From Octopus vulgaris (taxonomy: Eukaryota), in the NCBI GenBank assembly GCA_951406725.2, contig OX597840.1:16740001-16804000 (forward strand): DNA of 64,000 nucleotides, written 5' to 3'. The notes under the pieces were generated by a model, which worked only from the letters and a program-made list of their open reading frames with translations, was not told the origin of the DNA and did not search any database. Below, in pieces: positions 1-64,000 of the stretch; the first letter of the stretch is position 1; every line of letters starts with the position of its first letter. Position numbers and translations under genes: made by a program.

Positions 1-332
1 GGGAAACATTGATTTAGTTGAAGAAACTGAGTCCCAGTACTTACTATTTTTTAAACCTGCTACTTACTCTATCGGCCTCTTTTGCCAAAACGCTAGTTAC
101 AGGGGCATAAACAAAGCATCATCAGTTGTAAAGTGATTGTGGGGAGACAAACGCAAACACAATGACACACTCGCGCGCAAATATGCGACGATCTTCTTTC
201 AGAAACAAAGGAGAGTGATGGGGTTATAAGCCCCAAAAGAAGAAAGAAATCTAAGGCAAGAGAACATTCAGTAGAAAGCAAGAAAGGTAAGAAGATGCAA
301 GAGAGAGAGAGAGAGAGAGAAAGAGAAAGAGA

Positions 333-404
<72 letters not shown>

Positions 405-1141
405 GAAACAGAAAATGAACTATGTAAATATGAGGGTGCCTTTATAACGTATGGAAAAAGTGTAGATGCAGAAAGAAAAATTGCGCAAACGAAGGGACTG
501 GCGAGGGTGAAACTGTCAGGAAACAGTTTTGATGCAGATGATAGAGGTATTTTGATACACAAGGAAGAGTATGAAAGATTTATGGATGGATTTGCTAAAA
601 ATGTAAAACAGATGCAATGGTGTTGGTTGCATGAGATTCCACCTTCTGTAGTTGAATATGAAAAACTGAAAAGAAAAATTTCAAAAGTAATTTTGTGAAA
701 AAGAAAGAAAAAGGGACAATCGAAATAGATATTGATTTATGAAAAAGAGAAAAGTTGTCTAAATGTAACCACTCGACTTCGGGGTTCGAGTGGGCATTGC
801 GCCTCATTTTATACTCTTTCATATTATCATCCGTTTCTTTTATTTTTTTCTTCTTATTTCATGTTCTTTTTGTAATTTTAAGTTCCCCGAGATTATGTTT
901 GTCATGTTTTGTATTTTGTCCTATTCTTTGGATAGCCCCTTGTGGGTAATAAAGAAATCGGTCTTCTTTCAGTTTCCTTCTACCAAGTCTCTCATAAGGC
1001 TTCGGTCTGTCGGGGTAATGAAAACACTTGACCAAATTGCCACGCTTAGTGACTGAACCTCGAACGATATGGTTAGGAATCAAAACTCTTTTATTCATTA
1101 AATTGGCCAAAAGGGCCTAGGAATCAAACCTCTTACCATAC

Positions 1142-1203
<62 letters not shown>

Positions 1204-1574
1204 TACTATAATATCTGTTTAAACATAGAAGGGACAAACAAGGACAGACAAACGGATGAAGTCGATTACACCGACCCCAGTGCGTAACTGGTACTTAATT
1301 TATCGACCCCGAAAGGATGAAAGGCAAAGTCGACCTCGGCGGAGTTTGAACTCAGAACTAAGCGAACTTTAGGTTAGTTAAAATATGTGTGTGACATTTC
1401 AACGTCTAAAAGCAAATTCACTGTTACTATAGAGAAAAAAAATTCTTTCTTATGGTAAAAAGAAAGATGTAAAAGAACCTTGTACTGCCACCAGACGGAT
1501 TCCCAGATATCGATGTTTCTAGATTTGCAACCGTTTTCAATTAGGTTTGTCCAGAGGCAACTCTAGACAGACCT

Positions 1575-1968
1575 AGTAAGCCGTAGTTTTAATTAAAATA
1601 TAGTCAATGTTAATTGTATTTGGGTTGAAACACAAAAAAGAATAAAAAAAAGAACACGCACATATATACATACATAAATATATATATACATACCTACACA
1701 CATGAGCTTGTCTACATATGCAACTATATGCATGAGAATACATACATAAAACAAAACATACAAATTTGCACATATACATACATACATACATACATGCATA
1801 CATACATACATACATACATACATACATACATACATACATACATACATACATACATACATGCATGCACTGTTGTTGCTGTTGAAATTCCAATGAAGGAGCC
1901 TTGAATCTAGGTTAGAAACCGGTTCTTTCTCTATTAGCAAGAAATCTTGAAATAAAACTGAATGACCT
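1575..1968 (-). repeat. unclassified dispersed repeat with internal (TATG)n
   Basis: TTCAGTTTTATTTCAAGATTTCTTGC...AAAGAACCGGTTTCTAACC is shared with 6955-7190 (+), followed by (TATG)n in both copies. Confidence 0.6.
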
Positions 1969-1974
1969 GTATAC

Positions 1975-2017
<43 letters not shown>

Positions 2018-2094
2018 GGACTAGTTTTTCCACCTTGTTTTGCATTTAATAAGACAAATGTATATGTGTGTGTATAAACTTTGTCATTTCTGTG

Positions 2095-2126
<32 letters not shown>

Positions 2127-2134
2127 TATATATA

Positions 2135-2463
2135 GACGCAGGCGTGGCTGTGTGGTGAGAGGCTTGCTTCCCAACCACATGGTTCCAGGTTCAGTCCCAC
2201 TGCGTAGCACCTTGCGGGTCGATCAAAGCGTTGTGAGTGGATTTGGTAGACGGAAACTGAAAGAAGCCCGTCGTATATATGCATATATATACATATATAA
2301 TGTGTGTGTGTATGATTGTGTGTTAGTGTTTGCTACCCCACCATCGCTTGACGACCGATGTTGGTGTGTTTACGTCCCCGTAACTTAGCGGTTCAGCAAA
2401 AGAGTCCGATAGAATAAGTACTAAGCTTACAAAAAATGAGTCGTGAGGTCGACTTCTTCGACT
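2135..2463 (+). mobile_element. tRNA-derived SINE family A (internal TA/TG microsatellite), representative copy
   Basis: Head GCAGGCGTGGCTGTGTGG (A-box-like) ... GGTTCAGTCCC (B-box-like), GGAAACTGAAAGAAGCCCGTCG, microsatellite, then 3' half CGATGTTGGTGTGTTTACGTCCCCGTAACTTAGCGGTTC. More than 25 further full or partial copies on both strands (e.g. near 1, 955, 3420, 5600, 5905, 18968, 23660, 29270, 43336, 45292, 46410, 49245, 52755, 53345, 53827, 55455, 56700, 58765, 63820). Confidence 0.9.
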
Positions 2464-2470
2464 TTGTTTG

Positions 2471-2531
<61 letters not shown>

Positions 2532-2726
2532 TTGTGTATTTGCGCGCGCGTGTGTGTGTTTGTGTGCGCGTGTGTATGAGTTGTTCCAAGTTCAGCATTT
2601 ATATATCGAGAAACAGGATTTTTGATAAAAATTATTTATTTCGTGCTTTCATTTTGCTTGAGAGATTCGAAAGAGATTTCATCGGAAATCCTACCTCATT
2701 TTCTTTAATACCCAAACATACATTAA

Positions 2727-3370
2727 GGCGGCAAGCTGGCAGAATCGTTAGCACGCAGGGCGAAATGCGTAGCTGTATTTCGTCTGCCGTTACGTTCTGA
2801 GTTCAAATTCCGCCGAGGCCGACTTTGCCTTTCATCCTTTCGAGGTCGATTAAATAAGTACCAGTTACGCTCTGGGGACGATGTAATCGACTTAATCCGT
2901 TTGTGTGTCCTTGTTTATCTCCTCTGTGTTTAGCTCCTTGTGGGTAGTAAAGAAATAGGTATTTCGTCTGTCGTTACGTTCTAGGTTCAAATTCCGCCGA
3001 GGTCGACTTTACCTTTCAATTTCTCGGAGTCAATTAAATAAGTACCAGTTACGCACTGGGGTCGATGTAATCGTCTGAATCCTTTTGTCTGTCCTTGTGT
3101 GTCCCCTCTTTGTTTTGTACCCTGTGGACAATAAAGAAATAAGAGAGTTTCTGAGGGCGGCGAGCTGGCAGAATCGTTAGCACGCCGGGCGAAATGCTTA
3201 GCGATATTTCGTCTGTCTTTATGTTCTGAGTTCAAATTCTGCTGAAGTTGACTTTGCCATTCATCTTTTCGGGATCGATAAATTAAGTACCAGTTGCATA
3301 CTAGGGTCGATCTAATCGACTGGCTCACCTCCCCCAAAATTTCAGGCCTTGTGCCTAGAGTAGAAAAGAA
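2727..3370 (+). mobile_element. SINE family B tandem array (3 units)
   Basis: Repeated GGCGGCGAGCTGGCAGAATCGTTAGC...GAGTTCAAATTCCGCCGAGGTCGACTTTGCCTTTCATCCTTTCGGGGTCGATAAATTAAGTACCAG, with two alternative 3' tails. The central part resembles the Meta/Nin-type SINE domain (from memory). Confidence 0.9.
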
Positions 3371-3382
3371 TACATACACAGA

Positions 3383-3420
<38 letters not shown>

Positions 3421-4080
3421 TACGACGGGCTTTCTTCAATTTCTGCCTCTTGAATCTATTCACTAGGCTTTGGTCGACCGGGGTGCTATGGTAGAAGACA
3501 CCTGTCGAAGGTGCCACGCAGTGGGACTGAACCCGGAACCATGTGGCTAGAAAGCAAGCTTCTTACAATACAACTACGCCTACTTCTATGCGTGCGCAAT
3601 GCGCGCGTGTGTGTGTGTGTTTGCATGATTATGTGTGTGTAGTATCCGCTAAATGTCAAGAAATAATGGAAATTTGAATGAGAGAGAGGAGGAGTGAGTA
3701 GGAGGGAAGAAAAACAATACAGTATATCATAAGTGTATTTCAAAGTATTAAACCCATCATATCGCCCTCCACCACCATCACTATATCGTCTGTCATGCAA
3801 TCAAGCCGTTTACGTTGGTGTTAAATGCTTCCAGCCACATAAAACCTGTTTTAAACAACGTTTATTAACAGCTCTGTCTCCTGGACTCATCTTGACACAC
3901 GTTTGCTATAAACACAATAGAGAGCTGGACACACGAAACAGACGAATAAAAACGTCTCACATAAATTGTTCGATTATATCAATGATTTTGTGATCAGCGA
4001 AAGCTGTTTTGAATTATAAGAAACTATAAAGATATATACATACACATCACTATGCATGTGTGTGTATGTGTGTTTGTATA

Positions 4081-4300
4081 TATGAAGGGGTGCTGAAAAG
4101 TTGCTGGCTTTAAGAGTACCACGAAAGGCCTGCGTGGAGGTCCAACTTTCCGAGTGCTTTTAAAGGGCTTAGAAAAACTGAAGGACCACCAGTGCAATAA
4201 GTGTGTGACTCTGAGAGAGGATATGTTGACTAAAATCATAACTAACTACCCTCCTGTATTTTCTTTTATCAAAAGCCAGGACAATTTCAACATCCCACCA
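4081..4300 (+). mobile_element. mariner-derived MITE / internally deleted element
   Basis: Imperfect TIRs GAAGGGGTGCTGAAAAGTTGCTGGCTTT / AAAGCCAGGACAATTTCAACATCCC; remnant KGLEKLKDHQCNKCVTLREDM resembles a mariner transposase C-terminus. Confidence 0.7.
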
Positions 4301-4338
<38 letters not shown>

Positions 4339-4340
<2 letters not shown>

Positions 4341-4544
4341 GGAGTAAACACATAAATGTGAAACAAGGTGGAGAAAAAGAGTACTCAAATACCAGTGGTA
4401 GAGTAATATGCTTTATTTAAAGCAGCAGAAAATTCAACAAAATCTGTTACTCTGAGTTTCACGTTGCCGTGAAACTCAGAGTAACAGAGCAACGTGAAAC
4501 TCAGAGTAACAGGTTTTCTTGAATCTTCTGCTGCTTTAATAAAG
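4339..4544. mobile_element. Penelope-like pLTR fragment as fold-back with three hammerhead 3' halves
   Basis: Arms about 4411-4467 and 4489-4544, plus an extra internal copy of GTGAAACTCAGAGTAACAG (GAA-ACUC-A-GAGU-A = stem III plus GUA site). No CUGANGA is retained. Flanked by (TA)n. Confidence 0.65.
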
Positions 4545-4577
4545 TATATATATATTTATACACACACACACACACAC

Positions 4578-4629
<52 letters not shown>

Positions 4630-4643
4630 ACACATATATACAT

Positions 4644-5220
4644 ATAAGAGGGATGACCACTAAGTGGACATCCATTATGCTAGAAGTCGACCCCCTATGG
4701 ATTTACCACTAAGAAAGGAGTGTTCTCAAGAAAATTTAGCAAACGCCAGAACGTAAGCGAGGAACAAAATTGAAAAGATACAAAACATACAGATTAATCA
4801 CAAACCCAGTTTCGTTGTTACCACTTACGTATTCACTTATGTAGATGTCTGCAACTCATCAGTGTGATCGTCATAGCAAAATATAATATGCAGATACGTC
4901 CACATGAGATTGAACATGTATATAGTTCAACCAATTACATTTGGGGTTATATTTCAAAAGTTTTCGTTTTGGTGCGCCAAAATACCGGAAATAATTACGT
5001 TCTGGCGTTTGCTAAATTTTATTGAGAACATTCCTTTCTTAGCGGTAAGACCGTAGGGAGTCGACTTCTAGCATAATGGATGTCCACTTAGTGGTCATCC
5101 CTCTTATGTGTATGTAGTATAATTTTTCTGAATCTTCAGATTTTTCTACATGCTAGACCACTGGTTTTAAATTGATATAAATCAAATTAATATTCAATTT
5201 TTCACCCTTATTTTAAATTT
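4644..5220. mobile_element. Penelope-like pLTR module with inverted repeat
   Basis: Inverted arms 4644-4756 / 4995-5107 enclosing an HHR; embedded in (TA)n; related copies at 16033-16525, 33483-33751 and about 52040-52110. Confidence 0.75.
4797..4868 (-). ncRNA. type I hammerhead ribozyme, intact core
   Basis: Minus strand reads AUCACA-CUGAUGA-GUUG...CAAC-GAA-AC(UGG)GU-U-UGUGAU: 6-bp stem I, stem II with a long insertion, GUU cleavage triplet. Confidence 0.85.
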
Positions 5221-5344
5221 ATATATATATATATATATAGATATATATATGTATGTATGTATGTATGTAGATATATATATATATATATATACATATACAT
5301 ATGTATATATATATACATATACATATGTGTGTATATATATATAC

Positions 5345-5408
<64 letters not shown>

Positions 5409-5815
5409 GTATATATATATATGTGTCTGTGTGTGTGTGTATAAATCCAAAATTGGAATAAGAACGACAATAAAAACATACCGACAGATAGACTATACAA
5501 ACACGTAGCTTTCTGTTCATCAGTCAAATTTCCAAATCATCATTACAGTTTCGGCCTGTTACCCTTGCGACTGATCAAAATGGCTGATATTCTTTTATTT
5601 ATTTATTCTTTTACTTGTTTCAGTTATTTGACTGTGGCCATGCTGGAGCATCGCCTTAAAGATTTTTTTAGTCGAAGAAATCAGTCCCTGAACTTATTCT
5701 TTGTAAGCGTAGTGCTTATTCTATCGGTCTCTTTTGACGAACTGCTGATTTACGGGAACATAAACACACCACAAACGGTCGTCAAGTAATGGTGGGAGGA
5801 CAAACAGACACAAAT

Positions 5816-5866
<51 letters not shown>

Positions 5867-5867
5867 T

Positions 5868-5906
<39 letters not shown>

Positions 5907-6055
5907 TTTAGTTAAGCAAATCGACCCCAGGACTTCTTCTTTGTAAGCCTAGTACTTATTCCATCAGTCTCTTTTGCCGAACCGCTAACTTACGGGGACG
6001 TAAACATACCAGCATCGGTTATCAAACGATGGTAGGGGGACAAACGCAGACACAC

Positions 6056-6097
<42 letters not shown>

Positions 6098-6299
6098 CGG
6101 GTTTCTTTCGGTTTCTATCTACCAAATCTACTCACAAGGCTTTGGTTGGCCTGAAGCTATAGTAGAAGACACTTGCTCAAGATGGACTGAACCCAGAACC
6201 AAGCTTCTAACCACCTCTCTCTCTCTCTCCGTCTCCCTCTCTCTCTGTTGATATGTATATATGTGTGTGTGCATGCGTGTTTGTTTGTGTGTGTATGCG

Positions 6300-6931
6300 C
6301 ACGCATGCTTTTAGTTGAAACTGTTGTGGTGACGTGATCGAAGAGCCTGAACGCGCCATTTTTCTTTCTGGTTTTACAGAATAAGCAGGGCCGCTCCATC
6401 AGCAAAGAAGAACAATGAGCAGCGATCCGATTTCTCTGGAAAGGTTGTGTTCGATCAACCGTGCAAGACACAGTGTTTTACTGGCCAACAAACTGAAGCC
6501 AAGAATTCGCATCAAACGCCAAAGCCTATAGTCGAAGAAAGTTTTGTTGTTGCATGACAATGAATGCTCACACACGGTCGCCCAGACCGTTGAAATCATT
6601 AACCAATTGGGTTTTGAGGTGCTGGAACACCCTGCCTACAGCCCAGATCTCACCCCTTCCGATTATCATATCTTTGGACCGCTCAAAGATGGTTTACGAG
6701 GTTGTCGGTTTCCTACGGATAAATATGTGAAGGAAGCAGAGCATAAATGGCTGCACGACCAACCAAAAACCTTCTTCTTGGAGGGAATATGCAAGCTTGT
6801 GGACCGCTGGACCAAGTACATCGAAAAGGAAGGAGACTATATAGAAAAATGATGTACTTCTTTATCCCCTGCTTTTGTGTAAATACATTGAAAAAAACAA
6901 GAGTGCGTATATCTTTTGACTCTCCCGCGTA
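6300..6931 (+). mobile_element. internally deleted mariner transposon (transposase C-terminal pseudogene, ORF 6544-6852)
   Basis: LLHDN...HPAYSPDLTPSDYHIFGPLK...GICKLVDRWTKYIEKEGDYIEK carries the mariner HDN and YSPDL motifs; right TIR-like end CTTTTGACTCTCCCGCGTA; N-terminal remnant KEEQ*AAIRFLW. Left boundary approximate. Confidence 0.9.
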
Positions 6932-7526
6932 TATATACATATATTACATGTATGTCATTATTCAGTTTATTTCAAGATTTCTTGCAAATAGAAAAAGAAC
7001 CGGTTTCTAACCCAGATCCAAAGCTCCTTCACTGGAAATTCAACATCAGCAACAGGGTATTTTTCTCTGTATGTATGTATGTATGTATGTATGTATGTAT
7101 GTATGTATGTATGTATGTATGTATGTATGTATGTGCAGCTTTGTATGTTTTATGTATATATTCTCATATGTAAGCATGTATATATTTATGTATGTATGTA
7201 TGTATAGATACACACACATAGACAGAACAAAGTGTTTACATGTCACAACTCCCACAGTAAGGTCTTTTATGTCAGCTGTTCCAGTCCGTGCACTGTAATG
7301 GCGAGATCTTGTTGTCCCACGAGAATAAAGAACGGCAATAGCACCACCACCACCACCACCACCACCACCACCACAAACATCACCATCATCATCATCATCA
7401 TCTTCAACGGCTACACACGTGAAGGAAATATTAACAACGATGGCGACGGTGATAACTGTGACAATAATGATGATAATGACCATGACAACGACGGCGATGA
7501 AGATGATGATGATGATGATGGTGATG

Positions 7527-7596
<70 letters not shown>

Positions 7597-7670
7597 TGAT
7601 GCCTTATTTCGTGAACTCAGCCGATCGATTTATCTATGTATGTAGATACATCTGTATCTTTACACACCCG

Positions 7671-7723
<53 letters not shown>

Positions 7724-8519
7724 CACCACCACCACCACAACACACCACACACACATATATATGTATACACACACTTACACGCATGTATTTTAATAACAGT
7801 TTCACTCAGTTCCACACTACTTAAATTTTCGTGCATCTAATGATGACGACGTTTACTGCGCCCAAGTAATGTGGACATAAGTCACTCTACCATTGAATAC
7901 ATATAACTATGGAGTGAATATATCTATTGAGTGATGATGGTAGTGGTGGTCATGTAGTTTAGATCCTTTACGGGATGAAGTTGAGTGTTAATATATTGCT
8001 GGATGAAGGCAAGGAAGACAGTGAATGTGCAAAGAGAGAAGGAGAGGGAAAGGAAGTTAAAGTGAAAGTGAAAGTGGACGAGTGGCAAGAAAAGCGAAAG
8101 ACAATGATGGAGAGACAAAAACATAAAAAGAAACAAAAGGCAATGATAGACAGAAACACTTTGTGTGGGAGAATAGAGATAAAAATGACACGAATTCATT
8201 AGCAAATGTCTGAAAGTAAAGACAGAAACGATAATTAAAAGGACAACATTATCAACATTCACCATAATAATTGTAGCAACAGCCGCAGCCCAAGAGATAC
8301 ATGCATATATACAGTTAAATGTAAGGAAAATATATATAAACATAATATGTCACCCAATTTAACACTGTCTGAGGAATTGTAAGAGGAAACTGGCAACAAA
8401 TGAGATCAATTATGCTCTTCAGTATATCAACAAAATATTTTATATTATACGTACCATTGTATCGAGTTCTCTTATTGTTGGCATTACATCTTCACACGAC
8501 TGAAGAGGTGTGTGCGCGT

Positions 8520-8585
<66 letters not shown>

Positions 8586-8785
8586 CTGTGTGTGCGTGCG
8601 TGTGTGTATGTATATACACACATGCATATGTATGTGTGTGTATCAATGTTTATGTTTGTATATGTGTGATAAGAAGTTTGCGTCCCAACCACATGGTTCC
8701 GGGTTCGGTAACAGTCTTATACTATAGCCTCCGACTAAAACCTTGTGGGTGAATTTGGTTGACGGAAACTGAAGGAAGCTCATTG

Positions 8786-8834
<49 letters not shown>

Positions 8835-8837
8835 CAT

Positions 8838-8891
<54 letters not shown>

Positions 8892-8957
8892 CACAGATAT
8901 ACATACATATATAAATACATACTCCGTCTTCCTTTCCTTGGATCTTCCTTTTTCTAT

Positions 8958-8992
8958 GTTTCTGATGAAGAGCTCCGCTCGAAACGTTAAAT
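8958..8992 (+). ncRNA. minimal type I hammerhead ribozyme
   Basis: GUUU-CUGAUGA-A-GAGC(UCC)GCUC-GAAACGUU-AAAU; stem III reduced to the palindrome ACGU; lies in a pLTR-like module 8921-9090. Confidence 0.75.
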
Positions 8993-9202
8993 CTTCCTTC
9001 TTTCTTTCCTTTTCTGAGCATCGAATAACACTATACTTGTTCCACGTCCTCGCGTTGTTGTGTTTTCTCTTTGTTCATGTTTGGAGTAAATATATATATA
9101 TAAAGTTAATCCAAACAAGAAAGCACAAAGAAACACAACAACGCGAGGACGTGGAACAAATATAGTATTATTGGACGCTCAGGAAAGAAGGAAAGAAGGA
9201 TG

Positions 9203-9237
9203 GCTTAACGTTTCGAGCGGAGCTCTTCGTCGGAAAC
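9203..9237 (-). ncRNA. minimal hammerhead ribozyme, mutated core (CCGACGA)
   Basis: GUUU-CCGACGA-A-GAGC(UCC)GCUC-GAAACGUU-AAGC in module 9103-9310, an inverted relative of 8921-9090. Confidence 0.65.
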
Positions 9238-9308
9238 ATAGAAGAAGGAAAGATCCAGAGAAGGGAAGACAGAAGGAAAAAAATCACCAACGGTACACAC
9301 GAGGTCAC

Positions 9309-9385
<77 letters not shown>

Positions 9386-10094
9386 GTATATATTTATGGA
9401 CATGTATGTATATGTGTGTGTGTGTGTATGTACACACAATACTAGTATCATGAGTGGAAACCATTGAGTGAACATCTATGAAGTCAATTGCCTGGGTAGA
9501 AATAGTAACCAAATCTTCCTCATATTGCATCGTACCATTTTAAAAAAGGTAGGACATACATGTATCTTCAATACACAATACTCGCGTAAAAAGACTGGAT
9601 GGACATGGACGAAGCGCCTCCAATCATGTATTTGTCCAGCTAGGGATTGCCTGGGGCTAAACGACAACAACTACAATCGCATCATTAGCAACAACTTCGC
9701 AGTTAGCTGCTGCAGCATCAGCATCAACATTAGCAACAACAGAAATAGCAGGTACAACAACAAGAGTAACAACATGGCAGTAACCTACAACGCAAACAAC
9801 TACTTAGCAACAATTCGGTTCTGAACGATGGTCTTCCGGTGGTGGCGGTGGTAGTGGTGGAGGTGGTGGTGGAGACATTGGTGTATTGAAGGTGGTCATG
9901 GTGGTGGTAGTGGTGGTGGTGGTGGTGTGGTGGTGGTGATCGTAGTGGTGGTAGTTGTGGTATTGGTGGTGGTTATGGTGGTGGTGGAGATATCGGTGTG
10001 GAGATATCGGTGTGGCCATGGTGGTGGTAGTAGTAGTTGTGGTGGTGGTGGTGGTGGTGGTGTTGGTGGCGAATGGTCCAGTTGATTGGTCAGT

Positions 10095-11430
10095 TCGATC
10101 AAACTAAGGCTGGAACGGAAAGGGAAGCAGACTGCTAAAATTAGGTGAAGTGTCCGGAGGGGGTGAGGGTAAGTAAACAATCATAATGATATTGGTGGCG
10201 GCGGCAGCGACGATGGTGGTGAGGGAAAGGGGGAGGCAGGTAATCACATTGGTAAGTAAAAGGAAAATAGATGCTGAAAAGGGTTTCGATGGGACGGGGG
10301 TTAGATAATCAAAGTGGTCGAGGAAAGGAAAATCAGACAATCAAAAAGACAGAAGAATTGGTGAAGACGATTAAAATGGTGGAAGAAGAAGAACGTGAAA
10401 AGCAGACAATCAATAGAGTTGGAGTGGGGAAGCTTTGTGAGAGGATTGCATAGGGTAAAACAGACGATCACGATGGTTGGTGAGGTTAGGGGGAAAATGA
10501 CGATCTAATAAGGGTGGGAAGGGGAAATGGTGGTGGATAGGGGAAGGAGAAGATCAATATGGCGAAGAAAGGAGAATGCAGACGATGTCAATGGTTGGGT
10601 GTGAGAAGCAGACATTAACGAAGAAGGTGGAGAGAGAATGTAAATGATCAAAATGGTTTGGAGTAGGAAACAGACAATCATAAAAGAGGAGTTGTAAAGC
10701 AGAAATTTGAAATGGTGGAGGGTGAGAAGCAGACGAATACAAAACATGGGAGAATAGGTAAAGCAGCCGATCAAAATCATGGGAGAAACGGAAGCAAACG
10801 ATGAAATTATTTGGGAAGAAGATGTAGCTGTAGATGTAGACTATCAAAAATGGCGGAGGAGGGTATGGTAGGGGTTAAAGTAAACAATCAAGTCGTTGGA
10901 AGATGGGAAAAACTAGAAGCTCAAAACTGAGAAGAGTTGGAGGGAAGTCAACGATCAAAATGAGAAGAGAATAGCAGACGATCAAAATAAGAGGAAAATA
11001 GTTGATAAAAAAGGAAGCAGACGATCAAAATAGTAGATTTTTAGGGAAAAGGCGAGAATCAAAGTTGTGAGGTGAGATTAAACCAGACGAGAAAAATTAT
11101 GGAAAGACTGGGAAACAAACAAAGAAAGTTCTGCAGAGAAGACACAAGGGGGCAATAGAGAGATGTCGGATCAAAATGGTGTAGGGTAGGGATTAACAAA
11201 CAAGCAAAAAGGAGGAACACAGACGATCAAAGTAGTAGTGGAGAGGGACAAAGTTGTCGTGAGGAGGGACAAAGTTGTCGTGGAGAGGGAGGGGCATGGG
11301 TGGAATTAGACAGAGAGATGATCAAGAGAGTGGGAAGAGGTAACAAAGAAAACGATGAAATTGTGAAACAGCGGAAGCAAATGATAAAAAATGGCGGTAG
11401 TGAAAACGAAAAAGGCAGACGATCAAAACA
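10095..11430 (+). repeat. degenerate purine-rich minisatellite with conserved core AGCAGACGATCAAAAT
   Basis: Core variants (GCAGACGATCAAAATAAG, GCAGCCGATCAAAATCATGG, GTAGACTATCAAAAATGG, ACAGACAATCATAAAA, etc.) recur about every 30-45 bp with variable G/A-rich spacers. Confidence 0.75.
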
Positions 11431-12052
11431 AGATGGAACAAAAGAATATTAAAAAAGAAAAACAAAAAGAAATATCAACAACAGCAGCAACAGAAACAAG
11501 AGCAGCAACAACGGCAATAGCAGCAACATCAACAAAACAAGAAAAAACAGTTGATTGTTACATCCACACACAACCCGCTGCACTCAGCTGACACGTAGCC
11601 TCGTTATGATAAACAACGCTGAGTTGGGCCGACAACGTTTATTTCTCTCATCATGGCTTTATCTTCATCGCACCATCTTTTTACAATTCATAACACATCA
11701 TACACTGCTCACGCAAGCACACTCGCACACACACACATACACACTCACACAAAACACACACATACACACATGCACAGATACAGAGACACACACACACGCA
11801 CTCATACGCGCACGTACGCCTATACACACACACACATATACACACGCGCACACACACACACACGCTAACACACACAAGCACACAGACACATACACAAACA
11901 CAACACATACACACGTATGCATAGCTAAACAAACATACACATACGCACATATACGCATACACACGCACACACACACACCCACATATATGCATACTCCCGC
12001 ACACATATGCAGACATGAGTACACACACATACACGTACGCACACATAAGAAC

Positions 12053-12087
<35 letters not shown>

Positions 12088-12175
12088 CTCACACCTATTT
12101 TTTCTCCGTCGTCGTCGTCGTAGCTGTATCATCACCATCACCACCATCATGATCATGATCGTGATCATAATCATC

Positions 12176-12239
<64 letters not shown>

Positions 12240-12418
12240 GTAGTAGTAGTAGTAGTAGTAGCAGTACTATTATCGCTATTATTATTCTTCTTATTATTAT
12301 TACCATAATCATTCTTATTTTCAGTTCTATTTCCAGTTTCTCTCCACCAATCTCACTTTATCGATCTCTCTCTCCTCTTCGTTTTCTTTTTGTTTCCCAG
12401 AATGCGCGCGCGCTTATG

Positions 12419-12450
<32 letters not shown>

Positions 12451-12496
12451 CACACACGCATATATTCATAAATGCGTGCATAAATATATATATATA

Positions 12497-12532
<36 letters not shown>

Positions 12533-12581
12533 ATGTGTTATTTCGTATGTATGTCTGTATGTGGATGTTTGTGAGTGTGTA

Positions 12582-12626
<45 letters not shown>

Positions 12627-12827
12627 TTGTGTGTGTGTGAGATTGTGTGTGTGTGTGTGTGTGTGTGTTTCTGTGTGCGCATGTGTATGTATGTATGTAT
12701 GTGTTTGTGTAGTATGTGTGTTTGTGCGTGTGCATGTGTTTGGCGTGTGTTTGTTCGTGTGTATGTGTGTTTGTGGATGTGTGTGTGTGTATGTTCGTGT
12801 TTTTGCGTGTCTATAAGTGTGTGCGTA

Positions 12828-12902
<75 letters not shown>

Positions 12903-13117
12903 AGTCTGTCAGTCTTTAACGTATTTACTGGTTTCGAGTATCCTACTGCTGCCATACTGGGACACCGTCCTCAAGCGCTTTAAAGTGGGACATATTAACT
13001 TCATTTTTTGTTCTATCAATCTTACTTTGTCGAATCGTTAAGTTGCGTTCTCATAAAAAACGGAAAAAGAAAACTACTTGACTGACCAGTTTGTACGAAT
13101 AGGCACAAAAGATACTG

Positions 13118-13177
<60 letters not shown>

Positions 13178-13241
13178 AACTAGTAGTAGTAGTAGTAGTG
13201 ATGTTGCTGCTACTATATGTGTGTGTGTGTTTATGTGTGCG

Positions 13242-13300
<59 letters not shown>

Positions 13301-14149
13301 GGATGGATGAATCTATTCACACATACGTGTGTGTGTGTCTATGCGTAGATGTGCGCACGTACGTATAGATAAATATACAGACATGTATAATTTCCCTCTA
13401 AATGTCGGTCTGTCTGTCTCTCTCTCTTTCTCTTTATCTATCTATGTTCATTTATCGATCAGTCTGTCTATCTGTCAGTCTATCTGTCTGTCTGTCTGTC
13501 TCTTTCTCGCTCTTTATCCATCTTGTTTGTCTGTCTGTTTATCTACCTGTCTATCTGTGTGTGTATGTGTGTGTCTGTCTGTCTGTTTGTCTGTCTGCCT
13601 GTCTGTCTGTCTATGTGTCTGTCTCTCTCTTTCTCTCTCTCCCTCCGTCTCTCTCTCTCCTTATCTCTGTCTGTTTATCTATATATCTATCAGTCTGTCC
13701 GTCTATCTATCAATCTCTCTGTTTATCTATCTCTCTACTTACCTCGCTATCAATCTAATATTTCCCACCAGTTATTGGTAAACTCGAGGCCAAGGAAAGA
13801 TAATCTTTCCTCAATGCACCGTAAGGCATGAACGAATCTGGTTCTACAGGAGTTGAGAAGCAACCCTTTGTATCGATAAATTTGCATACCTAAATTACAA
13901 AACTTGACACACTTCAATGCGAGGTAGTAGCTGCCGACCTAATTTTAAAACCTGGCTACGCCTCTGTCCTGCCAGCAGATCCAACGCAAGGCTTTGGTGT
14001 CTGGGAATGCTTCAGAATATTTTGGGGTGGCACTAATTTTTAATAACGCTAAAGTGGAGTGAATAAACTGGAGAAAATTTGAGGGTTCACCATTGAAAAG
14101 TGAGTGGGGAAGTGTCGTCTAGTGCACCCCCTTAGCGACGGGCATGCCC

Positions 14150-14290
14150 GCCAGTCGGTGTAGCTTGAAAAATTTGTCTTGAGAATTCTCTCCTGCGTCA
14201 TTCTAGTCACATGTCCATAGTACTGGAGCTGTGACTTCTCAACGCAGAGAAGTAACGGTAATTCAGAGAGTTTTCGGAGGTGGTGAATAT
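14150..14290 (-). pseudogene. RTE-type LINE RT C-terminal fragment
   Basis: LLLCVEKSQLQYYGHVTRMTQERILK matches the RTE-type QLRWxGHVxRM...R motif. Confidence 0.65.
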
Positions 14291-14371
14291 TTATCATTTC
14301 CAACAGTAAAACGACAAAGGAATTTAAGTTTTTCCTACCTTTCCATACGAAGTAAAACAATCGAAGTTCAA

Positions 14372-14484
14372 TATTTACATTATTTACCTTATTTACATTC
14401 GACGGATATTTGTCCTCGTCTTGTTTGTTGTTAACACAGCGTTTCGGCTGATATACCCTCCAGCCTTCTTCAGGTGTCTTGGGG
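14372..14484 (-). mobile_element. 3' fragment of hammerhead-bearing SINE (HHR 14433-14478)
   Basis: Near-identical to 57127-57233. GACAC-CUGAAGA-A-GGCUG...CAGCC-GAAACGCU-GUGUU (cleavage triplet mutated to GCU); tail (AATGTAAAT)n. Confidence 0.8.
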
Positions 14485-14507
14485 ACGTAAACACACCAGC
14501 ATCAGTT

Positions 14508-14900
14508 GTAATAGCCGGCTGTAGTTGTAACTGGACTTCATGTACCTTTGCATGTCGTTTAAGTCCTCCTGCCGAATTACACTCTCTTCCACATGCCTGA
14601 CAGATATGATTAGTATGGTGTGTTACACCACCACCAGTGGCCAGGTTGTCACTCATCTGTCTCGCTTTATGACTACGAAGATGACTCTTGAGTCCAGCTT
14701 TACTGAGGCAAGGTCTTGTACAGACATTGCATGTCAGCATCAAAGGAAGACCCTTCCCTTCTGGAAGTGTAATAGCGATGCCCTTTCTGACATCCCTCCT
14801 TACTTTCTCATGTGCAACTCGAGATTTCTCAAAAGTGGCTGTCCCCTCATGCACAATCCTTCTCCACCTGCTACGATCAATAGCTATGCCTTCCCAGTAC
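14508..14900 (-). pseudogene. RTE LINE ORF 3' end with two C2H2 zinc fingers
   Basis: WEGIAIDRSRWRRIVHEG...CNVCTRPCLSKAGLKSHLRSH...CQACGRECNSAGGLKRHAKVH, parallel to the C-terminus of the RTE at 21303-21722. Confidence 0.85.
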
Positions 14901-14910
14901 AACCTGTTGT

Positions 14911-15075
14911 AACCCAGTACAACCTGTTGCATGGTCGGGTCGTCGGCGACTAAACCGGCAACCCCACCAAGCTTGCTTGGTGAGGAGGGTGTTTATTGGA
15001 CACCCTGTGGGATGAAAAACAAAACCCGTCAAAGGGCGGAGGAATTATTGAGTCAACAGCCATCTAATAAATGCG
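14911..15075 (+). mobile_element. probable RTE-type 5' UTR fragment
   Basis: AACCCAGTACAACCTGTTGCATGGTCGGGTCGTCGGCGACTAAACCGGCAACCCCACC... is repeated at 37350-37520 (-) and degenerately at 57775-57930 (+). Assignment to an RTE 5' UTR is an inference. Confidence 0.55.
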
Positions 15076-15733
15076 TAGTTTTTTTTCGTAAGGCTTAAGG
15101 CTGTTTCATGCGCGGGGACATAGAAATAATCGGACATACATACACACACACACACGCACACACATATATATATACATCCCTCCTTCTTCCCTCTTCCCCT
15201 TCCCTCTTTCTCTCTGCTCCCTCACTCCCCTTCTCTCTCTCTCTCTCCCTCTCTCCCTCTATCCTCCCTCCTCCTCTCCCCTCCTCTTCTCCTCTCCTTC
15301 CTTCTCCCCTTCTCTCCCCTCCTCTTCTCCTCTCCTTCCTTCTCCCCCTTCTCTCCCCTCCTCTTCTCCTCTCCTTCCTTCTCCCCTCTTCTCCCCTTTC
15401 TTTCTCCCCCTCCCCCTCCCTTCCCCCCTTCCTTAATCTCCTCTCTCTACACTACACCATACGACTTTACACATCACATCATATATACATACACACGTCC
15501 AGACCTCTCATACGCACTAATACTCTCTCATACACACACACACACTCTTCTCATACACACACACACTCTTATGTTGGAGCGAGGTCATTTAGCCCTATTA
15601 TCTCCCCTAATTTCGCTCTTGCGTCTCACGTTTGATCTTTGACTTCTGGCCGAAATCAGATCGCCATGTTGATTCGCTAGCTTCTGCACGCATTTTTTTT
15701 TCTCTCCTTCTTTCTGTATTTTTTCTCTGTGTA

Positions 15734-15771
15734 TCTTTCTGTTGAAGAGCGTAGGCTCGAAACGTTAAAGA
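15734..15771 (+). ncRNA. minimal hammerhead-like motif with variant core CUGUUGA
   Basis: UCUUU-CUGUUGA-A-GAGC(GUAG)GCUC-GAAACGUU-AAAGA; perfect stems I and II; in a module at about 15620-15900 abutting (TA)n; degenerate relative at 36471-36510 (-). Confidence 0.65.
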
Positions 15772-15899
15772 CTTGTTTTATTTATATTTCCTGAGCGCCA
15801 TACTAATACAATTGTTTGTTTGTATTCCACCTGCCTTCGTCTTTTGTTTATTTCCGTAAACCTGCCTTCGTCTTTTGTCTATTTTCATTAAGCTTCCCG

Positions 15900-16031
<132 letters not shown>

Positions 16032-16165
16032 AATATAAGAGAGAATCCACTATGTGGACGCTCTTGCGCTAAAAATAGATCCACTAAGAATTGTTCTCAA
16101 GAAAAATTAGCACAACTATGAACGTAAGCGAGCAGGACAAATGAAAAATAACAAAAATGAAGATT

Positions 16166-16244
16166 AACCCTAGACAATTGTTTCACTGTTAATAAATTAT
16201 GCAATTTTACTTACACAATAAATCTACAGATCATCAGTAGGATT
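16166..16244 (-). ncRNA. type I hammerhead ribozyme
   Basis: AAUCCUA-CUGAUGA-U-CUGU...ACAG-U-GAA-ACAAUUGU-C-UAGGGUU: 7-bp stem I, palindromic stem III, GUC site. In module 16033-16525 with inverted arms 16257-16292 / 16488-16523. Confidence 0.8.
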
Positions 16245-16651
16245 CGTCATGAATATAATTTGTTGACCTGCACGCCAGATATTAACACGAAGGTGTTATT
16301 AAATTAATATCCAATTTTTTCACCCTTATTTTTGATTTTAATTATAAATTAATATGTTCTCAAACCGGTACTAACTACTGCAGTAAATTATTTATGCAGT
16401 ATTTGTTTCCGGTAATTTTGGCGCGCTAGAACGAGATCATTTGAACATAACTGCGAATATAATAGGCTGAACTACTCGTGTGTTTGACTTCGTGTTAATA
16501 TCTGGCGTGCAGTTCAACAAATTAAAACTCTGCAGTAAATAAAGTTTGCAAAAATAAAGTTCATAATAAAACGGTGATTGAAAGTTATCTTGTTATCAGA
16601 ATCGATTATATTCGATCAGTATATATGAACTTCTTTCGTTCCACTCTAGAG

Positions 16652-17070
16652 TTGTCAGAAACGTTAGCACGCTGGGTGAAATGTTTAACGGTATTTCGTC
16701 TGCGGTTACGTTCTGAGTTCAAATTCCGCCTAGGTCGATTTTGCCTTTCATCCTTTCGGGGTCAATAAATTAAGTACCAGTTACACACTGGGTCGATGTA
16801 ATCGACTTAATCCCTTTGTCTGTCCTTGTTCGTCCCCTTTGTGTTTAGACCCTCGTCGGTAATAAAAATAAGAAATCTTAACATGCCGGGCAAAATGTTT
16901 AGCGGTATTTCGTGTTTTTACGTTCTGAGTTCAAATTCCGCCGAGGTCGACTTTGCCTTTCATCCTTTCGAGGTCTATAAATTAAGTACCAGTTACGCAC
17001 TGGGGTCGATATAATCAACTGTCCCGCCTCCCACCAAATTTCAGGCCGTGTGCATATAGTAGAAAGGATT
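16652..17070 (+). mobile_element. SINE family B dimer
   Basis: Two consecutive GAGTTCAAATTCCGCC...AAGTACCAGTTAC units; the first has tail 1 and the second tail 2. Confidence 0.85.
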
Positions 17071-17304
17071 ATTATAATTGTTATTAGTTTATGTGTCAGA
17101 GGTCTTTCGTCCCACATTCTGTGACCTCCTCAATAAGTTTCTGTCCCACGTCTCTCCTCTTCTCTTGCCCGTCCAATTTTGTCTTTCTGTTGTATGAATC
17201 TCTATCTGGACATACTTTTATCTGTGTGTCTGTGTGTCTGTGCATGTGTCTGTGTCTACTATATATCCCTTGCATGCGTGTACACGTACACGCACACACA
17301 TAAA

Positions 17305-17340
<36 letters not shown>

Positions 17341-17516
17341 AGTAACTTTGGAAGTATACTCTTGTCACCAATGCTTAATATCACGAAATATGGCATGCAT
17401 ACAATAATCATAATTTGATTTCAATCAAATTTTCTGGTATTTATACAAAATCCTGACGCGAATACTGATTTTCAGAAGAAAAATATTGTTTTACCTTAAA
17501 AGAAATCTCATTTGTA

Positions 17517-18384
17517 TAGATCGCCTGATCAGTAAGTATCCGGACTGTTGCCATAGTAACGAAGCTAATGCACGCAGAGTGACGCCGCTTGGCACAGATT
17601 GACTTTGAACTCTATTGTGCATGCTATTAGATTTTAATATTCTAGCTTATTTCCGTTGTTTATAGCAGATCTTGGAAGGAAGGTGTGTAGCGTGTGATCG
17701 TTGCATTGACCATGACAGAGAAAGTTGAGCAGAGAATCTGCATCAAATTTTGCCAAAAGCTTTGTGATACCTGCTCAAAGGCCGACGTAAAGTTTTCAAA
17801 AAGTTAAGTTTTCATCGTTCTCGACACAATCAAGATCTTGTGCAACTGAAACCCGAGTTCCTTCTTGGTCAGCTGAAAGCATTTTTAACACAAACTTGGC
17901 AACACGCGTCTCATACCCAAATCTTCAGTGATAATGGACTGAACTGAACCGTAAATAATCTGCACATCCTCTGATAACTCACGGATGCTGATTCGGCGAT
18001 TTTCCTTCACAGCTGCACGCACATCTGTGATGTGTTTTTCAGTTCTGCTAGTTGCGAGTCTCCCAGAACGTTCATCAACATCGATATTTTTTCGGCGATC
18101 TTGGAAACGTCTGAACCACTCATACACTCCACACACAACTTTACGTAGGCCTCTGAGCAGGTATCGCTATGACAGTTTTATCTGTCATGGCCACTGCGAC
18201 CATAACACGCTACACACCTTCCTTCTAAGCACTGCTGTAAACAGTGGAAGTGAGCAGGAGCGTTAAAACTTAGTGCGCATGCACAGCAGAGTTCAAGGTC
18301 AATCTTTGCCAAGCGGCTTCACTCTGCGTGCTTTAACTTCGTTACCCTGATAACAGTCCGGATACTTATTGATCAGACAGCGTA
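17517..18384. mobile_element. palindromic mariner derivative built from two left ends
   Basis: Inverted ends of about 200 bp (CTGATCAGTAAGTATCCGGACTGTT... / ...AACAGTCCGGATACTTATTGATCAG) with TA at both termini. Transposase N-terminus on + (MTEKVEQRICIKFCQKL at 17712) and HTH region on - (VYEWFRRF...DERSGR...ENRRISIREL). Confidence 0.9.
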
Positions 18385-18686
18385 CCTCCGCCCTTAACAA
18401 CTCGTTTATATAGACCGTCACCTCTTCTGTGTCTGTACTTCTTTCTGTATCACTGAGAGAGTCTAAGGCTTATTTATTCATTGCCTGCCACGAAGACAAG
18501 TATGTGCAGTCGGCCAGTGCCTCTTATGTTAATTCTCTCCGTATCTGTCTTTTATTTTCTTCTTATCTCTCTTTACACGATATAAAGTGTTGTTGAAGAA
18601 TCGGTCTAACAACCAACCAACCAATCAGCCAAGCAGCCAAGTAACTAACCAACCCAACCAACCCCAATCAACCTTATATCCGCAAT

Positions 18687-18779
<93 letters not shown>

Positions 18780-18802
18780 GTGTGTATGTATGCATGTATG
18801 TA

Positions 18803-18844
<42 letters not shown>

Positions 18845-18879
18845 CATACATATTTATATATATATATATACATATATAC

Positions 18880-18966
<87 letters not shown>

Positions 18967-19124
18967 CACGACGGGCTTTTTTCAGTTTCCGTCTACTAAA
19001 TCCACTCACAAGGCTTTGGACAGCCCAAGGCTATAGCAGATTCTTGCTCAAGGTGCCATGCAGTGGGACTGAACCCGAAACCATGTGCGTGAGAAGCAAG
19101 CTTCTTACCACACAACCACACGTG

Positions 19125-19167
<43 letters not shown>

Positions 19168-19207
19168 TGTGTATGTGTGTGTGTGTGTGTATGTGTGTAT
19201 GTAAAGA

Positions 19208-19452
19208 GACGTGGCCTTGTGGTTAGGGTGTTGTCCTCATGATGTGCTAGGGGGGTTCGATTCCCGTTGCTGCAGCCCACTCAGCTGTAAATCGTTAACC
19301 CAACGACGGAATGGTCTTCCAATCAGGAGGAATGTTGGCCTGCTTGCCTAACCTACGAGGTGGCATCATTCAAAGGGGCCAAAACATTGCGAAGCGGATT
19401 TTGACCAGCGATGTATAACAACATCCGATATTCTAGTCAATACCGTAATATC
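19208..19452 (+). mobile_element. tRNA-derived SINE family C (degenerate)
   Basis: GTGGCCTTGTGG / GGTTCGATTCCC boxes; 3' part TTGGCCTGCT...GGTGGCATCATTC...GACCAGCGATGT is shared with 26337-26453 (-), 32390-32625 (+) and 54018-54137 (+). Confidence 0.75.
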
Positions 19453-20160
19453 ACTCCCTCTCACTCTTCCCCTTTTCTCTCTCTTAGCCGCGTTTCCCCC
19501 CCCCCTCCTTCCTTCTTTCTCACTCCCAGCTTAAAAACTTTCTCTCTTTCGCACGCCGCCTCTGCTACTGAAAAGTCTTGCTTCCCTACGCTGCCACACA
19601 ACATCTTTCGTCTAGCCAAAAAAAGGCCTTTTTCGTCTGTTTGGTTTTTCTCATTTGTCCTCTTGTTTGTTTGATATTTCCCGTATTGTATTCCCTTTTT
19701 ATTTATCGTCTTGTATTTTTTTGTACATGTATTTTTATCTTGTATTTTATTGTGTAGTTTTATTGTTACATCCTGTTTGTGTTCTTGCCCGTTTTACCCC
19801 GCTGCTTGGAATTTTATTTTAATTCTCTCGCAGGAAGGCCTAGTTAACGAGTGTCCTGTCTTGCCTTCGAAACACGCCTGAGTTAACTAGCGACAGCTGA
19901 TGACGGTGGATTTTTCCTTGTGTAGCCTGTCCTGTACTTGTCGTTAAATTTTAGTTTTTCCCGTTTCTACCTCTTGTTGTGGCGTCCTGTACTTACGTAT
20001 ATTTATTTATATGTGCATGTATATATACATGTAGATGTAGGTACGTACATATATGTTTGTATGTATGCATATATTTTTAATTATCACATTATTGTCTGAC
20101 AGCGCCCCGCGTCAGGTTCGTTTCGATTTATCGGTTCGTTCCACTTCTTGTCTCCATTCA

Positions 20161-20207
<47 letters not shown>

Positions 20208-20216
20208 TGTATGTAC

Positions 20217-20270
<54 letters not shown>

Positions 20271-20314
20271 TTGGTAGACGGAGATTGAAAGAAGCCTGTC
20301 GTATATATATATAT

Positions 20315-21762
20315 AGTGTGGCTTCCGCGCGGGTCGAGGGACCACTGACATGATATTCGCCGCCCGCCAGCTCCAGGAGAAATGCATGGAGCAGCACCTT
20401 GACCTCTGCATGACCTTTGTTGACCTCACCAAGGCCTTTGATAAAGTCAGTCGGGAGGGACTATGGAAGGTCATGGGAAAATTTGGTTGCCCCAGCAAAT
20501 TTATTGCAATTGTCCGCCAGTTCCACGACGGAATGACAGCCAGAATCCTTGAAGACGGCAACTCATCTGAAGCCTTCCAGGTGACCAACGGAGTCAGGCA
20601 GGGCTGTGTCCTGGCCCCAACACTGTTCAGCATCATGTTCTCGGCAATGCTGTCCGACGCCTTTAGGGACTGCAAGTCCGGTATCGACATCAAGTACAGG
20701 ACAGACGGGAAACTTTTCAACTCCAGAAGATTGCAGGCTATCACAAAGTTGAGGGAGACAGTCGTCAGAGACTTTCTCTTTGCTGACGACTGCGCCCTTA
20801 ATGCAATCGATGAGCAGGAGATGCAGCTCGAGATGGACAGGTTATCATCAGCCTGTGACAACTTCGGTCTCACCATCAGTGCCAAGAAAACCGAAGTGAT
20901 GTTTCAGCCAGCCCCCGGCAAACAATACCATGAACCTCAGATAAGGGTGAACGGATGGAAAACTTCACCTACCTGGGCAGCACTCTCTCCTGCAATGCCA
21001 ACATAGATGCTGAAACCATCAACAGAATCTCCAAGGCAAGCAGCGCGTTTGGGAGACTGCGAAAGAAAGCCTGGGAGCGGAGAGGAATCAGCCTCAACAC
21101 CAAGCTGAAAGTCTACCGGGCAGTCGTGCTTACCACCCTACTATACGGCTGCGAGACGTGGACTGCTTACCGAAGGCACGAGCGCCAGATAAACCACTTC
21201 CATCTCAGGTGTCTTCGGAACCTCCTTCACATCCGCTAGCAGGACAAAGTCCCAGACACGGAAGTTCTGAAGCAGGCAGATCTCCCTAGCACCATCACAA
21301 TCATGCGCAAGGCCCAGCTGAGATGGGCGGGCTACGTCTCCCGCATGTCCGACACTCGCATCCCAAAACAGCTCTTCTACGGTGAACTCGGCCAGGGCAG
21401 GCGCAAAGTCGGAGGGCAGAAGAAGCGCTACAAGGATAGTCTCAAGGTCTCTCTCAAAGACTTCTCCATCGGAACAGAGACCTGGGAGACACTTGCTGCC
21501 AACCGCTCATCCTGGCGCAGCGCAATCACCGTGGGAGCAGGGACAGCCGAGGAGGGACGGATTCGGTCAGCGGAGCAGAAACGTCAGATGCGTAAAGCCA
21601 GAGCCGCCTGCACTAGTAGTACGGCCCCTACCCACTTCTGCCCCACCTGTGGGAGGGGCTTCCTTGCCCGGATTGGCCTCACCAGCCACCTCCGGTCTCA
21701 TGGCGCCAGTTCCATCAGATGATGTCAGTTGGTCATCTTCGAACCGAAGGACGAACATTATT
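20315..21762 (+). mobile_element. 5'-truncated RTE-clade LINE (RT plus C2H2 finger; one frameshifting deletion and one stop)
   Basis: [87 protein letters not shown]. Frameshift near 20955, TAG at 21237; short 3' UTR ending GGACGAAC(ATT)n; inserted in the microsatellite of a family A SINE (20270-20314 / 21765-21968). Confidence 0.95.
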
Positions 21763-22184
21763 ATGTATGTGTCTATGTGTGTGTTTACTTGACAACCGGG
21801 GTTGATGTGTTTACGTCTCTGTAAACTAGCGGTTCGGTAAAAAGTGAGTGATAGAATAAGTACTAGGCTTCAAAAAAATAAGTCCTGGGGTCGATTTGTT
21901 CGACTAAAACCTTTCATAGCGGTGCTCCAGCATGGCTGCAATCAAAAGACTGAGAAAAGTAAAAGAATATGTATATATATATATACTACAAAATTAGAGA
22001 ATGGAGAAACATACTTAAATCAGTAAAACATCAACTATCCGATGATACTCAATCCATACTTTAATACACCATTACATATGAGTAAAGGCAATATATAAAA
22101 TGAAATGAGATATACAGTAATAGTAAAAGTAAAAAGATAAAGAGATATAAGTAAAAAATTTCAAATATAATATGCAAATAAATC

Positions 22185-22300
22185 AAAACTGACAGCTGTT
22201 TCGGCAGTGAGGACAGTCATACCTCATTTAACCTATAAGCCATAAAGGCAGGTATAAATGAGGCATTAACAAGGATGCCCCACGGCCTCTTCAGAGAATT
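22185..22300 (-). ncRNA. type I hammerhead ribozyme (inverted copy of 22831-22946)
   Basis: Reverse complement of the motif at 22831-22946. Confidence 0.75.
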
Positions 22301-22650
22301 AAATTAAATTTGTTATAATAGTGAAAAATATTATATAATCATATACATATAAATATAAAAATATAAAAATGTAAAATATAAAAACTTATACATCATAATG
22401 CTACACTTATATAATATAATACACATTTGCACAAAAAGGAAGGTAAACAGAACAAAATAAAACAAAATATATAACAGTGTATATATTAATATTAATAAGT
22501 ACCGATATTATACATATTTGGCTAATATTTTTTTTTATAAAAAAAAAAAAAAAAAAAAAAGGGCTAACACATATGGAGATGAAAAATAATAATTAAATCC
22601 GTGGTACAGTTCATAAAATTCTAAAGCTATAAAAGTTAATAAAAATTACT

Positions 22651-22697
<47 letters not shown>

Positions 22698-22830
22698 TAA
22701 TAATAATAAAAAATACTAAAAATAGATACAGTTAAGTTAGCACCAAGTCCATCCTTTCAAGATCGAATTCGATCTTGAAAGGATGGACTTGGTTATATAA
22801 TATTTTTCACTATTATAACAAATTTAATTT

Positions 22831-22946
22831 AATTCTCTGAAGAGGCCGTGGGGCATCCTTGTTAATGCCTCATTTATACCTGCCTTTATGGCTTATAGGT
22901 TAAATGAGGTATGACTGTCCTCACTGCCGAAACAGCTGTCAGTTTT
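22831..22946 (+). ncRNA. type I hammerhead ribozyme with extended stem II
   Basis: UCU-CUGAAGA-GGC...GCC-GAA-ACAGCUGU-C-AG. Stem II is extended (GUGGGG/CCUCAC; GCCUCAUUUA/UAAAUGAGGU), stem III is palindromic, GUC site after 22940; stem I is short and weak. Confidence 0.75.
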
Positions 22947-23318
22947 GATTTATTTGCATATTATATTTGAAATTTTTTACTTATATCTCTTTATCTTTTT
23001 ACTTTTACTATTACTGTATATCTCATTTCATTTTATATATTGCCTTTACTCATATGTAATGGTGTATTAAAGTATGGATTGAGTATCATCGGATAGTTGA
23101 TGTTTTACTGATTTAAGTATGTTTCTCCATTCTCTAATTTTGTAGTATTAATTTACGGTAATATTATTACCTTTACCCATTTAATACAATAGATGAACTG
23201 ATTGCTTGACAATTTTTAACATCTATGTATTAATTTTGTTGGGTACCTATCTAGCAGTATATTGGATATATATTATCCCATGGTGGGTTGAATTTTCAAC
23301 CCCTATCTCATTTTATAA

Positions 23319-23391
<73 letters not shown>

Positions 23392-24289
23392 GCATATATA
23401 TGTATATGTATGTGTATGTATATATATATATATATGTGTATATATATGAATATATATGTATATGTATGTATATGTATGTGTATGTATATATATATGTATA
23501 TATGTATATATAGAGAGTTAAATAGATAGATAGATTGATAGATAAATGGCTCTCTCTGTATCTCTTATACTCTTTCTCTCCCTCTTTCTATAAAATCTAT
23601 TCCATAACAGTAAAAATCAACCAACAACCATTTATACCGGTTATTGTTATCACCTTTTCCCTTTTACTTGTTTCAATCATTAGACTGCGGCCATGCTGAT
23701 GTACTGCCTTGAATTGTTAGTCAAGCGAATAGGCTCTAGTATTTATTTTTTATCGAGCCTGGTACTTATTCTATCGGATTCTTTGCCGATCCGCTAAGTT
23801 ACGAGGGCGTAAAGCCACCATCATCGGTTGTCAAGCCTTGATGGGGAACAAATACCAGTGTAACTTGGGACACATGAAAAGAAAGCTTTATTTGTTACTT
23901 TTCTGTTACTCAGGCCATGTGAAACAAGGGTTAACTAAAATTCTGGAAACAAGTATTGACATTTAGGACAAACTTAGAAAATACTTTGGACAGGGAAAGC
24001 TTAGAAATTAAATATGACAATTTCAAATTTACTGAGATGTATTTGTCTAACATGTTACTTGATCTGAGGTCATGTATTGAAGCTGCAGTAACTCCACCGT
24101 AGAGAATCCCAAAAAGATGCTAAATTCACTTCAAATTTACTTCATGACATGTTAGAATTTGTTAATATTAGGGGAACTGTGTCAGTGACCTGGTCGGAGA
24201 GGTGTGAGGAAAATATAGGTACATGGTGAAATAAAATTTTTTCTACTTTTATCACAAGAGCAGCAGTTTTGCGGAAGGAAGAAAGCAGA

Positions 24290-25237
24290 TTACACCAACC
24301 CCGATGCTTGACTGGTAAGTATTTTATCGACCACGGAAAAAAAAAATGAAAAACAAAGTTTAACTGTAGAATTTGAACTCAGAACGTAAAGAACCCGTAC
24401 AAATGCTGCTAAAATAGTTTGCCCAGTGCAATAACGACTCTGTTGTAATCTAGGCACAAGGCCCGAAATTTTGGGGGAGGGGGGCCAGTCGATTAGATCG
24501 ACCTCAGTATGCAACTGGTACTTAATTTATCGACCTCGAAAGGATGAAGGGCAAAGTCGACTTCGGCGGAATTTGAACTCAGAACGTAAAGACAGACGAA
24601 ATACCCATTTCTTTACTACCCACAAGGGGCTAAGCACAGAGAGAACAAACAAGGACAGACAAACGGATTAAGTCGATTACATCGACGCCAGTGCGTAACT
24701 GGTACTTATTTAATCGACCCCGAAAGGATGAAAGGCAAAGTCGACCTCGGCGGAATTTGAACTCAGAACGTAGCGACAGACAAAATACCGCTAAGCATTT
24801 TGCCCAGCCTGCTAACGTTTCTTATTTCTTTACTGCCCACAAGGGGCTACACACAGAGGGGACAATCAAGAATAGAGAAACGGATTAAGTTGATTATATC
24901 GACCCCAGTGCGTAACTGGTACTTATTTAATCGACCCCGAAAGGATGAAAGGCAAAATCGACTTCGGCAGAATTTGAACTCAGAACATAGCGGCAGACGA
25001 AATACCTATTTCTTTACTATCCACAAGGGGCTAAATACAGAGGGGACAAACAAGGACAGACATAGGTATTAAGTCGATTACACCGACCCCAGTGCGTAAC
25101 TGGTACTTAATTTATCGACCCAGAAACGATGAAAGGCAAAGTCGACCTCGGCGGAATTTGAACTCACAACATAGCGGCAGACAAAATACCACTAAGCATT
25201 GCGCCCGGCGTGCTAACGGTTCTGCCGGCTCGCCGCC
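24290..25237 (-). mobile_element. SINE family B tandem array (4 units plus an older degenerate unit)
   Basis: Four successive CTGGTACTT..TCGACC.CGAAAGGATGAAAGGCAAA..CGAC blocks; two of the junctions read AAGAAAT(A/G)|GGTATTTCGTCTG on the minus strand. Confidence 0.9.
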
Positions 25238-25618
25238 TGGATCTTGAAAAAATTGAAACATTTGTAGTCAATTTAACATCTTTAACATAAGTAATTAGCT
25301 GTGCTTGTTAACGCTGTAACTGCTTGTTAAATTATCTAATAATCATTACAGATATAATCATAATTGTTCCGGAACAAATGATCAAAATCTAATTAGATTC
25401 CAAAAACAATTCATCTCTATTATTCCTTCACGCTAGTCGATATATTTTTCAAATCTAATACAAAGATTTACCGAAAATTCATTCTACGAATAACGGCATT
25501 ACAATTAAACTCAAACGAATTTGATAACTGATCGAAATCCTGTCTATCATTGGACTTTGGTCATGCTGAGGCAGTGTTTTGAAGAGCTAAAAAAAGTCAA
25601 CAAATCGATTCCAGCACT

Positions 25619-25996
25619 TATTACTGCCGCCCTAGCGAAGGCGGAGATATTGTTTTCAGTCGTGTTTGTTTGTTTGCCCATAGACAAGATATCTCAAGAA
25701 CCGCTGGATGAATTCGGATCAAACTTTCAGGGATGTTTGGCCTTGTGACTGTCAAGAACTGATTAGATTTTGGGATCGATCCAGTTCTGGACAAGGATTC
25801 TGGATTATTTTTCCTGTTTTCTTTTTTGTATTTTTTACTTAATTTTTGAGAGCAGTCGGGTTCATTTTTTAGTATTCTCGTTTGTGAGAGCAGTCGAGTT
25901 TATTTCAGATAGTCTCATTTTAAAAAATCAGCTCCTGCTAATCGATGAGAGGACGTTGGTGTTGCCTTGGCGGAGGTTTGTGTTCTCTGAGTGCTT
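25619..25996 (+). mobile_element. HINE / DINE-1-like non-autonomous Helentron element
   Basis: Starts TTACTGCCGCC with nearby inverted GGCGG, then a (GTTT)n tract, a 3' subterminal GGCGGAGGT and an end CTCTGAGTGCTTT; inserted in a T-rich site of a degenerate family A SINE. Confidence 0.7.
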
Positions 25997-26300
25997 TTTC
26001 TTTATTGTTAAGTCTGGCATTCGTTCTATCTGACTGGTTGAATCATTATGTTACAAGAACGTAAATAAACAAACCAAGGGAGGTCGGAAGACAAACATAA
26101 ATGCATATGTGTACATTGACCCATGCAACGATGGAAAATGACCGTATGTCAATACGCAAATATATATACTTGAGTTTGTATACCAGCTACGTAGGTTGCA
26201 TACATACATACATACATACATACATACATACATACATACATACACGCATTTATATATATATATTTTTTTTCTCTAGTTTCAGCTCAGAGCTACGGCCATG

Positions 26301-26343
<43 letters not shown>

Positions 26344-26451
26344 ATCACGTGACCGACCAGACTATCAGATGTTGCTACACATCGATGGTCACAATGCATT
26401 CACATTGTTTTAGCCTTCGAACGATGCCACCCCGCTGGCTAAGCGAGCAGG

Positions 26452-26488
<37 letters not shown>

Positions 26489-26494
26489 CAAAAC

Positions 26495-26974
26495 TAACTC
26501 CAAACTTACAAGGAAAAATTCAATTTAGTATTAAATCATATTTCACAATATAAATATATAAGATATAAATTACAGATAAAACCACTATTAGGCAACTCAG
26601 ATAGTGATAGAAATAAACCAAATCATAAATAACAAATAAAATATAATTTTATAAAACATATAACTAGATCTCAAAAAGTATAAAAATGAATTATCAATAT
26701 ATAATAAGTAAAAAAACTACGTACGTTTCATGGCTACAATGAAACGTACGTAGTTTTTTTACTTATTATATATTGATCATTCATTTTATACTTTTTGAGA
26801 TCTAGTTATATGTTTTATAAAATTATATTTTATTTGTTATTTATGATTTGGTTTATGTCTATCACTATCTGAGTTGCCTAATAGTGGTTTTATCTGTAAT
26901 TTATATCTTATATATTTATATTGAGAAATATGATTTAATACTAAATTGAATTTTTCCTTGTAAGTTTGGAGTTA
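26495..26974. mobile_element. AT-rich fold-back (about 237-bp arms, 7-nt spacer) of a Penelope-like pLTR truncated inside a hammerhead
   Basis: Arms 26495-26731 / 26739-26974 with a few mismatches; centre GAA-ACGUACGU-A (palindromic stem III plus GUA); related fragment at 27255-27510. Confidence 0.8.
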
Positions 26975-26981
26975 TACTCCC

Positions 26982-27030
<49 letters not shown>

Positions 27031-27192
27031 GTATATATATATATATTATATACTTGGAAATGGATGGATGTGTTGCGTTCAATTAAATAATAATATAAAT
27101 GATTTATATATATATATATATATATAATTAATTAATAAGGGTGAGAGAATTAGATACTAATTTAATAGTATATCTATTCTACACCAAGTGGC

Positions 27193-27250
<58 letters not shown>

Positions 27251-27504
27251 ATAATATTAGGGAGTAAATCCAAACTTACAGGGAAAAATTTAATTTAGGA
27301 TTAAATCTAATTTTATAGTATGAAATTATATATATATATAAATTTATAAGTATAAATTATTAATTAAAATAATTTTTTAAGTTTTAACTTTAAATTTTAA
27401 TAATTTAAATTTTGAATTTATATTTTTTACTAATTAATTTTATTTCTATGTATTGGTTTATGATTTTCACTGCTTGATTTGCCTAATAGTGGTTTTATCT
27501 CTAA

Positions 27505-27536
<32 letters not shown>

Positions 27537-27778
27537 CAAATGTGAGGATAAAATTCTTTTCGAAAAAAAAATATTTTCTCGAAAAAATTTTATCAATGGC
27601 CAGCATATTAAAAAATACCTTTAACGGTTAAATTTATAAACAATTCATAAATGAGGGCAAAAGAAAAATATTCTAATGCCAAATATGCCGAAAAATTGGA
27701 CATATTGTCCATTAACCATATAATTTTTTCACAATACGCACGCTACTCGAATTTATGAATTATATGTATATATATATG

Positions 27779-27873
<95 letters not shown>

Positions 27874-28969
27874 ATATATATATATGGGTACACGACGTCA
27901 CCAACTGTGTAAACAACATGAAGTACGAAAGTAAACGGGTTAAACATACAAAACAACGAGAGAAAAAAGGAAAACAGGACAAGTAGCATAGAGAACGACC
28001 CTTCATCAGTTGTCGGCAGTCTATCTACTCCTCATTTCGAGCATTCAAAGACAATATGAGTCTTCACAGACATATACATATGTGTGTGTGTGTGAAAGAG
28101 AGTTCAACGACCGCTCACAACGGTTTCTGTTGATTATTTTCAGTGAAGAAAAAAAGCATTGGTTTATCTGAGACTATAGCAAAGACACTTGCCTAAGGTG
28201 CTGCGCCGAAGAGCACAACGCAAAACTATGTAGTTACTAAGCGAGCTTATTAATCATTCGGCCGTTTAGGACTATGCTACTGCCCTCTTTAAATAAGATT
28301 TTATTCTTCTTTTCATAATATAATCCAAACGTGGGAAAGACATTTACAATATCTCTTACTAATAACACTACACTGAGATCTCGTTATCTCATACTTTGCA
28401 AATTCGGTTAACTGCATAGGTATATTTCAATGAATGGACTTTTTCCATCCCCGCGTACGCACGTGTGCTCGTGCGTGCGCGGGCATGCATGCACGCGTGT
28501 GTGTGTATGTGTGTACCCCAGCATGGCCACAGCCTCTGTGCGGAAACGTATAAAAGAATAAAAGAATGCATTATATATATATATTTATATATATACAACT
28601 TATAAACAAGGGCTAAAGAAAAAATTCTAATGCTAAATATGCCGAAAATAGACAAATTGTCAATAACCATATAATTTATCACTACAAACACGCGTCTCGA
28701 CGAAAGCCGACAGAAATTTCTAAAAAATTCCGTTATTACCGTATCAGTCCCAATTTCAGAGTTAATTCATAAGAATTTTCTCCTCGTCAGCGATAAATAC
28801 GTAAGACATAAATGAAATACTTATTCATACCCTTGGAAGAAGCAAGTACCAAGTCCTGAGCAGACCTAAGTACTCCAAATATATCCAAAATAGAAAATCT
28901 GCAGCACAACTCAAGATAACCTTTAAAGGTATTTTTTAATACATATATATATATATACACATATATAAA

Positions 28970-29005
<36 letters not shown>

Positions 29006-29077
29006 CATATATATATATATATTTTACAGTATATATATATATGTATACACATACTATATGTATATATATATACAGTG

Positions 29078-29114
<37 letters not shown>

Positions 29115-29151
29115 TATACATACATATATATATATACACGCTCAGTGTATA

Positions 29152-29182
<31 letters not shown>

Positions 29183-29200
29183 CAGTATGTAAATAAATAA

Positions 29201-29267
<67 letters not shown>

Positions 29268-29493
29268 ATTATTTTACATGTTTCAGTCATTAGACTGCGG
29301 TCATACTGGGGCACCGCCTTGAATATATTTTCCGTCGAACTAATCGATTCCATGACTTTTTTTAAACCCTGGTACCTATTCTATCGGTTTTCTATGCCGG
29401 ACTGCTAGATTACTGGGAAGTAAACACACCACCACCGGTTTGACATGTTGTCATGCAGTGGTGAGAGACAACACAAACACACCTACACGTTCC

Positions 29494-29569
<76 letters not shown>

Positions 29570-30107
29570 TACACTCATGTTGCTAACGTATATCTGTCTA
29601 GATGAAGGGAGTTGTTACTGACCGGAAGTACAACACATGATTAACAACCTTTAGGTATTAGCATCGTTGTTATTAGAATATCGTTGAGTATCACAATTAT
29701 TATGGTGTCGTCGAATATATAACATTATGCGTCTGAGCATGCGCACTGATAGCGTGTGTATTAGCGTCCCAACGCAGCGAGACACAGCGTTGCCAGCTGA
29801 CGATGACAAAACACAGCTTACCTGAGTCGCTAAACGCATAAAGCCACCATCGCTGCCTCTCTCCCTCTCCCTCTTTCTCTCTTCCCCCCTCTCTCTCTCT
29901 CTCTCGCTCGCTCGTTCTCCATCCTTCTTATATGTCTATCTTCCTCTTTCAACACACTTCCTTTCTCTCTCTCCCAGCTTTCTTTCTCTTCTTCTTCCCC
30001 CACCTCTCTCTCTTCCACTTATACACATTCATACTTTCAAACACATACCTACAATCGCACACACAGACAGAAATATATATAGACTCATACATACATACAT
30101 ACATACA

Positions 30108-30138
<31 letters not shown>

Positions 30139-30537
30139 CTATGTATGTATGTATGTATGTATGTATGTATGTATGTATGTATGTATGTATGTATCTATCT
30201 ATCTATCTATCTGTCTGTCTGTCTATCTATCTATCTCTCCGTCCGTCTGTGTGTCTGTGTGTCTGTCTGTCTGTCTACATCTCTGTCCCTCTCTTTCTTT
30301 CTCTCTCGCTCCCTATCTCTCTTTCTCTCTCTCTCCCCTTTCTTTTGGCATTGTGTAGTTAAAAGGCTAGCTTCCCAACCACGTGGCCTCGGATTCAGTT
30401 CCGCTACGTGTCGCCTTCGTCCGGTCTCTTCTACTATAGATCCAGTTTCACCATGACTTCGAATGGTTTTAGCAGACGAAACAAGATGGAGACCCATCAT
30501 ATATGCATGTACATATATGTGATGTAATGTGTGTGTG

Positions 30538-31305
30538 TGTATTATACGATCAGGTAGATAGGTAACTAGGTCTGTTTTGAGCCTTCGGATTCATCAGGCT
30601 GGTAACCCAGTTTCCTTCGCGCATACGTGACTGGCATCGCAATATTCTCCCCGAACGAGACCCCGGGGCGTCGCAGGGTAACTAATTTAAAATCAACTGG
30701 AGGAACGTGACATGAAGTGTTTCGATCAAGAATGCAACACACCGCATAGTCCAGGAATTGAATCTGCGATGTAACGGTGGACGCACAAAGATCGCCTTCT
30801 CCCAGGTCCCCGAAGCGAGTCCAAGAGGCCGGGAAGTAGACCAAGAGCGGGATGGTTGACTAATATCCATAGTCCTAGTTCGTTACACTTAGGAATCCAG
30901 CCTGACTGTTGCTTCTTAAAGGACTCTATGTAGAAGATGCCTGAGGGGTCTACTCTCAAGAACTTCCTAGGAATTCTGGGCGTCGGAATTGCATAGGTAG
31001 GTGGAATCAATTACAGAGCGATAGGTGAGATACAATTTTGTCCATTTACGAAGAGGACTCAACTTGCTTCCTCTTGTTTCACACTAAAGGGATGCGAGGT
31101 ACTGCCTAAATTTTTCTGCGGAGCCAAAGTATTGTTTTCCATCACGGCAAGAGACGGAGGGAGAGACAAAGAGCGAGATGATTGGATAATATCCAAGGCC
31201 TCCTTTGGTGATGCTTCAGGATCCTGTCTGATTGTGTACAACGGCTGTTGTTTCTGCTACGAAGCCTATCGAGGAGGTACCCGAGAACCAAAATTCTTTC
31301 TTACA
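30538..31305. mobile_element. GC-richer unique insert, possible solo LTR
   Basis: About 770 bp of complex sequence between microsatellites with TGT...ACA termini; no TSD or recognisable domain. Confidence 0.3.
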
Positions 31306-31931
31306 ATATATACATATGTTTAAATAGAAACAATAATAAATAAATAACTTCCATTCTAGTGTTACCCTTAACTTTCTTACTGTATCTTCCTCTACTGATA
31401 GCCTTGGATCCCTTTAATGTCTTCCTTTGTTCTCTCTGTATTCTTTTTTCCTACCATTAACTCTGTGAGGGTCTCAGTTCCTGGCAGGTGGTGGTCAAAC
31501 TTAATATTCCTTTATAAATCTAAAATTCCTTCAACACTGACCTAGATTTTCTGTCACCACAGAAATAAACTAACCTTTGTCTATGGTGTATTTATGTCTT
31601 CTTACTCCTCTACTCTCTTCCTCCCATTATGTCCTTTATTTGGGCTTGCTACTACAACCAAATTCTGTTTGCAACAACTTAGTTGTGAAATGAACCGACG
31701 TGTAACCAGCAGCTTTCCTCATGTCTCCGGAAATTATACCTACATTTTTATGTAGAAGTTAACAATCCTGAGAAGTTAACAATCCTTTTAAAAAACTTTT
31801 TATAAAACTGTGCATCGTTAGAAAGCATTTTAAGTCTGCTTATAATTCGACTGTAAATTTCATAGAACTCACTCCTAATACTTCATGAGGATAATCAAAC
31901 CCTCTAGGATGTCTGGAAAACATATATGTGA

Positions 31932-32020
31932 TTTAGCTGATGAATACTGGACATTTGTATTTGCTGCAATATTTGCAGCTTCAAATAAAATTGCTCTTAG
32001 TATGAAACAATTGTACTAAA
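31932..32020 (+). ncRNA. type I hammerhead ribozyme, intact core
   Basis: UUUAG-CUGAUGA-AUACU...AGUAU-GAA-ACAAUUGU-A-CUAAA; internal hairpin UAUUUG-CUGCA/UGCAG-CAAAUA; GUA site after 32015; (TA)n 35 bp downstream. Confidence 0.85.
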
Positions 32021-32060
32021 CCACTAATCCATTCTTGTTGCTTTTTTCTTGGTTTTTATA

Positions 32061-32112
<52 letters not shown>

Positions 32113-32826
32113 TAGATACATATATATATATTGTATACACACACAGGCCCAAGCGTGGCTGTGTGGTATAAAGTTCGTTTGGGCAACTAAAAGAAACCTG
32201 TAGTGTATGTGTGTGTATGTGTGCGTATACATACATACATACATACATACATACATACATACATACATACATACATACATACATACATACAAGATACATG
32301 TGTGGCCAGTGGCCACACATGCATCTTGTATGTATTTATTTCTCTTAGCTCATTTGTGTTTAAATGATGCAAGTTACCTTAGGCATGTGAACGCGCGTGG
32401 CCTAGTGGTTAGGCGTGTTCAAGAGATCGTGGTTACGTTGTGTTCTTGAGCGAAACACTTCATTTCACGTTGCCCCAGTAAATGGGCTGTAAATGGGTAA
32501 CCCTGCAAGAGACTAGCCTTCCAATGATGGGGAATGTTGGCCTGCTCACCTAGCCAGCGGGGTGGCATAATTCGAAAGCTAAAGACGAAGCAAAGCGCAT
32601 TGTGACCGGCGATGTATGACAATTTGGGAGAAATTTTTAAATTATGTGATTATCTCCCCTTATCGTGCTGACTGGTTATAACTACCTATTGATAATTACA
32701 ATACATTCTCTAGAGGTTATCTCTCCTTATCGTGCGGCTGGTCATAATTGTTATTTAATAATTGCGATACATTTTCCCAGGGCGGAGATAATTTCAATAA
32801 AAATAAAAATGTGGTTGTATAGTATT

Positions 32827-32877
<51 letters not shown>

Positions 32878-33098
32878 CACACACACACAGACATACATAT
32901 ATATACATACGGTATTTGTCTATGTTATTCAAATATATGCCGCTGGTCACATTGAGTTATCTCTCTTGTCTTTTATCTTTAATCTTGTTTCAGTCTTTAG
33001 ACTGTGGTCATGCTGGGGCACCAGGTATACGTTCGTATATGTAAGTATTCCCATGTTGTATTTATATATATATGTATTTATGTATCTCTTCTGTGTGT

Positions 33099-33156
33099 AT
33101 TCTACTGACGAGGCAAAGCATTCATAAATGCAAAGTCAGAAATCCGGATCTAGAAT
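33099..33156 (+). ncRNA. type I hammerhead ribozyme, intact core
   Basis: AUUCUA-CUGACGA-GGC(AAA-GCAUU/AAUGC-AAA)GUC-A-GAA-AUCCGGAU-C-UAGAAU; 6-bp stem I, palindromic stem III, AUC site after 33150. Confidence 0.85.
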
Positions 33157-33391
33157 TATCCAGTTATTTTTTACTAGCTTCATCTTGTCTCTTTGTTTTT
33201 TTTTCTCCGTGTTGATATATGGACAATTTAGGTGGTTTTAAGGTCAGATCATGGCTGCTAATTTCAGCATGGTGGTATTTCGTAGATACTCTAATTTATA
33301 ATTTTAATAATTATTACTTTTGAAGGTTATTTTTTCCATGCTGACCACTTGATAAAATCGTTATTTTATTTTTAAATTAACGATCTTATCC

Positions 33392-33476
<85 letters not shown>

Positions 33477-33482
33477 AATTTA

Positions 33483-33751
33483 AGTAATAAGGGTGAAAAA
33501 TTGAATATTAATTTGATTAATATCAATTTAAAACCAGTGGCCTAGTATACAGAGAAATCTGAATATTTAGAAAAAAATAATATTACATATATATAAGAGG
33601 GATGACCACTAAGTGGACATCCATTATGCTAGAATTAGACCCCATATGGTCTGATCACTAAGAAAAGATTGCTCTCAAGAAAATTCGAGAACAATCTTTT
33701 CTTAGTGGTGAGACCATATCGGGTCTACCTCTAGCATAATGGATGTCCACT
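33483..33751. mobile_element. pLTR-like fragment ending in a fold-back
   Basis: Same family as 4644-5220; imperfect hairpin 33612-33751. Confidence 0.7.
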
Positions 33752-33784
33752 CTGAATGTGCGTAAGTGCGTGCCTGTGTTCCGG

Positions 33785-33817
<33 letters not shown>

Positions 33818-33895
33818 TGTATGTATGTATGTATGTATGTATGTATGTATGTATGTATGTATGCATGTATGTATGTATGCATGCATTCATGCATG

Positions 33896-33929
<34 letters not shown>

Positions 33930-34378
33930 TGTATGCATGTATGTATGCATGCATGTATGTATGTATGTATGTATGTATGTATGTATGTATGTATGTATGT
34001 ATGTATGCATGCATGCATGTATGTATGTATGTATGTATGTATGTATGTATGTATGTATGTATGTATGTATGTATGTATGTATGTATGCATGTATGTTCCC
34101 TTCTGTTTTTAATCATTCAAATTCTTCCTCTGAAGAAGATAGTTTCCACCAAAGATACAAAGCTTCATCGCTGGAATGTAGATAATGAAAGCAATGTCAC
34201 ATTTTAAACTTGAGAAAAGCTTTGTATGTTTTTACTCTTCCGCGAACAGATTATATTTGTAATGTGCGAATCAGTTGGTTGATTTCCATTTCTGAAAATC
34301 CAAGCTTATCCAGAATGTTACTCAGGTATTTACTCACAAATCCAAATGCATCAATTATTACTATTATTATTATTATCA

Positions 34379-35010
34379 AGGTAGCAAGCTGGCAGAAATG
34401 TTAGCACGCCGGGCGGAATGCTTAGCGGTATTTCGTCAGCCTTTACGTTCTGAGTCCAAATTCCATCGAGGTCGACTTTGTCTTTCAACCTTTCGGGGTC
34501 GATGAATAAAGTCCCAGTTGCGAACGGGGCTCGATCTAATCAACTGTCCCCCTCCCCAAAAGTTTCAGGGCTTGTGCCTATAGTAGAAAGGATTATTATT
34601 ATTGTTATATTAAGGCGGTGAGCTGGCAGAATCGTTAGCATGTCGGACGAAATGCTTAGCAGTATTTCGTCTGCCGCTACGTTCTGAGTTCAAATTCTGC
34701 CGAGGTCGACTTTGCCTTTCATCCTTTCGAGGTCGATTAAATAAGTACCAGTTACGCAGTGGGGTCGATATAATCGACTTAATTTGTTGGTCTGTCCTTA
34801 TTTGTCCTCTCTGTGTTTAGCCCCTTGTGGGTAATAAAGAAATAGGTATTTCGTCTATCTTTATGTTCTGAGTTCAAATTCCGCCGAGGTCGATTTTGCC
34901 TTTCATTCCTTCGGGGTCGATGAATTAAGCCCCAGTTGCGCACTGGAGTCGATCTAATCGACTGGCTCCCTCCCCAAAAGTTTCAGGCCTTGTGCCTAGA
35001 GTAGAAAAGA
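34379..35010 (+). mobile_element. SINE family B array (3 units)
   Basis: Unit with tail 2, unit with tail 1, then a headless unit starting at GGTATTTCGTCT with tail 2. Confidence 0.9.
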
Positions 35011-35451
35011 TTATCTAAGAATGTAAATTTGTAATTTGAATATAGAAGCTGGAGGTTTGTATCCAGCTAATTCTCCAGCACCGTAAGACATTTCGCTTAG
35101 AAGGCCACTCCAATGTAAAACCTACATTTTGCTGGTTAATGTGGCCATCTTGGTGGGCTGAGCTTTTGCGGTCAAACTTCCAAGTCTAAAGAGAATGATC
35201 GGATTGCACGTGCTGACTTCCATTTTAAACTATTAAGGACAGCCAGGAAGAAACGCTCTGTTCTTCATGATCTTCGGACACAAAGTGCTAACATCCTTTA
35301 TACTATAGGCTGAAGGCCTGAAATTTTGGGGGACGAAAGGCAAAGTCGACTCCAGCGGCATTTGAACTCAGAAGGTAAAAAACAGGCGAAATACCGCTTA
35401 AGCATTTTGCCCGGCATGCCAACGATTCTGCCAGTTCACCACCTTCCCTCT

Positions 35452-35765
35452 CTTTATCGTTGGATCAGTGTCCTCCAGTCATTTCTCTCCTGGGCCGCTT
35501 CCTTCAGACTGGCCATGTCAATTCCGGTATCAAGCCAGCGGGTTCTTGGTTGGCCTCTTCCTCTCTTGCCACTGACCATTCCGAGCATGATGTCCTTCTC
35601 CAGGGATTCTCTCCGCATAATATGACCGAAATATGCCGATCTACGCTTGGTGATCCCAGCTTCTAGCGACATTTTCGGCCTTATCTGCTTAAGAACTTCT
35701 CCATTGGTGAGCCTCGCTGTCCATGGAATCCGCAAAAGTCTTCTCCAACACCAAAGCTCGAATGC
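35452..35765 (-). pseudogene. BovB-like RTE LINE 3' fragment
   Basis: AFELWCWRRLLRIPWTARLTNGEVL...AYFGHIMRRESLEKDIMLGMVSGKRGRGQPRTRWLD. Confidence 0.9.
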
Positions 35766-36224
35766 ATGTGTTTTATATTTTTTGTCTTTTACATATTTTA
35801 ATCATTGGATTGCGGCGATGCTGGAGCATCGCGTTTAGAGTTTAGTCGAACAAATAGACTGCAGTTGTCAAGAGAGGCGCAAGCACACACACACGCCGCG
35901 CGCGCACGTGCAGGCGCACGCACACATGCACTCACACACACACGCACAGACGCACTGACACGCGCGCGCACACACGCACGTCCACACGCATACACTCACA
36001 CTCACACACACACACATGTTACTTCTAGCGTGTAAAACCTGCCTGTTGAAGGTAGTTTTCTCTAGTGTTTAAATGTACACTATTTCATATATATATATGC
36101 ATATATATATATATATATATTGGTAAAAACGGTAAGATAACAAAAGATAGAAAGAGACCTCAATATTATATAAATAGAGGAAATTTATCTGTAAAATAAT
36201 ATGTGACAATTATTCAGTAGCCAA

Positions 36225-36285
36225 GATAGCTGAAGAGAAGGTGGTGTAGATTTCCACCTCGGCATCCGAAACTCAGAGTTTTATC
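36225..36285 (+). ncRNA. type I hammerhead ribozyme closing a fold-back
   Basis: GAUAG-CUGAAGA-GAAG...CAUC-C-GAA-ACUC(A)GAGU-U-UUAUC. Stem I is continued by an inverted repeat of about 45 bp (36183-36229 / 36281-36325). Module 36121-36325 lies in (TA)n. Confidence 0.8.
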
Positions 36286-36323
36286 TTGGCTATTGAATAA
36301 CTGTCACATATTACTTTATATAA

Positions 36324-36378
<55 letters not shown>

Positions 36379-36590
36379 TGTAAATAAAGTGTACGGAAAG
36401 CAAAAAACAAAGACAGGTGAGGGAACAACAAGCAATTGTATTAGTTTTAGGCTCGGGGAAAAGTGTAAAAGTCTTTGACGTTTCGAACGTAGACTTTTTG
36501 ACAAAAAGCGATGAGCAGAAGAAAGAGAGGGGGGGGGGAAGAAAACAGAGAGAAAAATATATCGGGATTAACGGTTTGACATGATGAAAA

Positions 36591-36649
<59 letters not shown>

Positions 36650-36689
36650 GTGTATATATATATATATGTATGTGTGTATATATATGGTG

Positions 36690-37561
36690 GATTCTCTCAT
36701 CGAAGACGATGAATGAGGGTTCAGTAAATAACCCTCAACAACTCCTAAGCCCTGTGACACCGCATGTGTATCTTCAATAAAAAAAAAAGCACACATCGAT
36801 GCGCCAAACCTCAGGTGTTATTGAGTGAAAATGGTTCACTGAACAACCGGCACTTTGACTTGTTTAAAGTGGTCATTGCTTGTGCTGAACAAAGCACACT
36901 CTCCCCATCGAATTCACATGGTCTGTACAGGTGCACGGTGTGCCACACGTCACATGATAAAACGATCGCAGGATTTTCTTGTAAGAGTGTTCCGTCTCCT
37001 AGATCAGTTGTGAGAGTCAACACTAAAGGGTCTGATCCACCCTGGTAGGCCTTCTACGCGCCTGGGCACCATACCTATTTCTTTATTACCCACAAGGGGC
37101 TAAACACAGAGGGGACAAACAAGGACAGACATAGGTATTAAGTCGATTACATCGACCCCAGTGCGTAACTGGTACTTAATTTATCGACCCCGAAAGGATG
37201 AAAGGCAAAGTCGACCTCGGCGGAATTTGAACTCACAACGTAGCGGCAGACGAAATACCGCTAAGCATTTCGCCCGGCGCGCTAACGTTTCTGCCAGCTC
37301 GCCTGGGCACCATACCAGGTATTTCTAGGTCCTCGCATGATACAGCCCTAAGACATTTATTGGATGGCCGTTGACTCTCAAGGGTTCTTCCGCCCTTTGA
37401 CGAGTTTTGTTTTTCATCCCACAGGGTGTCCAATAAACACCCTCGTCACCAAGCAAGCTTGGTGGGGTTGCCGGTATAGTCGCCGACGACCCGACCATGC
37501 AACAGGTTGTACTGGGTTACATGTTACCAGTAGCACTCGAAAGTGCTACTGGTAACATGTA
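36690..37561 (-). mobile_element. probable LINE (RTE-type) 5' region interrupted by a family B SINE
   Basis: 37350-37520 matches 14911-15075; capped by a perfect 20-bp hairpin at 37518-37561; left boundary approximate. Confidence 0.5.
37059..37316 (-). mobile_element. SINE family B monomer with 17-bp TSD
   Basis: CGCCTGGGCACCATACC at 37059-37075 and 37300-37316 flanks a full unit. Confidence 0.92.
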
Positions 37562-37570
37562 TGCATATAC

Positions 37571-37612
<42 letters not shown>

Positions 37613-37746
37613 ATAGGCGTAAGGATGACTGTGTGGTAAGTAGCTTGCTTATGAACCACATGGTGCCGGGTTCAGCCCCACAGGCGTGGCACCTTGGGGA
37701 AGTGTCTTCTACTATAGCCTCGGGCCGAATAAGGCTTTGTCGTATG

Positions 37747-37811
<65 letters not shown>

Positions 37812-37876
37812 GGACCCGGGTTGAGTCGGGGTTAACCACAGTAAATAAGGTACTCAATACATAGTAGGGTAAAGTA

Positions 37877-38004
37877 ATTTATTTTATAGAAGGAGCTTCT
37901 ACAGGACTAGAACTGTTTCATTCAGATGAAATCTTCAGGGCTTCCCGAAGATTTCATCTGAATGAAACAGTTCTAGTCCTGTAGAAGCTCCTTCTATAAA
38001 ATAA

Positions 38005-38006
<2 letters not shown>
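37877..38006. ncRNA. fold-back of two minimal hammerhead cores joined head to head
   Basis: Arms 37877-37939 / 37944-38006. Minus strand CUGAAGA-U-UUCA(UC)UGAA-U-GAAACAGUUC; the plus copy has CCGAAGA. The stem I 5' strand is lost at the junction. Module 37811-38006 sits within the (TA)n of a split family A SINE. Confidence 0.7.
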
Positions 38007-38043
<37 letters not shown>

Positions 38044-38510
38044 CATGTGTGTGTCCCACCAACATCGCTTGACAACCGATGGTGGTGTGTTTACGTCCCC
38101 GTAACTTAGCGGTTTGGCAAAAGGAACCGATAAAAAAAGTACCAGGCTTACAATGAATAAGTCCTGGGGTCGATTTGCTCGACTAAAGGCAGTGCTTCAG
38201 CATAGCCACAGTCAAATGACTGAAACAAGTAAAAGAGTATATCTATATCTATCTATATCTATATATCTATATATATACAACGGCAACGGGCTTCCCGGTC
38301 AAGTGCGTGCAATGGGACTGAACGCAGAACTACATGGTTTGAAGAACAAGCTTCGTAACCACATAGTAATACCTACATATAGATGTATGTATATGTGTAT
38401 GTCTATATATATTTTATCATCAGCTTGTTTCAGTCATTAGACTGCGGCTATGCATACATAATACATACATACACACACATGCACACACACAAATACGTGT
38501 AGTAAGAATA

Positions 38511-38647
38511 GGCACAAGAGTGGCTGTGTGGTAAGAAGCTTGCTTTCCAACCATGGTTCTGGGTTCAGTCCCACTTCTACTATAACCTCGAGCAGACCAA
38601 AACCATGTGAGTATATTTGGTAGACAGAAACTGAAAGAAGCCCGTTT

Positions 38648-38686
<39 letters not shown>

Positions 38687-38889
38687 ATATATACATGTGA
38701 ATTTGTGTGTCTGTGTTTGTGCCCCCACCATCGCTTGACAACCGATGTTGTTTACGTCCCCGTAACTAAGCGATTCGGCAAAAGAGACCGATAGAATAGG
38801 TACCGGGCTTACAAAGAATAAGTCCTGGGGTCGATTTGTTCGACTAAAGGCAGAGCTCCAGCATGACCGCAGTCAAATGACTGAAACAA
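38511..38889 (+). mobile_element. SINE family A, near full length
   Basis: Head, internal microsatellite and tail CAGCATGACCGCAGTCAAATGACTGAAACAA. Confidence 0.9.
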
Positions 38890-39311
38890 CACAATATATA
38901 ACATGTATATACACGTGTGTATGCGTGTTTTTGTGTGAATGCGTTGTGTGTGTTTGTGTGCGGATGTGTGTGTGTGTGTCTATATGCGTGTATACATATA
39001 TACAATTCTCTAAATATTCATTCATTTCCATTTGTAAATTCATTCCCTCATTCATTTATTCTTTCGTTCCTTCAGTCGTCTGATTTGTTCATTATATTTC
39101 CTCATTCGTTCAGGTGGTCAATACTCCTGTTCACGTGTTCGCTTATTGTTGATATATTTCTATTCGTTTAGCTTTTCTTCCATTTATATATTCATCTGTT
39201 AGCTTATTCCTTCATTCTCTCATTCTTCTTTTTTCTATTGCTCAAAATCGAGGATCCTATCGTCTTTTTCATATCATTTTTGTTTCTCACTCTTTTCTGC
39301 AACCTGTCCAC

Positions 39312-39343
<32 letters not shown>

Positions 39344-39417
39344 TTGTCTGTCTGTCTATCTATCCATCCATCCATCCATCCATCCATCCATCCATTCATC
39401 TATCTATCAATCAATCA

Positions 39418-39494
<77 letters not shown>

Positions 39495-39615
39495 ACTTTT
39501 TGTCTGTTTGTCTGTCTGTGTGTCTCTGTGTCTGTCTATCTGATGTCTGCTTGTTTCACCTCTCTCTCTCCTTCTCTCCCTCCTCTCTCTCTTTCTCTCT
39601 CTCTTCTCTTTCTCC

Positions 39616-39670
<55 letters not shown>

Positions 39671-40565
39671 CCTCGCTAATTACCTCACCCCTGACAACCT
39701 AGCGCCTCCTGTCTCTCCTTCTTTCTTTCTCTCCCTCTCTCTCCGTCCCGCCCTTTTTATTTCTCAATTTCTCCCCTCTTTCTTTCTTTCTCTGTCTCAC
39801 TCCGTCTCACTCTCTTATTCTCTCTCTCTCTCTACCTACCTACCTACCTACCTACCCACCTGCCTACCTCACTGACTCTGTCTTTCGCTTTCTCTTTCTC
39901 CCTCTTATAGGTCAGCTGTGACAATGGAAACATCTCATCTACAACACTACCACAACAAAAGAAAAAAGCTCCCCAGATACTTCTTTTAATAAAATAATCT
40001 CCATTCCCCCACTCCCCCCCAAAAAGGGCCCAGGTTCCTGGAGGAGTAATTATCATACTTCACTGAGTAAAGCGCAACAAGTGAAACCAAAAGCTCAGTC
40101 TTCGGTGACATGTCAGTTTAATGTTATATACATGTGTGTATGTGTGCGTGCGTGCATGTGAGTGTGAATGTTTGAGTGTGTTTGTGTGTGTGTGTGTATG
40201 TGTGTGTGAGTGCTTGCGTGTGTGTGCTTGCATGTGTGTGCTTGCGTATGTGCGTGTGCCTGTCCGAGCATGTGTGTGTACACACGTAAAGAGAAGGGAA
40301 AATGAGAAAGAGATGTGAAGCGTGTGCCTATGTTTTTGTTTACATCGCTATAAAAGCCGGTGCTGTTATCTATGTTGCCATTCATTGTCTTGTAACTTAG
40401 CGGTTCAACAATAATTGATCGATAAATTAAGTGTCATATTAAGATAAGTACTTGGTATGTCTGTCTGTCTGTCTATCTATTTGTCTGTCTCTCTATTTGT
40501 ATCTACCTGTCCACCGTTCTGTGTGTATACATGCATGAGTGTATATATACATATGTATGTAAAGT

Positions 40566-40612
<47 letters not shown>

Positions 40613-41677
40613 TGCATACACTGCTCCCATCTTTATTTCTTATTTCCTTCTCTCTCCCTTTTACTCCATAACAAGCACAAACTCTCCCTCTCACTCCTCC
40701 ACTCCAAATATACGTTACGCTTCCTCCTACTCCTCCACCTCGCTTACAATTTATAATCCTCTCACTTCTCCCTCGCCCGGAGTGTTCCTCCACCTCCACA
40801 TCTTCATCCTCATCCTTTCAATCTCCCTCCCCTTCCTTCCATTTTATTTTCACCTCCACCTTTCTCTTCTTTTTCTACTCTCTCTCACACTCAGTCCATT
40901 CTCGTTTGCTTATGCTTACTTGCCGCCCGCCAATTTCACACCTCACACACCCTCTTTTCCTTTCACTTACTTACTCTACCTCTCTCTCTCTCTCCGTCTC
41001 ACACTCACTCTTCCTCTCTCTGTCTATCTCACCCTTTCTCCCTATTTCCATTTAGTTCTCCCTTATTTTCGCTTCCTATCTATTATTCACTCTCTCTTTC
41101 TGTAACTCTTTCTCCATTCTCTCTTCTCTCCGTCTTTCTCTGATTTTCTCAGTTTTCGTAGAAACCAAGCAGACGATACACACAACACATATATACACAC
41201 ATATACATACACTCATATATACACATATATATATTTATATATACCCATATAAACACATATATACACACACATATATACACATATATATACATACATATAT
41301 ACTTATACACATATATATACACATATATATGAGTGTTTTTGTATGTATATATATGTGTATATATACCAATACATAAGACAGGTGTATATATACACACACA
41401 TATATATATCTATATATGTCTATACATATGCTATATATTTACCTGGATACATAGAGTGTATATCATTCCCTAAACAGCCGGACTTTTCGTACATGACGCG
41501 ATCAACGTAGAACATAAACAAAGATCATCGGGCAAAATGGGAGTTTCCACGTAAGTAGGACCGAGCTATTCAACACACGGCATTTTGGGTGTCGGTTCTT
41601 GTTTTGATGTTGTTAATAATGTGTTCGTTTGTGTGAGTGTCTTGATGCTATTGCAGGTGTGTACATATATATATATG

Positions 41678-41823
<146 letters not shown>

Positions 41824-41928
41824 CATATATATACATATATGTATATATATATATATATATATACATATATGTATACACATATATATATGATATATACATA
41901 TATATATATACATATATGTATACACATA

Positions 41929-41998
<70 letters not shown>

Positions 41999-42647
41999 AC
42001 ATATATGTATACACACATATATATATACATATATATATATATGAATTCATATACATGTGTATAAACATATATCTATAACTATATATCTATATCTATCTAT
42101 CTACCTCTTTATATTTATATGCATATATATACACACACTCACCTTTATATACACACACAAGAACATACTCACATTTATATACATACACACACACACACAC
42201 ACACACACATACACACATACATACACACACATATATATATATACACACATGCACATTTATATATATATATATACATGCGCACATTTATATATCTATATCT
42301 GTATATGATTATATGTATGTATGTATAAAGATAGAGTTTTGTAAAGAAAAGTTTCAGCTCTTCATATAAGCGTGCATATATAAGTGTATAGGTACATACA
42401 CATATATTTTTGCATATACATACATGTATACCTATGTCCACACTCAAACACACATATATTCATATCTGTAAAAATGCACCCATGTCTCTGTATGCATATA
42501 TATGTACGTAGGTCTGAATGCATGTATATACATGTAATATCATATATATATATATATATATACATTATATTATAATATATTTTATATATATGTGTATATA
42601 TATATATGTATGTATGTTTGTATGTATGTATATATATATATACATAC

Positions 42648-42678
<31 letters not shown>

Positions 42679-43573
42679 CACATAAACATTCACCTATGGA
42701 TATGCATGTATGAAGGCAATGTATTTGAGAAAAATGTAAAACTGAGTCATACCTTAGGTTGTAATAAAGCTATTGTATGTTCATATATACGTGCATATAC
42801 ATACATACACGCATTCATATATAAAGCACATATATATATATATATATATATACCTCGATATACAAATACACACATACACAGGCACACACACATACTGACA
42901 CAAAAACACACAAATACAGTCATCGGTATATATACATTTTACTGTCTAGTATCTACTCCATCGATTTTTTTTTGTGTGTCGGACAGCTAAGTTAAGAAGC
43001 ACAGAAAGGTACTTGACATAAACACACGCACTTGATCCAGCAACCAACACACACACACAAGCACGCACGCATACAAACATGCACAGATATATACATACAT
43101 ACATACATACATACATATACATATATAAATACTAACACTCATACGGACATATAATTGCGTGAGCCATCATCATCATCGCCATCAACATTAACACTGATTT
43201 CTTTATTAGATATCAACTTCTTCCACGTTGGTTTGGTTTGCTGTTGTATACATACATGTGCCTCGCAATCACAATTCTATATACATGTGCATACATGCAT
43301 ATGCATATATATACATATATATATATGTATATATATGACGGGCTTCTTTCAGTTTCCGCTGGCCAAATCCACTCAAAAGGCTTTTGGTCGGCCCTAGGCT
43401 ATAGTAGAAGACGCCCAGTGGGTCTGAACCAAGAACAATGTGCTTGGTAAGCAAGCTACTTACCACACAGCCACTCCTGCACCTATATATATATTTGACT
43501 ATTTATTAAAATTTTATGTATTGATTAAGTCTTTCCTTGTTTGTTTTGCAAAATAGTGGTTTTGTCTCTAATA

Positions 43574-43706
<133 letters not shown>

Positions 43707-43789
43707 GTACATATATACATATGTATATACATACATACACGTACATATATACATACATGCATACATACATACATACATACATACATACA

Positions 43790-43825
<36 letters not shown>

Positions 43826-44072
43826 TATATATATGTATGCATGTATGTATGTATTAATGTCTTGCATTTCCTTTTGGAATGTATACTTGCCAATGATATA
43901 TAAATGAATGCACATAACATACAAGTATTTAATATAAATCTTTTTATGAAAGAAAACTCAAAGGGTGTATATACAGTGCACCCCTATTATATCTGCCCCA
44001 TTCCTGTCATGTAGCTTTGATTTATAATATCGCATGCTCTAGCGGACACACACACACACAAACGCACACGCA

Positions 44073-44116
<44 letters not shown>

Positions 44117-44338
44117 CGTGTGTCTGTACATTGTGTGTGTGCGTGTGTCTGTGTGTGTGTGTGTGTGCGTGAAATGACAAAAACCTGTTGGTGCGTGTGC
44201 GTATGTTATATACATATATATATATATATATAGTCATCTTTCTCTCTGTCCCTCTCCCTACATGCCCCTCTCTGTCTGTATATACTTATATGTGCATGCA
44301 TGCATGGTCGGTGCATATATCAGTTCATGCATGGACAT

Positions 44339-44379
<41 letters not shown>

Positions 44380-44424
44380 TCTCTGTCTCTGTCTTTCTCT
44401 CCCTCTCTGTGTGTGTGTGTATAT

Positions 44425-44496
<72 letters not shown>

Positions 44497-45721
44497 ATAA
44501 ATTATTGTCATTTCCTAAGCTCTACATATACATACATTAGTGTATGCAAGCTTGATGAAGGCAGAGACTCTAAGAACCACATTAGTCATTTCAACATCCC
44601 CACCTCCTCCCACCCGGTGTCTTTTTTTCCTTCAACCGATCGCTCTTTGTCGCCTGTCTTTCTATCTTTCTATCTATCAATCTATCGATCGATCTCTTTT
44701 AGCTTACCTAGCTGCGTACCTAACAATTTAAGTATCATGTGCTTATCGTTTAGCTCCATGCACACTCCGGCCCCCCAGACCTATACTCAAAGAGACAACC
44801 CTATTATGACCATCCTGTTCTTTATCTTGAAACTATCATATACTAAATTATCCAATGTATTTTTCATTTAAGAACAAGAGGGTGTGGTTTTAAGATCTGG
44901 TTACTGTTTCTAGCAGACGGTGTAACCATGTAGGAGCTTGCTTAAGTATCTTATCTGGACGTACATTTATCAATGTCTGTCTGTCTCTCTGTCTCAATGT
45001 ATGTATATGGATGGGTGGATGGGTGGATGGAGTGATAGAGGGAGGCAGAGAAGAAGAGATACACGTATGCTTATATGTGCGAACGTATGCATGTATATGT
45101 TTGTATGTATATATGTGAATATGCATATATGTAAAATATGTATGTGTATGCGCCTATAGGATTATGTGCATTCATGCGCGTGTGTAGTTCGTATATATAT
45201 ATTTATATATCCTTCTCACTCCTTCTCTCTCACTAAGTCTCTCCTCTATGCATATATACGTGTATGTCTGTCACAGTGTTTGCACGGGGTGGGCAGATAT
45301 GGCTGTGTGGTTAAGAAGTTCGCTTCACAACAAAGTGGTTTCAGGTTCAATTTCACTGCACGGCACCTTGCGCCAATGCCTTCCACTATAGCCCCGTGTT
45401 GACCAAAGCCTTTTAAGGGCATTTGGTAGGAGCCCATCCAATGTGTGTGTGCATATGTGTACGTGTGTGAGTATACACATATATATATCACTAAATATAT
45501 ATACACACACAAAGATACATACATCCATACATATGTACATACACACACGCACACACACGCACGCACACACACATACATACATACATTTGCTTCCCAACCA
45601 CATGGTACCAGGTTCAATTCCACTGCGTGGCATCTTGGGCAAGTGTCTTCATGTACAGCCTTGGGCTGAATAAAGCCTTGTGAGTAGATTTAGTAGGCGG
45701 AAACTGAAAGAAGGCCCATGG

Positions 45722-45774
<53 letters not shown>

Positions 45775-45877
45775 ATACATGTATGTATGTGTGTCTTTGT
45801 GTTTAAGTGGCGTTTTCATAGTGCTTTGATATGAATCTTACCATTTAACGAGTATCTACGAAAATTTGAGCGCATAC

Positions 45878-46035
45878 GTACATGCTATACGTACCCTATA
45901 TGTATCTAGAAACAGGGTACATACATATACGCTATATGCACCCTCTATATACTGAGAAATAAGGTACATAGATACATACTATATGTACCCTATATGTACC
46001 TAGAAACAGGGGATATATATAAATGCTATAAGCAC
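45878..46035. repeat. short minisatellite (unit about 45-48 bp, about 3 copies)
   Basis: CTATATGTACCCTATATGTACCTAGAAACAGGG variants in tandem. Confidence 0.7.
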
Positions 46036-46329
46036 CTTTGTTCAGTTATAAGCCTGTTACGTGTAATGTTATGTGTTGTTTTAAAACAGCAGCAAGGAGA
46101 TGAGAAGGGGTCAGATAGAATATTTTGTGGTATTTTATTGTCAGTTCTTGAGTTCAAATTCCATCCAAGTCGATCAATACAGCTACGGTTTGGTGGGAGA
46201 TTCGGTTCCACCCACACCTGGACAGGAATGGCCTCTGCCAGGTGCAAGGTGACCAAGACACATTGTATGTCATGACGATGCGTTTATGGTTCTGATAGCA
46301 GGTGAGGGCCCAACGGAGGATACACACAC

Positions 46330-46392
<63 letters not shown>

Positions 46393-47639
46393 CTTTCTAT
46401 GAAGAATCTTAGTTGAAAGAATCGAATCAGTACTTATTTTTCTTTAAAGCCCTGTTACTTATTTTATCGGTTTCTTTTGAGAAACCCCTATGTTACGGGG
46501 ACGTAAACACACCAACACGGTTGTCAAGAGGTAATGGGACACACACGTACGCACGCACACGCACGCGCGCCTGTGTGCGTATACAAAGGACTGCTTTCAG
46601 TTTCAGTCTACCAAATCGACTCATGAGGCTTTGGTTGGACTGAGGGCTATAGCAGGAGACACTCGCCGAATGTGCCACGTAGTGGGATTGAACACGGAAC
46701 CATGTGGTTGGGAAGCAAACGTTATATTCCATAGCCACGCGTGGGGGAGGAGGATCTCCGTCGTTCGACCATGAGTATTTACTCGCTCGATCAACCAAAT
46801 TGTTGTGTAAGTGGTTGAGTATTCCACAGGCACCTTATGAAAATTATGTACACCCTTAACATAATTCTCAAGCAGAATCAATGTAGCACATTGTGGGAGA
46901 AGCCTGTGGGCTAACCGTCACCAAGTCTGGCTGCATACTGCACCTTGACTGTATAATCTGGGGCTTCAGTTGTTGCCCCAACCGCATTTTCATATTTCAT
47001 GATTTTTGACCCATCCTGTCACCTTTTGACTTAAAGATACATTTTACTCGGCAATAATCTATACACTTTCCGTCAACCCAAATTCACACACAAGGTATGG
47101 GTTAACCCGAGGCTATAGAAAATTACATTTGCCCAAGATGCTATGCAATGAAATCGAACCCGGGACATTGTGGTTGGGAAGTGAACTTCCTAGCCATTCG
47201 GACATACTGTCCTGGTATTTATCTTTCTGTAGTTCACGGCCTGCATCCCTGCGTATTTTTGCTACCAATACCTGGTTTCAATTCCGTTACCATTTTGGCT
47301 GTCCACCAGCCAAACGGTAAGTGGCGGAATTCGAACCTAGATCGCAAAAGGATGTTACAATATTTAACAATTGCCATAAACCAGAGACCTTAACAACCAC
47401 TTCTTTTTTAATCAGCTCTCAAAAGGATTGGAATTTACATCGTGGATGGTCAGATCAAATACTGGGATATAGTCTAACCGCTGCTCAAACTATTCTGTCA
47501 AATCGTTATATGGTTATACCTGGCGATTATTAAGTATACATTGTCGCATGGGAATAAGGAGGTGAGAATAAGGAGAGAATAAGAGGAGACGTACGAAATA
47601 GATCAATTTGAAGGTGTAACTAACTACAGTTTTGATCGC

Positions 47640-48190
47640 CTTCTCATGTTTTTCTGCCATATTCCCGAATGAACCATCTTGTTACCCGCCTTCCACTTCT
47701 TGCAAACCTTTCTGAGGCCACTACCAGCCATATTGGATTTACCCACAAGCCGCCTACCTCTTTTAAAACGACTGTACACTGCATTTCGCATGCATCATGC
47801 AGTTTCCACAACCCTTCGTATTTAAGGTCCACCCTTTCATGTGCCCATTCTATTTTGCCTTCTCGAGGCACCGTCAACTGAAAAGAATTAGGATGTTGTT
47901 TTGTCAATTCAGACCACACCATAATTTCAGGGAATTTCTTCGTTATCGCAATATAGTTTCGAAATACGAATGCTTCCTTCGAATTCACTTACATCTTCCA
48001 GATTTCAGCATCTTTCAGAAATCTGGATCTCGGCTTTCTTTCGTTTGCACTCAAGCACTGTCCGTTTTGCGCTAACCTTGAGAAAAACCACATGCTGCAA
48101 CTTGGTGTTGAAACTGTTTGCATCGTTGTTACTATATTTCTGCTTTGGTGCACCAACAAGGAGGCAGCAAAGACTTGGTTAAACTGCTAG
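47640..48190 (-). pseudogene. HERO/R2-group non-LTR retrotransposon restriction-like endonuclease relic
   Basis: PEIMVWSELTKQ...QLTVPREGKIEWAHERVDLKYEGL...EVG matches the PDIVLWS..K....ELTVPWE..IE.AHERK..KY..L...EVG pattern. Confidence 0.8.
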
Positions 48191-48288
48191 GCGCCCTCTG
48201 CAAGGAATGGCCTGTATCTAGCTAGATCATGCCCCTGTTTAACTATCTGTTTGTTAGTCTGTCATCCTGCACTTATGTCTGTTTGGCC

Positions 48289-48601
48289 GTGAAGGCGCGT
48301 GGTTTAATGGTTACTTGCGATCGTAAGGTAGTGAGGTCGATCCTCAGCAGTTTGTTGTGTCCTTGAGTAAGACACTCTATTTCGCGTTGCTCCAGTCCAT
48401 TCAACCGACAAAAATTAGTAGTATCTGTATTTCAAAGGGTCAGTCTTGTCATATTCTGTGTCACACTGAATCTCCTTGAGAATTACGGTAAGGGTACGCG
48501 TGTCTGTGGAGTCCTCAGCCACTTGCACGCTAATTACACGAGCAGGCTGTCCATTGATCAGATCAAGTGGAACCCTCCTCGTCGTAACCGACGGAATGCC
48601 A
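48289..48601 (+). mobile_element. tRNA-derived SINE family D (degenerate)
   Basis: GGCGCGTGGTTTAATGG head, GTGTCCTTGAGTAAGACAC central motif, tail partly repeated at about 46755-46880 (-). Confidence 0.65.
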
Positions 48602-49107
48602 GGGTTTTCAATGTCTGTTAGCATGTTGTTGCTTTAGTTATCTAATCAGAATGAAGAGAGACTGGGAACTACCTCCATTCATTCAATACACCTCAGTTGC
48701 TTCTGGGGTGCACATCTGCTTCTTCTGTTGCAGATATTGTTGCTGTTATTTAGCCCCTAGTCCCATCCCTACCCAAGAAACTCGTTGTCACAATACACTT
48801 GCTGTTGTTTGTTTTACACCAACCATCCAAGCCGTGACTTTCTCAACTTTACTTACATCTAGGAGTGAGTTATCCAGTGTGGTTACTTTGATGTTTTCAA
48901 AGAAAAGCAATATGGTGCTGTGATTAGGGTGAGAAATCGATTGCTATTTCTAGCAGGTGGAGTGTTCCCCTCGAAGCTCTGAGATGCCTTGATGATGTAA
49001 ACACAAAGTTGCCATGCGCAACCAGGAATGATTTGTATGGATGATTTGCGTTCAAGAGTACAAGTGATCGCCACCTCTTGGACAAACAAACAAGAGCACA
49101 CATACAC

Positions 49108-49156
<49 letters not shown>

Positions 49157-49396
49157 TTGACTTCCCATTTGTTTTATGTTCGCATTACGTGTGTGCGGAT
49201 CTATATGTATGTATGTGTATACATATATATTATATATATATTATATTGGTTGTGTAGTAAAAAACTTGCTTCCCAACCACATAGTTCTTGGTTCAGTTCC
49301 ATTGCGTGGCAACTTGGACAAGTGTCTTCTATTATGGCCTCGGGCTGACCAGAGCTTTGAGAATTGATTCGGTAGACGGGAAATGAAAGAAGCTCG

Positions 49397-49457
<61 letters not shown>

Positions 49458-50142
49458 ATGTACATCTTTGTATCAGTGTTTGTCCCCCCACCACTGCATG
49501 GCAGTCGGTGTTGGTGTGTTTGCGTTCCGATAATAGTTCGATAAAAGAATAGATCGATAGAATAAGTACGAAGTTTAAAAAAGAAGTACTGGGGTCGATT
49601 TATTCGACTATAAATTCAAAGTGGTGCCCCAACATGGCCGCAATCTAATGATTGAGTCAGGCAAAAGTTTATATATATATATACATATACTTTTTTACTA
49701 TTTTACTGGTTTCAGACAGAGGCGGGCCCATGCCGAAGCACGCCTTTCAGTGTTTTGGGGTCTCCTTTCGGTACTGTTTTTAGTGAAGAAGCGAGCTGGA
49801 CGAAGATGTTCTTCTTTGTGCCTCTTGCCGCGATGTGGGTTCCTCTGGGATTTCAGATTTAAATTTGCCCAGGTGCATTTTAAGCGTTTCCACACTTACA
49901 TCTTGCATATATCGTAGCTTCCTTGGAAGGATGTTAAACATTTGTGATTCCCTGAAACCCAAGCTGTTGTTATACTCGGCCTTTATCTGAGATGAAGAAG
50001 ACGGTATCTTTGGCATTATGCAATGCCGTCTAGTTCGGTGATTGGTTCAGCTTTTAATTCCAATGTTGGGAGCTCGACCTTCCAGGATCTTTCATATATA
50101 TATATGTATATATATATATTTGTAAATGTAATATGTAGCCAA

Positions 50143-50203
50143 GATAAAAGTCCGAGTTTCAGATGCCGAGGTGGAAATCCACGCCACCATCTCTTCAGTT
50201 ATC
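50143..50203 (-). ncRNA. type I hammerhead ribozyme (same family as 36225-36285)
   Basis: GAUAA-CUGAAGA-GAUG...CAUC-U-GAA-ACUCGGACU-U-UUAUC; followed by the module terminus in the opposite orientation (50230-50261). Confidence 0.75.
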
Positions 50204-50280
50204 CGTCCATCGGAAAAACGCTATGAAAAATCTTTTTGTTATCTTACCGTTTTTTATCAATGTATATATATATATATGTA

Positions 50281-50333
<53 letters not shown>

Positions 50334-50400
50334 TTTCGGTGCGAATGTTTTTTTTATACGGAGCCGTTTTCATATAAGTTTTAAGCTTATATAAAAGTAC

Positions 50401-50793
50401 GGCTGTGTGGTAAGTAGCTTGCTTACCAACCACATGGTTCCGGGTTCATTCCCACAGCGTGGCACCTTGGGTAAGTGTCTTCCACTATAGCCTCGGGCCG
50501 ACCAAAGTCTTGTGAGTGGATTTGGTAGACGGAAACTGAAAGAAGCCCGTCGTATATATGTATATTTATATGTATGTGTGTGTATATGTTTCTGTGTCTG
50601 TGTTTCCCTCCCCCTCCCCCAACATCGCTTGAAAACTGATGCTGGTGTGTTTACGTCCCCGTAACTTAGCGGTTCGGCAAAAGAGACTGATAGAATAAGT
50701 ACTAGGCTTACAAAGAATAAGTCCTGGGTCGATTTGCTTGACTAAAAGCATAAAAGCATGGCCGCCGTCAGATGACTGAAACAAGTAAAAAGA
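50401..50793 (+). mobile_element. SINE family A, full-length copy
   Basis: Includes the CORE-like GGCACCTTGGGTAAGTGTCTT segment and the complete tail. Confidence 0.92.
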
Positions 50794-50805
50794 GAAGAAG
50801 AGTGA

Positions 50806-50862
<57 letters not shown>

Positions 50863-50961
50863 TAATCCAAACATGAAAACACAAAGAGAAAATACAACAA
50901 CGCGAGGACGTGGAACAAGTGTTGTGTTATTGGACGCTCAGGAAAGAAGGAACGAAGGAGG

Positions 50962-50996
50962 GTTTAACGTTTCGAGCGGAGCTGATCGTCAGAAAC
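50962..50996 (-). ncRNA. minimal hammerhead ribozyme (family of 8958-8992)
   Basis: GUUU-CUGACGA-U-CAGC(UCC)GCUC-GAAACGUU-AAAC; first stem II pair mismatched; module 50859-51050. Confidence 0.65.
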
Positions 50997-51317
50997 ATAG
51001 GAAAAGTAAAGAGCCAAAGAAGGGAAAACGGAGGGGAAAAATCGCTGCATACTTTTCTTAGTTCTTGCAGCCTCCCCAGTAGCTCATCTGTTTCTTTGTG
51101 TAGTGGTGCTAGATTGCCTCAAGTTCTGCCTCTAGATTGATTCTCTACGGCGTCCACAATTGGGAGCAGTAATCCAAGCGACCGAGGACATTTGTCCTCC
51201 ATAGGAATAGCAAGCTATCCTTATTTCTGGTTCTGAATGATCTAAGGATCCATGCAGCTACTCGCCTGCACAGTGTTGTTGCCATCCTAGCAATACGCAC
51301 GTGGAGTGTTGCATCGC

Positions 51318-51360
<43 letters not shown>

Positions 51361-51849
51361 TACACACACACACACATATGCAAACATATATACATAAAAA
51401 CACACACAGACACACTCATATATGCATATATAAATACATACATACACACACAAGCTAGCTCATAGATATGCATTCACACTCAAAAACATCGATATATGTA
51501 AATAGAAATGTATAATGACTACGCCTTGCGTGTATGTAACGTTGCATTCGTGAATATAATATACACAACGTTACGGGTGTGTTTATAAACGTATATATAT
51601 GCGTGTGCACTTGTCCATTCCGTCTATGTATATACGAATACATATGTATATGTGTGTGTGTGTGTATGTGCATATGCTAATATATATGTGCGTGTGTGTG
51701 CATGTGTGTGCGTGTGTCTGTGTGTCTGGTGGAACATACTGTAGATTGTTCTTTGTACACAAATACTTCCATCAATATTTATGTTTATTCCTATCTACAT
51801 ATTTGCACAAAAGTGTATATATCAATATATGTATCTAATGCGTGTAAAG

Positions 51850-51889
<40 letters not shown>

Positions 51890-52164
51890 AGGAGAGAGAG
51901 AAAAGGGTAAAAGTGTGGGCTTATACGCATATAGATACACACACTGATGTATATATACATACATATATACCCACCCACACACACACACACATATGTATAT
52001 AATATATAATATATATATATATATATGTGTATATTTTAAGGGCTAAGAACCACTATATGGACAGCCTTTTAAATTGATATTAATTAAATTAATATTCAAT
52101 TTATTTCCCGGTGAAGGCCGGTTTATGGGGTTACCCTGGGTTTCCCGTCCATAAAGGGTTTAAC

Positions 52165-52198
<34 letters not shown>

Positions 52199-52230
52199 CG
52201 TGTATCTGTGTAGTATGCATGTATACATCC

Positions 52231-52278
<48 letters not shown>

Positions 52279-54201
52279 ATGTATAGTTACATATATATGT
52301 ATCTATACATTCATATATGTAACTATGTATTGTGCATATATATGACCGCTCGCGTACAAACTCTCACGCACGCGCACACACACACACACACACACACACG
52401 TATATCTACACACACTCAAACACAGATACAGATACATAGGTATACATAAACACGTGTACATATACACCCGTGCTCATCTTTACACTTCTCTACGCAATTC
52501 TTATATACCGCTAAGTATCCATTTCCATCTATACGCAAGTATGTTCGTGTACAGTTCTACAGCCGAATAGATTGCTTTGCTGTGCGCAAGAGAGACTTGC
52601 GAATGATACCTATGAGCTCATGTATACATAAACATGAGTGTATATGTGTGTGTATATGTAGATAAGCGTTGGTGTTTAGCCCATGGCAACGCCGATCTAA
52701 TGGATTGTGATCAAATGCAGTCCAACTACGACCCTCTCGTCATTTTATTGTTCTTTTATCTTTAACTTGATTCTGTCATTGGACTGCGGCCATGCTGGGG
52801 TACTGCCTTGAAGGTTTTGTTGTTGTTGTTGTTGTTCCTTTTTAGTTTCTTGGTCGAACAAAATGAACCCAATACTTGTGTTTGTAAAGTTTGGTGTTCA
52901 TTCCATCGGTCACTTTTGCCGAACCACTAGAACACCGGTTGTCGAGTGGTTGGGAGAGGGACAAACACAAACACAGAGACGCACGTGCACACACACACGT
53001 TATGTACACAAGACGGACTTCCACGCAGTTTCCATCTACTAAATTCACGCACAAAGCAATCAATCGGACTAGGGCTGTAGTGGAGGACATTCGGTCAAGC
53101 TGCTCAAGGTGCCAGGTACAGTGCTGTACGACTCCGCCCAAAACCATATGGGGGTGGGGGGTAAAGCAAGTATCTTAACCACACAATCATGCCTGTGCCA
53201 TACCCGTTGTCTTTCCCCATACCCCATTTGAAACAACGGAGCGTGATTTGAAGGAATTCAACAAAAACTTTTTGTAAGTCAAGCAATCACAAATATTGTA
53301 CATATATTTAGACGTTGTCTCGTCTGTGTGTGTATGTTTGTGTGTCTGCGTTTGTCTCCCCCACCATCCAATGTTGGTGTGTTTACGTACCCGTAACTTA
53401 GCGGTGCGGTACAAGAGACCGATAGAATAAGTTCTAGGCTTACAAAGAACAAGTCCTGGAATCGATCTTTTCGACTAAATGCGGTGCTTCAGCATGGCCG
53501 CAGTTAAATGACTGAAACAAATAAAAGAATAAAAGTATATATACTTTGAGAAAGGCAAAATGCAAGACGCGAAGTCACAAACGAGTTCCTTTGTTGTTAC
53601 AACCAGATGTGTTCGTTTATCGGAGCAACGAGACCCTCAAAGTCATCCTTAAAGATGACGGATTACTTGCGTAGTGACTGTTTAAACTGAAGAAGAGTTA
53701 TGCACCATCGACTTCACTCTCTCGCCAGACTCCATAACTACGTATATTTATTATAACCTTTTTCTTTTTTTAATTGAGAATTCCAAGTGGCCCGGTTTCG
53801 ATTTCTGACATAGGAACTTTTTTATTGGTGCAGGCGTAGGTGTGTGGTAAAAATTTTAATTCACAACTACATGGTTCCGCGTTCTATCCCACTACATGGC
53901 ACCTTGGGCAAGTATCTTTTACTATAGCCCCGGGCCGACCTAAGCCTTGCGATCAGATGTGGTAGACTGCGGATACTGAAAAAGCCCGTCATATATATAT
54001 ATATATATACACACACATGGCCTGCTCGCTTAGCCAGCGGGGTGGCGTCATTCGAAGGCTAAAACAATGCGAATGCATTGTGACCAGCGATGTGTAACAA
54101 CATCTGATGGTCTGGTCGGTCACGTGATCACGTGATATACACACATACATACACTCACACACACATATACATGTGTGCGTGTGTGTATGTGTGTGTCTAC
54201 G

Positions 54202-55388
54202 TACGAGGGTGGGATGAAAAGTTCCTAGGCTGACTATCAAGGAGCTGATAATGAGTATTGTGATATCTGGCATGCATTGATTTCAACTATTTTTGACATC
54301 TGGCTGTCCAAAGTAGACTTCAAAAGTAACTAGTAGCGATTTATCTTGAAAAATTTAGCATCGACAAAATTTAGCATCGTGGTGTTAGCAGGTACCTACA
54401 GAAAAATGGCTTTAGTCTCCAGCGACATTTCTGCTAATATGGTTGCTACATTAGGGGACGAAGCTCCAGCTTTATTAACTGTAGGCAGCTGAATTCAGGA
54501 GGGAAAGGGAGAGTCTTGAAGAAGACCCAAGGTCTGGACGTCCTGAAACTTCCACCAACGAGTAAAACATTCATAGTTTACACCACATGGTGATGGGTGA
54601 CAGGCGATTGTTTATAAATCAAACAGCTAATGTTATTAGCATATCCCGTGGCAGATTTGAGATTTCTGTCACTATGGTTCTGCTCAGTGGGTGCCCTATC
54701 TTATAACACCTAATCAAAAGCGCGCCAGGCTGATCACATCAAGGAAAATCTGACATTGTTTGGGGCAAATCCAGCTGGTTTCCTCGAACGTTTCCTGAGT
54801 GTTGTGTTCATCACTTTAAGCCAGAGACAAAGACACAATTCATGCAGTGGAAACACTCCTCATCACTTGCTCCAAAGAAAGCCAAAGTCGTTTCGTCTGC
54901 AGGGAAGCTTTTTGGGATGCAAAATGCATTGTGTTTGTTGACTATCTTCAAAAGGGCCACGCCGACAATGAATAGCACTTAGGCCAACATGCTGATGCAG
55001 TTACGAAAGACTATCAAAACCAAACGCCTTGGAAAACTAACAAAAAGGCAAATCTTTATTTCGATAGCTACAGTGCCTGACTGTGGCCTTGAACTGATTG
55101 ATCAGCTTTTCTATTCTCTAAGGTGGCCCCATCTGACTACCATCAGTTTCCCAACGTGACAAACACTTGCTGGGAACGAGTATCGCATCATTACGTCATA
55201 TCTACTGTTGATGACTTTTTTTGACCAACAAGACGAAAGCTCCTTCAATGGGCCCCAAGCATTGCAACGCCGATGCAATAAGTGTAAGAACCGCGAGGAG
55301 GACAGACTACGTTGAAAATTAAACATCATTTTGTCACATTCCATGAAAATACCTTGGTCAGGTTATGTAGTTTAAAGCCGACCCTCTC
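54202..55388 (+). mobile_element. degenerate near-full-length mariner transposon
   Basis: Left end TACGAGGGTGGGATGAAAAGTTCCTAGGCTGAC, right end GGTCAGGTTATG...CCGACCCTC; fragmented transposase motifs (DPRSGRP, WVP, KPETK, QWKH, APKKAK, SAGK, FWD, VDYLQKG) with many stops and frameshifts. Confidence 0.85.
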
Positions 55389-56122
55389 TCTCTCTCTCAC
55401 ACACACACATATATATATATAATGTATGTATGTATATCTGTGTGTGTGTGCGTATGTGTGTCTTTGTGTTCGTGTTTGTCCCTCACAACCGTTTGACAAA
55501 CGGTGTTGGCTTGTTCACGTTCCTGTAAATTAGTGGTTAGGTAAAAGATACTGATAGAATACGTAGCAGGCTTAAAAAGGGTACTGGACTCGTCGATTAG
55601 TTCGACCAAACCCTTTAAGGCGTGCCCACGCTGGCTGCAGTCCAATGACTAAAACAAGTAAAAAAAATTCAAGATAGAAATAAGAAAAAATTAAATATTT
55701 AACTTTAATTACTTGCAAAAGATATCATGAAATCATTTTCTTTGTAACTATAGCAACAGAAAAATCTAAATTTAATCACTATGGTATTCAATTTTAAGAG
55801 AAAATTTGCAATTACAATTCTGATTACCTTATCTCTATGAGTTGCGCATTTTATGCGCACATCGTCTGAGGAGAATATTGTCTGATGACAGCATACAGTA
55901 GCAATCAACATATCCGAGTTCGAATCTGACAGAATGTATTATGGATAAATATTTGTCTTTTTCTTTCCTTTTTATCTCTTCTGACACACACACACACACA
56001 CACACATTGGAAAATCTATACGCGCGCGCGTGCGTATGTATCTTTTACTTGTTTCAGTCATTAGACTGCAACCGTACTGGGTCACAACATTAAGGAGCAG
56101 TTAGTCGAGCGAATCGACGCTC

Positions 56123-56183
<61 letters not shown>

Positions 56184-56244
56184 TTTACGGAGATGTATTG
56201 CATAGCAAGTGATCTGATCTAAGATCGTATGCTGGAACGAAAAC

Positions 56245-56409
56245 AATTGCTGCGTGAAAGGTGTTTATAAGCCATTTAAGAAACACACAAAAACCGTTAG
56301 ATTCACTTCAGCATCAAAATATTTTGACAAATAAAATATATATGTTGAAGTGATTCTAACGATTTTTGTGTTTCTTAAATGGCTTATAAACACCTTCCAC
56401 GCTACAATT
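56245..56409. repeat. inverted repeat of about 70 bp in (TA)n, pLTR-like, no ribozyme core retained
   Basis: Arms 56245-56314 / 56342-56409. Confidence 0.7.
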
Positions 56410-56883
56410 ATATATATATATACATATATATGAAGAGGAACTAAGAGTATTTCTTAAAGTTCAAAATCACGATGACATGGGTATGTCCGACTTTTCCAGT
56501 TTCGATTATTGTCGTCATTGGCACGCGGTCTTAGTATTTTTATTCATTTGCCCGCTTTCACCTTTGTGTTTAAGTGAAAACTTGTGGTTTGGTCACTTTG
56601 ACTGTGACCTTAAGAGACATGTGAAAAATTCCATCCAAGGATTATTGTTATTGTACATATTATATCATGGTATATTATATATATATATATATATTTCTTT
56701 TTCTTTTACTTGTTTCTGCCATTTCACTGCGGCTATGCTGGAGCACCAACATCGATCCAAGGACTTAATCTTTGTAAGCATAGTATTTATTCTATCAGTC
56801 TCTTTTGCCGAGCCTCTAAGTCACGGGGACGTAAACACACCAACATCGCTTGACAACCGATGGTGGGGGACAAACACAGACAC

Positions 56884-57004
<121 letters not shown>

Positions 57005-57126
57005 CATATATATATATATATTCCTTTATTCTTTAATTCTTTTACTTCTTTCAGTCATTTGACTGCGGCCATGTTGCAGAATGACCTTAAGTGGAGCAAA
57101 TCGACCCCAGGACTTATTCTTTGTAA

Positions 57127-57276
57127 CATTATTTACATTATTTACATTTGACGGATATTTGTCCTCATCTTGTTTGTTATTACGACAACGTTTCGGCTGA
57201 TATACCCTCCAGCCTTCATCAGGTGTCTTGGGGAAATTTCGAACCTGGGTTCTCATTCCTAATGTATTTTTCGATA

Positions 57277-57329
<53 letters not shown>

Positions 57330-57423
57330 GAGGTCACTGCCTGGAATCGAACCCGGAATCTTGGGATTAGTAGCCCGCGCTCTTAACCACTACGCCATAT
57401 GCCCGTGGGCATATAGAACTGTA
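57127..57423 (-). mobile_element. tRNA-headed SINE carrying a hammerhead ribozyme, 13-bp TSD
   Basis: Head 57404-57331 with A box TGGCGTAGTGG and B box GGTTCGATTCC, then (AAT)n, HHR 57227-57182, tail (AATGTAAAT)n; TSD TTATTCTTTGTAA at 57114-57126 and 57424-57436. Confidence 0.88.
57182..57227 (-). ncRNA. minimal type I hammerhead ribozyme within SINE
   Basis: GACAC-CUGAUGA-A-GGCUG(GAGGGUAUAU)CAGCC-GAAACGUU-GUcGU; one extra C in the stem I 3' strand. Confidence 0.8.
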
Positions 57424-57551
57424 TTATTCTTTGTAAGCCTAGTACTTATTCTATCGGACTCTAGTGCCGAATCGCTAAGTTACGGGGACGTAAACACACT
57501 AGCATCGGTTGTCAAGCGATGTTGGGGGAACAAACACAGATACACAAACAT

Positions 57552-57654
<103 letters not shown>

Positions 57655-57950
57655 CGAGTGAGTGGACAAACATTAGGGGCTTTGAAACTGTAAGTAACAC
57701 AGAATTTGAATCAAACTATACGACGAGCTTTTTCAGGTCACTTATCGGATCACACACACTGCCATTGTTGACATGGAAACCCATGCAACTTGTTGCATGT
57801 TTGGGTCATCGGCGATTAAACAGACACCCCCACTAAACTTGCCTTGTGAGGGGGTTACTAGAATCCTATAGGACTAAAAACAAGACCTGCCAAAAGGACA
57901 AGTCAACCTAGAGTAAGTTCAACCACTGTCTAGCAATAGCATAACTCCTC

Positions 57951-58183
57951 AGAAATACCTATTTCTTTACTACCCACAAGGGGCTAAACACAGAGAGGAC
58001 AAACAAGGACAGACAAACGGATTAAGTGCGTAACTGGTACTTTATTTATCGACCCCGAAAGGATGAAAGGCAAAGTCGACCTCGGCGGAATTTGAACTCA
58101 GAACGTAATGGCAGACGAAATACCGCTAAGCATTTCGCCCGGCGCGCTAACGTCTCTGCCAGCTCGCCGCCTTTAGAAATACC
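57951..58183 (-). mobile_element. SINE family B monomer with AGAAATACC duplication
   Basis: AGAAATACC at 57951-57959 and 58175-58183; inserted in a degenerate relative of the putative RTE 5' UTR. Confidence 0.85.
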
Positions 58184-58653
58184 GGGTTGGTGTCCGGCGT
58201 GCTGGAAGACTACGGGAAATGAGACAGCCCTCAGGTTTTGCTAAAGCATGCGTCTAGAAGAATCTATATCTGATATTAAGAAAACCGATATGCAGGGAAT
58301 GACATTGGACTATTTGGGGATCTTTTGCTTGCACTTGAAATCATGGCACCCCAACATTCTTGAGCTTGTGACTCATATTCGTATCTTATCGTATCTTATC
58401 CTATATTGTTTCTGGATTATGTCAATAGGGTGGAAAGGGTCTGTAAGGTTCTGTACAAGTTCCATTGGACCAAAAATGTTAGGCTGTGCAATTGCCTGCG
58501 GAGCAACTATCCGATGGCCGGTTGAGGAGGAGGGCGCCGCGGCAAGCATGGAAGCTAATGTGAAGCTGACTGCTGGTACATTAACCTCATACATTTTTGC
58601 ATGGACAATGGTCAGTATGGTCAGTGATGGCCTTCCTCGGTCACAAATGGATA

Positions 58654-58695
<42 letters not shown>

Positions 58696-59084
58696 GTACG
58701 TGTGTGTACACATGCACATACAACAACACACACACACACACACACACATATGAATGAGTGTATGTGTTTGTGTTTGACCCCTACCACCGCTAGACAACCG
58801 GAACTGGTTTGTTCACGTCTATGTGACATAGCGGTTGGGGAAAATACGGCGATAGAATAAGTACCAGGCTTTAAAAAATAAGTACTGTAGCGATTTTGTT
58901 TGACTAAAGCCTTAAAGGCGATGCCCCAGCATGGCCGCAGTCCAATGAGCGAAGCAATGAAAAGATACAAGATGATTCACAAGCGAACGAGATCACTGTG
59001 CGCATTTGAACACATGGTTGCTCACCATTACCAAAACCAGTACCACCATCATCATCATCCGTCCCATTTGGGAGACAAAATATG

Positions 59085-60012
59085 AAGAGAGAGAGGGGGA
59101 GAGAGAGCGAGAGAGAGAGAGAGAAAGTATTGGGAGGTGGATAAAGGGGATATGCAGAGAGAGAGAGAGGGAAAGATAAAGAGGGAGAGAAGGAGAGAGG
59201 GAAAGACAAGCAGAGGGAAGAAAAAGTGAGAGAAGTAGAGGGGGCAAAGAGGAATAGAGGAGAAAGAGAGAGAAAGTAATGGGCGGTGGATAAAGGAGAT
59301 ACGCAGAGAGGGAGAGAGAGGGAAAGAGGGAAAAAGAGAGGGAGAGAGTGTGGTGGAGTAAGTCGAAAAGAAGTAAGGGTGAGAGAAAAAGAGGCAAAGA
59401 GGAATAAAGGGAGAGAAAAAGAGAAAGAGAGAGAGAGAGAGAAGTGGTGAGAGGCAAAAGAGGAGAGAAGTAGAGAGGGGCAAAGAGTAATAAAGAGGGG
59501 AGGGAAAGAGAGAGACTCACACACAGAGTTAGGGAAATAAAGGTAAGGAGAGACAAAGAGTGGTAGAGAGAGAGGGTTAGAGAGGGAGAGAGGAAGAGAG
59601 ACATACAGAGGGAAACAAGCATGAAGAAGGAGAGAGGTGGGGTAAAATTTTAGATAGAGAGACAGAAAAGGGGAGAAAAGAAGAGAGAGATTTGGAGAGA
59701 GAGAAGTGAATGTACGAGAGAGAGCGAGATAGACATAAATAATGAGAGAAAGATAGAGATATGGAAAGACGTAGAGAGATATAAAGAGAGGGAGAGGGGT
59801 AGAGATAGAAAGAAATAATTAGATAGAGAGAGAGGGGGAAAGAGAGAGGGACAGGATAACAGATATACAGACGGACAGATAGACTGACAGAATGAGAGAG
59901 AAAGGAGGAGAGGAGAGATAGATAGAAATGTAGAGGGAAAAAGAGATGATTATATGTAGAGAGATTAGATAGCAGAGACCGAAAGTATTAGGGATGGACA
60001 GAAAGAAGTAAA

Positions 60013-60079
<67 letters not shown>

Positions 60080-60267
60080 CTACGGAGAGAGTGATGGAGA
60101 GAGAAAACCTACGGAAAGAATTGGGAGAGAGAGAGAGAGAGAGTAAACTACAGAGAGAGTAAAGGAGAGAGAGAGGAAAGTAGTGAAATAGAGAAAGTGG
60201 TAAAGGTGCAAATGAGAAAAATAGAGATACAGAGAAAGAACGAAAAAAATAATATGAGAAAGACAGA

Positions 60268-60301
<34 letters not shown>

Positions 60302-60350
60302 AAGAGAGAGAGAGAGAATATGAGAAAGAGAGAGAGAGAGAATATAAGAG
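59085..60350. repeat. long polypurine (AG-rich) low-complexity tract
   Basis: Degenerate (GA)n with an internal duplication. Other long simple repeats throughout: (TA)n, (CA)n, (TATG)n at 33790-34095, (TATC)n at 39360-39670, (GGT)n at 9838-10070, polypyrimidine at 15175-15450. Confidence 0.9.
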
Positions 60351-60621
60351 AGCGTCTGTAGAAGATAGATACGAGTATATTTAAAAGCAGAGTAAGGCTT
60401 TGGTGTAAGGTATTCAATGAGATCAGATGAGTGCACGATTCCATTGTAAACAGAGTAGTACTAGTAGTAGCGTGGTACTATAGTCGTGTATTTGTATAGT
60501 ATAGAGTCATAGTAGGGGAATGAAAGTGAGCGGGGTGGGGGTCTCTAATGTCTCGCTTTGTAGCAAGGCTTTCAGTGAAATACATTAATCATCATTTTGG
60601 AGTTGTGATCAACGGGCCGAG

Positions 60622-60661
<40 letters not shown>

Positions 60662-61169
60662 CTGTGTGTGTGGCTGTGTGTGTGTGGCTGTGTGTATGTA
60701 TGTGCGTATAATGCATATATACAAGCCTGTACCCATGCATATATATTACATCGTCCCCTGTACTTGACTGGTACTTATTTCATCAACACCCATATCTGTG
60801 TGAATGTCGACTTCGGCGGCATTTGGACTCAGAACGTAAAGGCGGACGAAACGCCATTAAACATTTTGTCCGGCGTGCTAACGATTCTGCCTGCTCGTCG
60901 CCTTTGTATTATACATATAATATGATACGATGAAAATTGTAATTCCTTATATATAGCAGCAATCCCATATATATAATTCCTTATATATAGCTTTCTCATA
61001 TATACACACTATGTGTCTGTGTATATTGTGCTATCTTTTCCGTATCAATACGTTCTGAGTTCCAGTTCTGCCAAAGTACTGGCAGATGGGGTTGATCACC
61101 TGATTATGCGATCACCCTTTAAAACCGGCAGTTATATGTTAAGATATATAGATATGTAAATATATGTAA

Positions 61170-61201
<32 letters not shown>

Positions 61202-61447
61202 GACCAGTTTACAAGTACTTCGACACGAAAGTCTAGGCTTTTGAGTAACTCCTGTAATTTTCTAATTTAATTTTCTGTTCGTTCCTTAACTTCCGTATGT
61301 TAAACTGAATCTATATATACATACTCTGTGTGTGTGTTTGCGTGCGTAGTTATGAATAGTATATAACGATTTCTCCTTAATGAGAAATATATACAAAAAT
61401 ACATTATTATACACAACATATCTGTGTGAATGTGTGTTTGTTTATGC

Positions 61448-61538
<91 letters not shown>

Positions 61539-61916
61539 TGTGTATATATATATATATGTACATGTGTGTGTGTGTGTGTATTTATATATATGTATGTATT
61601 TCTTTTGTTGAGTGTTTCTAATTAAGTAGAGCTATGACAAATGCCTTCATGAAATAAACAGTAACATGAATGTATAATATAACCAAATAAGTAATAAATA
61701 TATATATTTACTTAACATACACACGCACACACAGACACACACACATACATACACACACACTCACATATACAAACGAATATATAAATATGTGTGCATTTAT
61801 ATTTATATGTATACACACATTTATATATATATATGTATATATATATACATATAGTATATATTTATGTATATATGTATATATATAGTGTATATATATATGT
61901 ATATATATATATAGTG

Positions 61917-61953
<37 letters not shown>

Positions 61954-62096
61954 GTGTGTATATATATATATAATTTGTTTCAAGTTGATGATTCATCTCG
62001 GTGTCACATGAATGGCTGTATAAACCCTATTGTAGGTGTTGCGTATCTATATCTATCAGTCGTACACACAATGTGGGTGAGTGTGTGTGTATACAT

Positions 62097-62132
<36 letters not shown>

Positions 62133-62194
62133 GTATGTATATGTATTTATGTATATATATACATACATGTACATATATATATATGTATATATAC

Positions 62195-62225
<31 letters not shown>

Positions 62226-62253
62226 GATATATATACATACATGTATAGATACA

Positions 62254-62337
<84 letters not shown>

Positions 62338-63398
62338 CTTACAGCTAAGCCCAGTTCCACACGGTCTGTTTGGATGATGTGGCTATGATCGTTTTTGGTT
62401 AAGCATAATCTATAACAGCGTTACTCAACCTTATCATTTCGGGTCCCCTGTTTTGATTGGAGCCTCCAGCTGAATGAAAATTTCCTGACCCCGCTCCCAT
62501 TATTAGAAAACTACTTCAGGAGTTGTGAAGAACGAATTTGTACATAGTCTGTTTCTGAGAGCTATTCTATTGGACCTCTGTCTAAGCATTAAAACATTGA
62601 TTTCATTATGAACATAGAAATAAATTATACATTAATCCCTATTTTTGTAAACAGTTGTATCCGCGAAAAAATTATTTGCAGAAAGCAGAGATTGACAGAA
62701 GATATATGAAATAGACGTGTGTGTGTGTGCGTGCGTGCTTGCACATGTGTATGTGAGAGAGAAAGAGGGTGAGAAAGAGAGATAGAGTGAGTGAGTGAAG
62801 GTGTCGTGATGATTGCCGTCTTTTAAAGTACACACAAATACATAGAAAATGTGAGGTCAGCGTATAAAATTTTTACGATAGTTGATTAATGGAAAAGATT
62901 ATGTTAAATTTTTGAAATGCAAATATGTGAATGAAAATTAAGTTCAGACCTCTACGTGGTAGCTAGACCAGCTTGAAAGAGCAGCCAAATCTCCCTCAAA
63001 ACACCCTACTGTCTTAATCCGACAATTCTGCCTATTATGTAGTTTGAATGAGAAACAATAAAGATTCAGATTATTAACCCCGCAAAGAGGTGAAGGAAGA
63101 GAGACAGCATAGCGAAAGTTTTGGCTGACTGTCATCCTGTACTCCCGTTGCTGCTAGCGAAATGCTGTATGCCGGCTGTGTGAGCAACAGTATTAATCGA
63201 TTTTCTCGATTTTACTATGGGGGCTAGGAAAAAACTACAAACCACATTCCAATGTATGCACTCGTCTCCATATGTGTGCCATTTTTCACGCGAATCCACC
63301 CAGCCGTTTGGCTGTGAACCTCAAGACAAGAAAGTATACAACGCTCGCCTATGTCCAATTTATATTATAGATATATATATATATATATACATATATAT

Positions 63399-63529
63399 AA
63401 GAATGAAAGAGACCACGATATTATGTAAATAGAGGAATTTATCTGTAAATATAATATGTGACAATTATTCGGTAGCCATGATAAAACTCCGAGTTTCGGA
63501 TGTCGGGGCGGAAACCCACGCCGCCTTCG
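63399..63529 (-). mobile_element. pLTR-like module truncated at the start of hammerhead stem II
   Basis: Same family as 36121-36325; retains ...CAUCC-GAAACUCGGAGUU-UUAUC but lacks CUGAAGA. Confidence 0.75.
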
Positions 63530-63591
63530 ATAAAAATGCTATGTATGTATGTATGTATGTATGTATGTATGTATGTATGTATGTATGTATG

Positions 63592-63646
<55 letters not shown>

Positions 63647-64000
63647 GCATACGTTCACACACATGTGCAATGCTGTCATAATCTGTGCAAGTGTTATTGC
63701 ATCGTTTCTTTATATCTCTAAGTAGTAGTTGCTGATAAGGCTGTCCCGTTTTGCTTCTCACTGATATCTTTTCTCGATATTAATGTTAGAAGCAGGAATT
63801 TGTGTCCAGGGAAGGTAAGCAAATTGGCACCGGTTGTCAAGCATTCTGGGACAAACGCGCGCGCGCACAGACACAAGCGCACAAACACATAGGTCCATGT
63901 ATGACGGATTTGCACACAGTTTACCTCTAGGAAATCCATTCACAAGCCATTAATCAGTTTGGAGCTATTGTAAAAGACACGCCTAAAGTTGTGAACAGTG

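What the first reader, a model, noticed from the sequence alone, without database searches (positions are those of the whole stretch)
57114..57436. A Pol III-type SINE with a built-in hammerhead ribozyme and a clean 13-bp TSD
Seen on the minus strand: a small 5' hairpin (ATATGCCC-AC-GGGCATAT), a tRNA-like head with good A and B boxes, (AAT)n, a minimal HHR with intact CUGAUGA/GAAA/GUU, and an (AATGTAAAT)n tail. The whole unit is bounded by TTATTCTTTGTAA duplicated from the host family A SINE, so it moved as one piece. The predicted cut lies about 60 nt from the 3' end and would sever the tail used for priming. Inference: the ribozyme may act only in dimers or in trans as a copy-number brake or processing step, or the 3' part was captured from a Penelope-like pLTR to recruit its RT. 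HHR-containing SINE-like repeats are known in schistosomes; I do not know of this one being described.
Basis: partly seen in the sequence, partly recalled or inferred. Interest (0 to 1): 0.85.

Follow-up and report, generated by a model that had tools for sequence, protein, structure and literature searches.

The report
Penelope retrotransposon with tRNA-derived promoter
The supposed SINE is the cut-off terminal repeat of a protein-coding Penelope-type jumping gene with thousands of copies; the repeat opens with a tRNA-like sequence that likely serves as its promoter, so the whole element is possibly transcribed by RNA polymerase III, an enzyme normally kept for small non-coding RNAs.

Summary
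It is a solo pseudo-LTR of a ~2.6-kb Penelope/Poseidon-type retrotransposon. In longer copies the head follows the end of an RT–GIY-YIG ORF, and the hammerhead region encodes that ORF's N-terminus. The family shows the Penelope hallmarks: an optional ~30-nt tail, inverted 5' pieces and 12–13-bp TSDs. The window copy carries the tail's last 13 nt inverted at its 5' end, which forms the 'hairpin'; its ribozyme stem I has two mismatches. That much is ordinary.

The unusual part is the tRNA-like A/B-box head at the start of the repeat. 5' ends pile up there (21 of 30, against 8% expected) with a sharp edge 13 nt upstream of the A box. The sense strand of the whole unit has no TTTT run (0, against 27 antisense), whereas 0 of 48 long relatives from other organisms lack one. 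This points to Pol III transcription, possibly of the coding RNA itself. A TATA-like box at −30 keeps Pol II a real rival, and no RNA ends could be mapped. Ten literature searches found no such element.

The parts
57424..57436 (.). Target-site duplication, copy on the 5' side
   Evidence: Identical to 57114-57126; 12-13 bp is the family mode (18 of 28 TSDs found in 90 loci)
57411..57423 (+). Last 13 nt of the Penelope 'tail', inserted inverted at the 5' end; supplies the left arm of the reported hairpin
   Evidence: Reverse complement of the family 3' end; inverted 5' pieces in 57 of 90 tail-selected loci
57330..57410 (-). tRNA-like head at the start of the pseudo-LTR; 57410 is the G at the sharp 5' edge of the family (inferred RNA start)
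   Evidence: Best match among 25 distinct genomic tRNA sequences of six isotypes is tRNA-Arg, z 7.7 and 7.0; 5'-end pile-up
57387..57397 (-). A box
   Evidence: Sequence; aligns with tRNA positions 8-18
57344..57352 (-). B box
   Evidence: Sequence; aligns with the tRNA T loop
57279..57329 (-). (AAT)17 microsatellite, variable in length among copies; 5' leader of the ORF
57127..57256 (-). N-terminal codons of the element's RT-endonuclease ORF (first in-frame ATG at 57256-57254); in long copies the frame runs on for at least 746 aa
   Evidence: peptide over the ribozyme is shared with a 53%-identical relative P0002
57182..57227 (-). Minimal type I hammerhead: 5-bp stem I (two mismatches in this copy), unpaired A, 6-bp stem II, palindromic stem III; predicted cut between 57187 and 57186
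   Evidence: matches the min-HHR description in PMC4209133; 4,477 exact matches of a 28-mer in G000
57127..57148 (-). 9-nt repeats marking the upstream of the family's two 3' end points (inferred reverse-transcription start site)
   Evidence: 3' ends bimodal: 72 of 146 at T-part 135-159, 74 of 146 at 167-175
57114..57126 (.). Target-site duplication, copy on the 3' side
57038..57529 (-).
   Evidence: D5, D7, D9 match an uninterrupted copy at 56702-56870
14379..14485 (-). Second, 5'-truncated copy of the same pseudo-LTR (ribozyme region only)

Best explanation
This is a solo pseudo-LTR of an autonomous Penelope/Poseidon-type retrotransposon, likely made when the element's reverse transcriptase started inside the ORF's 5' end and ran off the 5' end of an RNA that likely begins at a captured tRNA-derived promoter read by RNA polymerase III. 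Shown: the repeat sits between the stop codon of one ORF and the body of the next in partial tandems, and has two alternative 3' ends, inverted 5' pieces and 12-13-bp TSDs. Inferred: (1) transcription starts at the G 13 nt upstream of the A box; (2) with no TTTT in the unit, Pol III could read the whole 2.6 kb and stop only in flanking DNA, and internal priming makes an exact 3' end unnecessary; (3) the priming sites lie about 300 nt from the RNA start, so most products are SINE-sized solo repeats; (4) the endonuclease makes a ~13-nt staggered cut, both target ends prime cDNA, one at each start site, and the two cDNAs join head to head. In the window copy the second cDNA is only 13 nt long. 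The ribozyme is the inherited Penelope one, predicted to fold only as a dimer, and is probably impaired in this copy.
For: Identity: 536 exact matches of the ORF-end/head junction; upstream sequence translates as RT thumb plus GIY-YIG; head lies downstream of the RT in 23 of 28 RT-selected loci; the tail runs on into the ORF (68 matches); complete tandem in L262; RVT_1 hit E=1.5e-7; 37% identity over 569 aa to an Anolis protein against 28% to the genome's Neptune-like ORF. Penelope anatomy: inverted piece in 57 of 90 loci; 41 of 49 inverted pieces end at 138-149 and 1 of 49 carries the tail; TSD in 28 of 90 against 4 of 447 shuffled pairs. RNA start: 21 of 30 segments that reach the head's first 20 nt stop there, expected 8%, P=6e-17; of 130 head contexts 40 run on upstream, 0 end at -6 to 0 and 90 end at +1 to +12; 4 of 7 inspected junctions meet the same G with no extra G. 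Pol III: canonical A/B boxes; boxes less changed than the rest of the head, 5.3% vs 6.9%, P=0.009; 0 T4 runs in the 2,479-nt majority against 27 antisense, P=0.007 by base shuffle and P=0.03 by synonymous shuffle; 6 of 18 own copies of 1.5 kb or more are T4-free (0.5/kb over 30 copies) against 0 of 48 relatives (median 3.7/kb over 80).
Against: No RNA end was mapped; the listed runs are contigs only. A TATA-like stretch lies at -30 to -24 from the inferred start, which fits Pol II as well; known Penelope promoters are Pol II-like (PMC2377424, PMC3846280 passages). The T4 test is modest: the strand is only 22% T, G4 runs are absent too, two LINE ORFs of this genome are also T4-poor (1 vs 3.0 and 2 vs 4.8 expected), and the controls are single copies, several frameshifted or partly inverted. 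The head's short palindrome could itself stall or fold back the cDNA and add to the pile-up. Pol III-made retroelement RNAs are short, up to about 1.3 kb (PMC10886601 passages), and an uncapped RNA would need another way to be translated. Only 1 of 30 tail-to-ORF loci (L555) both starts in the head and runs on into the ORF.
Confidence: 0.58

Rival explanations
1. Same Penelope solo pseudo-LTR, but the element is transcribed by Pol II from the TATA-like box at the end of the upstream tandem copy. The tRNA-like head is an old SINE fragment lying just after the start site, passive or giving only short Pol III transcripts, and the lack of TTTT is a compositional accident.
For: TATA-like stretch at -30 to -24 and a pyrimidine-purine step at the start; an initiator-like motif as described for rotifer pLTRs; Drosophila Penelope has a Pol II-type internal promoter; T4 absence has P of only 0.007-0.03; needing an upstream copy fits Penelope biology.
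Against: A/B boxes at canonical spacing right behind the start; 0 of 48 long relatives T4-free, and 17 of 17 with T content of 24% or less carry 1-10 runs; two other Penelope-like families in this genome carry T4 freely (8-9 per ORF; 6.4/kb); no extra G at 4 of 4 junctions that meet the start G.
Confidence: 0.33
2. One reading: the short head-to-tail units have become a self-propagating, Pol III-transcribed SINE lineage, copied from other short copies by the Penelope enzyme in trans.
For: Short copies far outnumber long ones (3,293 head matches, against 536 junction matches); short copies are slightly younger (6.0% vs 7.2% divergence); one allele carried by the window copy was in 15 of 93 short and 0 of 53 long copies (the short set was enriched for window-like hits).
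Against: Only one such diagnostic site; 2 of 30 unbiased loci with that allele carry ORF pieces in the same insertion (L535, L536); run-off at the RNA 5' end explains the excess without a separate lineage; half of the copies, the window copy included, lack the tail.
Confidence: 0.08
3. The ribozyme acts as a copy-number brake or processing step that shaped the short copies.
For: The core is intact in the family majority; its one common variant (28 of 146) falls on the free core position and is a conservative amino-acid change.
Against: 5' ends are not enriched at the cut site (3 of 31 in 8 of 121 nt, about 2 expected); min-HHRs cleave weakly and only as dimers; cleavage is dispensable for insertion of the anole element.
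Confidence: 0.1

Closest known systems
Penelope/Poseidon-clade PLEs: PAc (Poseidon_Ac) of Anolis carolinensis (PMC11167929, parts 1-2 of 4 read) and Adineta vaga Penelopes (PMC3846280, passages read)
   Same: Single RT plus C-terminal GIY-YIG ORF starting inside the pLTR; hammerhead near the start codon; two 3' end points about 30 nt apart; partial tandems; inverted 5' copies; palindromes at inverted junctions; solo pLTRs; short TSDs.
   Different: Here the pLTR opens with a tRNA-like A/B-box head at the inferred RNA start, and the unit has no T4 run. Neither paper, in the parts read, reports this; none of 80 related loci showed an A/B-box pair (43 had 350 nt or more past the ORF end).
TRIMp3 elements Cassandra, Helenus, Ajax (PMC10886601, passages read)
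   Same: A small-RNA-derived Pol III promoter inside a terminal repeat, proposed to arise by SINE insertion into the repeat.
   Different: Those are non-autonomous LTR elements of 0.3-1.3 kb; this is a 2.6-kb coding Penelope-type element.
Sm-alpha / Sj-alpha SINE-like repeats of schistosomes (PMC2770079, passages read)
   Same: tRNA-related short repeat with a hammerhead, tens of thousands of copies.
   Different: Schistosome repeats carry canonical hammerheads (PMC4209133) and are described as non-coding SINE-like units; here the ribozyme is the minimal type and lies in the coding start of an autonomous element.
Non-LTR retrozymes (bioRxiv 10.64898/2026.07.22.740005, part 1 of 5 and passages read)
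   Same: Short hammerhead-bearing repeats derived from PLE pLTRs.
   Different: Retrozymes are head-to-tail tandem arrays; 'tRNA' and 'Pol III' do not occur in that text. This family is dispersed, with inverted pieces and TSDs.

Membership tests
Penelope-like element, Penelope/Poseidon type | Single ORF with RT and C-terminal GIY-YIG endonuclease | tested here: met
   Majority frame open for 746 aa or more; RVT_1 hit; endonuclease region aligns with the Anolis protein. Pfam GIY-YIG itself does not score on this family or on the Anolis protein.
Penelope-like element, Penelope/Poseidon type | Partial tandems forming pseudo-LTRs that include the ORF start | tested here: met
   L262 and others; 68 tail-to-ORF junctions
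Penelope-like element, Penelope/Poseidon type | Optional 30-40-nt tail at one end | tested here: met
   Bimodal 3' ends, 72 vs 74 of 146; 1 of 49 inverted pieces tailed
Penelope-like element, Penelope/Poseidon type | Inverted 5'-truncated copy next to the 5' end | tested here: met
   57 of 90 loci; 13-nt piece in the window copy
Penelope-like element, Penelope/Poseidon type | Minimal hammerhead in the pLTR | tested here: met
   Motif and pairing as described in PMC4209133; activity not tested
Penelope-like element, Penelope/Poseidon type | RT phylogeny within the Penelope/Poseidon clade | tested here: inconclusive
   Pairwise only: 37% to an Anolis protein I take to be PAc (label inferred, not from a call) against 28% to a Neptune-like ORF; no tree was built
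tRNA-derived SINE (SINE2) | tRNA-related head with A and B boxes | tested here: met
tRNA-derived SINE (SINE2) | Non-coding unit distinct from its partner except for a shared 3' end | tested here: not met
   The whole unit, head included, is part of the autonomous element
tRNA-derived SINE (SINE2) | Own lineage of short master copies | tested here: inconclusive
   One allele enriched in short copies, but 2 of 30 carriers have ORF pieces
tRNA-derived SINE (SINE2) | Transcription by RNA polymerase III | not testable with these tools
   Indirect only: 5'-end edge and T4 absence
Non-LTR retrozyme | Head-to-tail arrays with a ribozyme in each unit | tested here: not met
   Copies are dispersed singles or inverted pairs

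The most novel reading that the evidence does not exclude
An autonomous, protein-coding Penelope retrotransposon that captured a tRNA-Arg-like SINE head as its promoter, lost every TTTT terminator over 2.6 kb, and is transcribed end to end by RNA polymerase III. One RNA would be both the uncapped messenger for the RT-endonuclease and the template for thousands of SINE-sized solo repeats: a LINE and its SINE in one unit.
Probability: 0.4. Interest if true: 0.87.

Novelty: new variant of a known kind. Interest (0 to 1): 0.62.

Why it matters
Coding retrotransposons are held to use Pol II, and Pol III-driven ones to be short and non-coding (PMC10886601 passages). A 2.6-kb coding element under a tRNA-type promoter would break that division and raise the question of how an uncapped RNA is translated. 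Even under the Pol II rival, the family marks a Penelope RNA start at base resolution and shows how internal priming turns a coding element into thousands of SINE look-alikes, which repeat libraries may misfile. It also offers a route by which tRNA-headed hammerhead repeats such as those of schistosomes could arise (inference).

Tried and rejected
Two other Penelope-like families were tested as the partner and rejected: the young Neptune-like family with a 781-aa ORF and an older family with its own hammerhead; neither shares the repeat. A pattern for non-microsatellite sequence upstream of the T part (123 matches, first 100 seen) showed no ORF context, because the ORF lies upstream of the head. 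Rfam and ARAGORN found nothing at threshold. Single-strand folding does not recover the hammerhead above shuffles. RNA: no listed holder is on record as RNA, all are contigs; four were laid and cannot show starts or ends. One search used a wrongly oriented query and was not used. The first metagenome scan found nothing. No earlier scan notes exist. Ribozyme-cut enrichment of 5' ends and better conservation of the core were tested and not found. In one search one alignment window held only 2 sequences, so the ORF end there is unreliable; a ~125-nt stretch missing from the majority had no T4 in 4 of 4 copies checked. L499 was mis-stranded and corrected. A one-base slip in the upstream reference lay beyond the positions reached, and one search repeated the count. 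Repbase, Dfam and SINEBase could not be searched, and no supplements were read; an octopus repeat library (PMC13282606, part 1 of 3 and passages read; 'hammerhead' and 'ribozyme' do not occur in its main text) may already hold this family under some name.

Full report
Observation. On the minus strand, 57127-57423 is bounded by identical 13-mers, and an uninterrupted copy of the host repeat shows the empty site. Rfam has no match at threshold and only a weak tRNA hit below it.

A large family. Exact pattern counts in G000 are 4,477 for a ribozyme 28-mer, 3,293 for a head 24-mer and 3,232 for a tail 20-mer with one restricted downstream base; at about 6% divergence the true number is likely above ten thousand (inference). 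The window copy is 2.7% from the majority, against a mean of 6-7%. The family runs about 30 nt past the window copy's 3' end, and the window copy carries the last 13 nt of that extension inverted at its 5' end. The reported hairpin is this junction plus a 5-bp palindrome native to the head.

It is part of a coding element. Nine of 56 head hits had a shared upstream sequence. That junction occurs 536 times and continues into an RT thumb and a GIY-YIG-type region. The head lay downstream of the RT in 23 of 28 RT-selected loci. In the other direction the tail runs straight into the ORF body, and L262 holds a complete partial tandem with a unit of about 2.5 kb. The majority frame is open for at least 746 aa from an ATG 20 nt into the T part; the longest stop-free natural copy is 569 aa. 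It is 37% identical to an Anolis protein and 28% to this genome's Neptune-like ORF. An unnamed 847-aa relative keeps the peptide that overlies the ribozyme. No fully intact copy was found among the 53 candidates scored.

Penelope anatomy. In 90 loci picked by the tail in chromosome order, 57 have an inverted piece on the left; 41 of 49 inverted T pieces end at 138-149 and one carries the tail. TSDs of 8 bp or more were found in 28 of 90, mode 12-13, against 4 of 447 shuffled pairs; 62 of 90 gave none with this simple search. This is the layout described in PMC8557442 (passages) and PMC3846280 (passages). PMC11167929 (parts 1-2) shows that the two end points are the two internal start sites of reverse transcription, that both strands are cut and extended, and that ribozyme cleavage is dispensable in vitro. 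The ribozyme fits the minimal, dimer-dependent type of PMC4209133 (parts 1-2). Its stem I is fully paired in the majority and has two mismatches in the window copy. 5' ends are not enriched at the cut site.

Where the RNA starts. Truncation runs at 0.4% per nt through the T part and most of the head, yet 21 of 30 segments that reach the head's first 20 nt stop there. Of 30 head-selected loci 25 lack the ORF end upstream, and three of the other five are near-identical duplicates. Among 130 distinct head contexts none ends in the 7 nt left of the palindrome, 90 end within its first 12 nt, and 4 of 7 inspected junctions meet the same G, 13 nt upstream of the A box; this pool is enriched for long copies, so only the edge, not the proportion, is informative. 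A hard edge is what run-off at an RNA 5' end would leave (inference). It also explains the excess of short copies, since the priming sites lie about 300 nt from that edge.

Which polymerase. For Pol III: the edge sits just before a tRNA-like head, closest to tRNA-Arg among six isotypes tested, with boxes slightly better kept than their surroundings. The sense strand of the unit has no T4 run, against 27 on the antisense strand (P 0.007 by base shuffle, 0.03 by synonymous shuffle). Own copies carry 0.5 per kb and 6 of 18 long ones none; 80 relatives from other organisms have a median of 3.7 per kb, 2 of 80 have none, and 0 of the 48 of 1.5 kb or more. None showed an A/B-box pair. Against: a TATA-like stretch at -30 to -24, Pol II-type promoters in other Penelopes, low T content, equally rare G4 runs, T4-poor LINE ORFs in the same genome, imperfect controls, and no RNA data. 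I put Pol III initiation at the head at about 0.6 and Pol III synthesis of the full coding RNA at about 0.4.

Is there a derived SINE? One allele of the window copy has 108 exact matches and was absent from 53 long copies, but 2 of 30 carriers include ORF pieces. A short-only lineage is neither shown nor excluded.

Prior description. Ten searches listed no paper on a Penelope element with a tRNA-derived or Pol III promoter; two searches returned nothing, and most listed papers were seen only as listings. The nearest concepts are TRIMp3 elements, schistosome Sm-alpha and PLE-derived retrozymes. Repeat databases and supplements were not seen, so the family may already be catalogued without this feature being noted.

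Verdict. The finding as a SINE with its own ribozyme is not supported; the window copy is an ordinary product of Penelope transposition. The family is a new variant of a known kind, with a testable and surprising candidate property: a coding retrotransposon under a tRNA-type promoter.

Noticed in passing
G000, e.g. L061-L066 (L065:1138-3481): A young, abundant Neptune-like Penelope family with an intact 781-aa RT-GIY-YIG frame, an upstream frame of 300-400 aa and a ~1-kb 3' region; many copies at 97-99% identity. No standard hammerhead motif was found in its 3' region by my pattern.
   Followed up: partly
L065:5250-6354: A 5'-truncated copy of an older Penelope family with its own hammerhead is joined at its 5' end to a perfect inverted 30-nt tail of the family studied here; either a nested insertion or a template switch between families.
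   Followed up: partly
window 14379-14485: Second truncated copy, joined to a host-SINE sequence through a short microhomology.
   Followed up: partly
L028:1678-1700; L241:90-110; window 57114-57126: Other copies sit at or beside the same A/T-rich site of the host SINE; L028 has the same 3' junction as the window copy. After the tail, TT follows in 33 of 90 loci.
   Followed up: no
L542, L550, L560, L569: Template jumps from the start of the head into ORF sequence of another RNA, with A-rich bases at the joint.
   Followed up: partly
window 20317-21722: RTE-like LINE fragment with long open frames (label from my own knowledge of the motifs); window 6532-6852 looks like a mariner transposase fragment.
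   Followed up: no
window 57279-57329 and other copies: The leader before the start codon is an (AAT)/(AAC) repeat; A/C-rich leaders aid cap-independent translation in some plant viruses (recalled, untested here).
   Followed up: no
L357-L359; L164 and L167: Segmental duplications carrying copies of the element on contig C1.
   Followed up: no
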